Assembly (NCBI GenBank): GCA_964188305.1
Contig: OZ076890.1
Reading direction: 5' to 3' (one strand)
Origin: Podarcis bocagei
Lineage: Eukaryota
DNA: 64,000 nt
In this document: positions 1 to 64,000 of the stretch, one piece after another
How the letters are laid out: each line of letters begins with the position of its first letter
How positions within the stretch are numbered: the first letter of the stretch is position 1
The notes under the pieces: generated by a model
Databases searched by the model: none
What the model saw: the letters and a program-made list of their open reading frames with translations, nothing else
What the model was told of the DNA's origin: nothing
Position numbers and translations under genes: made by a program

Positions 1-625
1 ATAAATTACCATGCCTGAAATTCTTGTGACATATGGAGACTAATAAAATGGGAGAAAATGACAAGGAATGCAGTCATCGCTGTTTATCAAATCTTCATGT
101 CAGGGTGTTCTGGCACAGCAGCAAGGAAACTCACATTTGCTATGTTATTTCTTCTTTGGTGTATGGATTTACACTACAGTCATCACAGGAATGTTTACTT
201 TAGCATAAACTATTTTAAACAAATAGTATCCATAAAAATAATAATGTGAGATTTCCTCCTTAAACAATATGTCTGTGAAATTTGGAGGGAACCAACAACA
301 AAAAAGTGTCCTTCAATAAATTCACGAGGGTCTTGAAATGTTACAGATACAGTCCCATATACTCTTTGAATACCGTAATTATGTCTAAAGTTGTCCAATC
401 AACTATGATTATGTTACATTAAATGCCAGATCTCAGAGCAAGTGTTTTCTGAAGCATAGAAGACATATGAAACTGCTTACATTTCTCCATTTGTATTCAT
501 TGCATGTGGCCTGCACAGATGTCTTCACTTTATAGAACTCCCATCAACCTCCCTGCAATTTGACGGTAAGTTTTCATTGCCATCCACTATAGCAGAGAGA
601 ATAGTATTTTGTAAAACTATAAGAC

Positions 626-1030
626 TGTTATGAGGTTGTGAGTGCCAGACCTCTCTGATCCCTGGACCCAGCAGATGTTAAAAGCTAAAGAAGCAAAGAT
701 AGCTTCCTGTGTTCAGGCAATCGCCCAAGTGATGGGACATTAAGAGAACAAAGGGATTAAAGAACTCTGTGGGAGGCTGCAAATGGGTGGGACCCCTCCG
801 GGGTGGGGCCCCTCCCTCAACAGATGAAGCCAGAATTTAGAGAGTTATGAGCCTTGTGAGCTAGAAGCTTAGAGAGCTGTAGGCTCAGGTTTTTTATATG
901 TGTAAATAAACCATATATCATAAAGACACCATTAAAAAAAAACACCATAAACTCTGGGTAAGTGCCTGGGACCCTTGGAATCTTGCCCCATTGTGAGATT
1001 GGGGTGGCATTCAATATTACCTTACTTACA
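626..1030 (+). mobile_element. Possible solo LTR (Gypsy-like), degraded
   Basis: Starts TGTTA, ends TTACA, internal AATAAA near 905; no TSD found, boundaries approximate. Confidence 0.35.
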
Positions 1031-2006
1031 CTGTGCACAAAGGAAGAAAAAAGTTGACAAAGTGTGAGTGTCCTCACCTCCCCATTGCAACTGTGAAATG
1101 AAAATCAGAAACATTGTTTCCTATCTATACAATTTTACCGTAGTCCTGGGTGGGACTGGCATACTGTTTTACTCCCAGGTGATCTCCTTTTATGATTACA
1201 TTAATATTCTCTTAGTAAGCATGAAAATAAAGATATGATTTAGATTAACCTTTCAGTCTAATTCAGTCCTAATTTTTTTTTTTTTACTTTTCTGTATCTC
1301 TAGTTAATTTTCTAGGACTGTTGAATTTATTTAAGTGTCTTACCTGGCCACTCAAACTGTTTTAGATCAATGGAATATGTTGCATGAGATTAGCTGTTGG
1401 AGTATGCAAATACATTTACATTGATTTGGTTGCAGCTGTAACTACCACTAGGTTAGTGCAGAAGGATACATGCAAGCACATTCATCCACACCTGAACTAC
1501 CATTTTATTCAATCATATCTCTGTCCATTGGCGTTCTTTATTGGAACTCTCATGTGAGTACTATTTCATTCACTTAAAATATAAGGCTGCTCGCAAGCTC
1601 AATCGTTCTTTGTGGGAAAGTCTTATTGTGCACAGTTACAGATATTTCTGGTAGGATTGATGTTAAGAAAAGTTTTGGATGGAGCTAGGAAGAAAAAATA
1701 AACCTAGATGAACAATGGAAGGGAAAAAAAGGAAACAAAAACTGAATTTTTAGAAAACTAATTCTGATTTTGATGATGAAATATTCCACTCCTCACAATA
1801 AAAAACAATAGCATTCAGATTTAAGAATCAAAAATTTGAAAGCAAAACTTGAGATGCAACCACTTACGCTAAACACCCCCCCCCCAAGGAAATGCACATG
1901 TTTCTTTTTTTGAGGGAGGGCAAATAAATTTACTGGGTGTTCAGATTATGAGTGCTGTGCCAAATGTATCTTAAAATAGCATCAGCCATAAAAAGGGACT
2001 GTTATT

Positions 2007-3666
2007 ATTGCCAAAATGTTGTTTTTATTCCAAGCTCTACCTATCATTGACAACGTAAGATGTTTTAAGGAATGGCAGAAGGCACTGTCTAAATTTATGT
2101 AGCAGGGGAAAAACTCCCAGAATTAAATATAAAATACTAACGGATACAAAAGAAAGAGAGGGATTTTCCCTGCCAGATTTGAAGATATATTTTGAAGCTG
2201 CGGCCTTCTGCTGGATTAAGGAATGGATACAATTTGAGAATGCAGATGTGTTAGACATGGAAGGTTTCGACAATGTATTTGGTTGGCACACATATTTATG
2301 GTATGATAAGATATCGGCACATAAAGGGTTTAAGAATCATGTAATTAGAAAATCTCTTTATAATGTTTGGGTAAGATATAAAGATCTCTTAGAAAGGAAA
2401 ACTCCCAGGTGGCGATCACCGATGGACGCTAAGGCTCAGAAAAAAATTGAATATGGAGACCAAATGGTTGAGATACAGTGATTTATTGTTGGAAAATAAG
2501 GATGGATTAAAACTGAGACTATTTGATCAAATTAAAGATAAACTGGATGGATGGTTACAGTACCATCAGATTAATGAATTGTATAAACTTGATAAGAAAA
2601 ATGGTTTGCAACTGAAAAATCCAAATTGGAAACAGAATTGTTAGATACAAATGTTAAAAATCTCTCTAAAATGTATAATTTATTGTTGGAATGGCATACA
2701 AAGGATGAACAAGTTAAATCTGTCATGGCTGATTGTGCAAGAGATGTGGGCCACAATATAATGATGGAAGATTGGGAAAGGTTATGGAAGAAAGGGGTTA
2801 AGTTCATGTACTGTATTAAAAGAAAATATTATGAAGATGATGTATAGATGGTACTTAACCCCGGTCAAATTAGCAAAAATCTACCACACTAATGATAATT
2901 TATGTTGGAAATGTAAAGAGAAAGAAGGCACCTTTTATCATATGTGGTGGACGTGTCCCAAGGTGAAAGACTTCTGGGAAAAGATTTATAATGAATTTTA
3001 AAAAATGTTGAAAAATACATTTATTAAGAAACCAGAAGCCTTTCTACTTGGAATAACAGGATTGGAATTGCCCAAGAAGGATGTTAGATTTTTTTTTGTA
3101 TGCCACTGCAGCAGCTAGACTTTTATTAGCCAAAAATTGGAGATTGCAAGAAATACCAACAATAGAAGAATGGCAGATGAAGATGATGGACTTTTTGGAG
3201 CTGACTGACCTGACTGGAAGAATCCGCGACCAGAAAGAAGAGGAAATACAAGAAGACTGGAAGAAATTTAAAGAATATTTAGCTAGATATTGTAATATAA
3301 GATAATTAAGAAACTCCTAGAAGTAACAAATTAGGCTTAGGGATAGAAAAAGATTAATAATAGTAAATATTATGGATTTGAATAGGAAGTAAAGATAAGA
3401 AGTTTGTAACTGAAAGAAGATATTGGTGTTATAAATATGAAATTGGAAACTGCTAAATATGTGATATAATGAAATTCAGATTGGAGGGTGTCGATTAAGT
3501 CTTATAGCAATGTAAATGTACCAGGAAACAAGAAGAAACAATTCTTCTTTTATTTTTTCGTTTTTATTGTTATGTGTTTATGTTGTGTCAAGTGTAATGC
3601 TTTTCTTTTGTGTTAATGTCTCTGTGTTATAAGAGAAAACCAATATTTTTTTTGGAAAAAGAAAAG
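2007..3666 (+). mobile_element. 5'-truncated L1 (3' part of ORF2 plus 3' UTR)
   Basis: Frameshifted ORF2 pieces (GFSLPDLKIYFEAAAFCW; CWKCKEKEGTFYHMWWTCP zinc knuckle at about 2903-2959; EEWQMK...WKKFK), A-rich tail, 16-bp TSD aaaagggactgttatt (1991-2006) / aaaagggagtgttatt (3667-3682). Confidence 0.93.
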
Positions 3667-4301
3667 AAAAGGGAGTGTTATTGGGGTGTGACAGGGGTGC
3701 ATCAGAAACCCTTAGGTTGGATCATAAAACTTTTCAGCTTGGCCATGTGACCTGGCAACCAGTGTCATTTAAGCTGGCAGAGAGGCAATTGTAGCTCAAA
3801 CTGTATTTTAAAGGCTTTCCTTCCCATTTGTCAGGCTTTGACTGGCTTACTGCTGAGTGGAGTTTGGATTCAGTGTAACTTGTGCCAGCCTAAGTTACAC
3901 CTGAATGGTAAAGGCTGCCCTTGTGGGGGAAACCACTGCAACTATCCTTCTAGAACTGGGAAGGATTTATCCCATCAGAATGAGCTACCATGCTGGCATT
4001 TTTATCTAATTCTGGCCAAAAATAACTTGAAGAACCTCCAAATTTGCTACATTTTTTTCTAGGTAAAAACCTAGAATGTGCAGAACCCTCTTCAGAAACT
4101 TCCTCAAAATTCCTCAGGTATTTCATCTGAGTATCGCCAAATTAAATTACTCAAAATGTTGATGGTAACATACATATTCTTTATCATACCTCACCCTATG
4201 TGAGGTAAGATGCAGCCACCTTGTGACATTGGCTGAACACAGATCAAATGTAGTCTTTCTTGTCAATTAGCTAAATTGTGTCCCCCATCATGAAGGGCAC
4301 G

Positions 4302-5066
4302 TGTTGTGGTGAGATCACCTAAACTGCCTCCGTGTTGTGGGGCGGGACTGTTTGGATAGCCACAACAACCATTTGGTTACCCCTTGGTTGCTGGGGAAGA
4401 AATTTGGCCTGTTGGGTAGTCTGTTGGCTACTGAGGGGCTATTTAAACTGCTGCACATCACTGGGAGCTGTCTCTTTCTTGCGACGTGCATCGAATCACC
4501 CTCCCTCCCTATAGTTAGGGTTGTTCTTTGGACTGGCTATGCCTGTCTAGGGGTCGTCTGTTTTGGAGCAGGGGCCTGGTAGGAATTTGCCATTTGGCTG
4601 ATTGGCTGGTGCCATTTGGTTTTTGCCTACCGTGTAGCAAATCATCACAGCTTTGTAAGGCTGGTGGTTAGGCTTTGGTTCAATGTTTTGTGGAGGGGAA
4701 GTGGTTGGCTGTGGCTGCCCTGCCATTGCTGCTGCTAGGGAATTCCGTTAAAGGAATCCAGGAACTCACCTTGTTTTGTCTGTTCCGCTTTCAGGGTTTA
4801 GGGCCACGCCAGAGCCCCTGGGAACATATGGGGTGAGCTCCATGGTCCCCCAGTATGTTTTCCCTTACTGTCCTCTGGTGGTGCCCAGTGTCAGTCCTGT
4901 TCTTGCCACAGTGCAGGTTCAGGTAGTCGGGAACCAATGCCTAGGCTACCACTCACATGCTGTAATTCAATAAAGTTGTGGCCAAATTATTGCCAAAAAC
5001 CTTAAACTAAATTTCTCTATTGTGTATTTATTTTGGGAGTGGTTTTGGGGGTCTTCACATGCAACA
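4302..5066 (+). mobile_element. Non-coding structured element, copy A (imperfect ITRs, no TSD; LTR- or DIRS-like)
   Basis: TGTTG...CAACA ends within an imperfect inverted repeat of about 30 bp, TATTTAAA at 4440, AATAAA at 4969, core shared with copies at 34.7 kb and 44.3 kb. Confidence 0.7.
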
Positions 5067-6324
5067 CTGAGAGACTTGAAATTACAGCCGGGAAAGTAAC
5101 AGCTAGTGAAACATTTTAAAATCATTTGCAGTTGCAAATTTGAATTACCTTCTTTACTAATAATATGGAGTCTCCAAAGTAGGTACAGTCATATATTGCA
5201 GAGGTGTACTAATTATCATTCTGCCACTTAATATATATGTACTATGGAAGAAGGATTTGAGGATACATCAAAGGTGATAGAGCAGTTTGTAGCAGGATAA
5301 ATAGAGAGCAGCTATGCTATAAGCCTCCCATTCAAAAGGGCCGTAGAGTGTGCCCAAAGAGCTTCCTCAACAGGGCAGAGGCCTCATTATTGTGCTTGCA
5401 CATTGTGCCACAGGCATCCAGGGTCCCATACAAGGCCTACAAAATCCTGCTGTTGGCTCCACTAGACAAAATACAAAAGTCTAGAGTAAACAGCACAGCC
5501 ATCTGCTCTCCATCTTACTGCTGTCTGAGACGTTACTGTATTCTCTGAATGTACAGAGAGCGTGATTTGCATTCATGTCAGTGGGTACTTTCAGCCAGAC
5601 AACTGTTTGGTTGTTAAATTGTGTCACTGCCACTGTACATGCAGTAACTTTCACCTGTGTTACCTGTGGATATGTTCTCAGTAATTAAGTGCTCTCAAAG
5701 GGGAGTGAGAATCAGGTAGATTTACAGAGCTGGGGTGAAGGAAATCGCAGGCCTTCACAGCTTGTGACACACAAAGTCAAAAGCAGCTTTCAAGCCTGTC
5801 TTCAAAACATAAAGTGGGGGAATTCAATTCAAAGGTCAATAAATCTGGCATATTCAAGGAGAAACCCTGTGAAGTTGAAATGTTAGTTAACAGTTCAGAG
5901 ATTCAAAGGTTTCATTCCTCATTAATCTGATGAAGTGTCTTTTCACTGTTGTCGGAAGACAGACAAAGGAATCAGAAAAAAAAACCATCTAGAGGACAAG
6001 CTATAAAGAAATGGTTAATTAATTATTGAGGTCCACTGGTCCATTGCTTTATAACTGAGGCCATCATTTTATTAACTGTGGATACTAGGTGTGCATTGGC
6101 TCTGTGTGTACACTGAATAATGAAGTGAATCAAAGTGATTTGGGCTGGGCCTTCATGTTACTGCATGGGATTGCTCTGTTAAAAAGGTGTGTCAAGGTGA
6201 ATCATGGAGTGTCAACCTTTCAATTGACTATATTTCCTCATTTCCCACCATAAAGTTAAACACACCACTGCCCCCCTTCCTTTTCCATTCAGAGAAATGA
6301 AACCAAACTGGGCACCTGGGCAAC

Positions 6325-6465
6325 CATAGAATCAGAGCATTGGAAGGGACCTCGAGGGTCATACTGCAACTTCCTGCAATGAAGGAATATTTTGCCCAAC
6401 ATGGGGCTCGAAGTCACGGCCCTGAGATTAAGAGTCTCATGCTCTCCCGATGGAACTATCACAGC
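6325..6465 (-). mobile_element. SINE with tRNA-Lys(CUU)-derived head and CR1 3' tail
   Basis: Minus strand reads gagcatgagactcttaatctcagggccgtgacttcgagccccatgttgggc (tRNA-Lys-like), then gaccctcgaggtcccttccaa...gattctatg (CR1 tail). Confidence 0.8.
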
Positions 6466-7651
6466 TAGACATTGCCCAAGCTTGCAAGGGGAATAGGATT
6501 GCAAGCAGAGCAGGTTGGTGGAGGTTTTGTTTTGACAGGCAGGTTTAGTTTTTAATGTCGTTTTGGTAGGGTATATTAAGGTAAACATGTGGGTCGGCAT
6601 CTGAATTTTGGCTGTGAAAACAAGATATAACCGGCAAATTCAGAGTATTTCCTAATATTTCTTTCCCTCTCTATTAAAAAGAGAAAAAAAGGGCATTATT
6701 CTCTCTCTAGTCTTCATGGAGAGCACTTTCTGGAAGGGGGACAGTGAGAGAAAAAAGTGTGACTTTGCTTGTTTCTTTGTAATGAATGTAAAATCTCCTA
6801 GCACAATGGACCCTGTATCTAATTGTGGGCACTTAGGCTGTCTTTAACCTGGGTGCACTATGGAGACAGCATTATGTTTCTGAGGTATAGTTTAATTTTT
6901 TTTAAATTGTAGGGACTTTGCTTATCTAGGTACTCTACAGGTAATCTAAGTGATTATGCACAACTCTCTTTGACATTCAACAATAGTCATACTATTGACC
7001 TAAATTGAATAGTGAACCCACAAACAGCAACTGTTCTATCCTGTTTGACTACTTCTAAAGAGTAACTAAACCATGTGGCAGCACGGTTGGGGAGGGGGCT
7101 GGTTCCAGCTCCAGACAGTGCCTTGATAGGAGACCACTAGGAAAGCTACAACCCTATGGGATATAACTGTAATACTGTAAATGATTTACTTGCTATAGCA
7201 ACCTAACTAGCATTGGTTTAATGTACAATTCAAGAGAGCATAGGACATTTATATATTATAGGCAGATTGTTTTCTCCTAGCTTTACAATTTCCTTTTTCA
7301 CTGTATATTTTGTATTTTATTGATGCATTTCCAGTTTGGTTCATATGTGAAAATTGCCTGTTACTGAGAATAAGTTAACTGATAAGGCATCTTTTAAAAA
7401 AGCAAAACTTTTTACAATTATCTTGAGCATTCATCACTGCTACAGCACTACAGACAACAGTAATATTTGTATGCAATATTAAATATGTTGCATTATACCT
7501 TAAGTGAGTCTAGGTTTCTTCGCTATATAGTCATTAAGTATTGATGCTAACAAAAAATTCCAGAGCATTTTCATCTTTGCATACATGGCAAAGTCTTAGA
7601 AGTAGCATACAGTTTAATTTATGGATGGGAGAGACAATGGATGTCTTAGCA

Positions 7652-9581
7652 CAGGGGTCAGCAAGCTTTTTTGGGGGTGGGCCAGTTCACTGCACCACAA
7701 ACCTCCTGGTTGGCCAGAGTGCATGTGTGTGTGCGCGCGCGCATGCACGCACATGTGCATATGACAGAGGGGGCTTCTCCCCCCCTCTCTCTAGCCCTTC
7801 CCGTTCCCCTGCCTACCTAGGGTGCTGCCAAGAGGCAGAGGCTGGTGGCGGCAGCGGTGGTGGAGGAACGAGCAGGCTGCTCGTTCCTCCTCCGCTGCCG
7901 CCACTACCAGCCTCTGAGATGGAACCAGCCCATGGAAGTTCATTGACTGTGAATGGAACATCTTTTGACAGATAGTTAAAAAAGAGAAACATATTGATTC
8001 CAATGTTGCCTTTTGCATTCAAAAGAAACAAAATATTTGAAAAATGAAAGTAACTTTCTTTTGTTGGACCTGCTTTCAAAAGATGGATACAAATAGAAAT
8101 TGTCTCCTCTAGAGGGAACTTGTTAAACTGTTGCTGGAGTCGATCTGGGGATTTCACAGCTGTGGAGATTAAGGATCGTGAGACCAGACTCTGACCTTGG
8201 ATAAAATTGTGTTTAGAAGAAGTTTTGGTGCTTGCTTTTTGCAAGACAAGTGCTTTGTTGGAGCAGCTGCATGAGAAGATGGATTTGATGACTGTTGCAG
8301 TCAAAATCTTTGGACAAACAGTGAATACTCATATAGAAACCATTCAGGAACCAACCCAGGAATCTGTTTTGACAGGGCAAGTGCAAGGGCAGAAGATAAT
8401 GGAGGAGGTTGCTGTTGAACCTCAAGTAACACAAATGGAGAGACCTGAGGCCCTGCAGGAGCATAAGCTGCTGTTTTTGAAGACTGAACCTGGAGAAAGT
8501 CAGATATGGAGAGAGGGAGTATCGTTTGGTTGGGAGATGGGAAGTTGGATGGATCCCCCTAGGCAGGGACGTTTTGATTTTTGGGATTTGGTTTTGGGCC
8601 ATGGGGGGGGGGTCTGGAGTTGTGGGGGCTCTTAACTTTGGAGGGACTTTGAAACATGCTTTTAAATACTTTCTGGACTACAGTGCTGACTATGGAGAAT
8701 GGGCTGATCTGTTGAGGGGAGACGGAGATATTGTTGGGTTGGAGTCTCCCCAAGACCTACTCCTCAATGAGAAAGGAAAGAAATTAAGAAAAAGATCAAC
8801 AAAAGACAAGGTAAAGTGCAGGTATAAACAAGAAGAAGATCTGCAGAAGGGACATGGAAAAGACTTAAGAGCCTCGGACATAAGATCACCAGGTTGATGG
8901 ACTAGATGGAATGGACAGTAAGGACTGACTTAACCCAAGACCAGGAAGAAGAGACGTTGGATGAGGATTAGAAGAAAGTTTTTTTTAAAAAAATTATTTT
9001 GAGAATTAGTGTAAAATTAATGAGTATTAGGAAAAATGTTGGAATGAAACTATTTGGCTTTAGTAGAAATGATATAAGCAGTTATGTATAAATAGGTATT
9101 AAGTTTTAACTTTTAAGGTACTTTATGGTAAGATAAGGTTAAAATAAATTAAGGTAAATTGAATGACAGAATATAGTGAAAGATGGAAAGGATTTGCTGA
9201 GATAATTAATAGGTTAGATCATTAAGATAAATTATTCAACAAAAATTGAGAAAGATGGAAAGAATTTGCTGAAATAATTAATTAAACTAGAATACAAAAA
9301 GGGAGGTGTGAGGAGGTCGATGAAACAAGTAAATGAAAGATAAAGATATGGAATATTGGATGTGTGTTTTAATGTTATTGTTCTTTTTTGCTGTATTGTT
9401 GTATTGGTTCTTATGTTTTTCTTTCTTTCTTTTTTATGTATTGTAATGTACAGTATGTCTTGTTACATTTTTTTTTGTTTTCTTTTCTTCTTTTTTCTGT
9501 AATTTTTAAACTTCTAATAAATATCTTTCTTTTTTTTAAAGAGATGGAACCAGCCCATGGGCCTTAGGTTGCCGACCTCTG
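7652..9581. mobile_element. Non-autonomous hAT DNA transposon, interrupted by an L1-derived insert
   Basis: TIRs caggggtcagcaa / ttgccgacctctg; 8-bp TSD tcttagca (7644-7651) / ccttagca (9582-9589). Confidence 0.85.
7936..9540 (+). mobile_element. Non-autonomous L1 derivative (diverged ORF1, ORF2 almost wholly absent, L1-type 3' UTR)
   Basis: Perfect 20-bp TSD gagatggaaccagcccatgg (7916-7935 / 9541-9560); ORF 8526-8897 aligns by eye to the ORF1 C-terminus of the L1 at 14.4 kb; AATAAA and T/A tail. Confidence 0.85.
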
Positions 9582-10306
9582 CCTTAGCAAATAAGGGGAG
9601 CTTTCCTAGCATTCAGTGTTTTTAAACATCTCATAGAGCTAAAGACCTTTGACACAATCCCTTGGGAGGCTGCATTGTTTACTTCCGATTGAAACAAGAT
9701 ATTATACAACTCTGAAAAATCTGAATGAGACTGTGCAGATGAACTTACTAAGAGTCTCTACTGTTGATGCAAATGCTGGTCCCATTAAATATAATAGCCT
9801 AGCACAGACCTTTATTCTTTGGACATTTTCTACTGTCCTAGCATTTTGACTGATGCTAGCTTTGCAGTCATGCCCCTTACCCAGCTGATCCTGGGAATTA
9901 TAGTTCTGAAAGAAAGGTTAGGTCCGGCATCATGGCAGGACTGCTGAAGCCACCTTCTGAGGTTCACATCCCTGGAAGGGGCCTATTCCTGGAACTACTA
10001 TCCTTCCATGATGTCTCTGCCTGTTCGCCTCTAAGTAAGTAAATATTGATGACAGGTGAAGGAACAGCAGCCTATGCTCACCTTTCGTATGGTAACTGGG
10101 TGTTAGGTCCAGAGAAAGAGAACAAGTTTCTTCTTAAGTAACCCACTTGTAGCTTTTTCTCTCAGGTTTTATTTGTTTCCTTCTCCTCAGCATTGAACCT
10201 CCAGGATGGCCACTTGCAAGCCATCTTAATCTTTTCTTATACTTGCAAGCAGAAGTCTTAAGAGGCTATCAAGTTTTATACTCAGCTGCAATAGATACCA
10301 AACTCC

Positions 10307-10310
<4 letters not shown>

Positions 10311-10348
<38 letters not shown>
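10311..10348. repeat. (GT)n microsatellite
   Basis: Direct reading. Confidence 0.95.
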
Positions 10349-10352
<4 letters not shown>

Positions 10353-11189
10353 GTAGTAGAGCTGAGTACAGGATTCAGACAGATCCTAGAGGTATTTGGG
10401 GCTTGTCAGAGGTGGGCACAAGCCAAACCATGATCTTTTGCGGTACTTCTTCTGGCCAGACATACACATATACCTCTGCAGGCAAAGGAAGCATTAGGTT
10501 GTGACTGGGAGTTCTAACTTGTAATCAGAGGGCATAAATTACCAGTTGTTTCCAATTCCAGCTTGTTAGGGAAGGAGCTTTGCAAGAGCGAAATATCTCA
10601 CTTAAGATGTGACTGTGGGAGGAGGAGATGAGGGAAGAGAGAGCTCCTTTTAAATATCCAAAGGATCCATTATATCAACAACTGCAGAAACTCTGATTAT
10701 ATTCTTTTATTAATCTATTTATTTGGTATTAGTCTGGGTTTTGTTTGAACATCTAATTAATCTGATTTATGGATATAAATGGAATTAGCATGACAGCAAC
10801 TCTACAATGGCATAATCCTAGGTTTTTGCTTGGTTTAATTTGATCTATAATATTCAATTAAATAAATAAATTAAATAAATTATGAAAACAATGGTTAACA
10901 CTGCACTGTGCAACTAATCTCACAGTGTGTCAATACTTTCATAGCATCCATGTGCCTGATTGGGATGAAAGTGGTGAAGTAATGGATGGTTCGCACATCT
11001 GAATGGCAACTAGTGATGCTCATGACTTCTCAGAAGAGTTATGTTACCTTTCATTTTAATTCTTCAGCCATTTTATTTGGAATATCACCCAAATTTCTTT
11101 CACATTTCACTTTAGACAACATTTAACAATGACCTACAGAATTCTCTCTTGAGAAATTTTGCAAGCCATAGCCAGATTTTAAGTTTTCC

Positions 11190-11850
11190 ATAAGAATATA
11201 ACAGGAGACCTGCTGGATCAAACCAAGAAGCATGCAATCCAGCCTGCTGTTTCTCACCGTGGCAAGGCAGTTGCTGCCCACAGCAAAGCATGAAGTTCAC
11301 AGCCCACTCCCATGGTACCTGCCCCACAAGTAGCAGCTGCTGTTCAGAGGAAGACCACTTTAGGATCTAGGTTCCATTCAAATATTATGGTTACTATCCA
11401 TAGATTTATCAGTCATAAAGGCACCCAATTGCATGTTAAAGCCATTTAAGACAGTTGCCATAATCACATATTATGAAGACAAATTCCATAAATTAATTGT
11501 ATGAAAAAGCTACTTCTTTTTTGTCTTCTCTGAATTGACTGCAACCAACTTCACTGGATTTTTTTTTTGGGGGGGGGCGTTATTTCCAGATCATGCAGAA
11601 TTTTATAAACCTGTTAACATTACCACTCTTTTCTATTTTAAATTAAAGAGCAAAACAAACAAACAAACAAACAAAAACAGTTGTGGAAGCTGCTCCAGCT
11701 TTCTGAACCTTTTTCAACTCTATGATGTTCTTTCTGAGATGAGGCAACCAGAACCCCACAGGTATGATGAAAGTTTTGCATAATTATAGTGACACTTTTA
11801 TTATCAATCCCTTTCCTAATAATCTACAGCATGGAATTTGCTCTCTTCAC
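11190..11850 (-). mobile_element. Old CR1 LINE 3' fragment
   Basis: ataagaatataa tail motif, gctggatcaaacc...tccagc 3' stem, downstream gagatgaggcaaccagaac typical of CR1 antisense; highly decayed. Confidence 0.55.
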
Positions 11851-12039
11851 TTTCTTGACCTCTGTTTGAGGTATCTAGTCACCTTCACATTCTCCTTCCT
11901 AGCTGATCACTTCCAGTGCAGACCTCATTGCTGTGTATGTGAAAGTAAGATGTTTGCAGAACCTGTGGCAGCAGGCACCCATGACATGGCAACAGAAAGG
12001 CGAGTGGCCAGCCCACCATTACTTTTTTTGTTGGGAGAT

Positions 12040-12980
12040 CACAATGGAGTGGGGGTGTTGATACCAGTATTATGCACATTTCTGATTCAATGCTACAGAT
12101 GCAGATTGATGAAAACAGCAGGGGTAACATCAATTCCTATACATTGGCATGGTTCTGGTTTAAGTACCCTCCACATCCACTTTCTGACACATAAAGGTGA
12201 TGATGGGGTGGTCCTTCCATACAGTTGGGGCATTCAGTGTTCCATGTTGCAATTGAAGGGTTAGTCCCAATATTCTATATCCTTGGACCTTTGAACTAGT
12301 AAAAGTCATTGCATGCTGTTGAGTAATGACAACACAAAACTTCTACCATAACTCAGTGGGATGAAGGAAATAGTAAAATATGTTGGGTTTGTTGACCTCC
12401 ATCATCCTTAAGTCCATGAGCATACCCAGAAACTTTATTTAGCATTCTGAAGCTACCCAAAGTGGTAGCAATATTCTATGGCAATGTTGCCACTATATTC
12501 AAAACAGGTGATATTGTTCACTCATGAGTGAACAAAGCAATTCAAGGTATGCAATTGGGTGGAGGAGGACCACTGAAAGGATCAAGTGACATAATTGCAT
12601 TCAACACTCAAATCATTAGGGTCAATCTGTACAGATTATTGGCAGAGAAAGTTAGTATGACAGGCCTGCAAAATGCAATCAGTTTTCTAGAGGATTTTTT
12701 TCTTCTGAGAATTCAATCTTAGTTTCCCATCTTTGAATAGTTCTTGCAGTCTGTGCCTGGCATAACATAAGCCACTGGGTATACCTGGACATACAACAGA
12801 TGAATTTTGCCATTGTTTATTCAGATTGTTTGCCCTGCCCACCTTAACCTCATGAATGTGATGAATGGAACAGATGTATGCATGAATTGACATTTTCAAG
12901 AAGGAGGCTTTCTGTTTACCTCTGGGAGTGGATTTTCATTTGAATTTGGCTGGATTTAGCACCAAGAAATGTGTTGCCAG
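12040..12980 (+). mobile_element. Highly decayed DIRS-like RT/RNase H relic
   Basis: Broken frames give GLST...KVMM...GIQC (cf. DIRS RT PFGLSTAPRVFTKVM...GIxxFPYLDD) and weak RNase H-like pieces. Confidence 0.3.
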
Positions 12981-13640
12981 AGGAATGCTTGCAAAAAAAA
13001 AAAAAAAAAAAAAGCAGATTCCTAGGTCCTTTCAATATTGCCCATACCTGAGGGTGGATAAGCTACTTTGAAAAACTAAGTGAGGTGTGTCTTAACATTA
13101 ATATTTATTGTACATGTTATATTAAACACAATTTGAAAAGGAAGAAGAGTAAGAAACAGTAATATGTCATCACACACACACACACACGCTCCAGCAAATA
13201 TATAACATACGGTAAACCTATCCTTATCTTCATGAAAAGAATAGTGGAACTATATGATTGACACCCGTAGCCTCCTCTGAAAGTGGAAAATTCTGCTAGG
13301 TCTCTGTTCTAATTACTCCCCATACAGATAAACAACAGAACTGGTGCCTTATGAAGAGACTGTCATACACCTCTGTATGTCACAACTCTGGATGTGTCTC
13401 TTTTCATGCATGAATAGTGCCCAGTTCAGAACCTCAAGCAGAAATACAGAAGTTTTTGGAGGATGGGCAGTTCTGACTGTTACATACTTTAAACATTTTG
13501 GCACAGAGTGAAATGTGACTGAGCTATCAGAAGTTTGAGAAACATAGATCTACATTAGCATTTTATCCATAAAACATGTTCTAAAGGTAAATAGCTTTAC
13601 TGCAGTTTGATTTATTTATTTTTTTAAATCAACTGGTCTG

Positions 13641-14389
13641 TGTTGTCAGATTCTTACAAGGTAGCTTAATGATTAGCTCTTAATATCCCACAAGACTCAG
13701 TCCATGCCAACAAGTGCCTTTTCCAGACAGCGCTGGTGCCCATAGATTGCAGCAAAGTGCCGGGCAAGGTTTTGTCCGCTATCTTGTCCATGTGATGGGC
13801 TTATGGGGAAGAGCTGTCCTGTGAGCAAAGGGGAAGGGGAAGCCTATATAAGGCTGCTTCCCCTGGAACTCAGGGTCATATTGCCTCAAGAGTTTCCCGC
13901 TCACCCTCAGATTGTAGCCTTCACTGACTGAGCAATTTTGGGGCGCTGGTTGAAAGTATTTTTTTTCTTGGTTGGGGTTTGTTCCACCTTTCTCTCAGTG
14001 AAATTATGACCTTCCCTTGTTTGTATGAGGGCAGAAATGTCATTGGCCAGGATCAACATAGTATGGGGGAGGGCATACACCCCCAAGCTCAGGTTGGGGT
14101 ATCTGCCTGGTTGCAATCTGCCCCCTGGCCCCCCAGTGAGACCTTGCTTGCTCAGCTTGCACCATGGCAAGGTTCAGCCCTGGCAGACTCCCATGGAATG
14201 GGCTGAGGGCGGTCCAAACCCAGTGAACCCATTCCATCAACATGAGGTTTGTGAAATGATGAACTAATCCTGGCTCCAATGCCATGCCAAACCTTACCCT
14301 TTCTGCTACTGTCAAATAAAGCTTTGAGAGTTGCTGCCATTTATAAAATTAATACACTTCAGATCATTCACATACCAACTCCCTGATAT
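13641..14389 (+). mobile_element. Non-coding structured element, copy D (divergent)
   Basis: TATATAA at 13845, long-range complement 14038-14053 / 14267-14284, CCAATGCCATGCCAAACC motif, AATAAA at 14315; 5' boundary approximate. Confidence 0.5.
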
Positions 14390-14418
14390 TAGTAGTAGTA
14401 GTAGTAGTAGTAGTAGTA

Positions 14419-15263
14419 AGATAAACCAATCCCTGGAGACTTTAACAAAGCAGAGCTCAGAAAATACACAAAAATTAACAGAAATATCAGCAAGACTAGA
14501 TCTGAACACGGAATCTATAAACAAATTGGTCCAGGAAAATTCTGCAACACGTAAAATTGCGGAAGAAGCTAGAGCTATTGCTGGAGAGACTCAAGAGAAC
14601 TTAGAACCGATTGCCAAAAAGGTGTATGAGCATGACGCAACTCTGGCTTTGTGGGAATTACAGAGAAAAGAGAGAAATCTGAAATTGAGATTAATTCCAG
14701 AGAACGAAGGTGACAATCTCGTGGAGTTCTTAACACAAGAGTTTGCTGACTGCTGGGAAGATCTGGAGGAAGACGAATTTAAAATCACAACAGCGTTTAG
14801 ACTGGGCAAAAAACAGGACAGAAAGACCCCGAGGGATTGTTTGATTACCCTCAGATCTAAGGAAGAAAGAGACAAAATATTAAGACTGCATTTTGAAAAG
14901 GCCTTGCAAATTGGAAATTCAGCTGTACAGATCTTTAAAGACATCCCAAAATATATCTTGGATCTGAGAACCTTCTATAAGGATTTGGTTCTGCTGTTAA
15001 AGAAAAACTCCATCCTCTTTAGGTGGGAATTTCCACAGGGACTGTCTTTCAACTACAAGGGGAAGAAGGTGAAAATAAAGACTATACAAGATAAAGAGAA
15101 ATTTTTGGGAAGAAACCGAGAGGACTTACAGAAGGGAACTGTGGACCCACTTGCAGAACAGAGGAGAGCAATAGACATTTTGAATCTTTCGTTTGGACAT
15201 ATTCCACCACCATCAGAGGAAGAGCAACAACTTGGAGCTGTTGGAGGAGTGTCAGAAAAATAA
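14419..15263 (+). CDS. L1 ORF1p, 5'-truncated (coiled coil, RRM, CTD)
   Basis: Heptad-like N-terminal part, RKERNLKLRLIPE, AFRLG...TPRDCLI, VQIFKDIP, FRWEFPQGL; stop TAA at 15261-15263. Confidence 0.9.
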
Positions 15264-15267
15264 CAAG

Positions 15268-17940
15268 ATGGCTCTGCAATTCCTTAGTTGGAATTGTAAT
15301 GGGCTCAATGTGCCTTTGAGGAGACGACAAGTTTTTCACATTCTGAACAGAGAACAACTGGATTTGATATGCCTACAAGAAACCCATATAACCAGAGCTC
15401 ACAGGAGATTACTTATAAACAAAAGACTAGGACAAGAATTTATCTCATCAGACAAAGTTAAAAAAAGAGGAGTTGTGATATATGTAAAAGAGAAATGGGC
15501 TCCAAAAATGATGTTTAAAGATGAACAAGGGAGATATTTGGCAGTAGAGATACAAGTACAAGGAGAAAAATTTCTGATAGTTGGAATTTATGCACCAAAT
15601 GAAGGTAAAGCTGAATTCTTCAAGAAACTTCATGAAACCTTGACGGACTATCTGGATTATAATATGATAATTATGGGAGACATGAACGGTGTGGTCTCCA
15701 CTAACATGGACAAGGCACAAAGACTAACAGCTACCAAGGAAGGGAGACTTCCTAAGACTTTTTTTGAAATGACGGAAAATATGGACTTAATAGACATATG
15801 GAGAACAAGGAACCCTCTGGAGAGAGAGGGAACCTTTTTCTCCCAAGCAATGACGACCTGGACCAGAATCGATCAAATCTGGATTACTAGTGGGATGGCT
15901 CCAAAGATTAAGAAGGTAGAAATCTGCCCAAAAACTTGCTCCGACCACAACGCTGTGAAGATGGAAATGAAACTTACAACAACTGGTCAATTTAGATGGA
16001 GAATGAATGACACCCTCTTCCGAGACAAGGAGATCCTTATGAAGACCCAAAAAACTTTAAAAGACTACTTTGAAATAAATTTGAGGGCTGATGTGGAAAA
16101 AAGAGTGATCTGGGACGCAAGCAAAGCTGTGATGCGAGGTTTTCTGATTCAACAAAACTCAATAAAGAGGAAAAAACAAAATGAGAAAAAGGAAAAGATT
16201 TTGGAAAAGATAAAGGAAGGAGAGAAAAAATTAAGAGTAAAACCAAAGTCCCAGGAGATTTTAAGAGAGATTAAGTTATACCAAGCACAATATATGGAAT
16301 TGATGAACCAAGAGATTGAATGGAAGATAAAGCAAATGAAACAAAAGACATTTGAATCGGCAAATAAATGTGGTAAACTTCTGGCATGGCAATTGAAGAA
16401 AAGGCAGAAATTAAATACAGTTACAAGCCTAGAGGTGGTTGGAAAGAACATATCTAAACCTAATGAAATTAGAAATTGCTTTTTGAGTTATTTTAAAAAA
16501 CTTTATACTCAAGGACCGCAAAACGAAGAAGATATAGACAAATTCCTTGACAAATATGGATTACAAAAAATCTCTCATCAAAGTAAGATGGATCTGAATC
16601 AGAGAATAACAGAACAAGAGATAGAGGCTGCCATTCAGAATATGCAATTGGGCAAATCTCCAGGACCAGATGGACTGACTTCCAGATACTACAAATCTTT
16701 GAAGGAGTGGTTGATTCAACCATTAAAAGGAGTCTGTAATGAGATCCTAGAGGGAAAAAAGGCACCTGAATCGTGGAAAGAAGCGTATATTTCACTCATA
16801 CCAAAGACAGAGACTGAAAAGACTCAACTGAAGAACTACCGCCCAATATCATTACTTAATGTGGATTACAAAATTTTTGCAGACATTTTGGCAAAAAGAT
16901 TTAAAAAAGTGTTGATGGAAAAGATTCATAAGAACCAAGCAGGCTTTCTCCCAAAAAGACACCTAGCAGACAATGTAAGGAATATAATAGACATTTTGGA
17001 AAAGTTAGAGGTGAATATAAATACTAAAGCAGTACTGATTTTTGTGGACGCGGAGAAAGCCTTTGACAATATATCTTGGAGTTTTATGATAAAGAACCTT
17101 CATGGGATGGGGGTAGGCCAAGCTTTTGAGAATGGTATGGGTGCAATATATTCTGAACAAAAAGCTAAGTTGATTGTAAACAATGTAATAACTGAGGAAC
17201 TTAAGATAGAAAAAGGAACACGACAGGGGTGCCCAATTTCCCCATTGCTCTTTATTTCAGTTCTGGAGGTGTTGCTGAACATGATTAGAAATGACCAGCA
17301 GGTCAAGGGTGTACAGGTCGGAGCTAAACATTACAAGCTAAGAGCATTTGCAGATGACCTAGTATTGTCTTTGCAAGAGCCAAACACTAGTACGAAAAAG
17401 GTGCTAGAAATAATCCAACAGTTTGGCCAGGTAGCCGGATTTAAGTTGAATAAACAAAAAACTAAAGTCTTAGGAAAAAATTTAACAGATATGGAGAAGG
17501 AGAAATTCCAAGAGGAGACAGGGTTGACGGTGGTCAAGAAGGTGAAATACCTAGGGGTTTATTTGACATCTAAAAATTTGAATTTGTATAAGGATAACTA
17601 TGAAAAATGTTGGTCAGAAATTAAAAAAGATCTAGAAATATGGTCAAATTTGAAACTGTCAATGTTAGGCCGAATTGCAGTGATTAAGATGAATGTATTG
17701 CCTAGAATGTTATTCTTGTTTCAAACCTTGCAGATTCTTGACAAGATGGAATGTTTTAAGAGGTGGCAGAAAGATATCTCGAAATTTGTCTGGCAGGGCA
17801 AAAAGCCCAGAATCAAATTTAAAATATTGACAGATGCTAAGGAAAGAGGGGGTTTTGCCCTGCCGGACTTAAAATTGTACTATGAGGCAGCAGCGTTTTG
17901 CTGGCTGAAAGAGTGGATGCTCTGGAAGAATGGCAGATGA
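15268..17940 (+). CDS. L1 ORF2p (APE endonuclease plus reverse transcriptase), C-terminal domain deleted
   Basis: MALQFLSWNCNGL, CLQETH, IYAPN, MGDMN, TRIDQIW, SDHN (EN); KSPGPDG, NYRPISLLNVDYK, DAEKAFD, GTRQGCPISP, FADD, KYLG (RT); open reading frame throughout. Confidence 0.97.
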   Translation: MALQFLSWNCNGLNVPLRRRQVFHILNREQLDLICLQETHITRAHRRLLINKRLGQEFISSDKVKKRGVVIYVKEKWAPKMMFKDEQGRYLAVEIQVQGEKFLIVGIYAPNEGKAEFFKKLHETLTDYLDYNMIIMGDMNGVVSTNMDKAQRLTATKEGRLPKTFFEMTENMDLIDIWRTRNPLEREGTFFSQAMTTWTRIDQIWITSGMAPKIKKVEICPKTCSDHNAVKMEMKLTTTGQFRWRMNDTLFRDKEILMKTQKTLKDYFEINLRADVEKRVIWDASKAVMRGFLIQQNSIKRKKQNEKKEKILEKIKEGEKKLRVKPKSQEILREIKLYQAQYMELMNQEIEWKIKQMKQKTFESANKCGKLLAWQLKKRQKLNTVTSLEVVGKNISKPNEIRNCFLSYFKKLYTQGPQNEEDIDKFLDKYGLQKISHQSKMDLNQRITEQEIEAAIQNMQLGKSPGPDGLTSRYYKSLKEWLIQPLKGVCNEILEGKKAPESWKEAYISLIPKTETEKTQLKNYRPISLLNVDYKIFADILAKRFKKVLMEKIHKNQAGFLPKRHLADNVRNIIDILEKLEVNINTKAVLIFVDAEKAFDNISWSFMIKNLHGMGVGQAFENGMGAIYSEQKAKLIVNNVITEELKIEKGTRQGCPISPLLFISVLEVLLNMIRNDQQVKGVQVGAKHYKLRAFADDLVLSLQEPNTSTKKVLEIIQQFGQVAGFKLNKQKTKVLGKNLTDMEKEKFQEETGLTVVKKVKYLGVYLTSKNLNLYKDNYEKCWSEIKKDLEIWSNLKLSMLGRIAVIKMNVLPRMLFLFQTLQILDKMECFKRWQKDISKFVWQGKKPRIKFKILTDAKERGGFALPDLKLYYEAAAFCWLKEWMLWKNGR

Positions 17941-20900
17941 AGGTGATGGACTATATGACATTGGCTGAGATGACAGGCAGAATCCGTGATCAGGGAACAG
18001 AGACGGCGGAAGAAGAATGGAGAAAATTTAAAAGCTATCTTAAGGACTATTATAAACTTGAGGAATGCTAGAATGTTGAGGTTTTCAGGAAAAAAGGGAT
18101 ACAGTGATATAAGACCAGATTATAGAAAAGATTAAGACGACAGAGGTTGGAAAGAAATATTTAGAAGTTGCTAAAAAATTATGGACATTGGGATGCAGAA
18201 AGAGGGGGTATGGGGGAGTCCCGGAAAAGAGGTTTATGAAAAAAATGTTATGAAACTATACGTGTTTGTATGTCTTTTTAGGTGTTTGTTTGTCTTAAAA
18301 AAATTCTGTAAAACCAATAAAAATTTTATATATATAAAAAAGTAGTAGTAGTAGTAGAGTCTTTTAAATGTCTCTTTGCAGCGTTTACTTAAAACAGACA
18401 AAAGTGCCTTCCTGTACATTTACAATCTTAAGAGCATGATTCAGCCAAAGTGAAGCATTCATATTAAGTTCTGTTGATCTCCATGACAGCATTACACATG
18501 GAACTGAAAATAGTGAGAGTCAAAAGTGCTGCACAAAGGCTTCAACCCTGAAGTCCCATACCAGAGATTAAGGTCCTTTGTACAAAATGGAACTTACTTC
18601 TAAGTAAACTCGCACAGGACTGTGCTAGATCATGACCCACAAGACAAGAGAGAGAAGGGTGGAAAGGACAGAAAGGGAGATGAAACACTATGTACTGGGA
18701 TAAATATTTCATAAGTCATATAAGCAATTATTAGAACAACATATTTTCTTCCTCATTACTGCTAAGACAAAGACAGGCAGAAAAATATTTAAATGAAAAT
18801 GAAATCAGCAGGGCTGCTGTTACTGCTGGGTTACAGAAGCAAAAACAAAACAAAAATCCTCATCTTTGCCTAAAGCGTAACCAATTTGGCAACAGAATTG
18901 TTTTCAGTTCGGTACAATGTTTATTTAATGTTGTTTTTTTTTAAAAAAAATAGCTTTGCATTTGTACTAAAAAATACAAACCAGTCTTATATCTTTGAAA
19001 ACAAACCAATGCAAACTTGAGTTGTGCATCGGGAATGTGTTGAAGTGAAAGCAGATTTGTTTTAATGCTAGGAATTAATTAATTGCATTTCTTACCACCT
19101 ATAGAGGAGAAGTGCACTTTATGGTGAATTTTCTGGCTGATAAATGAATATGCAGTTCTAATTTTGTCCTCGGGAAAGATTCCCAGATATAATCCTTTTA
19201 GCCAGGGGAACATTTGCTTTTCTATCTAGGAACAACAGTGAAATTATTTTCCTTCCACTTCATGGCCCTCAAATGTCCTTCATGCTATTAAGATTGCAGA
19301 GCAGTTACAAATATTATTGAGGCTAATGGCAAACAATTTCCCCCATACATGGAATAGCAGCTATTAATATAGGCCCAATTATATTTTATAATAAATAGAA
19401 AAATGTATTTTGGTATTACAAGACAATAACTGTGATTTTTCCACCCTGTTATGGTTGAAAAGAGTTCATGTGCCATGCAGAATAACAGAACACTGAATGT
19501 GAACTAGAGTGACCTGGATTTAAAGTCATCTCTGCCGTGCAATTCTCTGATGGACGTTGGAGCCGTCATTCTTTCAATAACCCTGTGAGGTGGTTTAGGC
19601 AAAGATAAAATGCAGTGATACCTATCTAATGCATACCTGAGCTTCATGAAGGCAAATGTGAAGCAGAAATGTGGTATAAAATAGAATATGAATATTGCTG
19701 CAGTTCATTTTTGACATGTTACTCAGAAAATAAATTTGATTGAATTCTACTAGATAATTGATTGACATAATTCAATCATGTTGGAAATGCTGTGATGCTT
19801 CCTGTATTTCCTCATGAGATTTCCAAAAAGAAACTGCATTATGGATATGAAAAGCATTCCTTAATATTCAACATTATTTAGGGAAGAGAAAGGTCACAGT
19901 GATATTGAAATTGTGGGTGAAGGAAGTGACAGAGCATTGCATACAGACCGTCCACCCCCCCCCCCATTCAACACCGAGAAACACATATTCTGACATCTAT
20001 GACTACAGCAGCAGTAGCCAATGTGGTCCCCTCCCGATTCTGTTGGACTCTAACTCTAACCCTCAACCATTAGCTATACTGGCTGGGGCTGAATGGATCT
20101 GAAGTCCAACAACATCTGGAGAGCCATGCTGACAGCCCTAAATTAGAGTTTGGCTGTGGGTGCATCTGTGACGAAGAGTAAAATTTATTCTGTACCATTG
20201 TAGAAATTTAACAGCTATTTGCAGAGATGCTCAATAGATGTTTCAGGCTGAATCATGTACAGCATTTAACTTCTCAGTACCAATGCTGTAGAATGCAGAA
20301 AATACGGGAATTACATCAAATTACTGTATCCTCCTTTTAACAGTCTTCTTGGCTTTCAGATCCATAAACATGATGCTATAACACCATTGGCAAACATGCA
20401 GTCACTAATCTTGGTAGCAGCTTCTGGTGCAATGCCAAAATAACAACATATGCAAGCAACCACCTGTACCATTCTAAGATCCCTTCCATTTGTATTCATT
20501 AAGCTATTCTAGGTAAGAGAAATATAGTGTTTGGGGAGGCAAATTTTGGACTTTTTCCTGTCCTTGAACAAAAAGTTGAGTTCCCCTAAAAAAAGGGGGG
20601 TGCATAGTATTTTATGCTGGGAATGATGACAGGAGCCCACCACCAAGGTGTTCGGTCTGGCTGGCCAACGCCATATCTGAATGAACAGAAGATGGCAGTA
20701 TCTGCCTACGGAAAAGGATCCTGTTCATCTTTAATGCTCTTTTTTTTTTTTTTTTTTTTTTGCTGAGTAGCCATAGAATTTTCTGCCCTTTTCAGGTTTT
20801 TAATAGCATTTTATTGCAAAAGTCTGAGTGTCAAGGAATGTCCTTTACGGAGTCATTAATGTGAAAACTGCTTTGCAGCAGACAGTAGAAATTTCAGTTT

Positions 20901-21654
20901 TACTGCCTCTGCTTTTTTTTGCTTCCTTTTTTCTTCAGCACTACATTTGTTTTGAAACTTTTAGTCCTCTTTTCCTTCTGCATGATTGATCTTTGCTTAT
21001 TATTGGGAACTTGCTTCTTTCATTTAGTAGACAGGAGCCCAGTTCCTGACAACATCTTCTATTCGTACACAATCCAGATTTCCGGGCTTCAGACTTTAAA
21101 AACCATGAAACCATGTTAATTATCTTTTATTTAGACAGCTTTATCCTAATTTAAACCTCAATTGGAAAAAGCAGCTCTACTAGTGATAGTACACTTTCGA
21201 AGCCCTGACTCTCATTTCAGTTTTGTTTGCTACAGGGGATCTAAATTAGCTCTTCACTGGTCATATTCAGACTCAGGGAAGCTGGGTGATGCCTTCTCCT
21301 GCAGTATTGTGTGTGACTCAATTGCTAGAATCTGAATTTCATTTTATACAAAACCTGTGTCTTATCCCACAGACTTGTCCTTCTGCTGGCTCAGAAAGGC
21401 TATTCCTTTGGCTTCTTGATACCTGTTCCTGTAGTACGTTTGGCAGACATTATTTATCAACTGACAGACATTATTTATAATTGTATTAAGATTATTGAAT
21501 TTAGCTTCCATTCTTCAACACAAAGGTTCCCAAGGCAGTACATGGCAAAATATAAAATATATAATGCAAAGACCATAAAAGTGGAGATATAACACAGATA
21601 TTAAAGAACAGCAGCATTAAAATAATAAAAAACAGAAATGAAAAAAATGAGGAC

Positions 21655-22467
21655 TCAGGCTGCTATGAACCAGTCAGCATGACATTGATACTAGGAAAGG
21701 TCCTAGGACAGATTAAACAGTTGGTCTGTGAGAACTTAGAAAAGGATGTTGTGTTGTGTTTCTCAAAAACAAGGATTCTACGATTCTAAATCATGCCAGA
21801 CTAATCTTATTTCTTTTCTTGATAGACTTACAAGCTTGATGAATCAGGAGAATGTTGTTGATGTACTGTATCTTGATTTCACCATGGCTTTTGAGAAAGC
21901 CCCCCATGAAATTCTTGTGGAGAAGCTAGTAAAATGTGGGCTAGATGAGGTTACTATTAGGTGAATTTGTAACTCCTTGACTGCCTGAACCCAAAGAGTG
22001 CTCATCAATGGTTCCTCGTCACCTTGGGAAAAAGTGACAAGCAGAGTGCTATAGGGTTTTGTCCTGGTCCCGGTATTGTGAAACATCTTTCTAAATTAAT
22101 CAAATGAAGGAATGCTCATGAAATTTTCAGATGACACGAGACTGGGAGGGGTAGCCAATACTTCAGGAGACAGAATTCAATATGATTTTAGCAATTTGGA
22201 GAATGGCCCAAACTAGTAAAATGAATTTTAATAGGGACAAATGTAAGGTTCTACACTTAGGCAGGAATAGCCAGCAGCACAAACATAAGGGTGGGGTGGG
22301 CACCTGACTCAGGAGATGGTGGACTCTCCTTCCTTGGAGGTTTTTAAGCAGAGGTTGGAAGGCCATCTGTCCTGGATGCTTTAGCTGAGATTCCTGCATT
22401 GCAGGGGGTTGGACTAGATGACCCTCAGGGTCCCTTCCAAATCCACAACTCTATGATTCTGATTCTA
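21655..22467 (+). mobile_element. CR1 LINE fragment (RT remnant plus 3' tail) with internal deletions
   Basis: KSCQTNLISFLDRLTSLM...VDVLYLDF.MAF; ends gggtcccttccaa...ctatgattct. Confidence 0.9.
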
Positions 22468-23033
22468 GGTGGTCTTCCACACAAATGGTTAGACAATACT
22501 TCAGGTCTACTGTGGAAGCCCTCTGCAGAATCTCACTAATCTTATGAAAACTCTTTGGAATAACTAACCATTTTTGTGTGAAATGCTGAAGGGATCTTTC
22601 CTGCCACTTCTCAAGCTTAATATGGATGTGAGACTGCAGGAGATCTGGAATGGATGAACTGCCTGCAAATGCCGATGATAACCCAGAAGTATATTTACTT
22701 TGCAGAGTATCCTGCTGATTCAATAGACTTGATCATTGATCAAGCAGCATTTACAGTCTCCCAAGGGCTTAGGCAAGAAATAGCTGGACTAACAACCTGT
22801 AACTTAGCACACCTCAGCTTTGCTTTGGATGGGAGGGGAATTTGAGATTGTGATTTCCATTTGTGGGGTTGGTTGTTTTTTTTTTTTTAAAGTAGCAATA
22901 AGGGCTTCAAATTGTAATAGATCTATGGTGCTGAATGTTTAGGTTTAGTAAATATTAGGATTTAATTAAAACTTGTATGTTATAACTGGGATATGTTATA
23001 AGACAGTCTCAAATGTGTATTAGAAGGGGGTAA

Positions 23034-23850
23034 TGTAACAGGTTTGAGGTGTTTTATTGGTGTTTATATGTACAGACTGTGTGACAGACCTTGAGAATGT
23101 AATCAAGATCCATGTGTATTGGAACTGTGAACCTATTTTTGAGCACCAGCGATTAACATGTGAAGACTTAATTAACCTAGGTAAAAGCCCTAAGTGTGTA
23201 CCAGCCTTTTATCCTAGTCAAGCAACAAGTGTTGATGAAATGTGGTATACTCCATTGTTAGGTGACAGGGGTGGGAGATAAGCCATTAGTACTTCAAAGC
23301 ATCAAAAGAACTGGATATTAGCATGCAAATGAACAAAAGAGACTTGGTTGTTAGGAACAGGAGAATTAGGAGGGATGGTGCCAGAAAATGGAGAAAGAGC
23401 CATTTTTGGCAGCCTAACTGAAGAGAGAAGGGACGCGGGTGGCACTGTGGGTAAAAGCCTCAGCGCCTAGGACTTGTCGATCGAAAGGTCGGCGGTTCGA
23501 ATCCCTGCGGTGGGGTGCGCTCCCGTTGCTCGGTCCCAGCGCCTGCCAACCTAGCAGCTAGAAAGCACCCCCGGGTGCAAGTAGATAAATAGGGACCGCT
23601 TACTGGCGGGAAGGTAAACGGCGTTTCCGTGTGCTGCTCTGGTGCTGGTTCACCAGAGCAGCTTCATCACGCTGGCCACGTGACCCGGAAGTGTCTGCGG
23701 ACAGCGCTGGCCCCCGGCCTCTAGAGTGAGATGATCGCACAACCCTAGAGTCGGACACGACTGGCCCGTATGGGCAGGGGTACCTTTACCTTTACCTTTA
23801 ACTGAAGAGAGGGTGGGAGAGATGGGTTGGACTCGAGGGCTGCACTGCTA
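23034..23850 (+). mobile_element. Possible Gypsy 3' LTR remnant, interrupted by a Sauria SINE
   Basis: Polypurine tract agaagggggtaa directly before TGTAACA at 23034; 3' end undefined. Confidence 0.35.
23430..23798 (+). mobile_element. Sauria SINE, full length and young
   Basis: gggacgcgggtggcactgtgg head, B box ggttcgaatcc, caagtagataaatagg core, (ACCTTT)n tail, TSD taactgaagagag (23415-23427 / 23799-23811). Confidence 0.95.
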
Positions 23851-24960
23851 TAGGGAACCAACCTCTATTGAGATAACCTTGCTGTAAGATCTGTACTCCC
23901 TCTATGTAGTCTATGGGTGTAAATTTGTTGCTGGGTTGATCTAAAAAGGGTATAGTTGGTGATGGGTCAGCCAAGGTATTTAAGCATCCCCTAGTTGTCT
24001 TGTATTTTCCATGCTGATATGGGCTTGCCATTTTTGTAAAAGTCAGTTAGGCAGTCTAGGCCTTTAGCTTGTTAGGTCCTTATTTAGATATTTTGGGGTG
24101 AATGGTGAAATAGTGGGTGGTTGGCCAGGAGGCTTAGTGGGGATAGAATTGGAGACAGTCTTCCTGCTTTTTAAGTTTTCCTTTAAAAATGGACTGTGTT
24201 GTGGGCAGTGGCATAGCGTGGGGGGTGCAAGGGCGGCCGGCCGCACCGGGCGCAACATCTGGGGGGGGGACACGCTGGCTGCCTCCGGAGTCGCCAAAGA
24301 GCCTCGGGCGCAGGCTGTAGCAGAGCCCCATGTCTTGCGGAACCGACGAGCTGTGCGCGCGTCCAGGCTGAAGGCGTCTGGCAGGCAGCGGCTCTCAGCG
24401 CTCGCTGCGGTCCCCGCACGTCAGGGCCGCGGAGGACGCGCCAGGCAGCCCCTCCTCACAGCCCCGTCTCCGCCGCTGCTGCTGCAGCTGCTGGGCCATG
24501 TTGCATTTTCCTCGCCTCTCTGCCCCCCTCCTCCTCCGGGCAAGCGGTGTCGTTTGGGCAGCAGCGCCAGCGGCAACTCGCCTCAGATCGGCAGGTTAGG
24601 GGTTAGGGGGGGCTCAAATTACTTGCCTTGCCCCGGGTTAGGGGGCGCAAATTACTTGCCTTGCCCCGGGTGCTGACAACTCACGCTACGCCGCTGGTTG
24701 TGGGGATTTTCCTTAGTTTGTTTTGGGGAAATTGGTATGCTTAGCTGGGGTGTGTCCAGTTTTATCTATCTCCATGTACACCCATTTCATCTTCTGGGAT
24801 GTATGGGATTATGTGGTGCACTTTGTTGGCAAACTAGTATAGTTCTATATTAGGAATTCTCCAGCCTCCTTCTAAGGAAGGGAGGTGCAGGAACTTGAGG
24901 CTTATTCATGGATTTGGACATTATTAAGTACGGGGGCTCTGTTGTTGCTCCCTAATGTAA
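23850..24960 (-). mobile_element. Old L1-like ORF2 fragment, split by a hAT MITE
   Basis: Minus strand gives LKFLHLPFL/EGGWRIPNIELY, resembling the post-RT GGLxxPNLxxYY motif. Confidence 0.45.
24206..24696. mobile_element. hAT MITE (CAGTGGCGTAGC-type), GC-rich, with TTAGGG-like subterminal motifs
   Basis: TIRs cagtggcatagcgtg / cacgctacgccgctg; perfect 8-bp TSD gttgtggg. Confidence 0.92.
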
Positions 24961-26239
24961 ATCCAAAATAATATAGATGACACATGGGAAATGGGGAGGA
25001 CCTTCATAAAAGACAGTTCCATTTTGTCACTGATGTCAATTTGCCTTTGTAATTTGCAACAAAGAGGCTTGGTTAATCACACACAATTTGTGAGATTGTG
25101 AGATTGGCATAGGAAAGTTCCTGATTCACACCTTACTTTCTTAGCTGCTATAGGTCACACAAGCTCTCCAAATATTAAGGATTTAACTTGTGTGATAAAC
25201 TGGCAGCTCACTTATGCTGGTACAATGCGATCCCAGCACAAAAGTTGAGAAAAAGAAGAAATTCAGAACAAAGAGTTTCTGCTAACCTCATCCATGGCAA
25301 CATTGCCAATTCCTATCAATCTCTGAGAAACATGCTGATGGCAATGACCTGTAAGAGTTCTGAGAAGTCTTGTTAGCTATGTATGCTTCATACAGGTGTT
25401 CTGAAGCTTCCTTTTCTCCATAACTCCTATCACTAAACTTTTGCCTTGTGTGTTAAGTGTGCACTAAGATATAGCTCCATGCCATGCTCCCTGTCGTCTG
25501 GCTTATGGCTTCCCTGTCAGGGATTTATATCTTTTAGCTAGTCCTGGGCTGTGATTGAAAACAGAGTTAATCTGAATCCTGTGCTGTGTCATCATAGAGA
25601 GGAGCAGGTGTGGTTGGCATATTTGTTTTTGCTCTTCATTTAATTCAGTGAAAGAGTTTTAACTCATACCACCTATGTGGTTAGGATAATGTAATGTCAG
25701 CATAGGGCCTGGAGAGATGTATGTTCACTCCTCCCAAATCACCGCCCTGAGTCCTTTGCCTATGTTGGCAGCAGATCTAGCCAAAAGGATATCTCTGACA
25801 CTATGCCATTGCATTTTCCCTAGTGGAGGCCTATCACATGATACAGTAGTGTAGAGTGTTGGAGCCAGCCGTCACAAATGGCACAGTTTAGCATAAAATA
25901 AAGACACAGAGAGCCAGCAATATTTTCATGGATGAAGGGCAGCTCCTTTCGAACTTCTTCTCTCCTCTCCGGTATCTTTTATTATCCTTTGTTCTCTCCT
26001 CTTGCATGGCCGTTTGCCAATGTCTCACATTACCTACATCCGGTCATGGCTTAAACCCACCCATCGCCAAATAGGGTCATCACTGCCCAAAGGAAACACA
26101 ACTCCATTTAAGGTCAATACATTCCAATACATTGTAAAGCTCAGAGTGCTGGTCAGCCGAGGTCAGGGGGCACCCTGCAATATTACAAGCCTTTGCCGTG
26201 GCTTTATGACTCCCACAGTAGAGGGCTTCTATTATATTA

Positions 26240-26481
26240 CAGTGGTACCTTGGGTTAAGTACTTAATTCATTGTGGAGGTCCGTTCTTAACCTGAAACTG
26301 TTCTTAACCCGAAGCACCACTTTAGCTAATGGGGCCTCCCGCTGCCACCACGCCGCCGGAGCATTATTTCTGTTCTCATCCTGAAGCAAAGTTCTTAACC
26401 CGAGTTAATATTTCTGGGTTAGCGGAGTCTGTAACCTGAAGCATCTGTAACCCGAAGCGTATGTAACCCAAGGTACCACTG
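26240..26481. mobile_element. Tc1/mariner (pogo/Tigger-like) MITE
   Basis: TA-flanked TIRs cagtggtaccttgggtta / taacccaaggtaccactg. Confidence 0.92.
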
Positions 26482-26528
26482 TATTATCAAAAATAATTTT
26501 ATGGGTTTTCTTACTTAGCAACATACAA

Positions 26529-26853
26529 CATAGCCATGTTCAAATATATAAAAGGATGTCACATAGAGGAGGGAGAAAGGTTGTTTTCTGCTGCTCCAGA
26601 GAAGCGGACACGGAGCAACGGATCCAAACTACAAGAAAGAAGATTCCACCTAAACATGAGGAAGAACTTCCTGACAGTAAGAGCTGTTCGACAGTGGAAT
26701 TTGCTGCCAAGGAGTGTGGTGGAGTCTCCTACTTTGGAGGTCTTTAAGCAGAGGCTTGACAACCATATGTCAGGAGTGCTCTGATGGTGTTTCCTGCTTG
26801 GCAGGGGGTTGGACTCAATGGCCCTTGTGGTCTCTTCCAACTCTATGATTCTA
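26529..26853 (+). mobile_element. Young CR1 3' fragment
   Basis: MFKYIKGCH...RFHLNMRKNFLTVRAVRQWNLLPRSVVESPTLEVFKQRLD; tail ttccaactctatgattcta. Confidence 0.95.
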
Positions 26854-28344
26854 ACAAACCCAACCGCCATTACAGGTATTAGGTTGCACATTAACATGGA
26901 AAATGATCTCTGAATGGTTAAGTCCAGTCAAAGGTGACTATGGGGTACGGCGCTCATTTTGCTTCAGGATGAGGGAGCCAGCATGTAGGATTGCATCATT
27001 AGCCTACCTGTGTAATTTAGGCTACAATCCTATACCTGCGCAACTGTAAGCTTTATTGAAATCAGTGGGGCTTCCTTCTGAGTAGACATGCACATGATTT
27101 CATTGTGAGGCTGCCTGCAGTCCTTAGGCAGAGATGGCCAACCATGGTTCTCCAGGTGTTGCTGGAGTCCAGCTCTCTTCAGTCCCAGCCAAGATGCATA
27201 ATAGTCAGGGAAGGTGGAGGCTGTGGTCCCTTAAGGTCAGGAAGGTCACAAGTTAGCTACGCACCCCTGCCTTGGAGATTAAAACTAAGAAGAGAGCTTC
27301 ATAGACTACCATGGGACTTGCTTCTAAGTAAACCTGCATAGGATTGTTCTCTAAGTGGCTTAATGCTCTTATGCAGTATTAACTGGAAATTTGCAGAGGG
27401 GGATTTCTCACATAATTGGAAAAAGTATATCACCAAATTGGCCTGTTTTACTTAGGAATCGCTTGTGTATTAGGCTATTAATATTTAAATGTAAAAGGTT
27501 GCATCTATCTCTTCCTTTTATTCAGTGACAAACTTTATAATCACAAAAGAGTGCATTTTTATTGCATTTCCACAAAAATGAATGTAACCTTCACCTCAGT
27601 AAACTTAATGACGCTAAACCACACACAATACTACTAGCCTCCAAGCCCCGCTTGCTGTGGTTCATTAAGTAGAACAGGCAAAGTGCTTCCTAGTGTCTTC
27701 AGTGACAGAGTACTGTATTTGTAGGAAACGACTAAGCTTCCAGCTTCTAGCTGCACTTGGTTTGTGATAAATGCATTAGTCTAACACTGGCAAATTCCAT
27801 CTCACAGACTGGAACTAAGCTATTTCTGTAAAAGATTATTAGTGAAATAGTTGCTTTTGTTGACTGGGTACCACAATCAAGTCACTAAGTTTTGTTAAGC
27901 TGAAACCTTTGTCTGTAATATGCTCTGATCAGCTAAGTCAACATGTAAGTATTATTTGGTTTCTGGTTTCAAATTAAGTTTTAATTGATTTAATGGATAG
28001 ATTAATGGTTAAAAGCATTAAACCAAACTCCAGTGACTTAAAAGGCAATAGAAGTGATAACCAACAAATAAAACCTTTCCAAATGAAACAAACATTTCAA
28101 TATTGTTTGTAACATAGCTCCTATTGCACCTATAATTCTTTTTAACTCTACATAGCATCCATAGCAACAGTTTAAACTGGAGACAGCCATCTTCAACAGC
28201 AACTTCCCTCATTCTTGACCATTGGTCATGTTGCCTGAGGTGATGAGAGCTGAAGTTCATGAATATACAGAGATAATCATATAGTCTACCTCTGGTTTAA
28301 TATTGCTGTGTATGTATGTAGTCTGCCCTTTCTATGCTAGGTAT

Positions 28345-28390
<46 letters not shown>
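28345..28390. repeat. (AAC)n microsatellite
   Basis: Direct reading. Confidence 0.95.
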
Positions 28391-28393
<3 letters not shown>

Positions 28394-28417
28394 GGTTGAA
28401 TACAAACATCTCTAAGA

Positions 28418-29175
28418 CATCATAGAATCGTATAATTGAAGAGTTGGAAGGGACCCCAAGGATCATCTAAAACTCCCTGCAATGCAGGAATCTCAACTAA
28501 AGTATTGATGACAGATGGCCATCCAACCTCTGCTTAAAAGCCAAGGAAGGAGAGTCCACAATCTCCCAAGAAAGATCGTTCCACTATCAAAAGGCTTTTA
28601 CCGTCAAAAAGTTCTTCCGGATGTTTAGTTGGAATCTCTTCTTTTGTAACTTGAAGCCATTGGTTTGAGTCCTACCCCCCTTGTTTTTTCCCACCAGGAG
28701 AAAACAAGCTTGCTCTCCCTTCCATGTAACAGCCCTTAATATAGTTAAAGATGGCTATCATATCTCTTCTCAGTCCCCTCTTTTCCAGGCTAAACATGTT
28801 CCTCAAAAGACTTGGTTTCCAGACCCTTATCATATGGTTGCCCTCCTCTGCACATTTCAACTTTTTAACATCCTTCTTAAACTGTGGTGTCATTCCAGGT
28901 GTGGTCTGACCAAGGCAGAATAGAGTGGCATTATTACTTCTCTTGATCTGGACACTATACTTCAGTTGATGAAGCCTTTAATAGCATTAGCTATTTTTTG
29001 CTGCGGCATCACACTGTTGACTCATGTTCAGCTTGTGGTCCACCAAGACCCCTAGATCTTTTTCACATGTACTGCTAGTAAGCCAGGTGTCCCCCATCCT
29101 ATATTTGTGCATCTGGCTCTTCCTGCCTAAGTGCAGAATCTTACATTTGTCCTTACTGAAATTCATTTTGTTAGC
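28418..29175 (-). mobile_element. CR1 3' fragment
   Basis: catcatagaatc...gagttggaagggaccc antisense tail; FSLEKRGLRRDMIAIFNYIKGC on the minus strand. Confidence 0.9.
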
Positions 29176-30736
29176 TTTGTTATCTATATTGCCAAATTTC
29201 TTTAGCCTTCCCTCAGAATTCAGTTTGTTTCCTCATCAGTCCCTTTAAAAAGTGTGACTACTGCTCCAGTAGCTCATGTATGTAGGCATGAAGCAGAAGT
29301 GTCCTGGAGACAACGTAGGGTGAGTGTTTGTAGAGAATGATGCTCCGTATCTTGCATTTACTGAGCTCTTGGCCCCACTGCCCTTTCTTCTCTATCCATA
29401 AGCCAACTTAAGTCATCTCCTTAAAAGAGAATTCAATATGAACAAACATGTTTTCACTTCAGTAGATTTCACTTGGGTGCAGAAACAATGGATGTAAAAT
29501 ACTTTCTATCAAGTAATTTTTGTGGAAAACCTAACCATTAAAAAGCATTAAATGTTCTCTAATTGGAAGATCAATCTGATCTTTCTAAAAAAAAAAGAAA
29601 GAAAGAAAACAACTGTTTCAGTTTTCTGTACAAAAATGACTCTGCTTCCAATGTAGGTTTTCAAAAATATGTTTTCCTTTAATTGTGTTGACTCTTATTC
29701 TTGCAAATTTGATCAGATTTGTTTTGCTTAAGGATAAACCATTGACGCCTCCATCCTAGGCAGGTTATTCTGAGCTGTTGCTAACAATATAGTTTCTTTC
29801 CTTTAATAAATGAATGGATTTTGTCAGCAAGTTTTGATTGAACAAATATTTCTTTTATCAAATGAACAGACAAGAAGACAGATCCCCCTTTTAGAAGAAA
29901 ATTATAGGAACAGATTGTAATTAATTGTGTTACTAGGCTGATGATAAGCATTTCTGGGAAATTCTGGCAGGAACTGCATAAAATCCTGTTTGAGCTCATC
30001 TGTTCCTTAGGGATGGTGGTATGGATCAACAATGGCTAACCTATGGCCTACCAGATATTGTTGACTCCAGCTCATGCCAGCCTCAGCCAGCATGGCCAAT
30101 AGTCAGTGATGATGGAAATTGTAGTCCAACAACATCTAGAGACCCAAAAGCTAGTCACCCCGATCTCAGATTCCCAAAGTGATTGGATAGTAATTCCTTC
30201 TCTGAAACACTCCTAGTTCCACATCCTGAGCCAGCTACAGAGGCACAACCTTGAAATCTCAATGCATGGTTGAGATGACTGTGTTCAGAAGGAGCCCTCA
30301 TGGATTTGTTAGGCACTGGGGAACATTCAGGGACAAGATGGGCCTGAACAAAATGAATGGGGTCCTCTTGAACTGGGATGGAGCCAGATTGTTGGTGCTT
30401 AAGATAAAAAAGGTGACAGGGAAGCTTTCAAACTGATTGTGGGGGCAAAGTCAACAAGAGCTGGGTGGGGGTCTGATTCAGAACAAATCTCCCCCCTGAA
30501 ATGAAGATGGAAATTTAAATGGAGGAGGTGTAGAACTAGGCATTGCAAGTGCCTCATTTTGTGCCATATTTCTAGGCCCAGGTTGGGTTTTTACAGGTCT
30601 GTGCCTGCGTGGGTTTTGAAAACACACACTTTATCACTGAATTGGAGCAAATGGCAATCAGGTTTTCTGCAGGTTGCCATTTGCTCTAATTCAGTGGTAA
30701 AACATGGGTTTTCCTGGGGAGAGCACTGGGGGGGAC

Positions 30737-30818
30737 AAGGAAAGGAAAGGAAAGGAAAGGAAAGGAAAGGAAAGGAAAGGAAAGGAAAGGAAAGGAAAGG
30801 AAAGAAAAGAAAAGAAAA
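30737..30818. repeat. (GGAAA)n/(GAAAA)n microsatellite
   Basis: Direct reading. Confidence 0.95.
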
Positions 30819-30949
30819 GAAGCAAGCTCTGATACAGACCTGGAAAGCCTGGTTCTCTACCTAGGAAGCACAGAGCAAAGGGAAGTGTGGATGAGCCCTC
30901 AGAGAGGCCAAAGCATGTAATTGCCAAAGGCAGTTGAAGAGAAAAAACA

Positions 30950-31292
30950 GTATGCGAAGCTAATGCTAGAAGCCTCCAAGCCAAGATGAATGAACTGGAC
31001 TGTTTGGCATTGATATAGTGAGCATAATGGAAACCTGGTGGAATAGAGAAAACCAGCGGGAAGGACACAGAAGGGTGTACTGAAGACAGTGACATCCTGC
31101 AAGTCAAAGAGGGCATTGAATCCAGCAGGCTAGAAATCTCAAAAGGGACAAACTCCACAGAGTCCATGTGCTGTCGTCCCATTAATCAAAATGTCCAGGC
31201 CAATCTTGAGATGAAGAATGAAATCAAGGAAGTATCCAAAAGAGGAAAAGTTGTATTAATAGGTATTAATAGGTGACTTCAACTGTCCTAAC
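30950..31292 (+). mobile_element. CR1 ORF2 endonuclease relic with internal deletions
   Basis: ANARSLQAKMNEL, DIVSIMETWW, VKEGIES, KVVLIG/DFN motifs in broken frames. Confidence 0.75.
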
Positions 31293-31421
31293 TTTTTGGG
31301 TTCTTGGAGGTTATTTTAAAAGTTATAATACAAGTTTGGAAAAATCTCTACCACAGATTAATGAAATATGTGAAGTCACTACCTGGTTCTGAAAGGTTAA
31401 AAAAAAATCAAGAACATTGTG

Positions 31422-33154
31422 AATAATAATAATAATAATAAATTTTATTTATATCCCGCCCTCCCCAGCCGAAGCCGGGCTCAGGGCGGCTAACAACAAT
31501 AAAACAGTACAAAAGTACAACATAAACAACATTCTAAAATCATTCATTATAAAAATTAATTAATTCAAGCCACTAGCAACCATTGGGCCAGAGCTCTGCG
31601 AAGATTGCCGAGGGAGGGAGTCAGGCTGTGCCCTGGCCAAAGGCCTGGTGGAACAGCTCTGTCTTGCAGGCCCTGCGGAAAGATGTCAAGTCCCGCAAGG
31701 CCCTGGTCTCTTGTGACAGAGCGTTCCACCAGATCGGGGCCACGGCCGAAAAAGCCCTGGCTCTAGTTGAGGCCAGCCTAACTTCTCTGTGGCCTGGGAC
31801 CTTCAAGATGTTTTTATTTGAAGACCGTAGGTTTCTCTGTGGGGCATACCAGGAGAGGCGGTCCCGTAGGTACGAGGGTCCTAGGCCGTATAGGGCTTTA
31901 AAGGTTAAGACCAGCACCTTAAACCTGATCCTGTACTCCACCGGGAGCCAGTGCAGCTGGTATAGCACCGGGTGAATGTGATCTCGCAGCGAAGACCTTG
32001 TAAGGAGTCTCGCTGCAGCATTCTGCACCCGCTGGAGTTTCTGGGTCAGTCTCAAGGGCAGCCCCACGTAGAGCGAGTTACAATAATCCAGTCTGGAGGT
32101 GACCGTCGCGTGGATCACAGTGGCTAGGTCAGGGCGAGAGAGGTAAGGAGCCAACTGCTTAGCTTGGCGGAGATGGAAAAATGCCGTCTTTGTTATAGCT
32201 GCAATCTGCGCCTCCATGGAAAGGGAGGTGTCGAAGATTACACCCAAACTCTTAACGGACGGTGCTGGCACTAATTGCGCCCCCGCAAGAGATGGGAGTT
32301 GCCCCCCCCAATCCCATATCGCCCCGTCCCAGCCACAGGACCTCTGTCTTCAAAGGATTTAGCTTCAACCGGCTCCCACGTAACCATCCAGCCACAGCTT
32401 CCAAACATCTGGTCAGTGTGTCTGGGGCCGAGTCAGGATGGCCATCCATCAACAGATAGAGTTGGGTGTCATCGGCATACTGATGACAACCCAGCCCAAA
32501 ACTCCGAACAAGCTGGGCGAGGGGGCGCATAAAGATGTTGAAAAGCATCGGGGAGAGTATCGCACCCTGAGGTACTCCACACACCAAGGAGTGGCGCGAT
32601 GACAGTTCCCCCCCAAGCGCCACCCTCTGTCCCCGACCAGAGAGAAACGAGCGCAGCCATTGAAGGACTGTGCCCTGGATCCCCACGTCGGCAAGGCGGT
32701 GGTCCAGAAGTTCGTGATCGGCCATGTCGAAAGCTGCTGATAGATCTAGAAGAATCAGCAGCCCCGACCCGCCTCGATCCAGCTGTCTACGAAGGTCATC
32801 TGTTAGGGCGACCAGAGCCGTCTCGGTCCCATGACCAGCGCGGAAGCCGGACTGGAATGGATCCAGAACTGATGTTTCTTCCAGAAACCCACCAAGGTGT
32901 TCAGCAACCGCTCTCTCAATCACCTTACCCAGAAACGGAAGATTCGAAACCGGGCGGTAATTGGATAGATCTAAAGGATCTAATGATGTTTTCTTTAAGA
33001 GCGGGCGCACCACTGCCTCCTTCAGTTCCCCTGGGAATGTCCCCGTGCCAAGGGACAAATTGATGATATCCCCCAGGGGGGCCCGCACCTCGTCTGGACA
33101 CGCTCTAATCAGCCAAGACGGGCACGGGTCGAGAGGACAAGTGGTGGGCTCCAA
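31422..33154 (-). mobile_element. Young 5'-truncated L2 LINE
   Basis: (TTA)n tail at 31422-31443, GC-rich 3' stem-loop at about 31455-31491, RT ORF open apart from one frameshift. Confidence 0.95.
31621..33154 (-). pseudogene. L2 reverse transcriptase (partial; single +1 frameshift in G8 run at 32302-32309)
   Basis: NYRPVSNLPFLGK, QSGFR.GHGTETAL, LLDLSAAFD, GVPQGAILSP, YADD, SRLDYCN, LHWLPV..RI.FK. Confidence 0.93.
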
Positions 33155-34517
33155 AAGGATCTTTCTCAGAAATATGAAGGGTTGGTTTTTTTGTTTTTTG
33201 TTTTAAGGAAATGTGAATCACTTTTCATTAAACACAAAATGATGTACATTGAGGCAAATAATCCATTGATGGGATGTGGGCTGAAACCAGTTAGGTGCTG
33301 CCAGGTTGTTTAATCAGAAGAACTCTCTGGATTTGGGGAGGAAAAAATGAATTTGCCAGTCCTGAACACTGTCAGTCCCCTAAATACAGGCCCCAATCTC
33401 TTCTGTTTTGCTGCCTGCAAATAGCAAGACATAGAGGGGGTTGGTGTGTGTGTTCTACCCTACTGTAGACAGCATATAAATTAGAGTTTTTGCATTGTGT
33501 TTTGATGCACATTGAAAAATAGTCAATTTAGAGCACAAAAACTTATACTGTAGCACATCATGTTGTGAAAAAGGTCTAGTCTAGCCTTTTCCATCACATC
33601 CTAGATGACTATATGCAGGGTAGGGAGGGTTTTTTTGTACGAAGAAGTATTCAGTCATGTGAATCCTCACATCCAGCATGCACAACCTGGGAGCTGGTTA
33701 ACTACCTCTATGAGAGATTCCCAGTGCTGTAAGAGTAAGCTATAAGAAATATCCTACACAACCAGCTTTGATGGAACTTGGCCACTAAATTGGGGACAGG
33801 GGATAGGGTGTGTAAAAAAGAATAGAGTATGTTAAGAAAATAGACCATAACCCTTTGCACACATTAAAATCGCTATACAATATTAATAATGCTAATCAGT
33901 TACAATAAGGCTCATTTGCTATGCAAGTAGCTGCTGGTTTATTGGTCTTTGTAATTGCTAGATTCATATGAGCCACTTCAAACTGTCTTAAGGACAATGA
34001 AGTGTTTCCAGATGTATTTCAGAAAAGTTAACAAGAAAATACTTGTATCTGATCCTGTTTCTTCCATTAGTGATATTTTAGATAAAATAACAATTCTGGA
34101 GAACACAAGATGTGTTAGATTAACTGAGAAACTGTATCACAAATTATTATTTGTATGTATAAGGGCTGTTAATCAGCTCTGTGCAGGAGCCAGATAATGA
34201 GGACAATTGGAGATAGATATTCAAATGTCTCCTCCACACTGAGCAGAAGTATATCTATAAATCTTCCCACAATTTGGATCAGGGCCCCTACAAAGCTTCA
34301 CATTTCTCTATTGTTCCTGTCCATTACAGATGTCTGTTTCTATATTTCTGTTTCTCTAGGATTATGGGCTTTGCAAGATGTGAGGCTGTGCAACATATTC
34401 CCTGGAGAGCGCTGAAGAAGAACTCTAGATTGTTTTTATTATTTGTTTATTTATTCAGGTTCTTTTCCTGTCAGCTCCCCCACCCCCATTTTCATATGAT
34501 CTTCTTTCATGCTAGAT

Positions 34518-34637
34518 CAGGCATAGGCCCTCCAGATGTTTTGGGACTACAACTCCCATCATCCCTAGCTAACAGGACCAGTTGTCAGGGATGATGGGAG
34601 TTGTAGTCCCAAAACATCTGGAGTTTGCCTATGCCTG
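34518..34637. mobile_element. Palindromic hAT MITE
   Basis: TIRs caggcataggc / gcctatgcctg; internal palindrome; TSD tgctagat / tgctagac. Confidence 0.92.
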
Positions 34638-34645
34638 TGCTAGAC

Positions 34646-35156
34646 GTTGCTATGGACATTGTCTGCTGCCGTATTTGAGGCCAGGCAGAAATTTTTCCAC
34701 TTGGCTAATTGGCAGTGGCCACTTGGTGTTCATCTACCTTATAGCAATCATCACAACTTTGTCAGGTTAGGCATTGGGTAAGCCTTAGTCTGGACTGGAG
34801 GGGAGGTTGTGGCCTCCGCCTGTCCCTCCTTGGTTAAGAGTGTCCTATTGAAAGGATCCCTGAGGAGTTGCTTCTGTCCAATGCCCAGATGGGGGCTAGG
34901 ACCATAGAACTCCTCCAGCAGGTGCCCTTGGAGATATCCCTATTTGATGTAGGTCATAGGCCCCTCCCCAAGTTGTGGTTTACCCTTAGATAGGCTCCCA
35001 GAAGATGGGCTGGAGTTAATTAAATGGCTTGACATAATGCCTATGCCAAACCGTTCACATCTGTGACCTCTTTGAACACAAAAATCTATATACTGCTGTA
35101 TCATCTGGTTATTTCATTACATTGGCAGTGATTGGGTCATGGGTCCTTGGCACACA
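34646..35156 (+). mobile_element. Non-coding structured element, copy B (partial)
   Basis: Core aggcagaaattt...attggc...tctacct...tcacaactttg...taggcattgg matches copies A and C. Confidence 0.7.
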
Positions 35157-35879
35157 AAGCAATAAGCAGGTACAATGTGGCAGCATTTTAATCTTGTATG
35201 TTCAGTTTGCAATAGTAGCCATGAAATCTTACCAGTGAATAGCAACACAAAGAACTCAGAGAATCCTTCCTTGCCTTGTTATTTTTTTATACAAGAAAAT
35301 GGAGGATAAGGTACAGGAACAGGAGTAGTTTATGGTGCATGTTAAAAAGTGTACAAATGGGAAGGAGTAAATGGAGTGTCACATAGAATGGGCTTTAAGG
35401 ACAGAAGATGGAGGCTAGGGAAGGAGCTGAAGCTGGCCTCAATTTTCTCATCAAAGTAGGCAACTAGAGATGATGTGGCAATGATCTCTGCCTTCCCCTT
35501 TAAGGTATTCCCCAACACAAAGCTTGCAAAGGCAAAAGGTAAATAAAGCCAAGCCATAAGCTGGTTTCACATAAAAATCTCCTTATCTGGATTCATGCTT
35601 ATCATTTCTTGGCAAATATGGCTCTTGTAAGTAAGAAAACCCTGGATTTTCTGTAGGGAAGGCTCCAGGTTTGAGGGTGTCTTGACAAAGTGCCTTCTTG
35701 TGCATCTCCTTCTTTGCTGGTGAACCCTGGCTACAGCAACTGAGTCACCATTTTAGTTTTCCACAGTGCTCTGGATCAACACTACATTGGGGACATTGGG
35801 GTCAATTAAAATGCCAGTTCCCAGACTCAGCCAACTCAGAGGTGGGTTGTGGGAACCTATGTGGCCTGAAGATGCTGTA

Positions 35880-36071
35880 CAGTGGTACCTCTGGATGCGA
35901 ATGGGATCCGTTCCAGAGCCCCATTTGCATCCTGAAGCGATGTAATTTTGAGCGTCTGCACATGCGCAAGCGGCAAAATCCGGAAGTAACACGCTCCATT
36001 ACTTCCTGGTTGCTGTGGAGTGCAACCCGAAAATATTTAAGCTGAAGCGTATTCATCCCGAGGTATGACTG
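35880..36071. mobile_element. Tc1/pogo-like MITE (family 2)
   Basis: TA-flanked cagtggtacctc / gaggtatgactg; same family as 58346-58544. Confidence 0.88.
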
Positions 36072-37099
36072 TATTGTGACACCCGGTCTGAGAGTGTTAG
36101 TGGGTATCCGATCATATGCTTCTCTGTCTTCTTTTTTTAAAAGGTTTCATTCTTATTCAGAAATTATTGTGTGAAGGTTTCTGCACTAAATTTTAAACAG
36201 ATTCTGTTGGTGAACTCCTTCAAGAAAAGCAAATAGATATCTTCTTTAAGGCTGCAAATCAAAAAGTTACTTTGTAGAACACACACACATTACATGATGA
36301 TACCTCTCTACCTTTCTAAAGACATTACAATAATCCCCATGGAATGCTCCTCGGTACTCAGTCTATATATGAGAGTCATATCCAATTACTGTGTGTCCAC
36401 AGGGGTAAGCTTTTCCCCAAGAAATTTTACTGTCCGCAATGCAGTGAAATTACACTAGGGATTCTACTGCTGATTCCCACATTAGACATTTATTACATTA
36501 TCAAATGCCACATTTATCCTAAAGAAGCAAATTTATTAGACTTCATTCTCTGCAGTGTTATCTACAGTTTTAGTATGAGCTTATTTAAAAGCGCAAAGAT
36601 AAAAGACAGGTTTATATCAAATCCTGGCACACACAGAGAGGGTATAAATTGGTTTATAAAAAGAATACGACATAACACAATAACTCCATCTTAGTGTTGT
36701 ACCTTTCTGTTGTTGTTTTTTAAAAAATCTTTATCTCATTAGGAATCCCAAGGATGTACTGATAGAAACTTCTCATGTTCAATTATCATTAATTTCAGTG
36801 GGACATTGCAGAAAGTAATTATATGAAGGTTGTTCCAATGATGATTCTTGTCACTATTTTGTGCTATTTTCATCCCATTTCACCACCTGGTTATGGAATC
36901 AATGGCCAGCCTCATTGCTTTGTGTTGGATAGATCTCTATAAAAGTGTGCACTGGATTGTGTGAACCATCTGCTCAATTCACAACACACAACACACGTCA
37001 CATTTACTGACATAAAAAGGCTAATTCCCAAGACTCTATTGCACTTGGGCATGGCCAAGAAGATAAAAGTTATGGAGGGTGGATCTATGAAGACAGACC

Positions 37100-37400
37100 A
37101 AGGTTCAGCTCTAAAAAAAGTTCAACATGCAATCAAAGATGCAGAGAGAAATGAACACATAACAGTACTTGGGATGAGATTAGGTATCCTCCTCCAGTAA
37201 GGTCAGAATCTGGCTCCTTTCTCACTTCAAAGTGTCTACTGCTAGGACAAGCCAGAAGGAACCAATGTGCTTCTTGAGAAGGTACCGCCATGCCCGGTCC
37301 TAGGATGACAATGATACTGACCCTCTTCCCTCATATTCTGGAGCTTTTATATGTTCAGACCAAGGGGACCATTATTGGAGAATATCAGGAATGCTCAATA
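37100..37400 (-). mobile_element. Decayed DIRS methyltransferase-like domain relic
   Basis: Minus strand broken frames KLQNMREEG/SIIVIL...HWF...SLHL resemble the DIRS KIRxExAxxILIAPxWPxxxWF...LxLxAW region. Confidence 0.4.
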
Positions 37401-38460
37401 TGTCTCTAATTGGAGCACTATATCTTGGGAACCTTCAGTTGCTCTAACAGCCCAGGATTTGTAGATATGTGATGATGAAGAACAAAAGAATGTCAGGTAT
37501 GAATTAGTCCACAAAGTCACAGACCTTTGCGCTTCATGAGTCAATAGCTTACATTGTCCTATGGTAACATTTGGAACTTGTTATGAAACTCACCACAGTA
37601 TTTGAAATAATTAGTTTTAAATCATCACATTTTTATGGCTCATTTTCTCAAGGATGCCTGCTCTACTACTTAATCAAGGAGGATTTTTTTTTATTAAACG
37701 TGAAATTGAATACTTTATTAATGGGTACTATTTTCAAAATGTGGACAGCTGACAATATTTTCTGTGTCTGAATCACTTAATAGGTTTACACAGAGTTAAA
37801 TCTTCCTTTGGTCTTCCATTAGCAGCAAGACTTTTGCTGGCTGGAGCATTCTCAGTTTAATTATATAGTGGCTCACTAGCACACAGAACCTCCACAAAAG
37901 CCAAATGATCATAGACAGCAACAAACGAACGCCATAATCTTAACAAGATTATCATAATAAGGAGTCATCAGAGAAATTAAAATTATCTACTTTAATTACA
38001 AAATTATAACCCCATTAACTCCTATGCGTGGAAAATGGGAATTAGGGAATAGGGAAGACGAACCTGTAGATTGCTATTTAACACTCTAGAGCAAATTGAA
38101 GAGGTGAGGGAGGAGGGACTCCCAGAATGGACTCAGCTATTTCAGGTAATGCATTTTGTAGCATGTTGGCTCTAGATTACTTTCTAACAGAAGATGATGG
38201 GAAAAGGAGGCTTCCACAAATCTTTTTTTTAAAAAAGGATTTAGAGTTCATGAAGCACAGCAGAAAAGCTGGCAACTTAAAAAGCAGGATGTTTCCTAGA
38301 TATGTTGTAAGTTGTGAATTAATCGTTACTGTAATAAGTCATCAGAACAATGCTGTCATTTCTGGGTAATGTATGGATTTTGCCAAAATGTTTCTAATAC
38401 TAAAAGTTCTGAAGCTACTCTTCTTATTGAAAGTTCGGTACAGGCATTCTTCCCTTCCTT

Positions 38461-38835
38461 AGAACATAAGAGGGGCCTTTGGGATCAGGCCAGTGATCCA
38501 TCTAGTCTATCATCCTGTTTTCACAGTTGTCAGCCAGATGCCTATGGGAAACCAGTGAGCAGAATCTGATCACAACGCCCTCCTGATCACTTCCCCACAC
38601 CCATGGTTTCCAGTAATTAGTACTGAGAAGCATTGATTCTCCCAGCTGTGAGAGGATCATCAATAGCCTTCCATGAATTTGTCTTTTAAAGCCTTCTGGG
38701 TTGGTTGCCATCACTGCCTCCACAGTGTGACTGTATGTTATGTGAAGAAATACTTTCTTACATCATGCAGCTTCAATAGGAGTTCTAGTGTTCTGAGAGA
38801 GGGATAAGTTTTCTCTATGCATTTTCCCCCATTCC
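38461..38835 (-). mobile_element. Old CR1 3' fragment (ATAAGAAC-tail type)
   Basis: agaacataaga...ggatcaggcc...ccatctagtc antisense tail. Confidence 0.7.
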
Positions 38836-39954
38836 ATTAACAAATAAACTAACAGGTCCAGGCTATCGCGCAAGGTGATTTCACAAACAAATGTCACTAT
38901 TTTTCCACTCTGTTTTCCTGTGCCCCCACATTCTTGGAAGTAGCCCCTGTGAAGAAAAAAGAAACAGAGCTATGGTTTTTGTTTGTTAGGAAAAAGAATA
39001 AATGGAAAAGAAGCAGGCCACCCCAATACTCTAAATCTGCTACTCACGCCCGGATCTCACAGTTAAAACTCAGTAAATGGTGTTATGTGACTTGGCAACA
39101 TGAGAGTTTGCTCCCATAGCACCCCAACTTGCCTCATGGTTTTGAGATGCATAGATGATGCAAATCCCTAATGTATCCACTAGCTCCACTTTTTGTCTTG
39201 CTGCCTGTAATACCTTATGAAACAGACTATATATTTCTTCATATTATGTTACCTGGATTTTACCTGCCTGTTCAGTAAGTTTTGTTCTGGTTCATCATGA
39301 GGTATTTTGTTGAATAAGCTAGGAATTTTCACATGGGTTTTTTAAAACTCTCCTATTAACCAGGTTCCACCTCCTCACCTACTGGCCGCGCCCACAACCC
39401 ATGCATTTTTCAAATCCTAAATTAGTAACATAGCAGCTATGTCTGATAGCAGACATTAGGTTTAGAAATGTTAATTGAGGTTAGTTGTGTTATATACATC
39501 AAACAAAATCACATCTGCAATGTTAGGTTTTTTTAAAAAAACACACAAAAACCTAGGAGCAAAATTAGCAGCTTGCTTGCTGTGACATATCTGTTTTATT
39601 AATGTTAAGTATTACAGAATGGCTATGCTAAATATAAGGTGATTTGTACCTTACAAAGATTAAATAAAAGAAAAAAATGAGCAAATTATTATATGCAGTG
39701 AAGCAAATGATTAAAATTTAATACAAATACAAATGCAATTGCATTTGTTTGTGTCATAAAACAAAAGATGATGCCATCTGGCAGACAAATCAACACTGAA
39801 ATCTGTTGAAGACAAAATTGTGTAGAATGGCAATCTTATTTTCACACAGACAGCTACAGAGGAAAGAGGAAAAAAAAATGTTGCAAGACATTCTAAAACT
39901 TAATCACCACCAGTAAAGATTCTTTTAGGATAAAAACTATCCATTTGCCAAGTA

Positions 39955-40185
39955 CACTGGTACCTCGGGTTACAGACGCTTCAGGTTACATTTGCTTCAG
40001 GTTACAGACTCTGCTAACCCAGAAATAGTACCTCGGATTAAGAACTTTGCTTCAGGATGAGAACAGAAATCTCATGGCGGCAGTGGGAGGCCCCATTAGC
40101 TAAAGTGGTACCTCAGGTTAAGAACAGTTTCAGGTTAAGAATGGACCTCCAGAACAGATTAAGTTCTTAACCGGAGGTACCACTG
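39955..40185. mobile_element. Tc1/pogo-like MITE (same family as 26240-26481, opposite orientation)
   Basis: TA-flanked TIRs; internal sequence is the reverse complement of the 26.2 kb copy. Confidence 0.92.
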
Positions 40186-40578
40186 TAGTAATTTATCACA
40201 GTATGGATGTAACCACCTGGGAATCTGGTCATCTGAGCCCTGAACATCTGGCACCTTTGGACAATTCTGTTCCTTCCCCATAGGAACACATTCGCCAAAC
40301 ACTCCTCTGCTGCAAGAAGGAGAGATGGACTCTCCCACAGGGGTCATGTGGGGTGATTTGCCCCATAGGGGAGATGAGGCTGTTGGAGCCCCCTCCGCAG
40401 CATGCCCCCCCTTCTCACTGAGACAGCCTAGGGAGGCTGCATGAGCATTCAGCTCAATCGAGACTTGGGCTTCTGTGTCCCCCCTTTCCTTGCATTGTGT
40501 GGGCCTTGGGTGGCCTTTCAAGGCCAACATTCCTCTTCATCGGCTGAAGGGGATCTGTGTGAAGAAGAGTAGCTCAGA

Positions 40579-41038
40579 TAGGGCTGCCACATGTCTGTAT
40601 TTTCCCAGACATGTCCTCTTTTGCGGGGCCAGCATGGCCCTCTGGATGAATTTTTGTATTTTATATGAAATGTCCAGATTTGTTGGTTCTATTTATTTAT
40701 TTATTTAATTTAATTTATTTATTTATTTATTTGGAAGCAGCAGCTGGTAGGTGTTCTGGTGGCTGCTAGGCCTTGCGGGGGGCTCCGCGGGCGGCACTTG
40801 GCCTGGTGGCGCTTCCAGCAGCCTTTCCTGGCACAACCTTCCTGGAACCACTCAGCTATCCATCGTCCGGAGAGCAGGAGGCAGAAGACAGCAAAGGTCA
40901 GAGAGGGGAGGGAAGGAGGGAGCGCGGAAGGGGTCAGCGGCAGGGAGGGGCAAGCAAGTGAGATGCGGGCTGGTGGGCGTGGGGTGTGTGTGCCCCAAAC
41001 ACGTCCGGGTTTGGGGGCTTCGGAATATGGCAACCCTG
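40579..41038. mobile_element. hAT MITE (TAGGGTTGCCA-type)
   Basis: TIRs tagggctgccacat / atatggcaaccctg; perfect 8-bp TSD agctcaga. Confidence 0.9.
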
Positions 41039-41230
41039 AGCTCAGAAACAGTCACCTTCACACCTTCTCTGAACCTGCTCACTCCCCGCTGTCATTTCTG
41101 TGCCTTGACCACAGTTTCTAGGACCCCCCCCTTATCAGAAAACCCCCTTTTTTTGGCTGCTTTGGTAGCAGTGAGCCATTCACTGCCCCAGGTGACTCTT
41201 CTGCACAGCAGTTCAAATAGTTCAGTCCAA

Positions 41231-41967
41231 CGGTGGCATAGCTAGGGCTTTTGCTGCCCACTGAGTTTCCCACCCCTCTCGCTGTTCCTCATCTGGGAGC
41301 TCCACCCCCGGCATGCCAAGTGTGGCCACGCAAATCTCAGCAGCCTGCGGGGTGGTCCCTCCTTAGGATGCAGGAGTGGCAGGTTAGGATCAAGTGCTGA
41401 CTCCTCTCCATCATCAGCAACAGACCACATAAGAGTCCCAAGACGGAGCACGGTGGAGGTTGAACTGGGCAAGCAAAGGATCCAAAGGAGGCCATTGCTG
41501 CCAGCACAGCAAGGAAAGACAAGGGAGGGAGCCGCCCAATGGCTCCCCCCCCCACTCCCCAGGCACACATTCACCCTACTGGCCAACTTTCCCATTTGCC
41601 CTTCCTTCTCTCCACAATGCCCATTTCACCTTCAGCGCCCCCTTCTCACAGCCCCCTTCTCTTGCCAGGGCCAAGAAGCATCTGTGGCTTTCTGCAAGGC
41701 TCCTCTGCTATCTTACCTCACTTCAGGACCTGCCCCCCTGATTTTGCCTCTCAAATGGGGTGGGCAGAGGAAGCGGCAGAGGGGGAGGCTGTGATCTCCT
41801 TTCCCGCAGCGATGTTCCTTGCTCGCCCATTCCCTTTAAATGCAATGGGATTATGAGCATTTACCGCTCACTTCCAAATCTTCTGCGGAGGTGTCTCCCC
41901 ACAAAAGTGCCACAAAAGCATCACCTGGAGCAGCCTGGCCCTCTGCCCCTTCCTAGCTACGCTTGTG
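41231..41967. mobile_element. Possible older hAT element (CAGTGGCGTAGC-type)
   Basis: cggtggcatagctagg / cctagctacgcttgtg; TSD not clean. Confidence 0.45.
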
Positions 41968-43889
41968 TCAGTTGGTAGGGGGCTGCAGTTGGAAAGCTAG
42001 AGTCTGAGACTTTGTGGAACAAGTCCCCCGCCCCATCTTTATAATAATAAGAGTAATGATTAAGAGTTCTCTTCTTTGCTGATCATCTTTGTATTTGTGA
42101 GCATCATTGGAGCTTACTTGTTTGGTCAAAATGGCTGCCTTTCCTATTCTCAGATCATTTCCCTCTCAGCCCTTGCTGTGGTTCTGTTTCAAAACACCAT
42201 CCATTTACTGCTCCCACTGGTGGTGAACAATTAGTTGAGTTAACTTCTTAAAAAAAGTTGGTTAAGGGGTTCCTAGGCAATGCTGAATGAGATAGACCTT
42301 AGTATTGCTGTGTATTGGATCAATACTGAGCTAGACAGATTTTCCCCAGGTTCCTTCCATATGAGGTGATGTCACAATTGTGTCCATAATGCCTTAATAC
42401 ACGTTAGTCACTGTCACTTGCTTCAATCATCACATGAAAAATACACACATCACACGTGCAGAGCAAGTAACTTATTAACAAAGCAAATTGCAACTTTCTG
42501 CCTCCCAATAAAAATAAGCTTTATATTCATTTTTTCCTGAATCATGAGCATCCCAACTTCCCTAAGGAATATGCACAAATCATCCTCACATTAAGTGCTT
42601 TAACCATAATGAAAGCTGATATGAAAGCTGATGCAGCTGATACACACTTGGAAGAAAAAAAATGCCAGCAAGCTGACAAAAACAGATTAAAAGAGTAAAC
42701 TTCAGAAGTGCAATAGTGAGAAGCAAATTTAAGACAAGTGTGTGTGTGTGTTGTTGTTGTTGTTGTTGTTTTTTAAATCGAATCGTGTGCCAGATATGAA
42801 ACATGAAGATAAGTGACAAGTACAGTTATTAAACTGCCACCAATGGAGATAGCATCACGATGATCAAAAGACTACTGGGAAAATATAAACAAAACAACTG
42901 CATCCTGAAATACACAATGTAAGTTCCTCTGCTGCAAACTCAGAATCTGCCTTTGGTTTCATAGCACATCTACAGATAGTAGAAGCGGCAACTTTATCAA
43001 GCCAGAGTGTCTTTGCCAGCAGCAAGGAGAGCAGCAATTGCAGAACACAAGCGGGAGATGAAAAGGAAGCAAAATGGAAACACCTTCAAAAATATCCCAT
43101 GGAAGTATATAGAAAAAATAGAACCATGACATGCACAATTTGCAAGGATAAGTATAAAGCAAAGGTCACAGTGTGCCCATGCCCTTATAATGGCATTGAT
43201 GATTTAGCAACTAGCATGTGAAGCTAATTAATGTTGCTACATTAGAACAATGTTACCTATACTTTCAACTTACCTATCTGCACTCTGTCAAGAGATCTAT
43301 CCATCATGTCAAAAAACTCAGAATAAAAGATGCTATCTCTCATTAAGTCTCTGCTTTCAATTTTCCAAATGACTCCCCTACCATTGCCTCAGAATGTAAT
43401 AACCTAATATTTAGGTTTAAGCCAGTCTGTTCCAGAGCAGATGGCTAAAATCCTATCTCTAAATAAGTTCAGGATAGTGATATGAGGCATATCCCCAACT
43501 AGTATATCACACTTCTGCTGCTTCTCTTACCTAGAGGCATCAGAGGGCTATTTTACACATTCATGGACAACTAATGACTAGCATAGTGAATAACTGAAGG
43601 TGTATCACATGGAAACTTGCTGCAAACTGCCTTGAGATCTATAGGTATAGGATGGTATAGGCAGAGCAGGTTGTTTGCAGGTCAGAGAAAGAGAGATGCT
43701 TAGCTAACTTGCAGTTTGTTTTGCTTTCCTTAATAAAGAAACTAAGAACTCAAGGAGACTCCTAAAGTCAAACCTATCTAAATGAAGCAGTTGTTTCAAC
43801 TGGCTTGCAGCCCCTCCTTCACTCTCTAGCTCTCTGCGCCAGGTCCCTCCCTCTGTTATTGTTTGTGGGCCCACGCCCTAATCCTGTCT

Positions 43890-44695
43890 GTGGTGCCCAC
43901 CCCTTACCCCAAATGATGAGACATGAGACCAGAGTATGGGTTCAAATTGTCCACAACTTTATTAAACTTCAGAAGTGGGAAACTTGGCACAGGCCTTGGC
44001 AGGTAACCCTCTCAGCCCGCCTGGCTGAGGATATGCAGGCAGATGAGGTCCAGTGAGAGGGGACTGCAAAGCGCAAACTTACACAGCATTTCCTTCCACC
44101 GACCTTGTCCCGGGAGTTTGACCTACATTCTGCCACTCTAGGGCCAGACACGGTTTTTTTCCTTCAACAGGCCCTGCATGCGCCGCCGCATGGGGAGGGA
44201 GCATGAATGCATCCCCCCTGACTTGATGTTAGACTAAAGGATACTTTGCCAAGGCCTAAAAACTGCCAAAGTTGTGACGAAATGCTACAGGGAAGGCAAA
44301 ACCTGCCAATGCAGGGAAAATTCCTTCCCGGTTCTGAATACAGCAAACATCTTACGACCTCAGCAGCGCCTGTAGATCTGGAACACAAAATATTAACCTG
44401 TAAGGAAAGAATTATTAACTTGATGATCACTGACCTAGGATGAAATTATGGAGGCAAGAAATTATTAATTTGAGGGAGGGTGGGTGGGTGATCCTGGAAG
44501 GCAGATCAGCAAAAGAGGCTTGAGCCATCCTCTTTTCTTTTGGCCTTAGGCCCACCCCCGGCCGGCCGTCCATTGTCCTCCCTGGCCGAGGGCAGGTCAA
44601 AGGCCGGCTCAAGCAGGTAGGTGGCACCTGCCCAGGTGAGCCCCGCTCGGTGCCGCAAACCCCGCCTACCTGTGGGGAAGGGAGGGTGGATATTG
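43890..44695 (-). mobile_element. Non-coding structured element, copy C
   Basis: Minus strand core gggaaggaatttt...attggc...ttttgccttccc...tcacaactttg...taggccttggca and aataaagttgtgg; weak terminal inverted repeat; boundaries approximate. Confidence 0.72.
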
Positions 44696-45093
44696 CTATG
44701 GTGAGCCCCTGCAGACTCCCTCTGTGTCTGCCTGGCTTGCTGCTTCATTCTAGGAGTGAGGGGTGGCGGCAAGCTGTCAACAGAGAAGCTGTTAGACTGG
44801 CTCTGAGGGAGAACTGCAGGTTTTACATCTCCTCTGTCATTGCTGTCGGCGCCTTCACCCAAACAGGAAACCTCACCACCCTGCCCTGTGCTGGGGCACC
44901 TGCCTGCTTCCATCTCTCCACTATCTGTCAAGATCCCTGCTTCTGGGACTTCCCAGCTTTCCCCCTCCTTTGAGGTGTGGCCAGTGTCCCACCACCCACC
45001 TCCAGGCTCAAAGTCCTCTTCTTCTGTGCCTTCCCTGGTGGGGTCTTGTCCAGTGGCTTCCACTAATCTTCCTCATCCAGCCAGTCCCTGACA
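44696..45093 (-). mobile_element. LTR-like fragment starting TGTCAGGG
   Basis: TG start at 45093 on the minus strand, purine-rich, abuts copy C; no TSD found. Confidence 0.4.
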
Positions 45094-46079
45094 ATAAATA
45101 ATAATATAAAAACAACTTTCATATTAGCCAACATTACCTGAGATGAAGTTCTGTTGTTTCTTTAGCATGGAGTTGAGTACGTAGTAATAAAATAAAATAT
45201 AAGACATGAGCAGAGCAATCTTAAGTATAGGAAGTTGGTAGAACTTACACCAGCTTCACTTAAGCCTGACATGTAATATCTCATGGTTCATTATCTACCA
45301 TACGGTTTGTGTCTGATCAGAGGACTCGCCTGCAGATGGATCTGGGGGGAAATAAATAAAAGTAAACCATCCTCTGAATCCCCAGTTTACCAGCCACCAC
45401 TGAATAGCAGGGGAAGTTCAAGCCAGGGTTCTGGTAGAACCTTATTGTAGAGCAAGATGAAGACCAGGAATTCAGATGCCTCTTCTGAGCAAGTTCTTCA
45501 GAAATAGGAGTGTTGTAGGTGAGGCAAATGTTATGCCCTTTAGAGCCAGAGGAGGGCTCGCAGGACTTCAGAGACACAGGGAGCCCAAAGAAGGCTGCCC
45601 ACACCACCCGGTTGACCAGGTCTTAGTAGTTTATTAAAGGAAAAGTGCAAACTCACAACAAAGGTCCAACAGCTCACCCCTGCATGCGCCAGACTCCACA
45701 GTGAGGAGCTGGCTTGTCTGCACCCTGGCAATGGGGAATATGCTTTTTATACAGAGAAGCATACAGGCAGTTGAGATCTCAACCACTTCCTGGGTTCTCC
45801 ACAAATGGCTGATATTGCATACCACTCTAACTGGGCCTGGAGCCTAGTACCCCACACCCAAAGGTAAGGGTAACTCTGAGCTCTGAGCAGGCCGATTAGC
45901 ATGCTTCAAAGGCCTTCCCAAGTTCGTTGCGTGTAAGCTTAGTGCTACAGCTGCCACCAATTGTGAGGTTATCTTGAGTATACAGCTGGTACTAGCAGAG
46001 CTCTTGCAGCAAATCACCTGTGGTTCAACACTGGCGCACAATGCTGAATGCTGAAAGACATGCAGAACAGAAACTTTAA

Positions 46080-46620
46080 TCATTTCAACAAGCTGCTGCA
46101 AAATGCCTTAAGTTGGAAAGTGTTGTGTGCCAGAGCCTTCTCAGGCAAAGATGGTGTATGTGCAGATGAAGCATGTCAACAGTGGCAAGTAATTTTTGAA
46201 GGGCTCCATCTCCCACATGGGAGTGCTTTAGGATGTTCAGTGGCTGTGCATCTTTGCCAGCTGTTGTCCATTGCTTCTGGCATGGTGCAAAACCCTCTGG
46301 GAGCAATCACAGCTCTCTCACCACACTCAATGCAAACTCAAAGAACTGTGTCCCTTCATGGTCTTCAAGTACAGCAATACAGATGGTTAAAGAGGCTGTT
46401 GTAGCACACTCTTACGCTCTTCAGCAATTGAGGAGCGTTTTGCTGCCAAAGTACCAATAATTGAATGTTTCTCACTATAGCAGGTTCTAACCTTATCTAT
46501 GAGATTCTCAGTTCAAGCACTGGAGTCCCAAGCAGACGAAATATATCCCAAGATTATTTCTGCGACAATGACAAGGACACAATCTATTGTGCAACTGTGC
46601 AAGAAAGAGCAGTGATGTCA
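46080..46620 (+). mobile_element. Possible decayed DIRS tyrosine-recombinase relic
   Basis: Broken frames K*FLKG / PSPTW and RWLK / VAHSYAL resemble DIRS YR segments. Confidence 0.28.
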
Positions 46621-46886
46621 GATTCAGAATTACCTGGTTTGGAATATAAATGTGTCCAGTTTGTTTTACTCTGTTTTTGTAGCAGTATAATGCCATTTCC
46701 TCCCAAGTCTTTTTTCTAGCTCAGAAAGTTGTGTTTTCCTGCTTTCAGTGCGGGGAGATTTGCTTCACAAACACCCCCATCCCATTCAGAGGAAAGAGAC
46801 TTAAGGCGGTCTCTTCCTTTGGGAGGGGCCTGGAGCCATGTGGGACTGAATGTCCAACTGGGGGGGACAGCCTAGCCTGACATTTA

Positions 46887-47137
46887 AAGAAGAAGAAGAA
46901 GAGTTTGGATTTGATATCCTGCTTTTCACTCCCTTTAAGGAGTCTCAAAACAGCTAACATTCTCCTTTCCCTTCCTCCCCCACAACAAACACTCTGTGAG
47001 GTGAGTGGGGCTGAGAGACTTCAAAGAAGTGTGACTGGCCCAAGGTCACCCAGCAGCTGCATGTGGAGGAGCGGAGACGCGCACCCGGTTCCCCAGATTA
47101 CGAGACTACCGCTCTTAACCACTACACCACACTGGCT
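46887..47137 (-). mobile_element. Squam3-like CORE-SINE
   Basis: Minus head agccagtgtggtgtagtggttaagagcggt, CORE gggtgaccttgggccagtcac...ctcagccccactcacctcacag, (TTC)n tail. Confidence 0.9.
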
Positions 47138-47762
47138 GCTTTGCCTCCTCTTTTCCCTCCATTTGCCTTTGGCTGCAACCTCCCTCCCTCTTTATAGTGT
47201 GGGCTTCAGGTAGTTGCTTTTTATGGGGTTGTCGGGATTTTGTGGACAATCCTATTTGGCACTTGGGGCTCCCTGTTTTTGTGTACTTCACACCATAGAG
47301 CATTTGGTGTTGATTTGGCATTCTTTGGCATTCAGTGCGAGCAGGTAAGGACAGGTGAGACTTTAATTCATTCACACCCTGAGGCACCATTGTGATAGTT
47401 GGACCGTGGGGTCCAGGTGGGGTCAGGTGAGCAGGTTTGGCATCAGTTATCCAAGGCTCTCTTAGCAAGGAGAGAGACCTGGACTGGGGAGCAAATAGCA
47501 TTCTAGTTTGCATGCCCAGGCATGGTGAGGAATGTTTCTGCCTTATGATACCATTGATTCCCTCTGCTTGCACTGTGTTATGTGGCTATTTGGCAGATTC
47601 TGTCATTTGTTATATTTTCATAAATGTAACCTTTTAAACCACTGAATAAGTTGCCCCAAGTCCTCTTTCTGGGTGTGGGGGCAATTTTTGCACACCTGCA
47701 GGCAGCATTCAGCAGATTGGGGAGCCCAAGCCAGCTGTGTTGCTTTTCTTTTGTTTGCATCT

Positions 47763-47896
47763 TTAGGTTACCAGATCCGCCCCCCCCCCCCCGCAATGAA
47801 TCCAGGGACACTTTTCAACTTCAGTGGATTTTGTATGGGGACTGATTTGTAAATGCAGGGACCGCCCCCAGGAAACGAGGACGTCTGGTAACCTTA
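47763..47896. mobile_element. Short hAT MITE (GGTTACCAGA-type)
   Basis: TIRs ttaggttaccagat / gtctggtaacctta; TSD ttgcatct / ttgtatct. Confidence 0.85.
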
Positions 47897-48534
47897 TTGT
47901 ATCTCCTCTTTGAGTCAATTCTCTCAGTTGTTTCCTGTCATCCGGGGTGTGTTTGTTTTTAGAGGGGAGATGGAGTCTAACTTCCAACTTGCTCTCTGTT
48001 ATATAGCTGGAGCTGGGAAGTACTACTCCCAAAGACCAACATGACAATGTGCAGGGCACATGACAACATCTGCAGGCTTGTGCCAACAATTTGAACTGGG
48101 AGAGAACTCCCAGAAAACAAACACTTGCCAAGAAAGCTTGTAATTGCCAAGCTGATTAATAATTGTGCCAGAAATTGGCCTGTTACTTTGCAAGGGAAAA
48201 TGTTTAACTTCTTGACAGTTTTAAAAATAAAAAATACAAGTACTTTATTTCAGTTACTAGTATACAATCACCACAGTAGAGAAAAGCGAGATAAATTTGT
48301 ACTTTATCCATTTTATCTTTCCCAGTGTTGAATGATCATTATAAAAATAATGTTCCATTAATATGTCATCTCATCATCCATTTCTTAAGCTCACACTATC
48401 ACTTAGCTTTAGTTATTCACCTGTACCAGTTTACCATTGCAGTGAAAATTCAGCAAAATGTTTGTATATTCAATGAGTGTTCAGTGAACAGAATATGAGA
48501 GGAGAATTTTGGTAAGAAAAAATAGGTGCAAATT

Positions 48535-48640
48535 CATAGAATCATAGAATGGCAGATTTGGAAGGGATCTAGTCCACAGCCATCTCTGAGTGGGCTCAAA
48601 CCAGCGTCTGGTTAACAGCCAGATGCCCCAACCTGCTGCA
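48535..48640 (-). mobile_element. SINE with tRNA-Asn(GUU)-like head and CR1 tail
   Basis: Minus strand ggctgttaaccaga...ggtttgagcccactcagagatgg then ggactagatcccttccaa...attctatgattctatg. Confidence 0.65.
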
Positions 48641-49169
48641 GTTATTTCACCTCTCTCAGCCCACTAACCCTAGCCTACTAAGAGCACCACAGTTTGTTGT
48701 TAGGGCAGCTTACTCTGATCTTGTAAGTCACTCTGGGATTCATTTTAGCTAGAGTGAAGTAAACATGGTTGAAAGAGATTTGAGATGACCCCAGCCCATC
48801 ACACTCTCTCCCCACCCCACCCCACCCCACCCCAGCAATGTAGAAATAAACTTTCTGATATTAATGAGGAAGAGTAACTATGGTTGACATTCTTCTTTCT
48901 TAGTCTGCCTGACATTTTGTAAATCTTTTAATGTTAATGTCCAATGACCTCACACCAAATGAAGTGGATTAATAGCTGTTAAGGACCATCCAGACTGCTG
49001 ATGATTAGGAGTGTATGGAGCAACATGTCACTGATTCATACTGGACTATCCAAACATCCTCTGGCCTCACCAGATGTTTTGTGATGCTTCTCCAATCCTC
49101 TCATACTTGTTGCTCTCAGTCTACCCTTTCCATTGTCCATGTTCTTACCTCCCCCCAATGGGGCATAAT

Positions 49170-49350
49170 AATTAGAATGTTGGAGACCAGGGTTTGACTC
49201 CCCACTCAGCCATGAAGCTCCCTGGGTTACATTGGGCCAGTCACCATCTCTTACCCTAACCTGCCTCACAGGGGTGCTGTGAGGATGACATGGGGAGGAG
49301 GAGAACCATGTGTACCACACTGAGTTACTTGGAAGAGAATAAATAAATAA
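49170..49350 (+). mobile_element. MIR-like CORE-SINE
   Basis: cagggtttgactcccc B box, ttgggccagtcacc...cctaacctgcctcacaggg, (TAAA)n tail. Confidence 0.8.
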
Positions 49351-49388
49351 GTAAATAGTGCAAGTTGGTTTCACAATAAGGCCATAGC

Positions 49389-49910
49389 CATAGCCGTCAA
49401 CTTACAGATTTGAAAATAAGGGACCAGCAGCCTCAAAAATAAGGGATCAGCAGCCAAAATAAGGGATTTTCCCAGCACAGATATGTTCAACCTCTGAGGC
49501 CCTCCGAGCCAAAGGCAGAAAGCCCAGCCAGCAGCCAAACGAAGCCTCAAGTGGTGGTTCCCACAGCGCAGCAACCCAGTAAAGGGGATGCAGCAAGGAA
49601 AACCACCGTCACCTCTCCGCTGGGAAGCGCTGAGCAAAGGCGAGTCCCCAGGCAATGCGGCCGATTTGATCGGCACAAGGCATGCAAGTTCTACCCCCTA
49701 GTCGTTCTTAGACTCCTTATTGGGTGAGCAACGCAGCCAAGCAACACAGTTGGAGCCTCCCTCCTCCCTGGCTGGCAGGGAGGGAGGGAGAGGAGATGCT
49801 TCCTTTGAAACCTGGGAAATTTAAAGGACATCATCAATAAGGCACAGCAGCGGGACACGGCGCTGGGATAAGGGACTTTCCCGCCAAATAAGGGACGGTT
49901 GATAGCTATG
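49389..49910. mobile_element. hAT-type MITE with repeated AAATAAGGGA motifs
   Basis: TIRs catagccgtcaac / gttgatagctatg; perfect 8-bp TSD gccatagc. Confidence 0.9.
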
Positions 49911-51404
49911 GCCATAGCACCATATATTTATTTGTATAGTTTTTAAGTTTCTAAACCATAGCTTGTTTCCATGAAAAAACCCCACAGGAATAGTGGCATC
50001 AAGAGGAAGTATGTGGTAGTGGCTACATCACAAAGATGTGTTTCATTATAAGCAGGAGTGAAAAAAGAACCAGGATATTTTCAGCATTAAAACCTACAAG
50101 ATTTTAGCAGGAACTTGTGGAGTGTATACCAACTGCAGCTGAAGAAGTATAACTGCCCTGCAACTTTTGAAAGCATAAATGGTATTGAAAATGCATGGCA
50201 TATAACTGTTCCAATAGCATCAAGATGAATCATGATGAATACACAATAAAATGACATGTGGAGGAGCCCTTAAACTATTCACAAGAAGCTCAAATTCTCT
50301 CCCTCCACCAATGATTTAGTACTGTTTTTGCTAAATCAGCCTGGGTGTTAGGATTATACTTTTTCATCCATTAATAATGCCCTGTTTGACCCCACCAAAA
50401 TATGCACACACACACAGAGAGAGAGAATTTTATCCTAACCCAAAAACAGATGGCCAGCTGGGGGTTCTTGTGCAGCTTCTGGGTCCTGAGACAACTGCAT
50501 CTGGTTCTTCTAACTCTCTAAAAACTAGTCCCCCTTACTCTCCTCTTGATAAAAAGCGTTTGTCATACACCCAGCCTCAGCTCTTCCATGTAAACGCTAC
50601 AGAAATAATAGCTTATGTATTCATAATGAAAGAAGACTATCTAATAAAAGGTAGCAAGATTTTTTTTGCTCCTGAGTTACTAAAAGCGATATTGTATTTT
50701 ATACATCTTTCATTATCTCTGTCCAATTTGTGCTCCTCTATAACTCTCAATTGAGATAGCAAAATATTTAAGGATGCTTTTACATCCCTTATACTCCAGT
50801 GACAACTTACTTGCAATTGAAGTCAAGTGTTTGCCCGTGTACAATGCTGAACAGAAAGCACTCAATATATTGTAGGCACCGCCAGCCATATAATGGCATA
50901 AAATGTTTAAAGCTACCTATCGTATTCTTCAGCTGTGCAGAACTATCATTTTGACCACTGTAGGTATTCAATTTTATTGTGGGGTACAATTTTCATTTAT
51001 CAACAAGTCTTTTCCAATGAAACCAGAACCTTTGCTTGCTTCCATGGAAAATGTCATCAATTTGCCTCTAGGAAAAAAAAAGAAAAGAAAAGAAAAAAGA
51101 AAAAGAAGAAGGGGGGAGCCATTACATCCATGCAGCTGTAAGAAATCACTCATCTGCCAAACAGAAACTACACATCCTAAGGCACTTAAAATGTTAACAA
51201 TCCCAAGCAACCAAGAAACTTTTAAAGTTTGTAAGAAATGGTTGAAAAAATGCAAGAGGACGTAGTCTGGCAGATGGGGGAGGGGAGATTTCTTTTTGCT
51301 ATATAAATAAATAGAGCACTATGGGATAGTTTTAGTTGTCACAGCAGTTTCCCATGGTTTGATATCTTCTTAGTAGACTGACAACTTGTATTTTCAGTCC
51401 AGTA

Positions 51405-51700
51405 GGGCCTTGACCCAGTATACCTGAAGGAGCGCCTCCATCCCTATCATTCAGCTGGACTGAGGTTCAGCGCCGAGGGCCTTCTGGCGGTTCCCTCAGT
51501 GCAAGAAGTGAGGTTACAGTGAACCAGGCACAGAGCCTTCTCGGTAGTCGTGCCCACCCTATGGAATGCCCTCCCACCAGATATCAAGGAAATAAACAAC
51601 TATCCGACTTTTAGAAGACATCTGAAGGCAGTCCTATTAGGGAAGTTTTTAATGTCTGATATTTTATCACTTTATTATTATTATCATTAATTCTGTTGGG
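51405..51700 (+). mobile_element. L2 3' fragment
   Basis: P.YLKERL, RAFSVVVPTLWNALP, FRRHLKA motifs. Confidence 0.85.
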
Positions 51701-53446
51701 GAAACCAACATTTACTCGTAGTGCAGAAACTGGGGGAAAGCATCTCTGTGTCTAAACCAGAGCTGGAATAGTCAAACTGGATTAATCACTAGCCTATGCA
51801 CACTGCAGATCTGAAACAGTCAACTGGCACCTACCAAGCTGTGTGTCAGGATCTCACCCTCATACAGTAATATAGGTGGCAGGCTCCTTGAACTGATCTA
51901 AAAATGGTCCTTTCTAGAAGGAGTCGTTCCCAGAGCAGTGACTCGTGCAGAGATGCAGCAGGCAGCCTCATCTGAAGGTGAGTGAGTCTGCTGTGCCCTG
52001 CTGTCAGGAGAGATTCCTTTCCCCAGAGGTGGCTAATTAGAAAGAAGCCAGGACAGAGCAGTGAATCACACAGGCATGCATGGGGCAGCGTCATCTGTAG
52101 ATCTGTACTTTGGGTTCACACGAGCCTTTAATTGTTCACCTTATTTCTAGCAGAGTACTCTAATACAATTAATAGCTTAGAGGGAGGTCTACAGGTTCCT
52201 CAGTGGACAAGTAGCAGGCACCTCCATTAGGTGACTTTATAGATTTTCATTGGGATGTGACTTGTTGAACTCAATGACCTTTGCCAAGGAAAGGAGTAAG
52301 ATTGCACTGCGAGGCTAGACTTCGTGGATTCATCAAGTCTATATGTCATAGTTTGCTTCACTTAATGAAGGCAACATCTCAAAATGTTAGACTCTATCTA
52401 CTTGGTAATTTTTATTTTATTTTATTTTTTTAAATAAACCCTACAACTACCAACAACAATTTCCTGGGATAAATGCAGGTAATATTGTTTCAAGCACATC
52501 GATGCTGATTTAATTTCTCACCAGAACTGCTTTCATTTAGTCTATATTTCATTTCTGAGGTGGGGCAAGAGGGACCAGAGTATTTTCTCCTGAGCAATGT
52601 TTTGATTGATTTGCTGTCTTTATTTTCTGGTAAATTTTTGACAGAGAAATATTAGTATGGAAAGGGAAGAGAATGCCTTCTCCTAACTACAGTGTTTATT
52701 ATCACATTTGAATCGGCCAATGTACCCTGTTCAAAACAAATGAGAAATGTAAATTGTTCTAATTACACAACGAGATGAAACTATTGTAGCGTTATTAACC
52801 TCTATGAAAGGAAGATCATGAACATCAATGAATCTACATCAGAATAATATGTATCTGTGGGAAAAAAGGAGCAATTAAGCAACTCAGATTATGATGGGAC
52901 ACAGATCTGTTTAATAAGAGGAGAAATCATCCCAAACCACAGATGTTGTCTGCACAAAGAAATTGATAAATACTTCACCACCATTCCTGTCTCAAGAGAG
53001 GAAAAGCACAGATATGTAGCAGTGACCCTTAATTCAATCGTTTTGCAATTGTTTGCAAGAGAGCCAGCATGGTGAAATGGAAACAGCTTTGGACTGTGGA
53101 GACCCATATTCATCCTTCCTCAGGGACATCACTTTTGCCTTGTTCACATACTTCCCTGGCCACTGGTCTGACTTCCACAGCAGAAAAGTAGCATGCTGGC
53201 CTTATGTCCCCCATGCACAAGGTACCATGCACAAGGGGGCTGTTCCACACTGTATTTCAATTATATTTCACTTTTTATAGGGAGAATGATAAACTTTATG
53301 AAACAGGCCACTACACATTTGGGCCTCTGTATAGAGCGTCTGCCACATGCCATGTGTAGGATGGAAAGAATACATTTGTGTTACGTACGTAAGGATAGGC
53401 TAGATGGCTATCTCTCAGGAATGCTGTAGTTGGAATATGTATCATG

Positions 53447-55340
53447 CTAGGTTTTTGATACCATTGACCATGCTATCCTTCTGGAGCTGCTTTGCGGTGG
53501 TTCCAGTCCTACTTGAATGGTCGTTCCAGAGGGTGTTACTTAGGGAATGCTTTTCAGCCCCATGGAATCTTCCGCGTGGGGTTCTGCAGGGTTAAATCCT
53601 ATTCCCCATGTTGTTGAACATCTACATGAAACTGCTGGGAGGGGTTAGCCAGAAGTTCGGAGTACGTTTTCAGCAGTATGCTGATGACGCTCAGCTCTAT
53701 TTCTCCTTTACATCTGCAGGAGAGGCAGTGGAAGTGCTGGACCAGTGTCTTGCCTCAGTAATGGACTGGATGAGAGCCAACAAACTGAAGTTGAATCCAG
53801 ATAAGACTGAGGCACTGTAGGGGGGCCGCTAGGGGTGCCTTGGAAGATGGCCGACAATACCATCTACCTAGCTCGCACAAGGTAATTAGAGGCTGATTAT
53901 GGGGAGTAAATCAGTCTCCCTTGTCTTCCCAGGGGGTGGGAAGATGCTGCCTCGCCCGCTGTTGCCCATAAATCACCCCCGAGTTCGAAAGAAGCAGGGG
54001 GTGAGGGCACTGGGCGGATAGTTCTCGGGCGGGCTTTGGAGCTCCCGGACACCGCTTTCAAGAGTGAAACTGGATGCGCTGCTTAAGAGGGGGGGGGGAT
54101 TCAAGAAGTAAACACACGTGCTTCGAGCGAGGTCAGGAGTGTATTATCTGCTAAATAAATCTACCACTGAGACGATGAATGATGAGACGGAAGGAACAGA
54201 GGATAGCATCAAAGAACCACGGACATGTTGGTATGTGGAATGGAAGGGAAAGGGGGGGGACTTTCTTCTTTTTCAATATGATTACCTAACAACCCTCCCC
54301 CTTAGAAGAACCGTCAAAACAACTAATTGCAAGTGAGACTTAAAAATGAACTGTGTGGAAAAAAGATACTAATAAAAGGTTTTACTCTGTGAAAGATCTG
54401 GAAAGAAGAGAGGCTTTCTTTATGGCGCAGTTACAAAAGTGATCCGCCATTAAGAGGCAGACCTCGTTGTAAGATTAGTAGTCTTAGGGAGGATGAGCCG
54501 CTGACACAATGGGTCTGAGAAAAATTAACGAGTGGACATTTAGACTGTATTTCATTGGAACTGAATAAGATGGCGACGGCTGCTCGAATGGGACTCTTGG
54601 ACTATTGGATCTATGTGAGATGAATTACGGGAAAGCATTACAAAGCTCACACAGAAATATAAACAAGACGGTTTCTTTCAACTCACTTGTGGAAACAACT
54701 CAGAGGTGACTGAGAAGAAAAAGTATAACGACAAGGAGATGAGAGGATGGGACTGTGAACATCAAAGCAGCAGAAATATAGATGATTGGACTCCTACAGA
54801 TCTCGAAGCATGGGTACCCCCCCCAAAAAATTTATAATTTGGTAAAATATTTGGATTTCATGATTTGTATTGGTATAATTTGGAATAATTAATATGTTAT
54901 GATTGGTTTGGTAAATGGAAATTTAATAAAAATTATTTTTTTTTAAAAAAAAGAGACTGAGGCACTGTTAGTGGGTGGTTCCCTAGACCTGCTTTTGATG
55001 GGGTCACACTTCCTTTGAAGGAGCAGGTTCATAGCTAGGGGGTACTCCTGGAGCCTTGCTGTGGCTTGAGGCTCAGGTGGCCTCAGTGGCTTCCATCAGC
55101 TTTGTCTGGTAGCCCAGCTACGCCCCTGTCTGGACAGGAATAGCCTAACTACTGTTGTCTATGCTCAGGTAACCACAAGGTTAGATTACCGCAATGCATT
55201 ATACGTAGGGCCGCCTGAAGACAGTTAGGGAACTTCAGCTGGTGCAGAATTCAGTGGCCAGGTTGCTCACCAGAGCAAGACGGTTTGAACATATTACACT
55301 GATCCTGGTCTGACTGTACTGGCTACTATAGGGATACCAG
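53447..55340 (+). mobile_element. L2 RT fragment, interrupted by a 1.1 kb insert
   Basis: FDTIDHAILL, QQYADDAQLY, WMRANKLKLNPDKTEAL, RLDY.NALYVG. Confidence 0.9.
53819..54953 (+). mobile_element. Apparently full-length non-coding L1-mobilised element with L1-type 5' end
   Basis: 15-bp TSD agactgaggcactgt (53804-53818 / 54954-54968); starts gggggccgc...gaagatggccga; ends aataaa plus T-run and A-run. Confidence 0.88.
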
Positions 55341-56360
55341 ACATCCCCAGTTCCTGGGGATGTTGATTTTGCTTTTATTATGTATTTTGTGGTTTTAGCA
55401 GAAGTTGGTTGAGAGAAGTGCTTGGCAGGTATGTGTGTGAAAGAGCAAGAACAGGATGGAGGGAGAGAGACTGCAGTTTGCAAGTTGATTTTAGACACAA
55501 TGAAAGTGAGAATAAGTTGACTGGAGGGAAAGCACAGTGGGTAGAGAGCAGTGGTGTGACTTACTAGGGAATATCCAATTTTCTGGGTTCTGATCCATCA
55601 GTGGCAGACTAGCATATAATTCTCTCAAAAGTCAACAGTTTTCCAGGAAGAAATGAGCAAAGAAAAGTATGCTAATTTGTAGAGGCAGGAATGCTCAATT
55701 TTTGATTGTCAATGAGGAAATGCTCAAAACCTTTCTATTTGTAGAATGGCAAGAGATGATTATTAGTATGGCTGTGTGGCCTGGTTGGCAAATTAGTGCC
55801 ACCAACTCTATTAAAAAGGGGGGAATGACAGCATGTCCGGATCCAGACATTTCCAATTTAATCAGCATTTTTGTCGAGGAACATTTTAAAAAATACTGAT
55901 TGACTGATTGATGCATAAATTCATTAGTGAAGTATCTGTTAAACTGAGTAAGTTTAATGAGGTGTGTTAATATGCAATGATTCTAAACTGCCACAGGGTG
56001 GTAGGAGATGCTCTTTCCAGAACTAATTTCTAATTTGCAGAACTAACTGTTTTGCTGCACTTCTGCCACAATCAACACCCTTTTTAGGATCCATGTTATT
56101 TTTAGCATTTGAGGACAAACAAAATAATTCATAAAAATGAGATTAAAACAGAGTTAGATAGTTGCTCCCTTTCCACCATGGGCTTAAGTGGTACAGCCAA
56201 TTAGAAGGGATGTTTGCTGATTCATAGTACTGCCAGGCTGAGAAGGGCTTCATTCATTCATTGAATTTATATACCTCCCTATACCAGATTTTATTCACAG
56301 AATAAAATCAAAATACAAAACCACAAAATATATAATCAAAATAAAAGCAACAACCGAATA

Positions 56361-56727
56361 AAAAAAGGTAAAGGACCCCTGGTAGATAAGTCAAGTTGCA
56401 GACAACTCTGGGGTTGCGGCTCTCATCTCACTTTACTGGGTGAGGGAGCCGGCGTTTGTCCGCAGACAGTTTTTCCATGTCATGTGGCCAACATGACTAA
56501 GCCGCTTCTGGTGAAACCAGAGCAGTGCACAGAAATGCCGTTAACCTTCCCACCAGAGCGGTACCTATTTATCTACTTGCACTTTGACGTGCTTTCGAAC
56601 TGCTAGGTTGGCAGGAGCTGGGACAGAGGAACTGGAGCTCACCCCGTTGCAGGGATTCGAACCGCAGACCTTCTGATCGGCAAGCCCAAGAAGCTCAGTG
56701 GTTTACACCACAGTGCCACCAGTGTCC
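56361..56727 (-). mobile_element. Sauria SINE
   Basis: aaaggtaaagg tail, cctatttatctacttgc core, ggattcgaacc B box; TSD aacaaccgaata / aacaacccaata. Confidence 0.93.
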
Positions 56728-57143
56728 TAACAACCCAATACCCTCCAACCCCCCCCCCCTTTTAAAAGGACATAGGATATCAATCAAATCAACCAAAGGC
56801 CTGGTTAAAAAGGAACATTTTTGTCTGGTGCCTAAAGGATCCATGAAGGGGGAAGAAAAGTCAAAGGGGGTTTTATTATTCTATTTGTTTTTGTTTATTC
56901 TATGTAAAATTGAAAAGACAAAAATAAATTAATAATGATGGTGATGGTGATGGTGATGATGATGATATATATGAAGAACTTCTTTCAGACCTGGCACATG
57001 AAGAAGTGCCTCAGAGTGTGATCTCAGAATATGGGTAGGCTTATATGGAGAGAAGCAGTCCTTAAGGTATGGTGGTCAAGCCGTTTAAGGCTTTATAGGT
57101 CAAAACCGCACTTTGAATTGAGCCTGGAAACTAATTAGTAGCC

Positions 57144-57181
57144 TATGGTTACCAGATTTTTTTCAATGAATCTGGGGATAC

Positions 57182-57216
<35 letters not shown>

Positions 57217-57918
57217 GCTGAGTAGCAACAGGGAGTCAGTAGTGGGGATGGTGAGGCCCAAGCACAAACGCATATTGTATAAAGATGCAAAGCCCTTTTT
57301 TCGCAGCCTGTGAAACATAAATGCGCAGAGTTTTAAAAAAACTGGGCAGCGGCTGCCCACCCATGACTCCCAAGCCTTTCCCGGTCAGTCAAAACAAAGG
57401 GGGCAGGGGGCAGGAGATGGGGGAGGCTCGGGAGTCATGGGCAAGTGGCGCGCCGTTGCCCAGTTTTTTAAAAACTCTGTGCATTTATGTTTCACAGGGT
57501 ACGAGAGAAGGGCTTTGCACCTTGCCCGGCAGAGAGACTGCGTGCCTTGCACCCCTCCTGGGCAATGGCACGCTGCCCGCCCATGACTCCCGAGCCTTCC
57601 CTGGTCTCCTGCCCCCTTCCCCCTTTGATCTGTACCGCCGGATGTCCCCAGTTCCCCTTCTGCAGTGACAGTGGCTGCTCGTTCCCATGGCACAGGAAAA
57701 ATGGCAGGTGCCACGGCAGCAAGCAGCAAGCAGCTCCTGAAGCCAGTCAGAGCCAACTGCGCTACCAGGCTGGCTTTGGGCTGCTGAGGCTGCTGCTGCA
57801 ACGTTTCCTGGGGACAGATTTGCAAATCTGGGGACATTCCCGGGAAAGAATTTGTCCTGGGACAGATTTGCAAATCTGGGGTCTGTCCCCGGGGGGCTGG
57901 GGATGTCTGGTAACCCTA
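57144..57918. mobile_element. hAT non-autonomous element (GGTTACCAGA-type) with internal inverted repeats and (ATG)n
   Basis: TIRs tatggttaccaga / tctggtaacccta; TSD tagtagcc / cagtagcc. Confidence 0.9.
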
Positions 57919-58345
57919 CAGTAGCCAGTGCAGTCAGACCAGGATCGGTGTAATATGTTCAAACCATCTTATTCCAGTGAGCAACCTGGCTGCTGAATTC
58001 CGCACCAGCTGAAGTTTCTGAACCATCTTCAGAGGCAGCCCTATATATAACGCATTGCAGTAATCTAACCTTGACATTACCAGAGCATAGACAACAGTAG
58101 TTAGGCTATTCCTGTCCAGATAGGGTCGTAGATGGGCCGCTATATGAAGCTGATGGAAGCCATTGAGGCCACCTGAGCCTCAAGCTACAGCAAGGATCCA
58201 GGAGTACCCCCCAAGCTATGAACCTGCTCCTTCAAAATAAGGGTGACCCCCTCAAGAGCAGGTGATCTCCCTGCCTCAGTGCTTCAGTCTTATTTGGATT
58301 GAGTTTCAGTTTGTTGGCTCTCATCCAGTCCATTAAGGTTATATA

Positions 58346-58544
58346 CAGTCATACCTCTTGTTACGTTTGCTTCAGGTTAAATATTTTCAGGTTGTGTCCC
58401 GCGGCGACTTGGAAGTAACGGAACGGGTTACTTCTGGGTTTTGCCGCTCACGCATGTGCAGACTCTCAGAATGCGGGTTGCGTTCTGCTCATGATGCGAA
58501 CGGGGCTCCGGAACAGATCCCGTTCTCATCCAGAGGTACCACTG
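58346..58544. mobile_element. Tc1/pogo-like MITE (family 2)
   Basis: TA-flanked cagtcatacctc / gaggtaccactg. Confidence 0.88.
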
Positions 58545-59009
58545 TAGTTCATGGGACATGTCTGCCTTGCTTAACACTCCTTCCGATACATCACAGAACT
58601 GGGATTGATAGAGATGTGCAGCTGGGCTTTTTATGGGCTGGTGTCACTTACTAAAGACCCTGCCCAGGGAAATCTGTCCTGTGACATCTTTGACTTGTTT
58701 CTGCTGACAGGTGAGGGCCCAACTTTTTCTTGCAAGCTTTTAAAGTGGTTGATTGCTGCAGTGGTCAGAACAGATAGAGTCATTTTTGTGTGTCTGTGTG
58801 CTAGGGTTGCCTTGCGACCTACTTTCTAGAGGATTGTTCTCTGCTTGAAGGGTTATTTAAGGACAGTCCTCAATTTGAAGGAGTTCTCTATTAGTAGGAC
58901 TGTCCGGTCAAAGTCCAGTTAAAAAACCATAAGAAGGGAGACACTGTTATGGTCATAGATAACATTGCCATGGATGGTCAGGCTCTAGAAAGAAAATACC
59001 AAGATCCAC

Positions 59010-59120
59010 AGCTGGGCAATATCTTTATTAGGACCAATCAAAATGTCACACTATAGTGGCAAGCTTTTGAGTTCTCCAGTATTCTTCATTAGTTCTCCAG
59101 TATTCTTCATTAGACAAGCC
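59010..59120 (-). mobile_element. Penelope-like element terminal fragment with degenerate hammerhead motif
   Basis: Minus strand ctaatga-agaatactggagaact-caaaa-gcttg...ttggtcctaataaagatatt. Confidence 0.6.
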
Positions 59121-59687
59121 GCAATATAATCTTCAAGGACTATAGGGCTATGGAATATTTGTGTTCAGGGAAATGCGGCTGAAATACTGACACCAAAGAA
59201 TAAAGGTGAAAGTACAAACTCATTTTTTTTGGAAGTTGAAGCACTTTTCTTCCTCTTTCCCTTATGGGAAAAACTGTGGGCAAACTTTTCACTGTGTCTC
59301 TCGGTTAATGTTTGGGCCACCTAAAATTGCTTTCAGGGCTGCCTCAGCTGCCCCTGCCCTGAAGTATCAAAACAAGGACCTGCATGTACAAATTAGCCAT
59401 AGCTGTGGGCAAACAAATCACGAAGACATGAAGAATTGCTCTTCATCCTGAAGCCTGTTTCCAGAAATGAGGGCGCCTTCCCTGGGAAGGATTCATTTTT
59501 CATTTTGCAGGTGAATGCTATCCGCTTAATGACTAGCAGTGTCTCTTTTTGTTTAGGTGATCCCATTACAATGAAAGCTGTTGTATTTCTCAAAAAACTG
59601 AACATGCTGCTGCTGTTGTTTTACTGTTTCTATTGCCTGTGTGCCATGTTCTTCATTCTTCTGTATGGTTTGTACCTGTGAAAAGAA

Positions 59688-59805
59688 CAGTGGCGTAGTG
59701 TGGGGGTGCATCAGGGGGTTAGGGTTAGGGGGCGCAAATCCACGGGTTAGGGGGGACAAATTACTTGCCTTGCCCCGGGTGCTGACAACCCACGCTACAC
59801 CACTG
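59688..59805. mobile_element. 118-bp hAT MITE, same family as 24206-24696
   Basis: TIRs cagtggcgtagtgtggg / cccacgctacaccactg; perfect TSD gaaaagaa; contains gggttagggttaggg. Confidence 0.93.
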
Positions 59806-61760
59806 GAAAAGAACGAAACTTAGACATGACCTTTTGGCTACTGTTTTGTAGAAGGCAGAGTGTTGTGGTGCAACTGGGAGGCTCAAGTTCAAATCCCAGT
59901 CAGCTAGGTTGTTCAGTGTCTTTTGACTGGTCACTGTCCCTTAGCGTACCTCCCCTCACTGGATTGTTGTAGGATATGACAGGTGGGATGCTATGTATGT
60001 CTCCCTGAGCTCCTTAGTTGGAAAGTTGGGCAAACTGTGTTTTGGGGAGAAAGTTGCCTTCTTGCTACCAAAATATTTCCCTCGCGTAGGGCCAGGCCTT
60101 GGCATCTGAATGCCAGAGATGTAAACAGCAACCACAATCCATTATATAATTGATAATTTTGCTATCTTTTGGGCAATTTTGCCCCAATTCTGCTCCCAGA
60201 GTAACTTTTCTTCAATGGTAGGACCAGCCTTTCTCATATTCCTGATCGAGTACAACAGAACCCCACCACCAACAAAATACTTTTCATCCAGATACACCCT
60301 TATATATCAAGTTATAATACCTTTTGATAAAATTGATTCTATTTGCTGCCTCTGAGATCTGCAAATAAGTGAATGAGTCAGCTCATTGCTCACTTTCATG
60401 TATAATTATCATAAATAAGCTATCTGTTATTTTCTCATTCCCATGATACACTTAGTAAAGAAACAACAACAACAAATTCTAATAATAGCTTTTTCACATA
60501 CTGTGTTTTTTACTTAAGTGAAATAAATTTGATCAGCAACTTGAATCCATACCAGAATTTCAAGTGGTTTGGAGAAAATAAATGAATAAATGGCTCATAG
60601 CGTAGGTCACCTCATTTCAGGGGCTCACGTTATGTCACTCTTTGCCTCATATCACTCTTGGGACACTGCCTCATTTGCCCCAGCCTCAATAACGGACCAT
60701 AACCTTTTTATTTTCTTGACAAAATTTGCTACATTTCAGACAAATAACTGCAGAGGGGAGGCAATATGTCTTAGGGGCCTTGATTTGGACATGGGCATTC
60801 AGCATCAATTTTCATTCAGTCTAAAGTAGTTATATTTTAAAACTACGAGCATCATAGCAATAGACATAAAGCACTGCATATCTAATATATGGTCAAAGTT
60901 GCAGAAACTCTGAGAACTACTGCTCCTGTCACTGTTGGTGCTGGACAATTGTCACAAAGAGCATAGAATAGCTTCAGTTTTGTTTTATGTGCCTCCTAAA
61001 TAAAGCCATTTCCAGGTTGAATGCTATAATCTGTGTTAGTTTTTGTCATTTATGCAGACTTTTCAGGAAGGCTGTAAAGTACATCAAACTGGCCAAATGC
61101 CCTTGCAAAGCTGGTCTGAAGCCTCAAAAACAGCTGACTTTGCTTCCGTCCTATTTGAATGAAGCTCACCTTCAATTCTGAATATCTTTGAAATGGGGAT
61201 ATTCATTTCTTCTGAGATGAATGCCCTGCCCTAGTTGCTATGTAGTAGTGATTTACTTGCATATAAGTAGCCCACTGACTTGGCTGCACAATTTTCTGGA
61301 TTTCTTTTTTTGGGAGTGGGGTGGGAAGGTTTCCAGAAAATCCAGAAAAGTTGTGATTATTGGTGTTGAGGATCTAAATTTATCCTTTCTACACACTTCC
61401 AAATCAGTTAAATGGTTAAAGTTCTATTCTATGGCTGCAAGCAATGTTGTGATGGGTATACAGCATTGCACATCCGATACGTGGCCTGCTTTGGAAGCAA
61501 GGTTTATGCACTTTAAAATATTACAAAGAAATGTGTGCACTTCAGACCATCAACTCAGGGTATGAAGAGCTGTTTTACACTGAATCAGACAGCTCAGTAT
61601 GCCTTCCATCAGCTAACAACTCTCCAAGGCAGACATCTTCAAAGGCATCTCTCCTTTTGTGATAAAAATCCAGGGATCCTTTTCTTTGGCATCCCTCACC
61701 CCACATTTTGCTGCCAGAAACCAGGTAAGGAAGCTTTTAGAGCTATTCTACAAATTACAT

Positions 61761-62115
61761 GGGAGCGGGTGGCACTGTGGGCTTGCTGATGAAAAGGTTG
61801 GTGGTTCAAATCCCAACAATGGGGTGAGCTCCCATTGCTCTGTCCCAGCTCTTGCCAACCTAGCAGTTTGAAAGCACACCAGTGCAAGTAGATAAATAGG
61901 TACTGCTTGGTGGGAAGTTAAACAGCGTTTCCGTGTGCTCTGACTTTTGTCACCGTGTCCCGTTGTGCCAGAAGCGGTTTAGTCATGCTGGACACATGAC
62001 CTGGAAATCTGTCTGTCGACAAACACCAGTTCCCTCGGCCTGAAAGCAAGATAAGCGCCACACCCCATAGTCACCTTTGACTGGACTTAAACGTCCAGGG
62101 TCCTTTGCCTTTTTT
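61761..62115 (+). mobile_element. Sauria SINE, older
   Basis: gcgggtggcactgtgg head, ggttcaaatccc, caagtagataaatagg core, cctttgccttt tail. Confidence 0.9.
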
Positions 62116-63107
62116 AATTTATTAACAAGTTACACAGAAGTGATAATAAAGTAGCATTTGGGCATCTACCAAAAATGATGATGGGGCTTGTATCAATGAA
62201 TGATTATATGTGTTATATTACTTTACTTTATTTATAACTCTTCCTCAGAAAAGCCCAGGGCAGCATATGTAACACATATGAACAAAATACAATAAAACAA
62301 TAGGAAATACGTATATACACTAAAAATAAGCAACAAATCAATTAAAAGACAAATGCATAACTGTTTAATTTATGAAACTGCAAAAGACTGGACACATTAA
62401 AAAGTTTTCAATTGGCTTCTGAAACCCATTAATACAGACCCCCCCCCTTTTCCCATCCTCCTCACATACTTATATCCCAGCATGCGGAAAACTAGTAAAT
62501 TGCAGGGAAGGCTTCATATACCTCTCTCCTTGGTAATCTGTTTTACTACATGCATTGGAGTATTTTCCATGGGAGGGTATCTATTGATATCCTGATTAAC
62601 TGCAATACCTGGCTGATGGGCACTGCATTGAGCTTGATGTGTCACAAGTGGTACAGGCAAAAAAAGGGGAAGTAATGTATATGGTGTCAAAACTGAATTT
62701 TTGAAATATTTTTAATATGCAAAGTTTTAGGACCTCCCTCATTTCATATCACCAGATATAACTGAGCCCATTGCATATATTGACGTTATGAAAAAATACT
62801 GACTTTTCCTGTAATTTTTCATAGTTGCTGTTCCTTAACATGAAGTCTGGCACAGACCAGCCAGCAAGATTAATGCTATCTACTGAAGTTCACCTTTTTC
62901 TACCACAGTCATTAACATTACTCATCCTCAAAGCTCACAGGATGCTGGCGGAAGTTAATACCTCGGAGGGGGGTGGGGGTGGGATTCTTTTAATTCTCAG
63001 AAATAGAGTAATATGCATTAATAAGGCAGAAGAAACTTATCTTGTTTAATTTTAGATTCAGACTATGCTAAGTAAATTCTCTAACCAAGTTTTGAATTAA
63101 AAGTGTT

Positions 63108-63536
63108 AAGGTAGTCGTTGGCATCTGTCTGTCTTGGGAGACAATGGAAAAGTGCACCTTCGGGGTTAAAGTCAAACCATTTGAGAGTTACAGCACCTGC
63201 TGTGGCTGTAGAGACCAACAGGGGAGAGGCAAGACTTGTTGTCGTTGGGGCAGATGGAAGGTGTCCAGTTGTGCCACTACAAATGCACCACGGCATTTCT
63301 TCTCTCTGTGTTTCTCCCAGTGGTCGTTTCTCCTCTGGTCACTGCTATGGATGCATGACCTGACAGTCTCCAAGCACTGCAGTCATCTGCAAGGAATTCC
63401 CACAGGCTGTGGCTGATGTTGCCAGTTTTCATGTCTCATTTGCCGGCGTCTTTGATCTGCCAATGGGCCTCATGCCTGAAGCTAGTTCTCCATAGAGCAC
63501 TTCCTTGGGGAGTCTGCCATCTTCCAGTATGCAACA
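63108..63536 (-). mobile_element. RTE-clade LINE 3' fragment
   Basis: Minus strand EDGRLPKEVLYGELASGMRPIGR...GLYSHSRCC C-terminal motifs and short repeat tail. Confidence 0.8.
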
Positions 63537-64000
63537 TAAAGGTGCTGATATTGACTGAACTTATGGAATTGTTATCAGAATTGCTGAGCTAATGTATGTG
63601 AAGTGCTTTGAAACTCAAAAAGCCGTATATAGATGCATTTAGCATTCATTATCAGGATATGCCATATCCATTTCAAGTCACACTTTTAATTAAATCCTTG
63701 TGAGATATCTAGTGATATCCTGACAAAAGGTAGCCAGAGAATGAGATTTACACATAAAATGAGGCTTTTCATGCACATAGAAGGAACTGTAAAGGTAAAT
63801 CAGATGTTTATCCCAATGTAGAAGTTGTTTGCACTGCATTGCTTACAATGTGGTGTACATTTACTGATGCAATCAGATGTACTTACTGATTAACATGCAG
63901 AGTAGAGTACAAATTTTTGATATGCATGAAAATATGCCTCTCATTGAAAGTGCACAAAATAACTTAGTTCAACAATTTCCACATTCATATGCACATTCAG

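Follow-up and report, generated by a model that had tools for sequence, protein, structure and literature searches.

A solo Ngaro end unit in Podarcis bocagei and the predicted folds of its parent elements

The analysed stretch of DNA, hereafter the window, comprises 64,000 nucleotides of contig OZ076890.1 from the Podarcis bocagei assembly GCA_964188305.1. It contains three copies of a repeat, A, B and C, which a preliminary description of the sequence had grouped together and which are indeed homologous. Alignment of the flanks sets the limits of copy A at 4275–5064, placing the originally proposed start (4302) inside the element. Copy A consists of an A repeat, a unique spacer and a B repeat (Table 1). 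P1, Y, X, the AATAAA hexamer (4969-74) and TATTTAAA at 4440-47 all lie where they had been reported, and the longest Met-started frame has 59 codons, in keeping with the reported lack of an ORF. Transcription would be expected to start ~30 nt 3' of the TATA-like box, within A. The AA dinucleotide at the left crossover is found in 12 of 13 young solos and 13 of 19 family-A copies.

Table 1. Features of copies A, B and C in the window
Feature	Position	Strand	Basis or remark
AA at left crossover, common to the element junction and its target; ordinary TSD absent	4273..4274	+	
A repeat, promoter part; A1/A2 of full-length elements	4275..4498	+	aligned to young copies
Inner stem-loop of predicted B/A junction hairpin	4277..4301	+	
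A arm of junction hairpin (left half of the 'ITR' first described)	4304..4324	+	partner 5042-5064
TATA-like box	4440..4447	+	sequence, alignment
Unique spacer between A2 and B2	4499..4661	+	alignment
P1 region with ENE-like U-rich internal loop	4577..4632	+	covariation, descriptor, folding
P1 arms	4578-83 and 4626-31	+	sequence
X 5' arm, in spacer only	4645..4654	+	invariant
B repeat	4662..5064	+	homology to coding copies
Y 5' arm, at start of B	4669..4681	+	covaries with 4931-4943
Hairpin H2, conserved purine-UUAAA loop	4740..4759	+	covarying stem
Y 3' arm	4931..4943	+	
Helix V 3' arm	4948..4957	+	partner lies where the SGNH ORF ends, ahead of B1; missing from solos
AATAAA poly(A) signal	4969..4974	+	sequence
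X 3' arm, on and immediately past the hexamer	4972..4982	+	first given as 4972-81
B arm of junction hairpin, ending in shared AA (right crossover)	5042..5064	+	
Copy B, older solo from another subfamily, truncated at its 5' end	34645..35157	+	AATAAA deleted
Copy C, solo of third subfamily	43863..44694	-	minimal ENE-like stem at 44329-44290

Copy A is almost certainly a solo end unit, in the order A-spacer-B, from a Ngaro tyrosine-recombinase (YR) retrotransposon. Inverted arms around the ends had pointed to such a recombinase. A search with PF00589 gave 54 matches in open frames, and in all 30 loci fetched the YR is followed closely by a sequence homologous to the 3' half (B) of copy A. Twenty YR loci were extended to 10 kb; 14 of them read A1-ORFs-B1-A2-spacer-B2 with repeats 98.7–100% identical, two have the 3' block with no A1 in the stretch, and four stop after B1. 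The order in young full-length elements is A1-gag-RT/RH-YR-SGNH-B1-A2-spacer-B2, with a spacer of 163–166 bp, a B of ~420 bp and two identical poly(A) signals, one in each B (B1 and B2). The spacer of copy A is 81–84% identical to those of coding copies and its B repeat ~66% identical to theirs; its A part, which gives no BLAST match alone, can be aligned only within the whole unit. Two patterns searched for a junction-bearing parent of family A itself returned no matches.

Pfam searches of the ORFs of two elements identified a CCCH-gag (weak), RVT_1 (E 2.7e-13) and Phage_integrase (E 1.1e-6), the last two over the cut-off in both elements, together with GDSL/SGNH hits (E 7e-4 and 2e-3) under the curated cut-off; no methylase occurs among the nine ORFs of these two elements. 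The R-K-HxxR-W-Y recombinase motif and RNase H motifs are visible by eye, with RNase H matched in Pfam only by RVT_3 at E 0.04–0.1 in two of three elements tested. Relatives of the YR are found in lizards, amphibians and invertebrates, the best named ones being lacertid proteins at 53–67% identity.

The proposed search for autonomous partners of the DIRS, Ngaro or ERV kind thus ended in Ngaro-type coding elements with the same repeats. The initial inference of a non-autonomous Pol II retroelement holds in its Pol II unit, its link to YR retroelements, its lack of a TSD and its conserved sense-strand RNA fold; the further claim of an undescribed non-autonomous system gives way to a solo unit of autonomous elements within the same genome. 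Solo Ngaro remnants and the element class itself are already known, and as a repeat copy A is ordinary.

Split direct repeats in the order A1-ORFs-B1-A2-B2 are the described Ngaro layout (PMC9210276, PMC4157794). Xenopus DIRS-53_XT, a Ngaro element, is described with this order, with gag, RT/RH, YR and an SGNH hydrolase, and without a methylase, as here (PMC9210276). The Podarcis elements differ from that description in the unique 163–166 bp spacer with P1 and X that separates A2 from B2, in the ~420 bp B, in the coding copies that end after B1 (about half of the young ones) and in the RNA folds. They share with DIRS1-type elements, as these are described, a YR, the absence of a TSD and a short shared junction motif, and single-stranded cDNA has been reported for the DIRS1 type (PMC7192593). 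Unlike that type, the parents found here have no true ITRs, ICR or methylase, each of which was tested for.

Sixty loci were sampled across the 150 best SGNH matches; 32 carry B1-A2-spacer-B2 and 28 do not, and 24 of those 28 end precisely at the CAA motif. Termination right after B1 in about half of the young coding copies is seen, for example, in L196, L202-L252 and L121-L124. The number of end units varies between 0, 1 and 2, with a tandem extra unit in L238 and a B upstream in L283; permuted elements, with A-spacer-B ahead of A1, were absent among four single-B elements. In L114, L115, L123, L125, L131 and L133 (~3900-5250) a tandem repeat replaces or interrupts gag/RT, and YR and SGNH are intact; this subfamily, with 100% identical terminal repeats, was mobilised recently, probably in trans. 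L125 is a full element inside a 185-bp satellite array.

We analysed the predicted RNA folds in an alignment of 37 copies from many subfamilies, hand-picked from 93 parsed units (118 tried) and including decayed copies. Of the cells in the named structure, 86.3% are paired, compared with 81.4% after shuffling and 37–50% with partners slid, and 120 show a double change against 48.7 shuffled; none of 500 shuffles reached either the paired fraction or the double-change value. Counted by pair, double changes do not exceed the shuffles (17 pairs versus 16.2). P1 covaries at five of seven pairs with at least 11 Watson-Crick swaps on the tree, Y at six of 12 pairs with a minimum of 10 swaps, and the H2 stem has a minimum of five. 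X shows covariation at none of its 11 pairs and no swaps, and the upper P1 stem likewise has no swaps. What was first described as three nested covarying helices therefore comprises two that covary, P1 and Y, and an invariant X, and P1 lies 5' of X and Y, outside both. Because X lacks covariation, its pairing is argued from complementarity and conservation. RNAalifold, which had been named as a check, gave −1.13 kcal/mol for the 37-copy alignment and recovered just the inner Y among the named helices, missing P1 and X.

When the spacer plus B is folded as single sequences, three young copies have z-scores of −5.5, −3.0 and −1.7, copy C has −3.0 and copy A has −1.6. Stability is ~10–27 kcal/mol greater for the + strand than for the − strand, with similar z-scores on both. 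Across 40 copies the X duplex reaches −14.1 kcal/mol, compared with −8.6±2.2 for shuffled sequences. The 5' arm of X stands before B2 in 32 of 32 young copies and before B1 in none of the 32. At B1, a separate helix, V, lies immediately 5' of the hexamer (median 15 bp, −26.5 versus −18.7±3.2 kcal/mol shuffled, 40 copies), and its sequence differs between two clades; the pre-B1 stretch can also pair 3' of the hexamer (−12.8 versus −9.5±2.1). Given these different upstream partners, V at B1 and X at B2, the two repeats likely fold differently.

A small hairpin ~30 nt before B1, between V and B1 (L114 and others), has a stem that differs by subfamily with pairing kept. Further hairpins with turned-over sequence, among them H2 with its conserved UUAAA loop, occupy the B interior (4740-4920; L114) and are possible candidates for a protein-binding or docking site. 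Rfam yielded no gathering-level match in the window and none at E≤1 within the repeats of four elements. Resemblances to twister, pistol, hatchet, HDV and hammerhead ribozymes, judged by eye from their layouts, were dropped. Our literature searches found no publications on Ngaro RNA folds, a Ngaro ENE or a folded Ngaro junction, parts of which ENE surveys or Repbase/Dfam may cover; the conserved folds of the Ngaro parent are apparently unpublished cis-acting signals.

In the P1 stem an internal loop carries U on each side and is bordered by G-C pairs. The ENE of the KSHV PAN RNA has about five triples. In P1 the U-runs are short, with 3–5 U per side and only three on the 5' side in copy A. A U-rich internal loop between short helices, flanked by G-C pairs, is how ENEs are described (PMC12501189, PMC13541005). 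We searched with an ENE-like descriptor that required G-C pairs next to the loop and that was loose and composed after viewing these sequences; it matched 31 of 32 young spacers (before B2), none of the 32 pre-B1 stretches and no antisense strand. Shuffled 64-kb strands gave 0–2 matches each and the unshuffled window four per strand, two of the eight being copies A and C. The older solos retain it to varying degrees: 18 of 29 in family A, 3 of 19 in family B and 8 of 16 in a further set. Family C keeps the loop though its upper stem is wholly different (z −3.4). In the lower stem, G-C occupies pair 67/125 in 28 and pair 68/124 in 30 of the 37 copies, and the upper pair is C-G in all 27 copies with letters there.

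P1 thus resembles the Evade/Copia93 ENE and that of KSHV PAN in having a U-rich internal loop between short helices with adjoining G-C pairs (PMC12501189, PMC13541005), and the Evade ENE also in its location in a spacer upstream of the retrotransposon's 3' repeat (PMC12501189). Compared with these, as reported, it has a single short loop with a putative triple helix in a vertebrate YR element, and predicted long-range helices, X and Y, connect this loop to the poly(A) site. ENEs of transposable elements have been reported mostly in plants and fungi (PMC12501189, PMC13541005), and function in a retrotransposon has been demonstrated for Evade (PMC12501189).

We consider it probable that P1 acts as an ENE that grips the poly(A) tail, with Y and X clamping the poly(A) site next to it. 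P1 lies ~340 nt upstream of AATAAA and ends ~11 nt before X, whose pairing takes in the bases that directly follow the hexamer; Y and X together would therefore bring the cleavage site beside the P1 loop, where the U-rich loop is predicted to grip the tail of the parent RNA. RNAs that read through B1 would hold the B1/A2 junction needed for rebuilding the ends. Since the spacer precedes B2 alone, only these junction-carrying RNAs would end beside the ENE and be stabilised. Reads from four RNA runs, chosen by species label, numbered 64–99 each on a young element and 181–781 on a common solo. They derive mostly from diverged copies and from both strands, and no pile-ups marking an RNA start, end or poly(A) site occur in these four raw-read runs.

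The preliminary description had the structure hide the poly(A) signal, and a rod of this kind could switch polyadenylation between B1 and B2 in the manner of HIV. X does overlap the 3' end of AATAAA as claimed, the upstream partners of B1 and B2 differ, and in subfamily L118 the pre-B1 sequence is predicted to lie over the first three hexamer bases at B1, which could favour read-through. The overlap, however, covers just the last one to three A, and at B2, the site to be used and not the one to be skipped. Opening AATAAA at B1/B2 costs 1.7/3.8, 0.5/0.8 and 3.2/2.2 kcal/mol in three subfamilies, with no consistent difference between the two. With X placed at the site where termination is needed, these costs leave sequestration unsupported, and a switch would also leave the U-rich loop unexplained; we judge it quite improbable. 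P1 and X might instead be a priming or packaging signal, in which the RNA 3' end folds onto X as a primer for RT or an epsilon-like P1 is bound by RT or Gag. For DIRS-type elements, whose primer is not known, a hairpin at the 3' end has been proposed in that role (PMC7192593). Both X arms are invariant, as expected of a site defined by a protein or primer, and minus-strand synthesis from the spacer would copy A2 and B1. A polyadenylated end could not pair flush at X without trimming, though, and U is abundant on either side of the P1 loop, unlike in a one-sided bulge. We rate this role as unlikely; it could coexist with that of an ENE. A tRNA primer site at X was discarded by eye, there being no TGG start.

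The stabilising role proposed for P1 concerns the parents, and the abundance of the solos bears on what these are. A 17-base spacer motif has 4155 exact matches in contrast to one for its reversed control, with B1 at the expected place in none of the first 30 matches, and among the 26 closest units of one young subfamily 10 are solos and 16 lie in full elements; one young solo is 99.75% identical to a full-length unit. Such dominance and early origin would suit a non-autonomous element that propagates itself, or a family of functional structured ncRNAs, and the mobility of SIRE has been discussed as open (PMC6681497). The reciprocal product, however, is equally common among young copies (28 of 60 coding copies end at B1), so solos and single-B coding copies both arise early. 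Either could stem from recombination in the genome or from the insertion of short cDNAs. If early solos were inserted directly as short cDNAs made on full-length RNA, as may be the case, this would not amount to self-propagation. A solo transcript would moreover be without both ends and the junction. The helices also decay neutrally after insertion. In 27 family-A solos (three of 30 were dropped, one as a duplicate and two for aberrant 5' ends) private non-CpG changes are spread evenly at 2.3–3.5%, helices included, whereas shared changes fall in 0 of 57 helix columns compared with 63 of 658 others (Fisher p 0.006). This combination indicates that selection on the helices acted in the transposing parents and is absent from solos after insertion. 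The ENE-like motif has been lost from 11 of 29 copies in family A and from 16 of 19 in family B, and we consider both self-propagation and an ncRNA function very unlikely. Solos keep the promoter, the ENE and the poly(A) signal, and because they lack the junction they are most likely dead ends.

An ordinary Gypsy or ERV solo LTR with chance self-complementarity would match the length of ~800 bp, the TATA box, the AATAAA and the thousands of copies. TG...CA ends are absent, however, the split A and B halves flank YR-encoding elements, and pairing is far above that of slid controls. The lack of a TSD first noted in copy A also holds: among 19 parsed copies a 4-6 bp duplication is absent apart from one chance 4-mer match, at odds with the annotated solo LTR with ordinary 4-6 bp TSDs that had been named as the refuting case. 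The YR linkage refutes a Gypsy/ERV origin, for which we see virtually no room. Isolated, ORF-less terminal units have been described elsewhere, as solo AB units of Ngaro in Cafeteria (PMC8547959) and as SIRE, which consists of the A2, internal region and B2 of VIPER and likewise has an exclusive segment between its repeats (PMC6681497). The units found here differ from these, as described, in their thousands of copies in a vertebrate genome, their longer spacer and their ENE-like loop.

The imperfect ITRs of about 30 bp first attributed to copy A are better read as the two halves of a junction hairpin. The left arm is internal (4304-4324) and pairs with 5042-5064 only when B precedes A; the arms of copy A then form 18 pairs, and at least 15 pairs form in 14 of 17 family-A solos. 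The hairpin is predicted in all 35 distinct real junctions (median z −5), with a CGC core paired in 33. The predicted fold measures 85–110 nt, with the crossover off the symmetry centre, at a mismatched position of the stem ~15 nt from the loop. In the junction alignment 94.5% of cells are paired, and 34 double changes compare with 6.0 in shuffles (0 of 500). Seven pairs carry a double change, against 4.5 shuffled (35 of 500), and the eight swaps on the tree fall mostly on one split between two clades. RNAalifold recovers the hairpin de novo at −20.75.

The off-centre crossover, together with pairing conserved without sequence conservation, fits a folded single-strand site. We give about even chances to the folded B/A junction being a single-strand recombinase site, which would need only AA in the target. 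The closest parallel is integron attC, in which the folded bottom strand is the recombination site; the two share an imperfect hairpin, sequence turnover, a crossover in the stem, tiny target identity and a tyrosine recombinase (PMC8876359). Unlike attC as described there, the fold reported here is a prediction, belongs to a eukaryotic retroelement and is better on the + strand. G.T pairs favour that strand by 88 to 13, a preference equally compatible with RNA and DNA. The − strand is the one expected as first-strand cDNA. The cDNA of DIRS-1 is reported to be single-stranded (PMC7192593).

Taken together, the parts permit a tentative model, which we hold to be possible but somewhat short of even odds, in which vertebrate Ngaro elements cope with their two identical poly(A) sites by licensing 3' ends through an ENE present only in the B2 spacer and clamped by long-range helices to the cleavage site, followed by integration through an attC-like folded junction. 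How YR retrotransposons choose their RNA ends, prime and integrate is described as largely open (PMC7192593). If correct, the model would mean that a vertebrate transposon grips poly(A) in a triple helix, and would supply a concrete replication scheme for a group of retroelements whose RNA signals are so far unknown. The Podarcis bocagei genome holds many young intact subfamilies, and the covarying folds provide three short testable modules: the ENE-like loop, the poly(A) clamp with its alternative B1 partner, and the folded junction. Through the thousands of solos, promoters and poly(A) signals, and possibly stability elements, are spread across the host genome. The interest lies in these cis-signals rather than in the repeat itself.

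Copies B and C belong to families related to that of copy A. Family A is abundant: scoring 40 of 4119 candidates gave 41 matches 79–90% identical, the window's own copy aside. The families end in the CAA motif, and the left end, where clear (families A and C), starts after AA. Copy B has lost its A part, and P1 is absent from its MFE fold. In runs X23 and X24, hundreds of reads come from one diverged copy-B-type solo, mostly in one orientation (L150 read placement), which suggests that it sits within a host transcript. One junction was found for family C, with the coding part absent nearby. The family C spacer has an extra AT-rich stretch of ~80 bp (44470-44385, −) that ends in a splice-acceptor-like pyrimidine tract and CAG, and a similar motif occurs in another subfamily (L146, L155, L159). 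Copy C lies in or beside a distinct GC-rich repeat-like stretch (45095-44695, −) that starts TGTCAGG and is unmatched by family C loci. Directly upstream of the truncated copy B is a MITE-like long hairpin with 37-bp perfect arms (34512-34643), and similar hairpins occur at 7836-7916, 30045-30141, 30618-30713, 40095-40192 and 57282-57632. The window also contains a LINE at 14328-17940 (+), with an open ORF1 of 311 codons and an endonuclease and RT frame of 918 codons (Pfam RVT_1, E 3e-38), and a second RT fragment at 32252-33202 (−).
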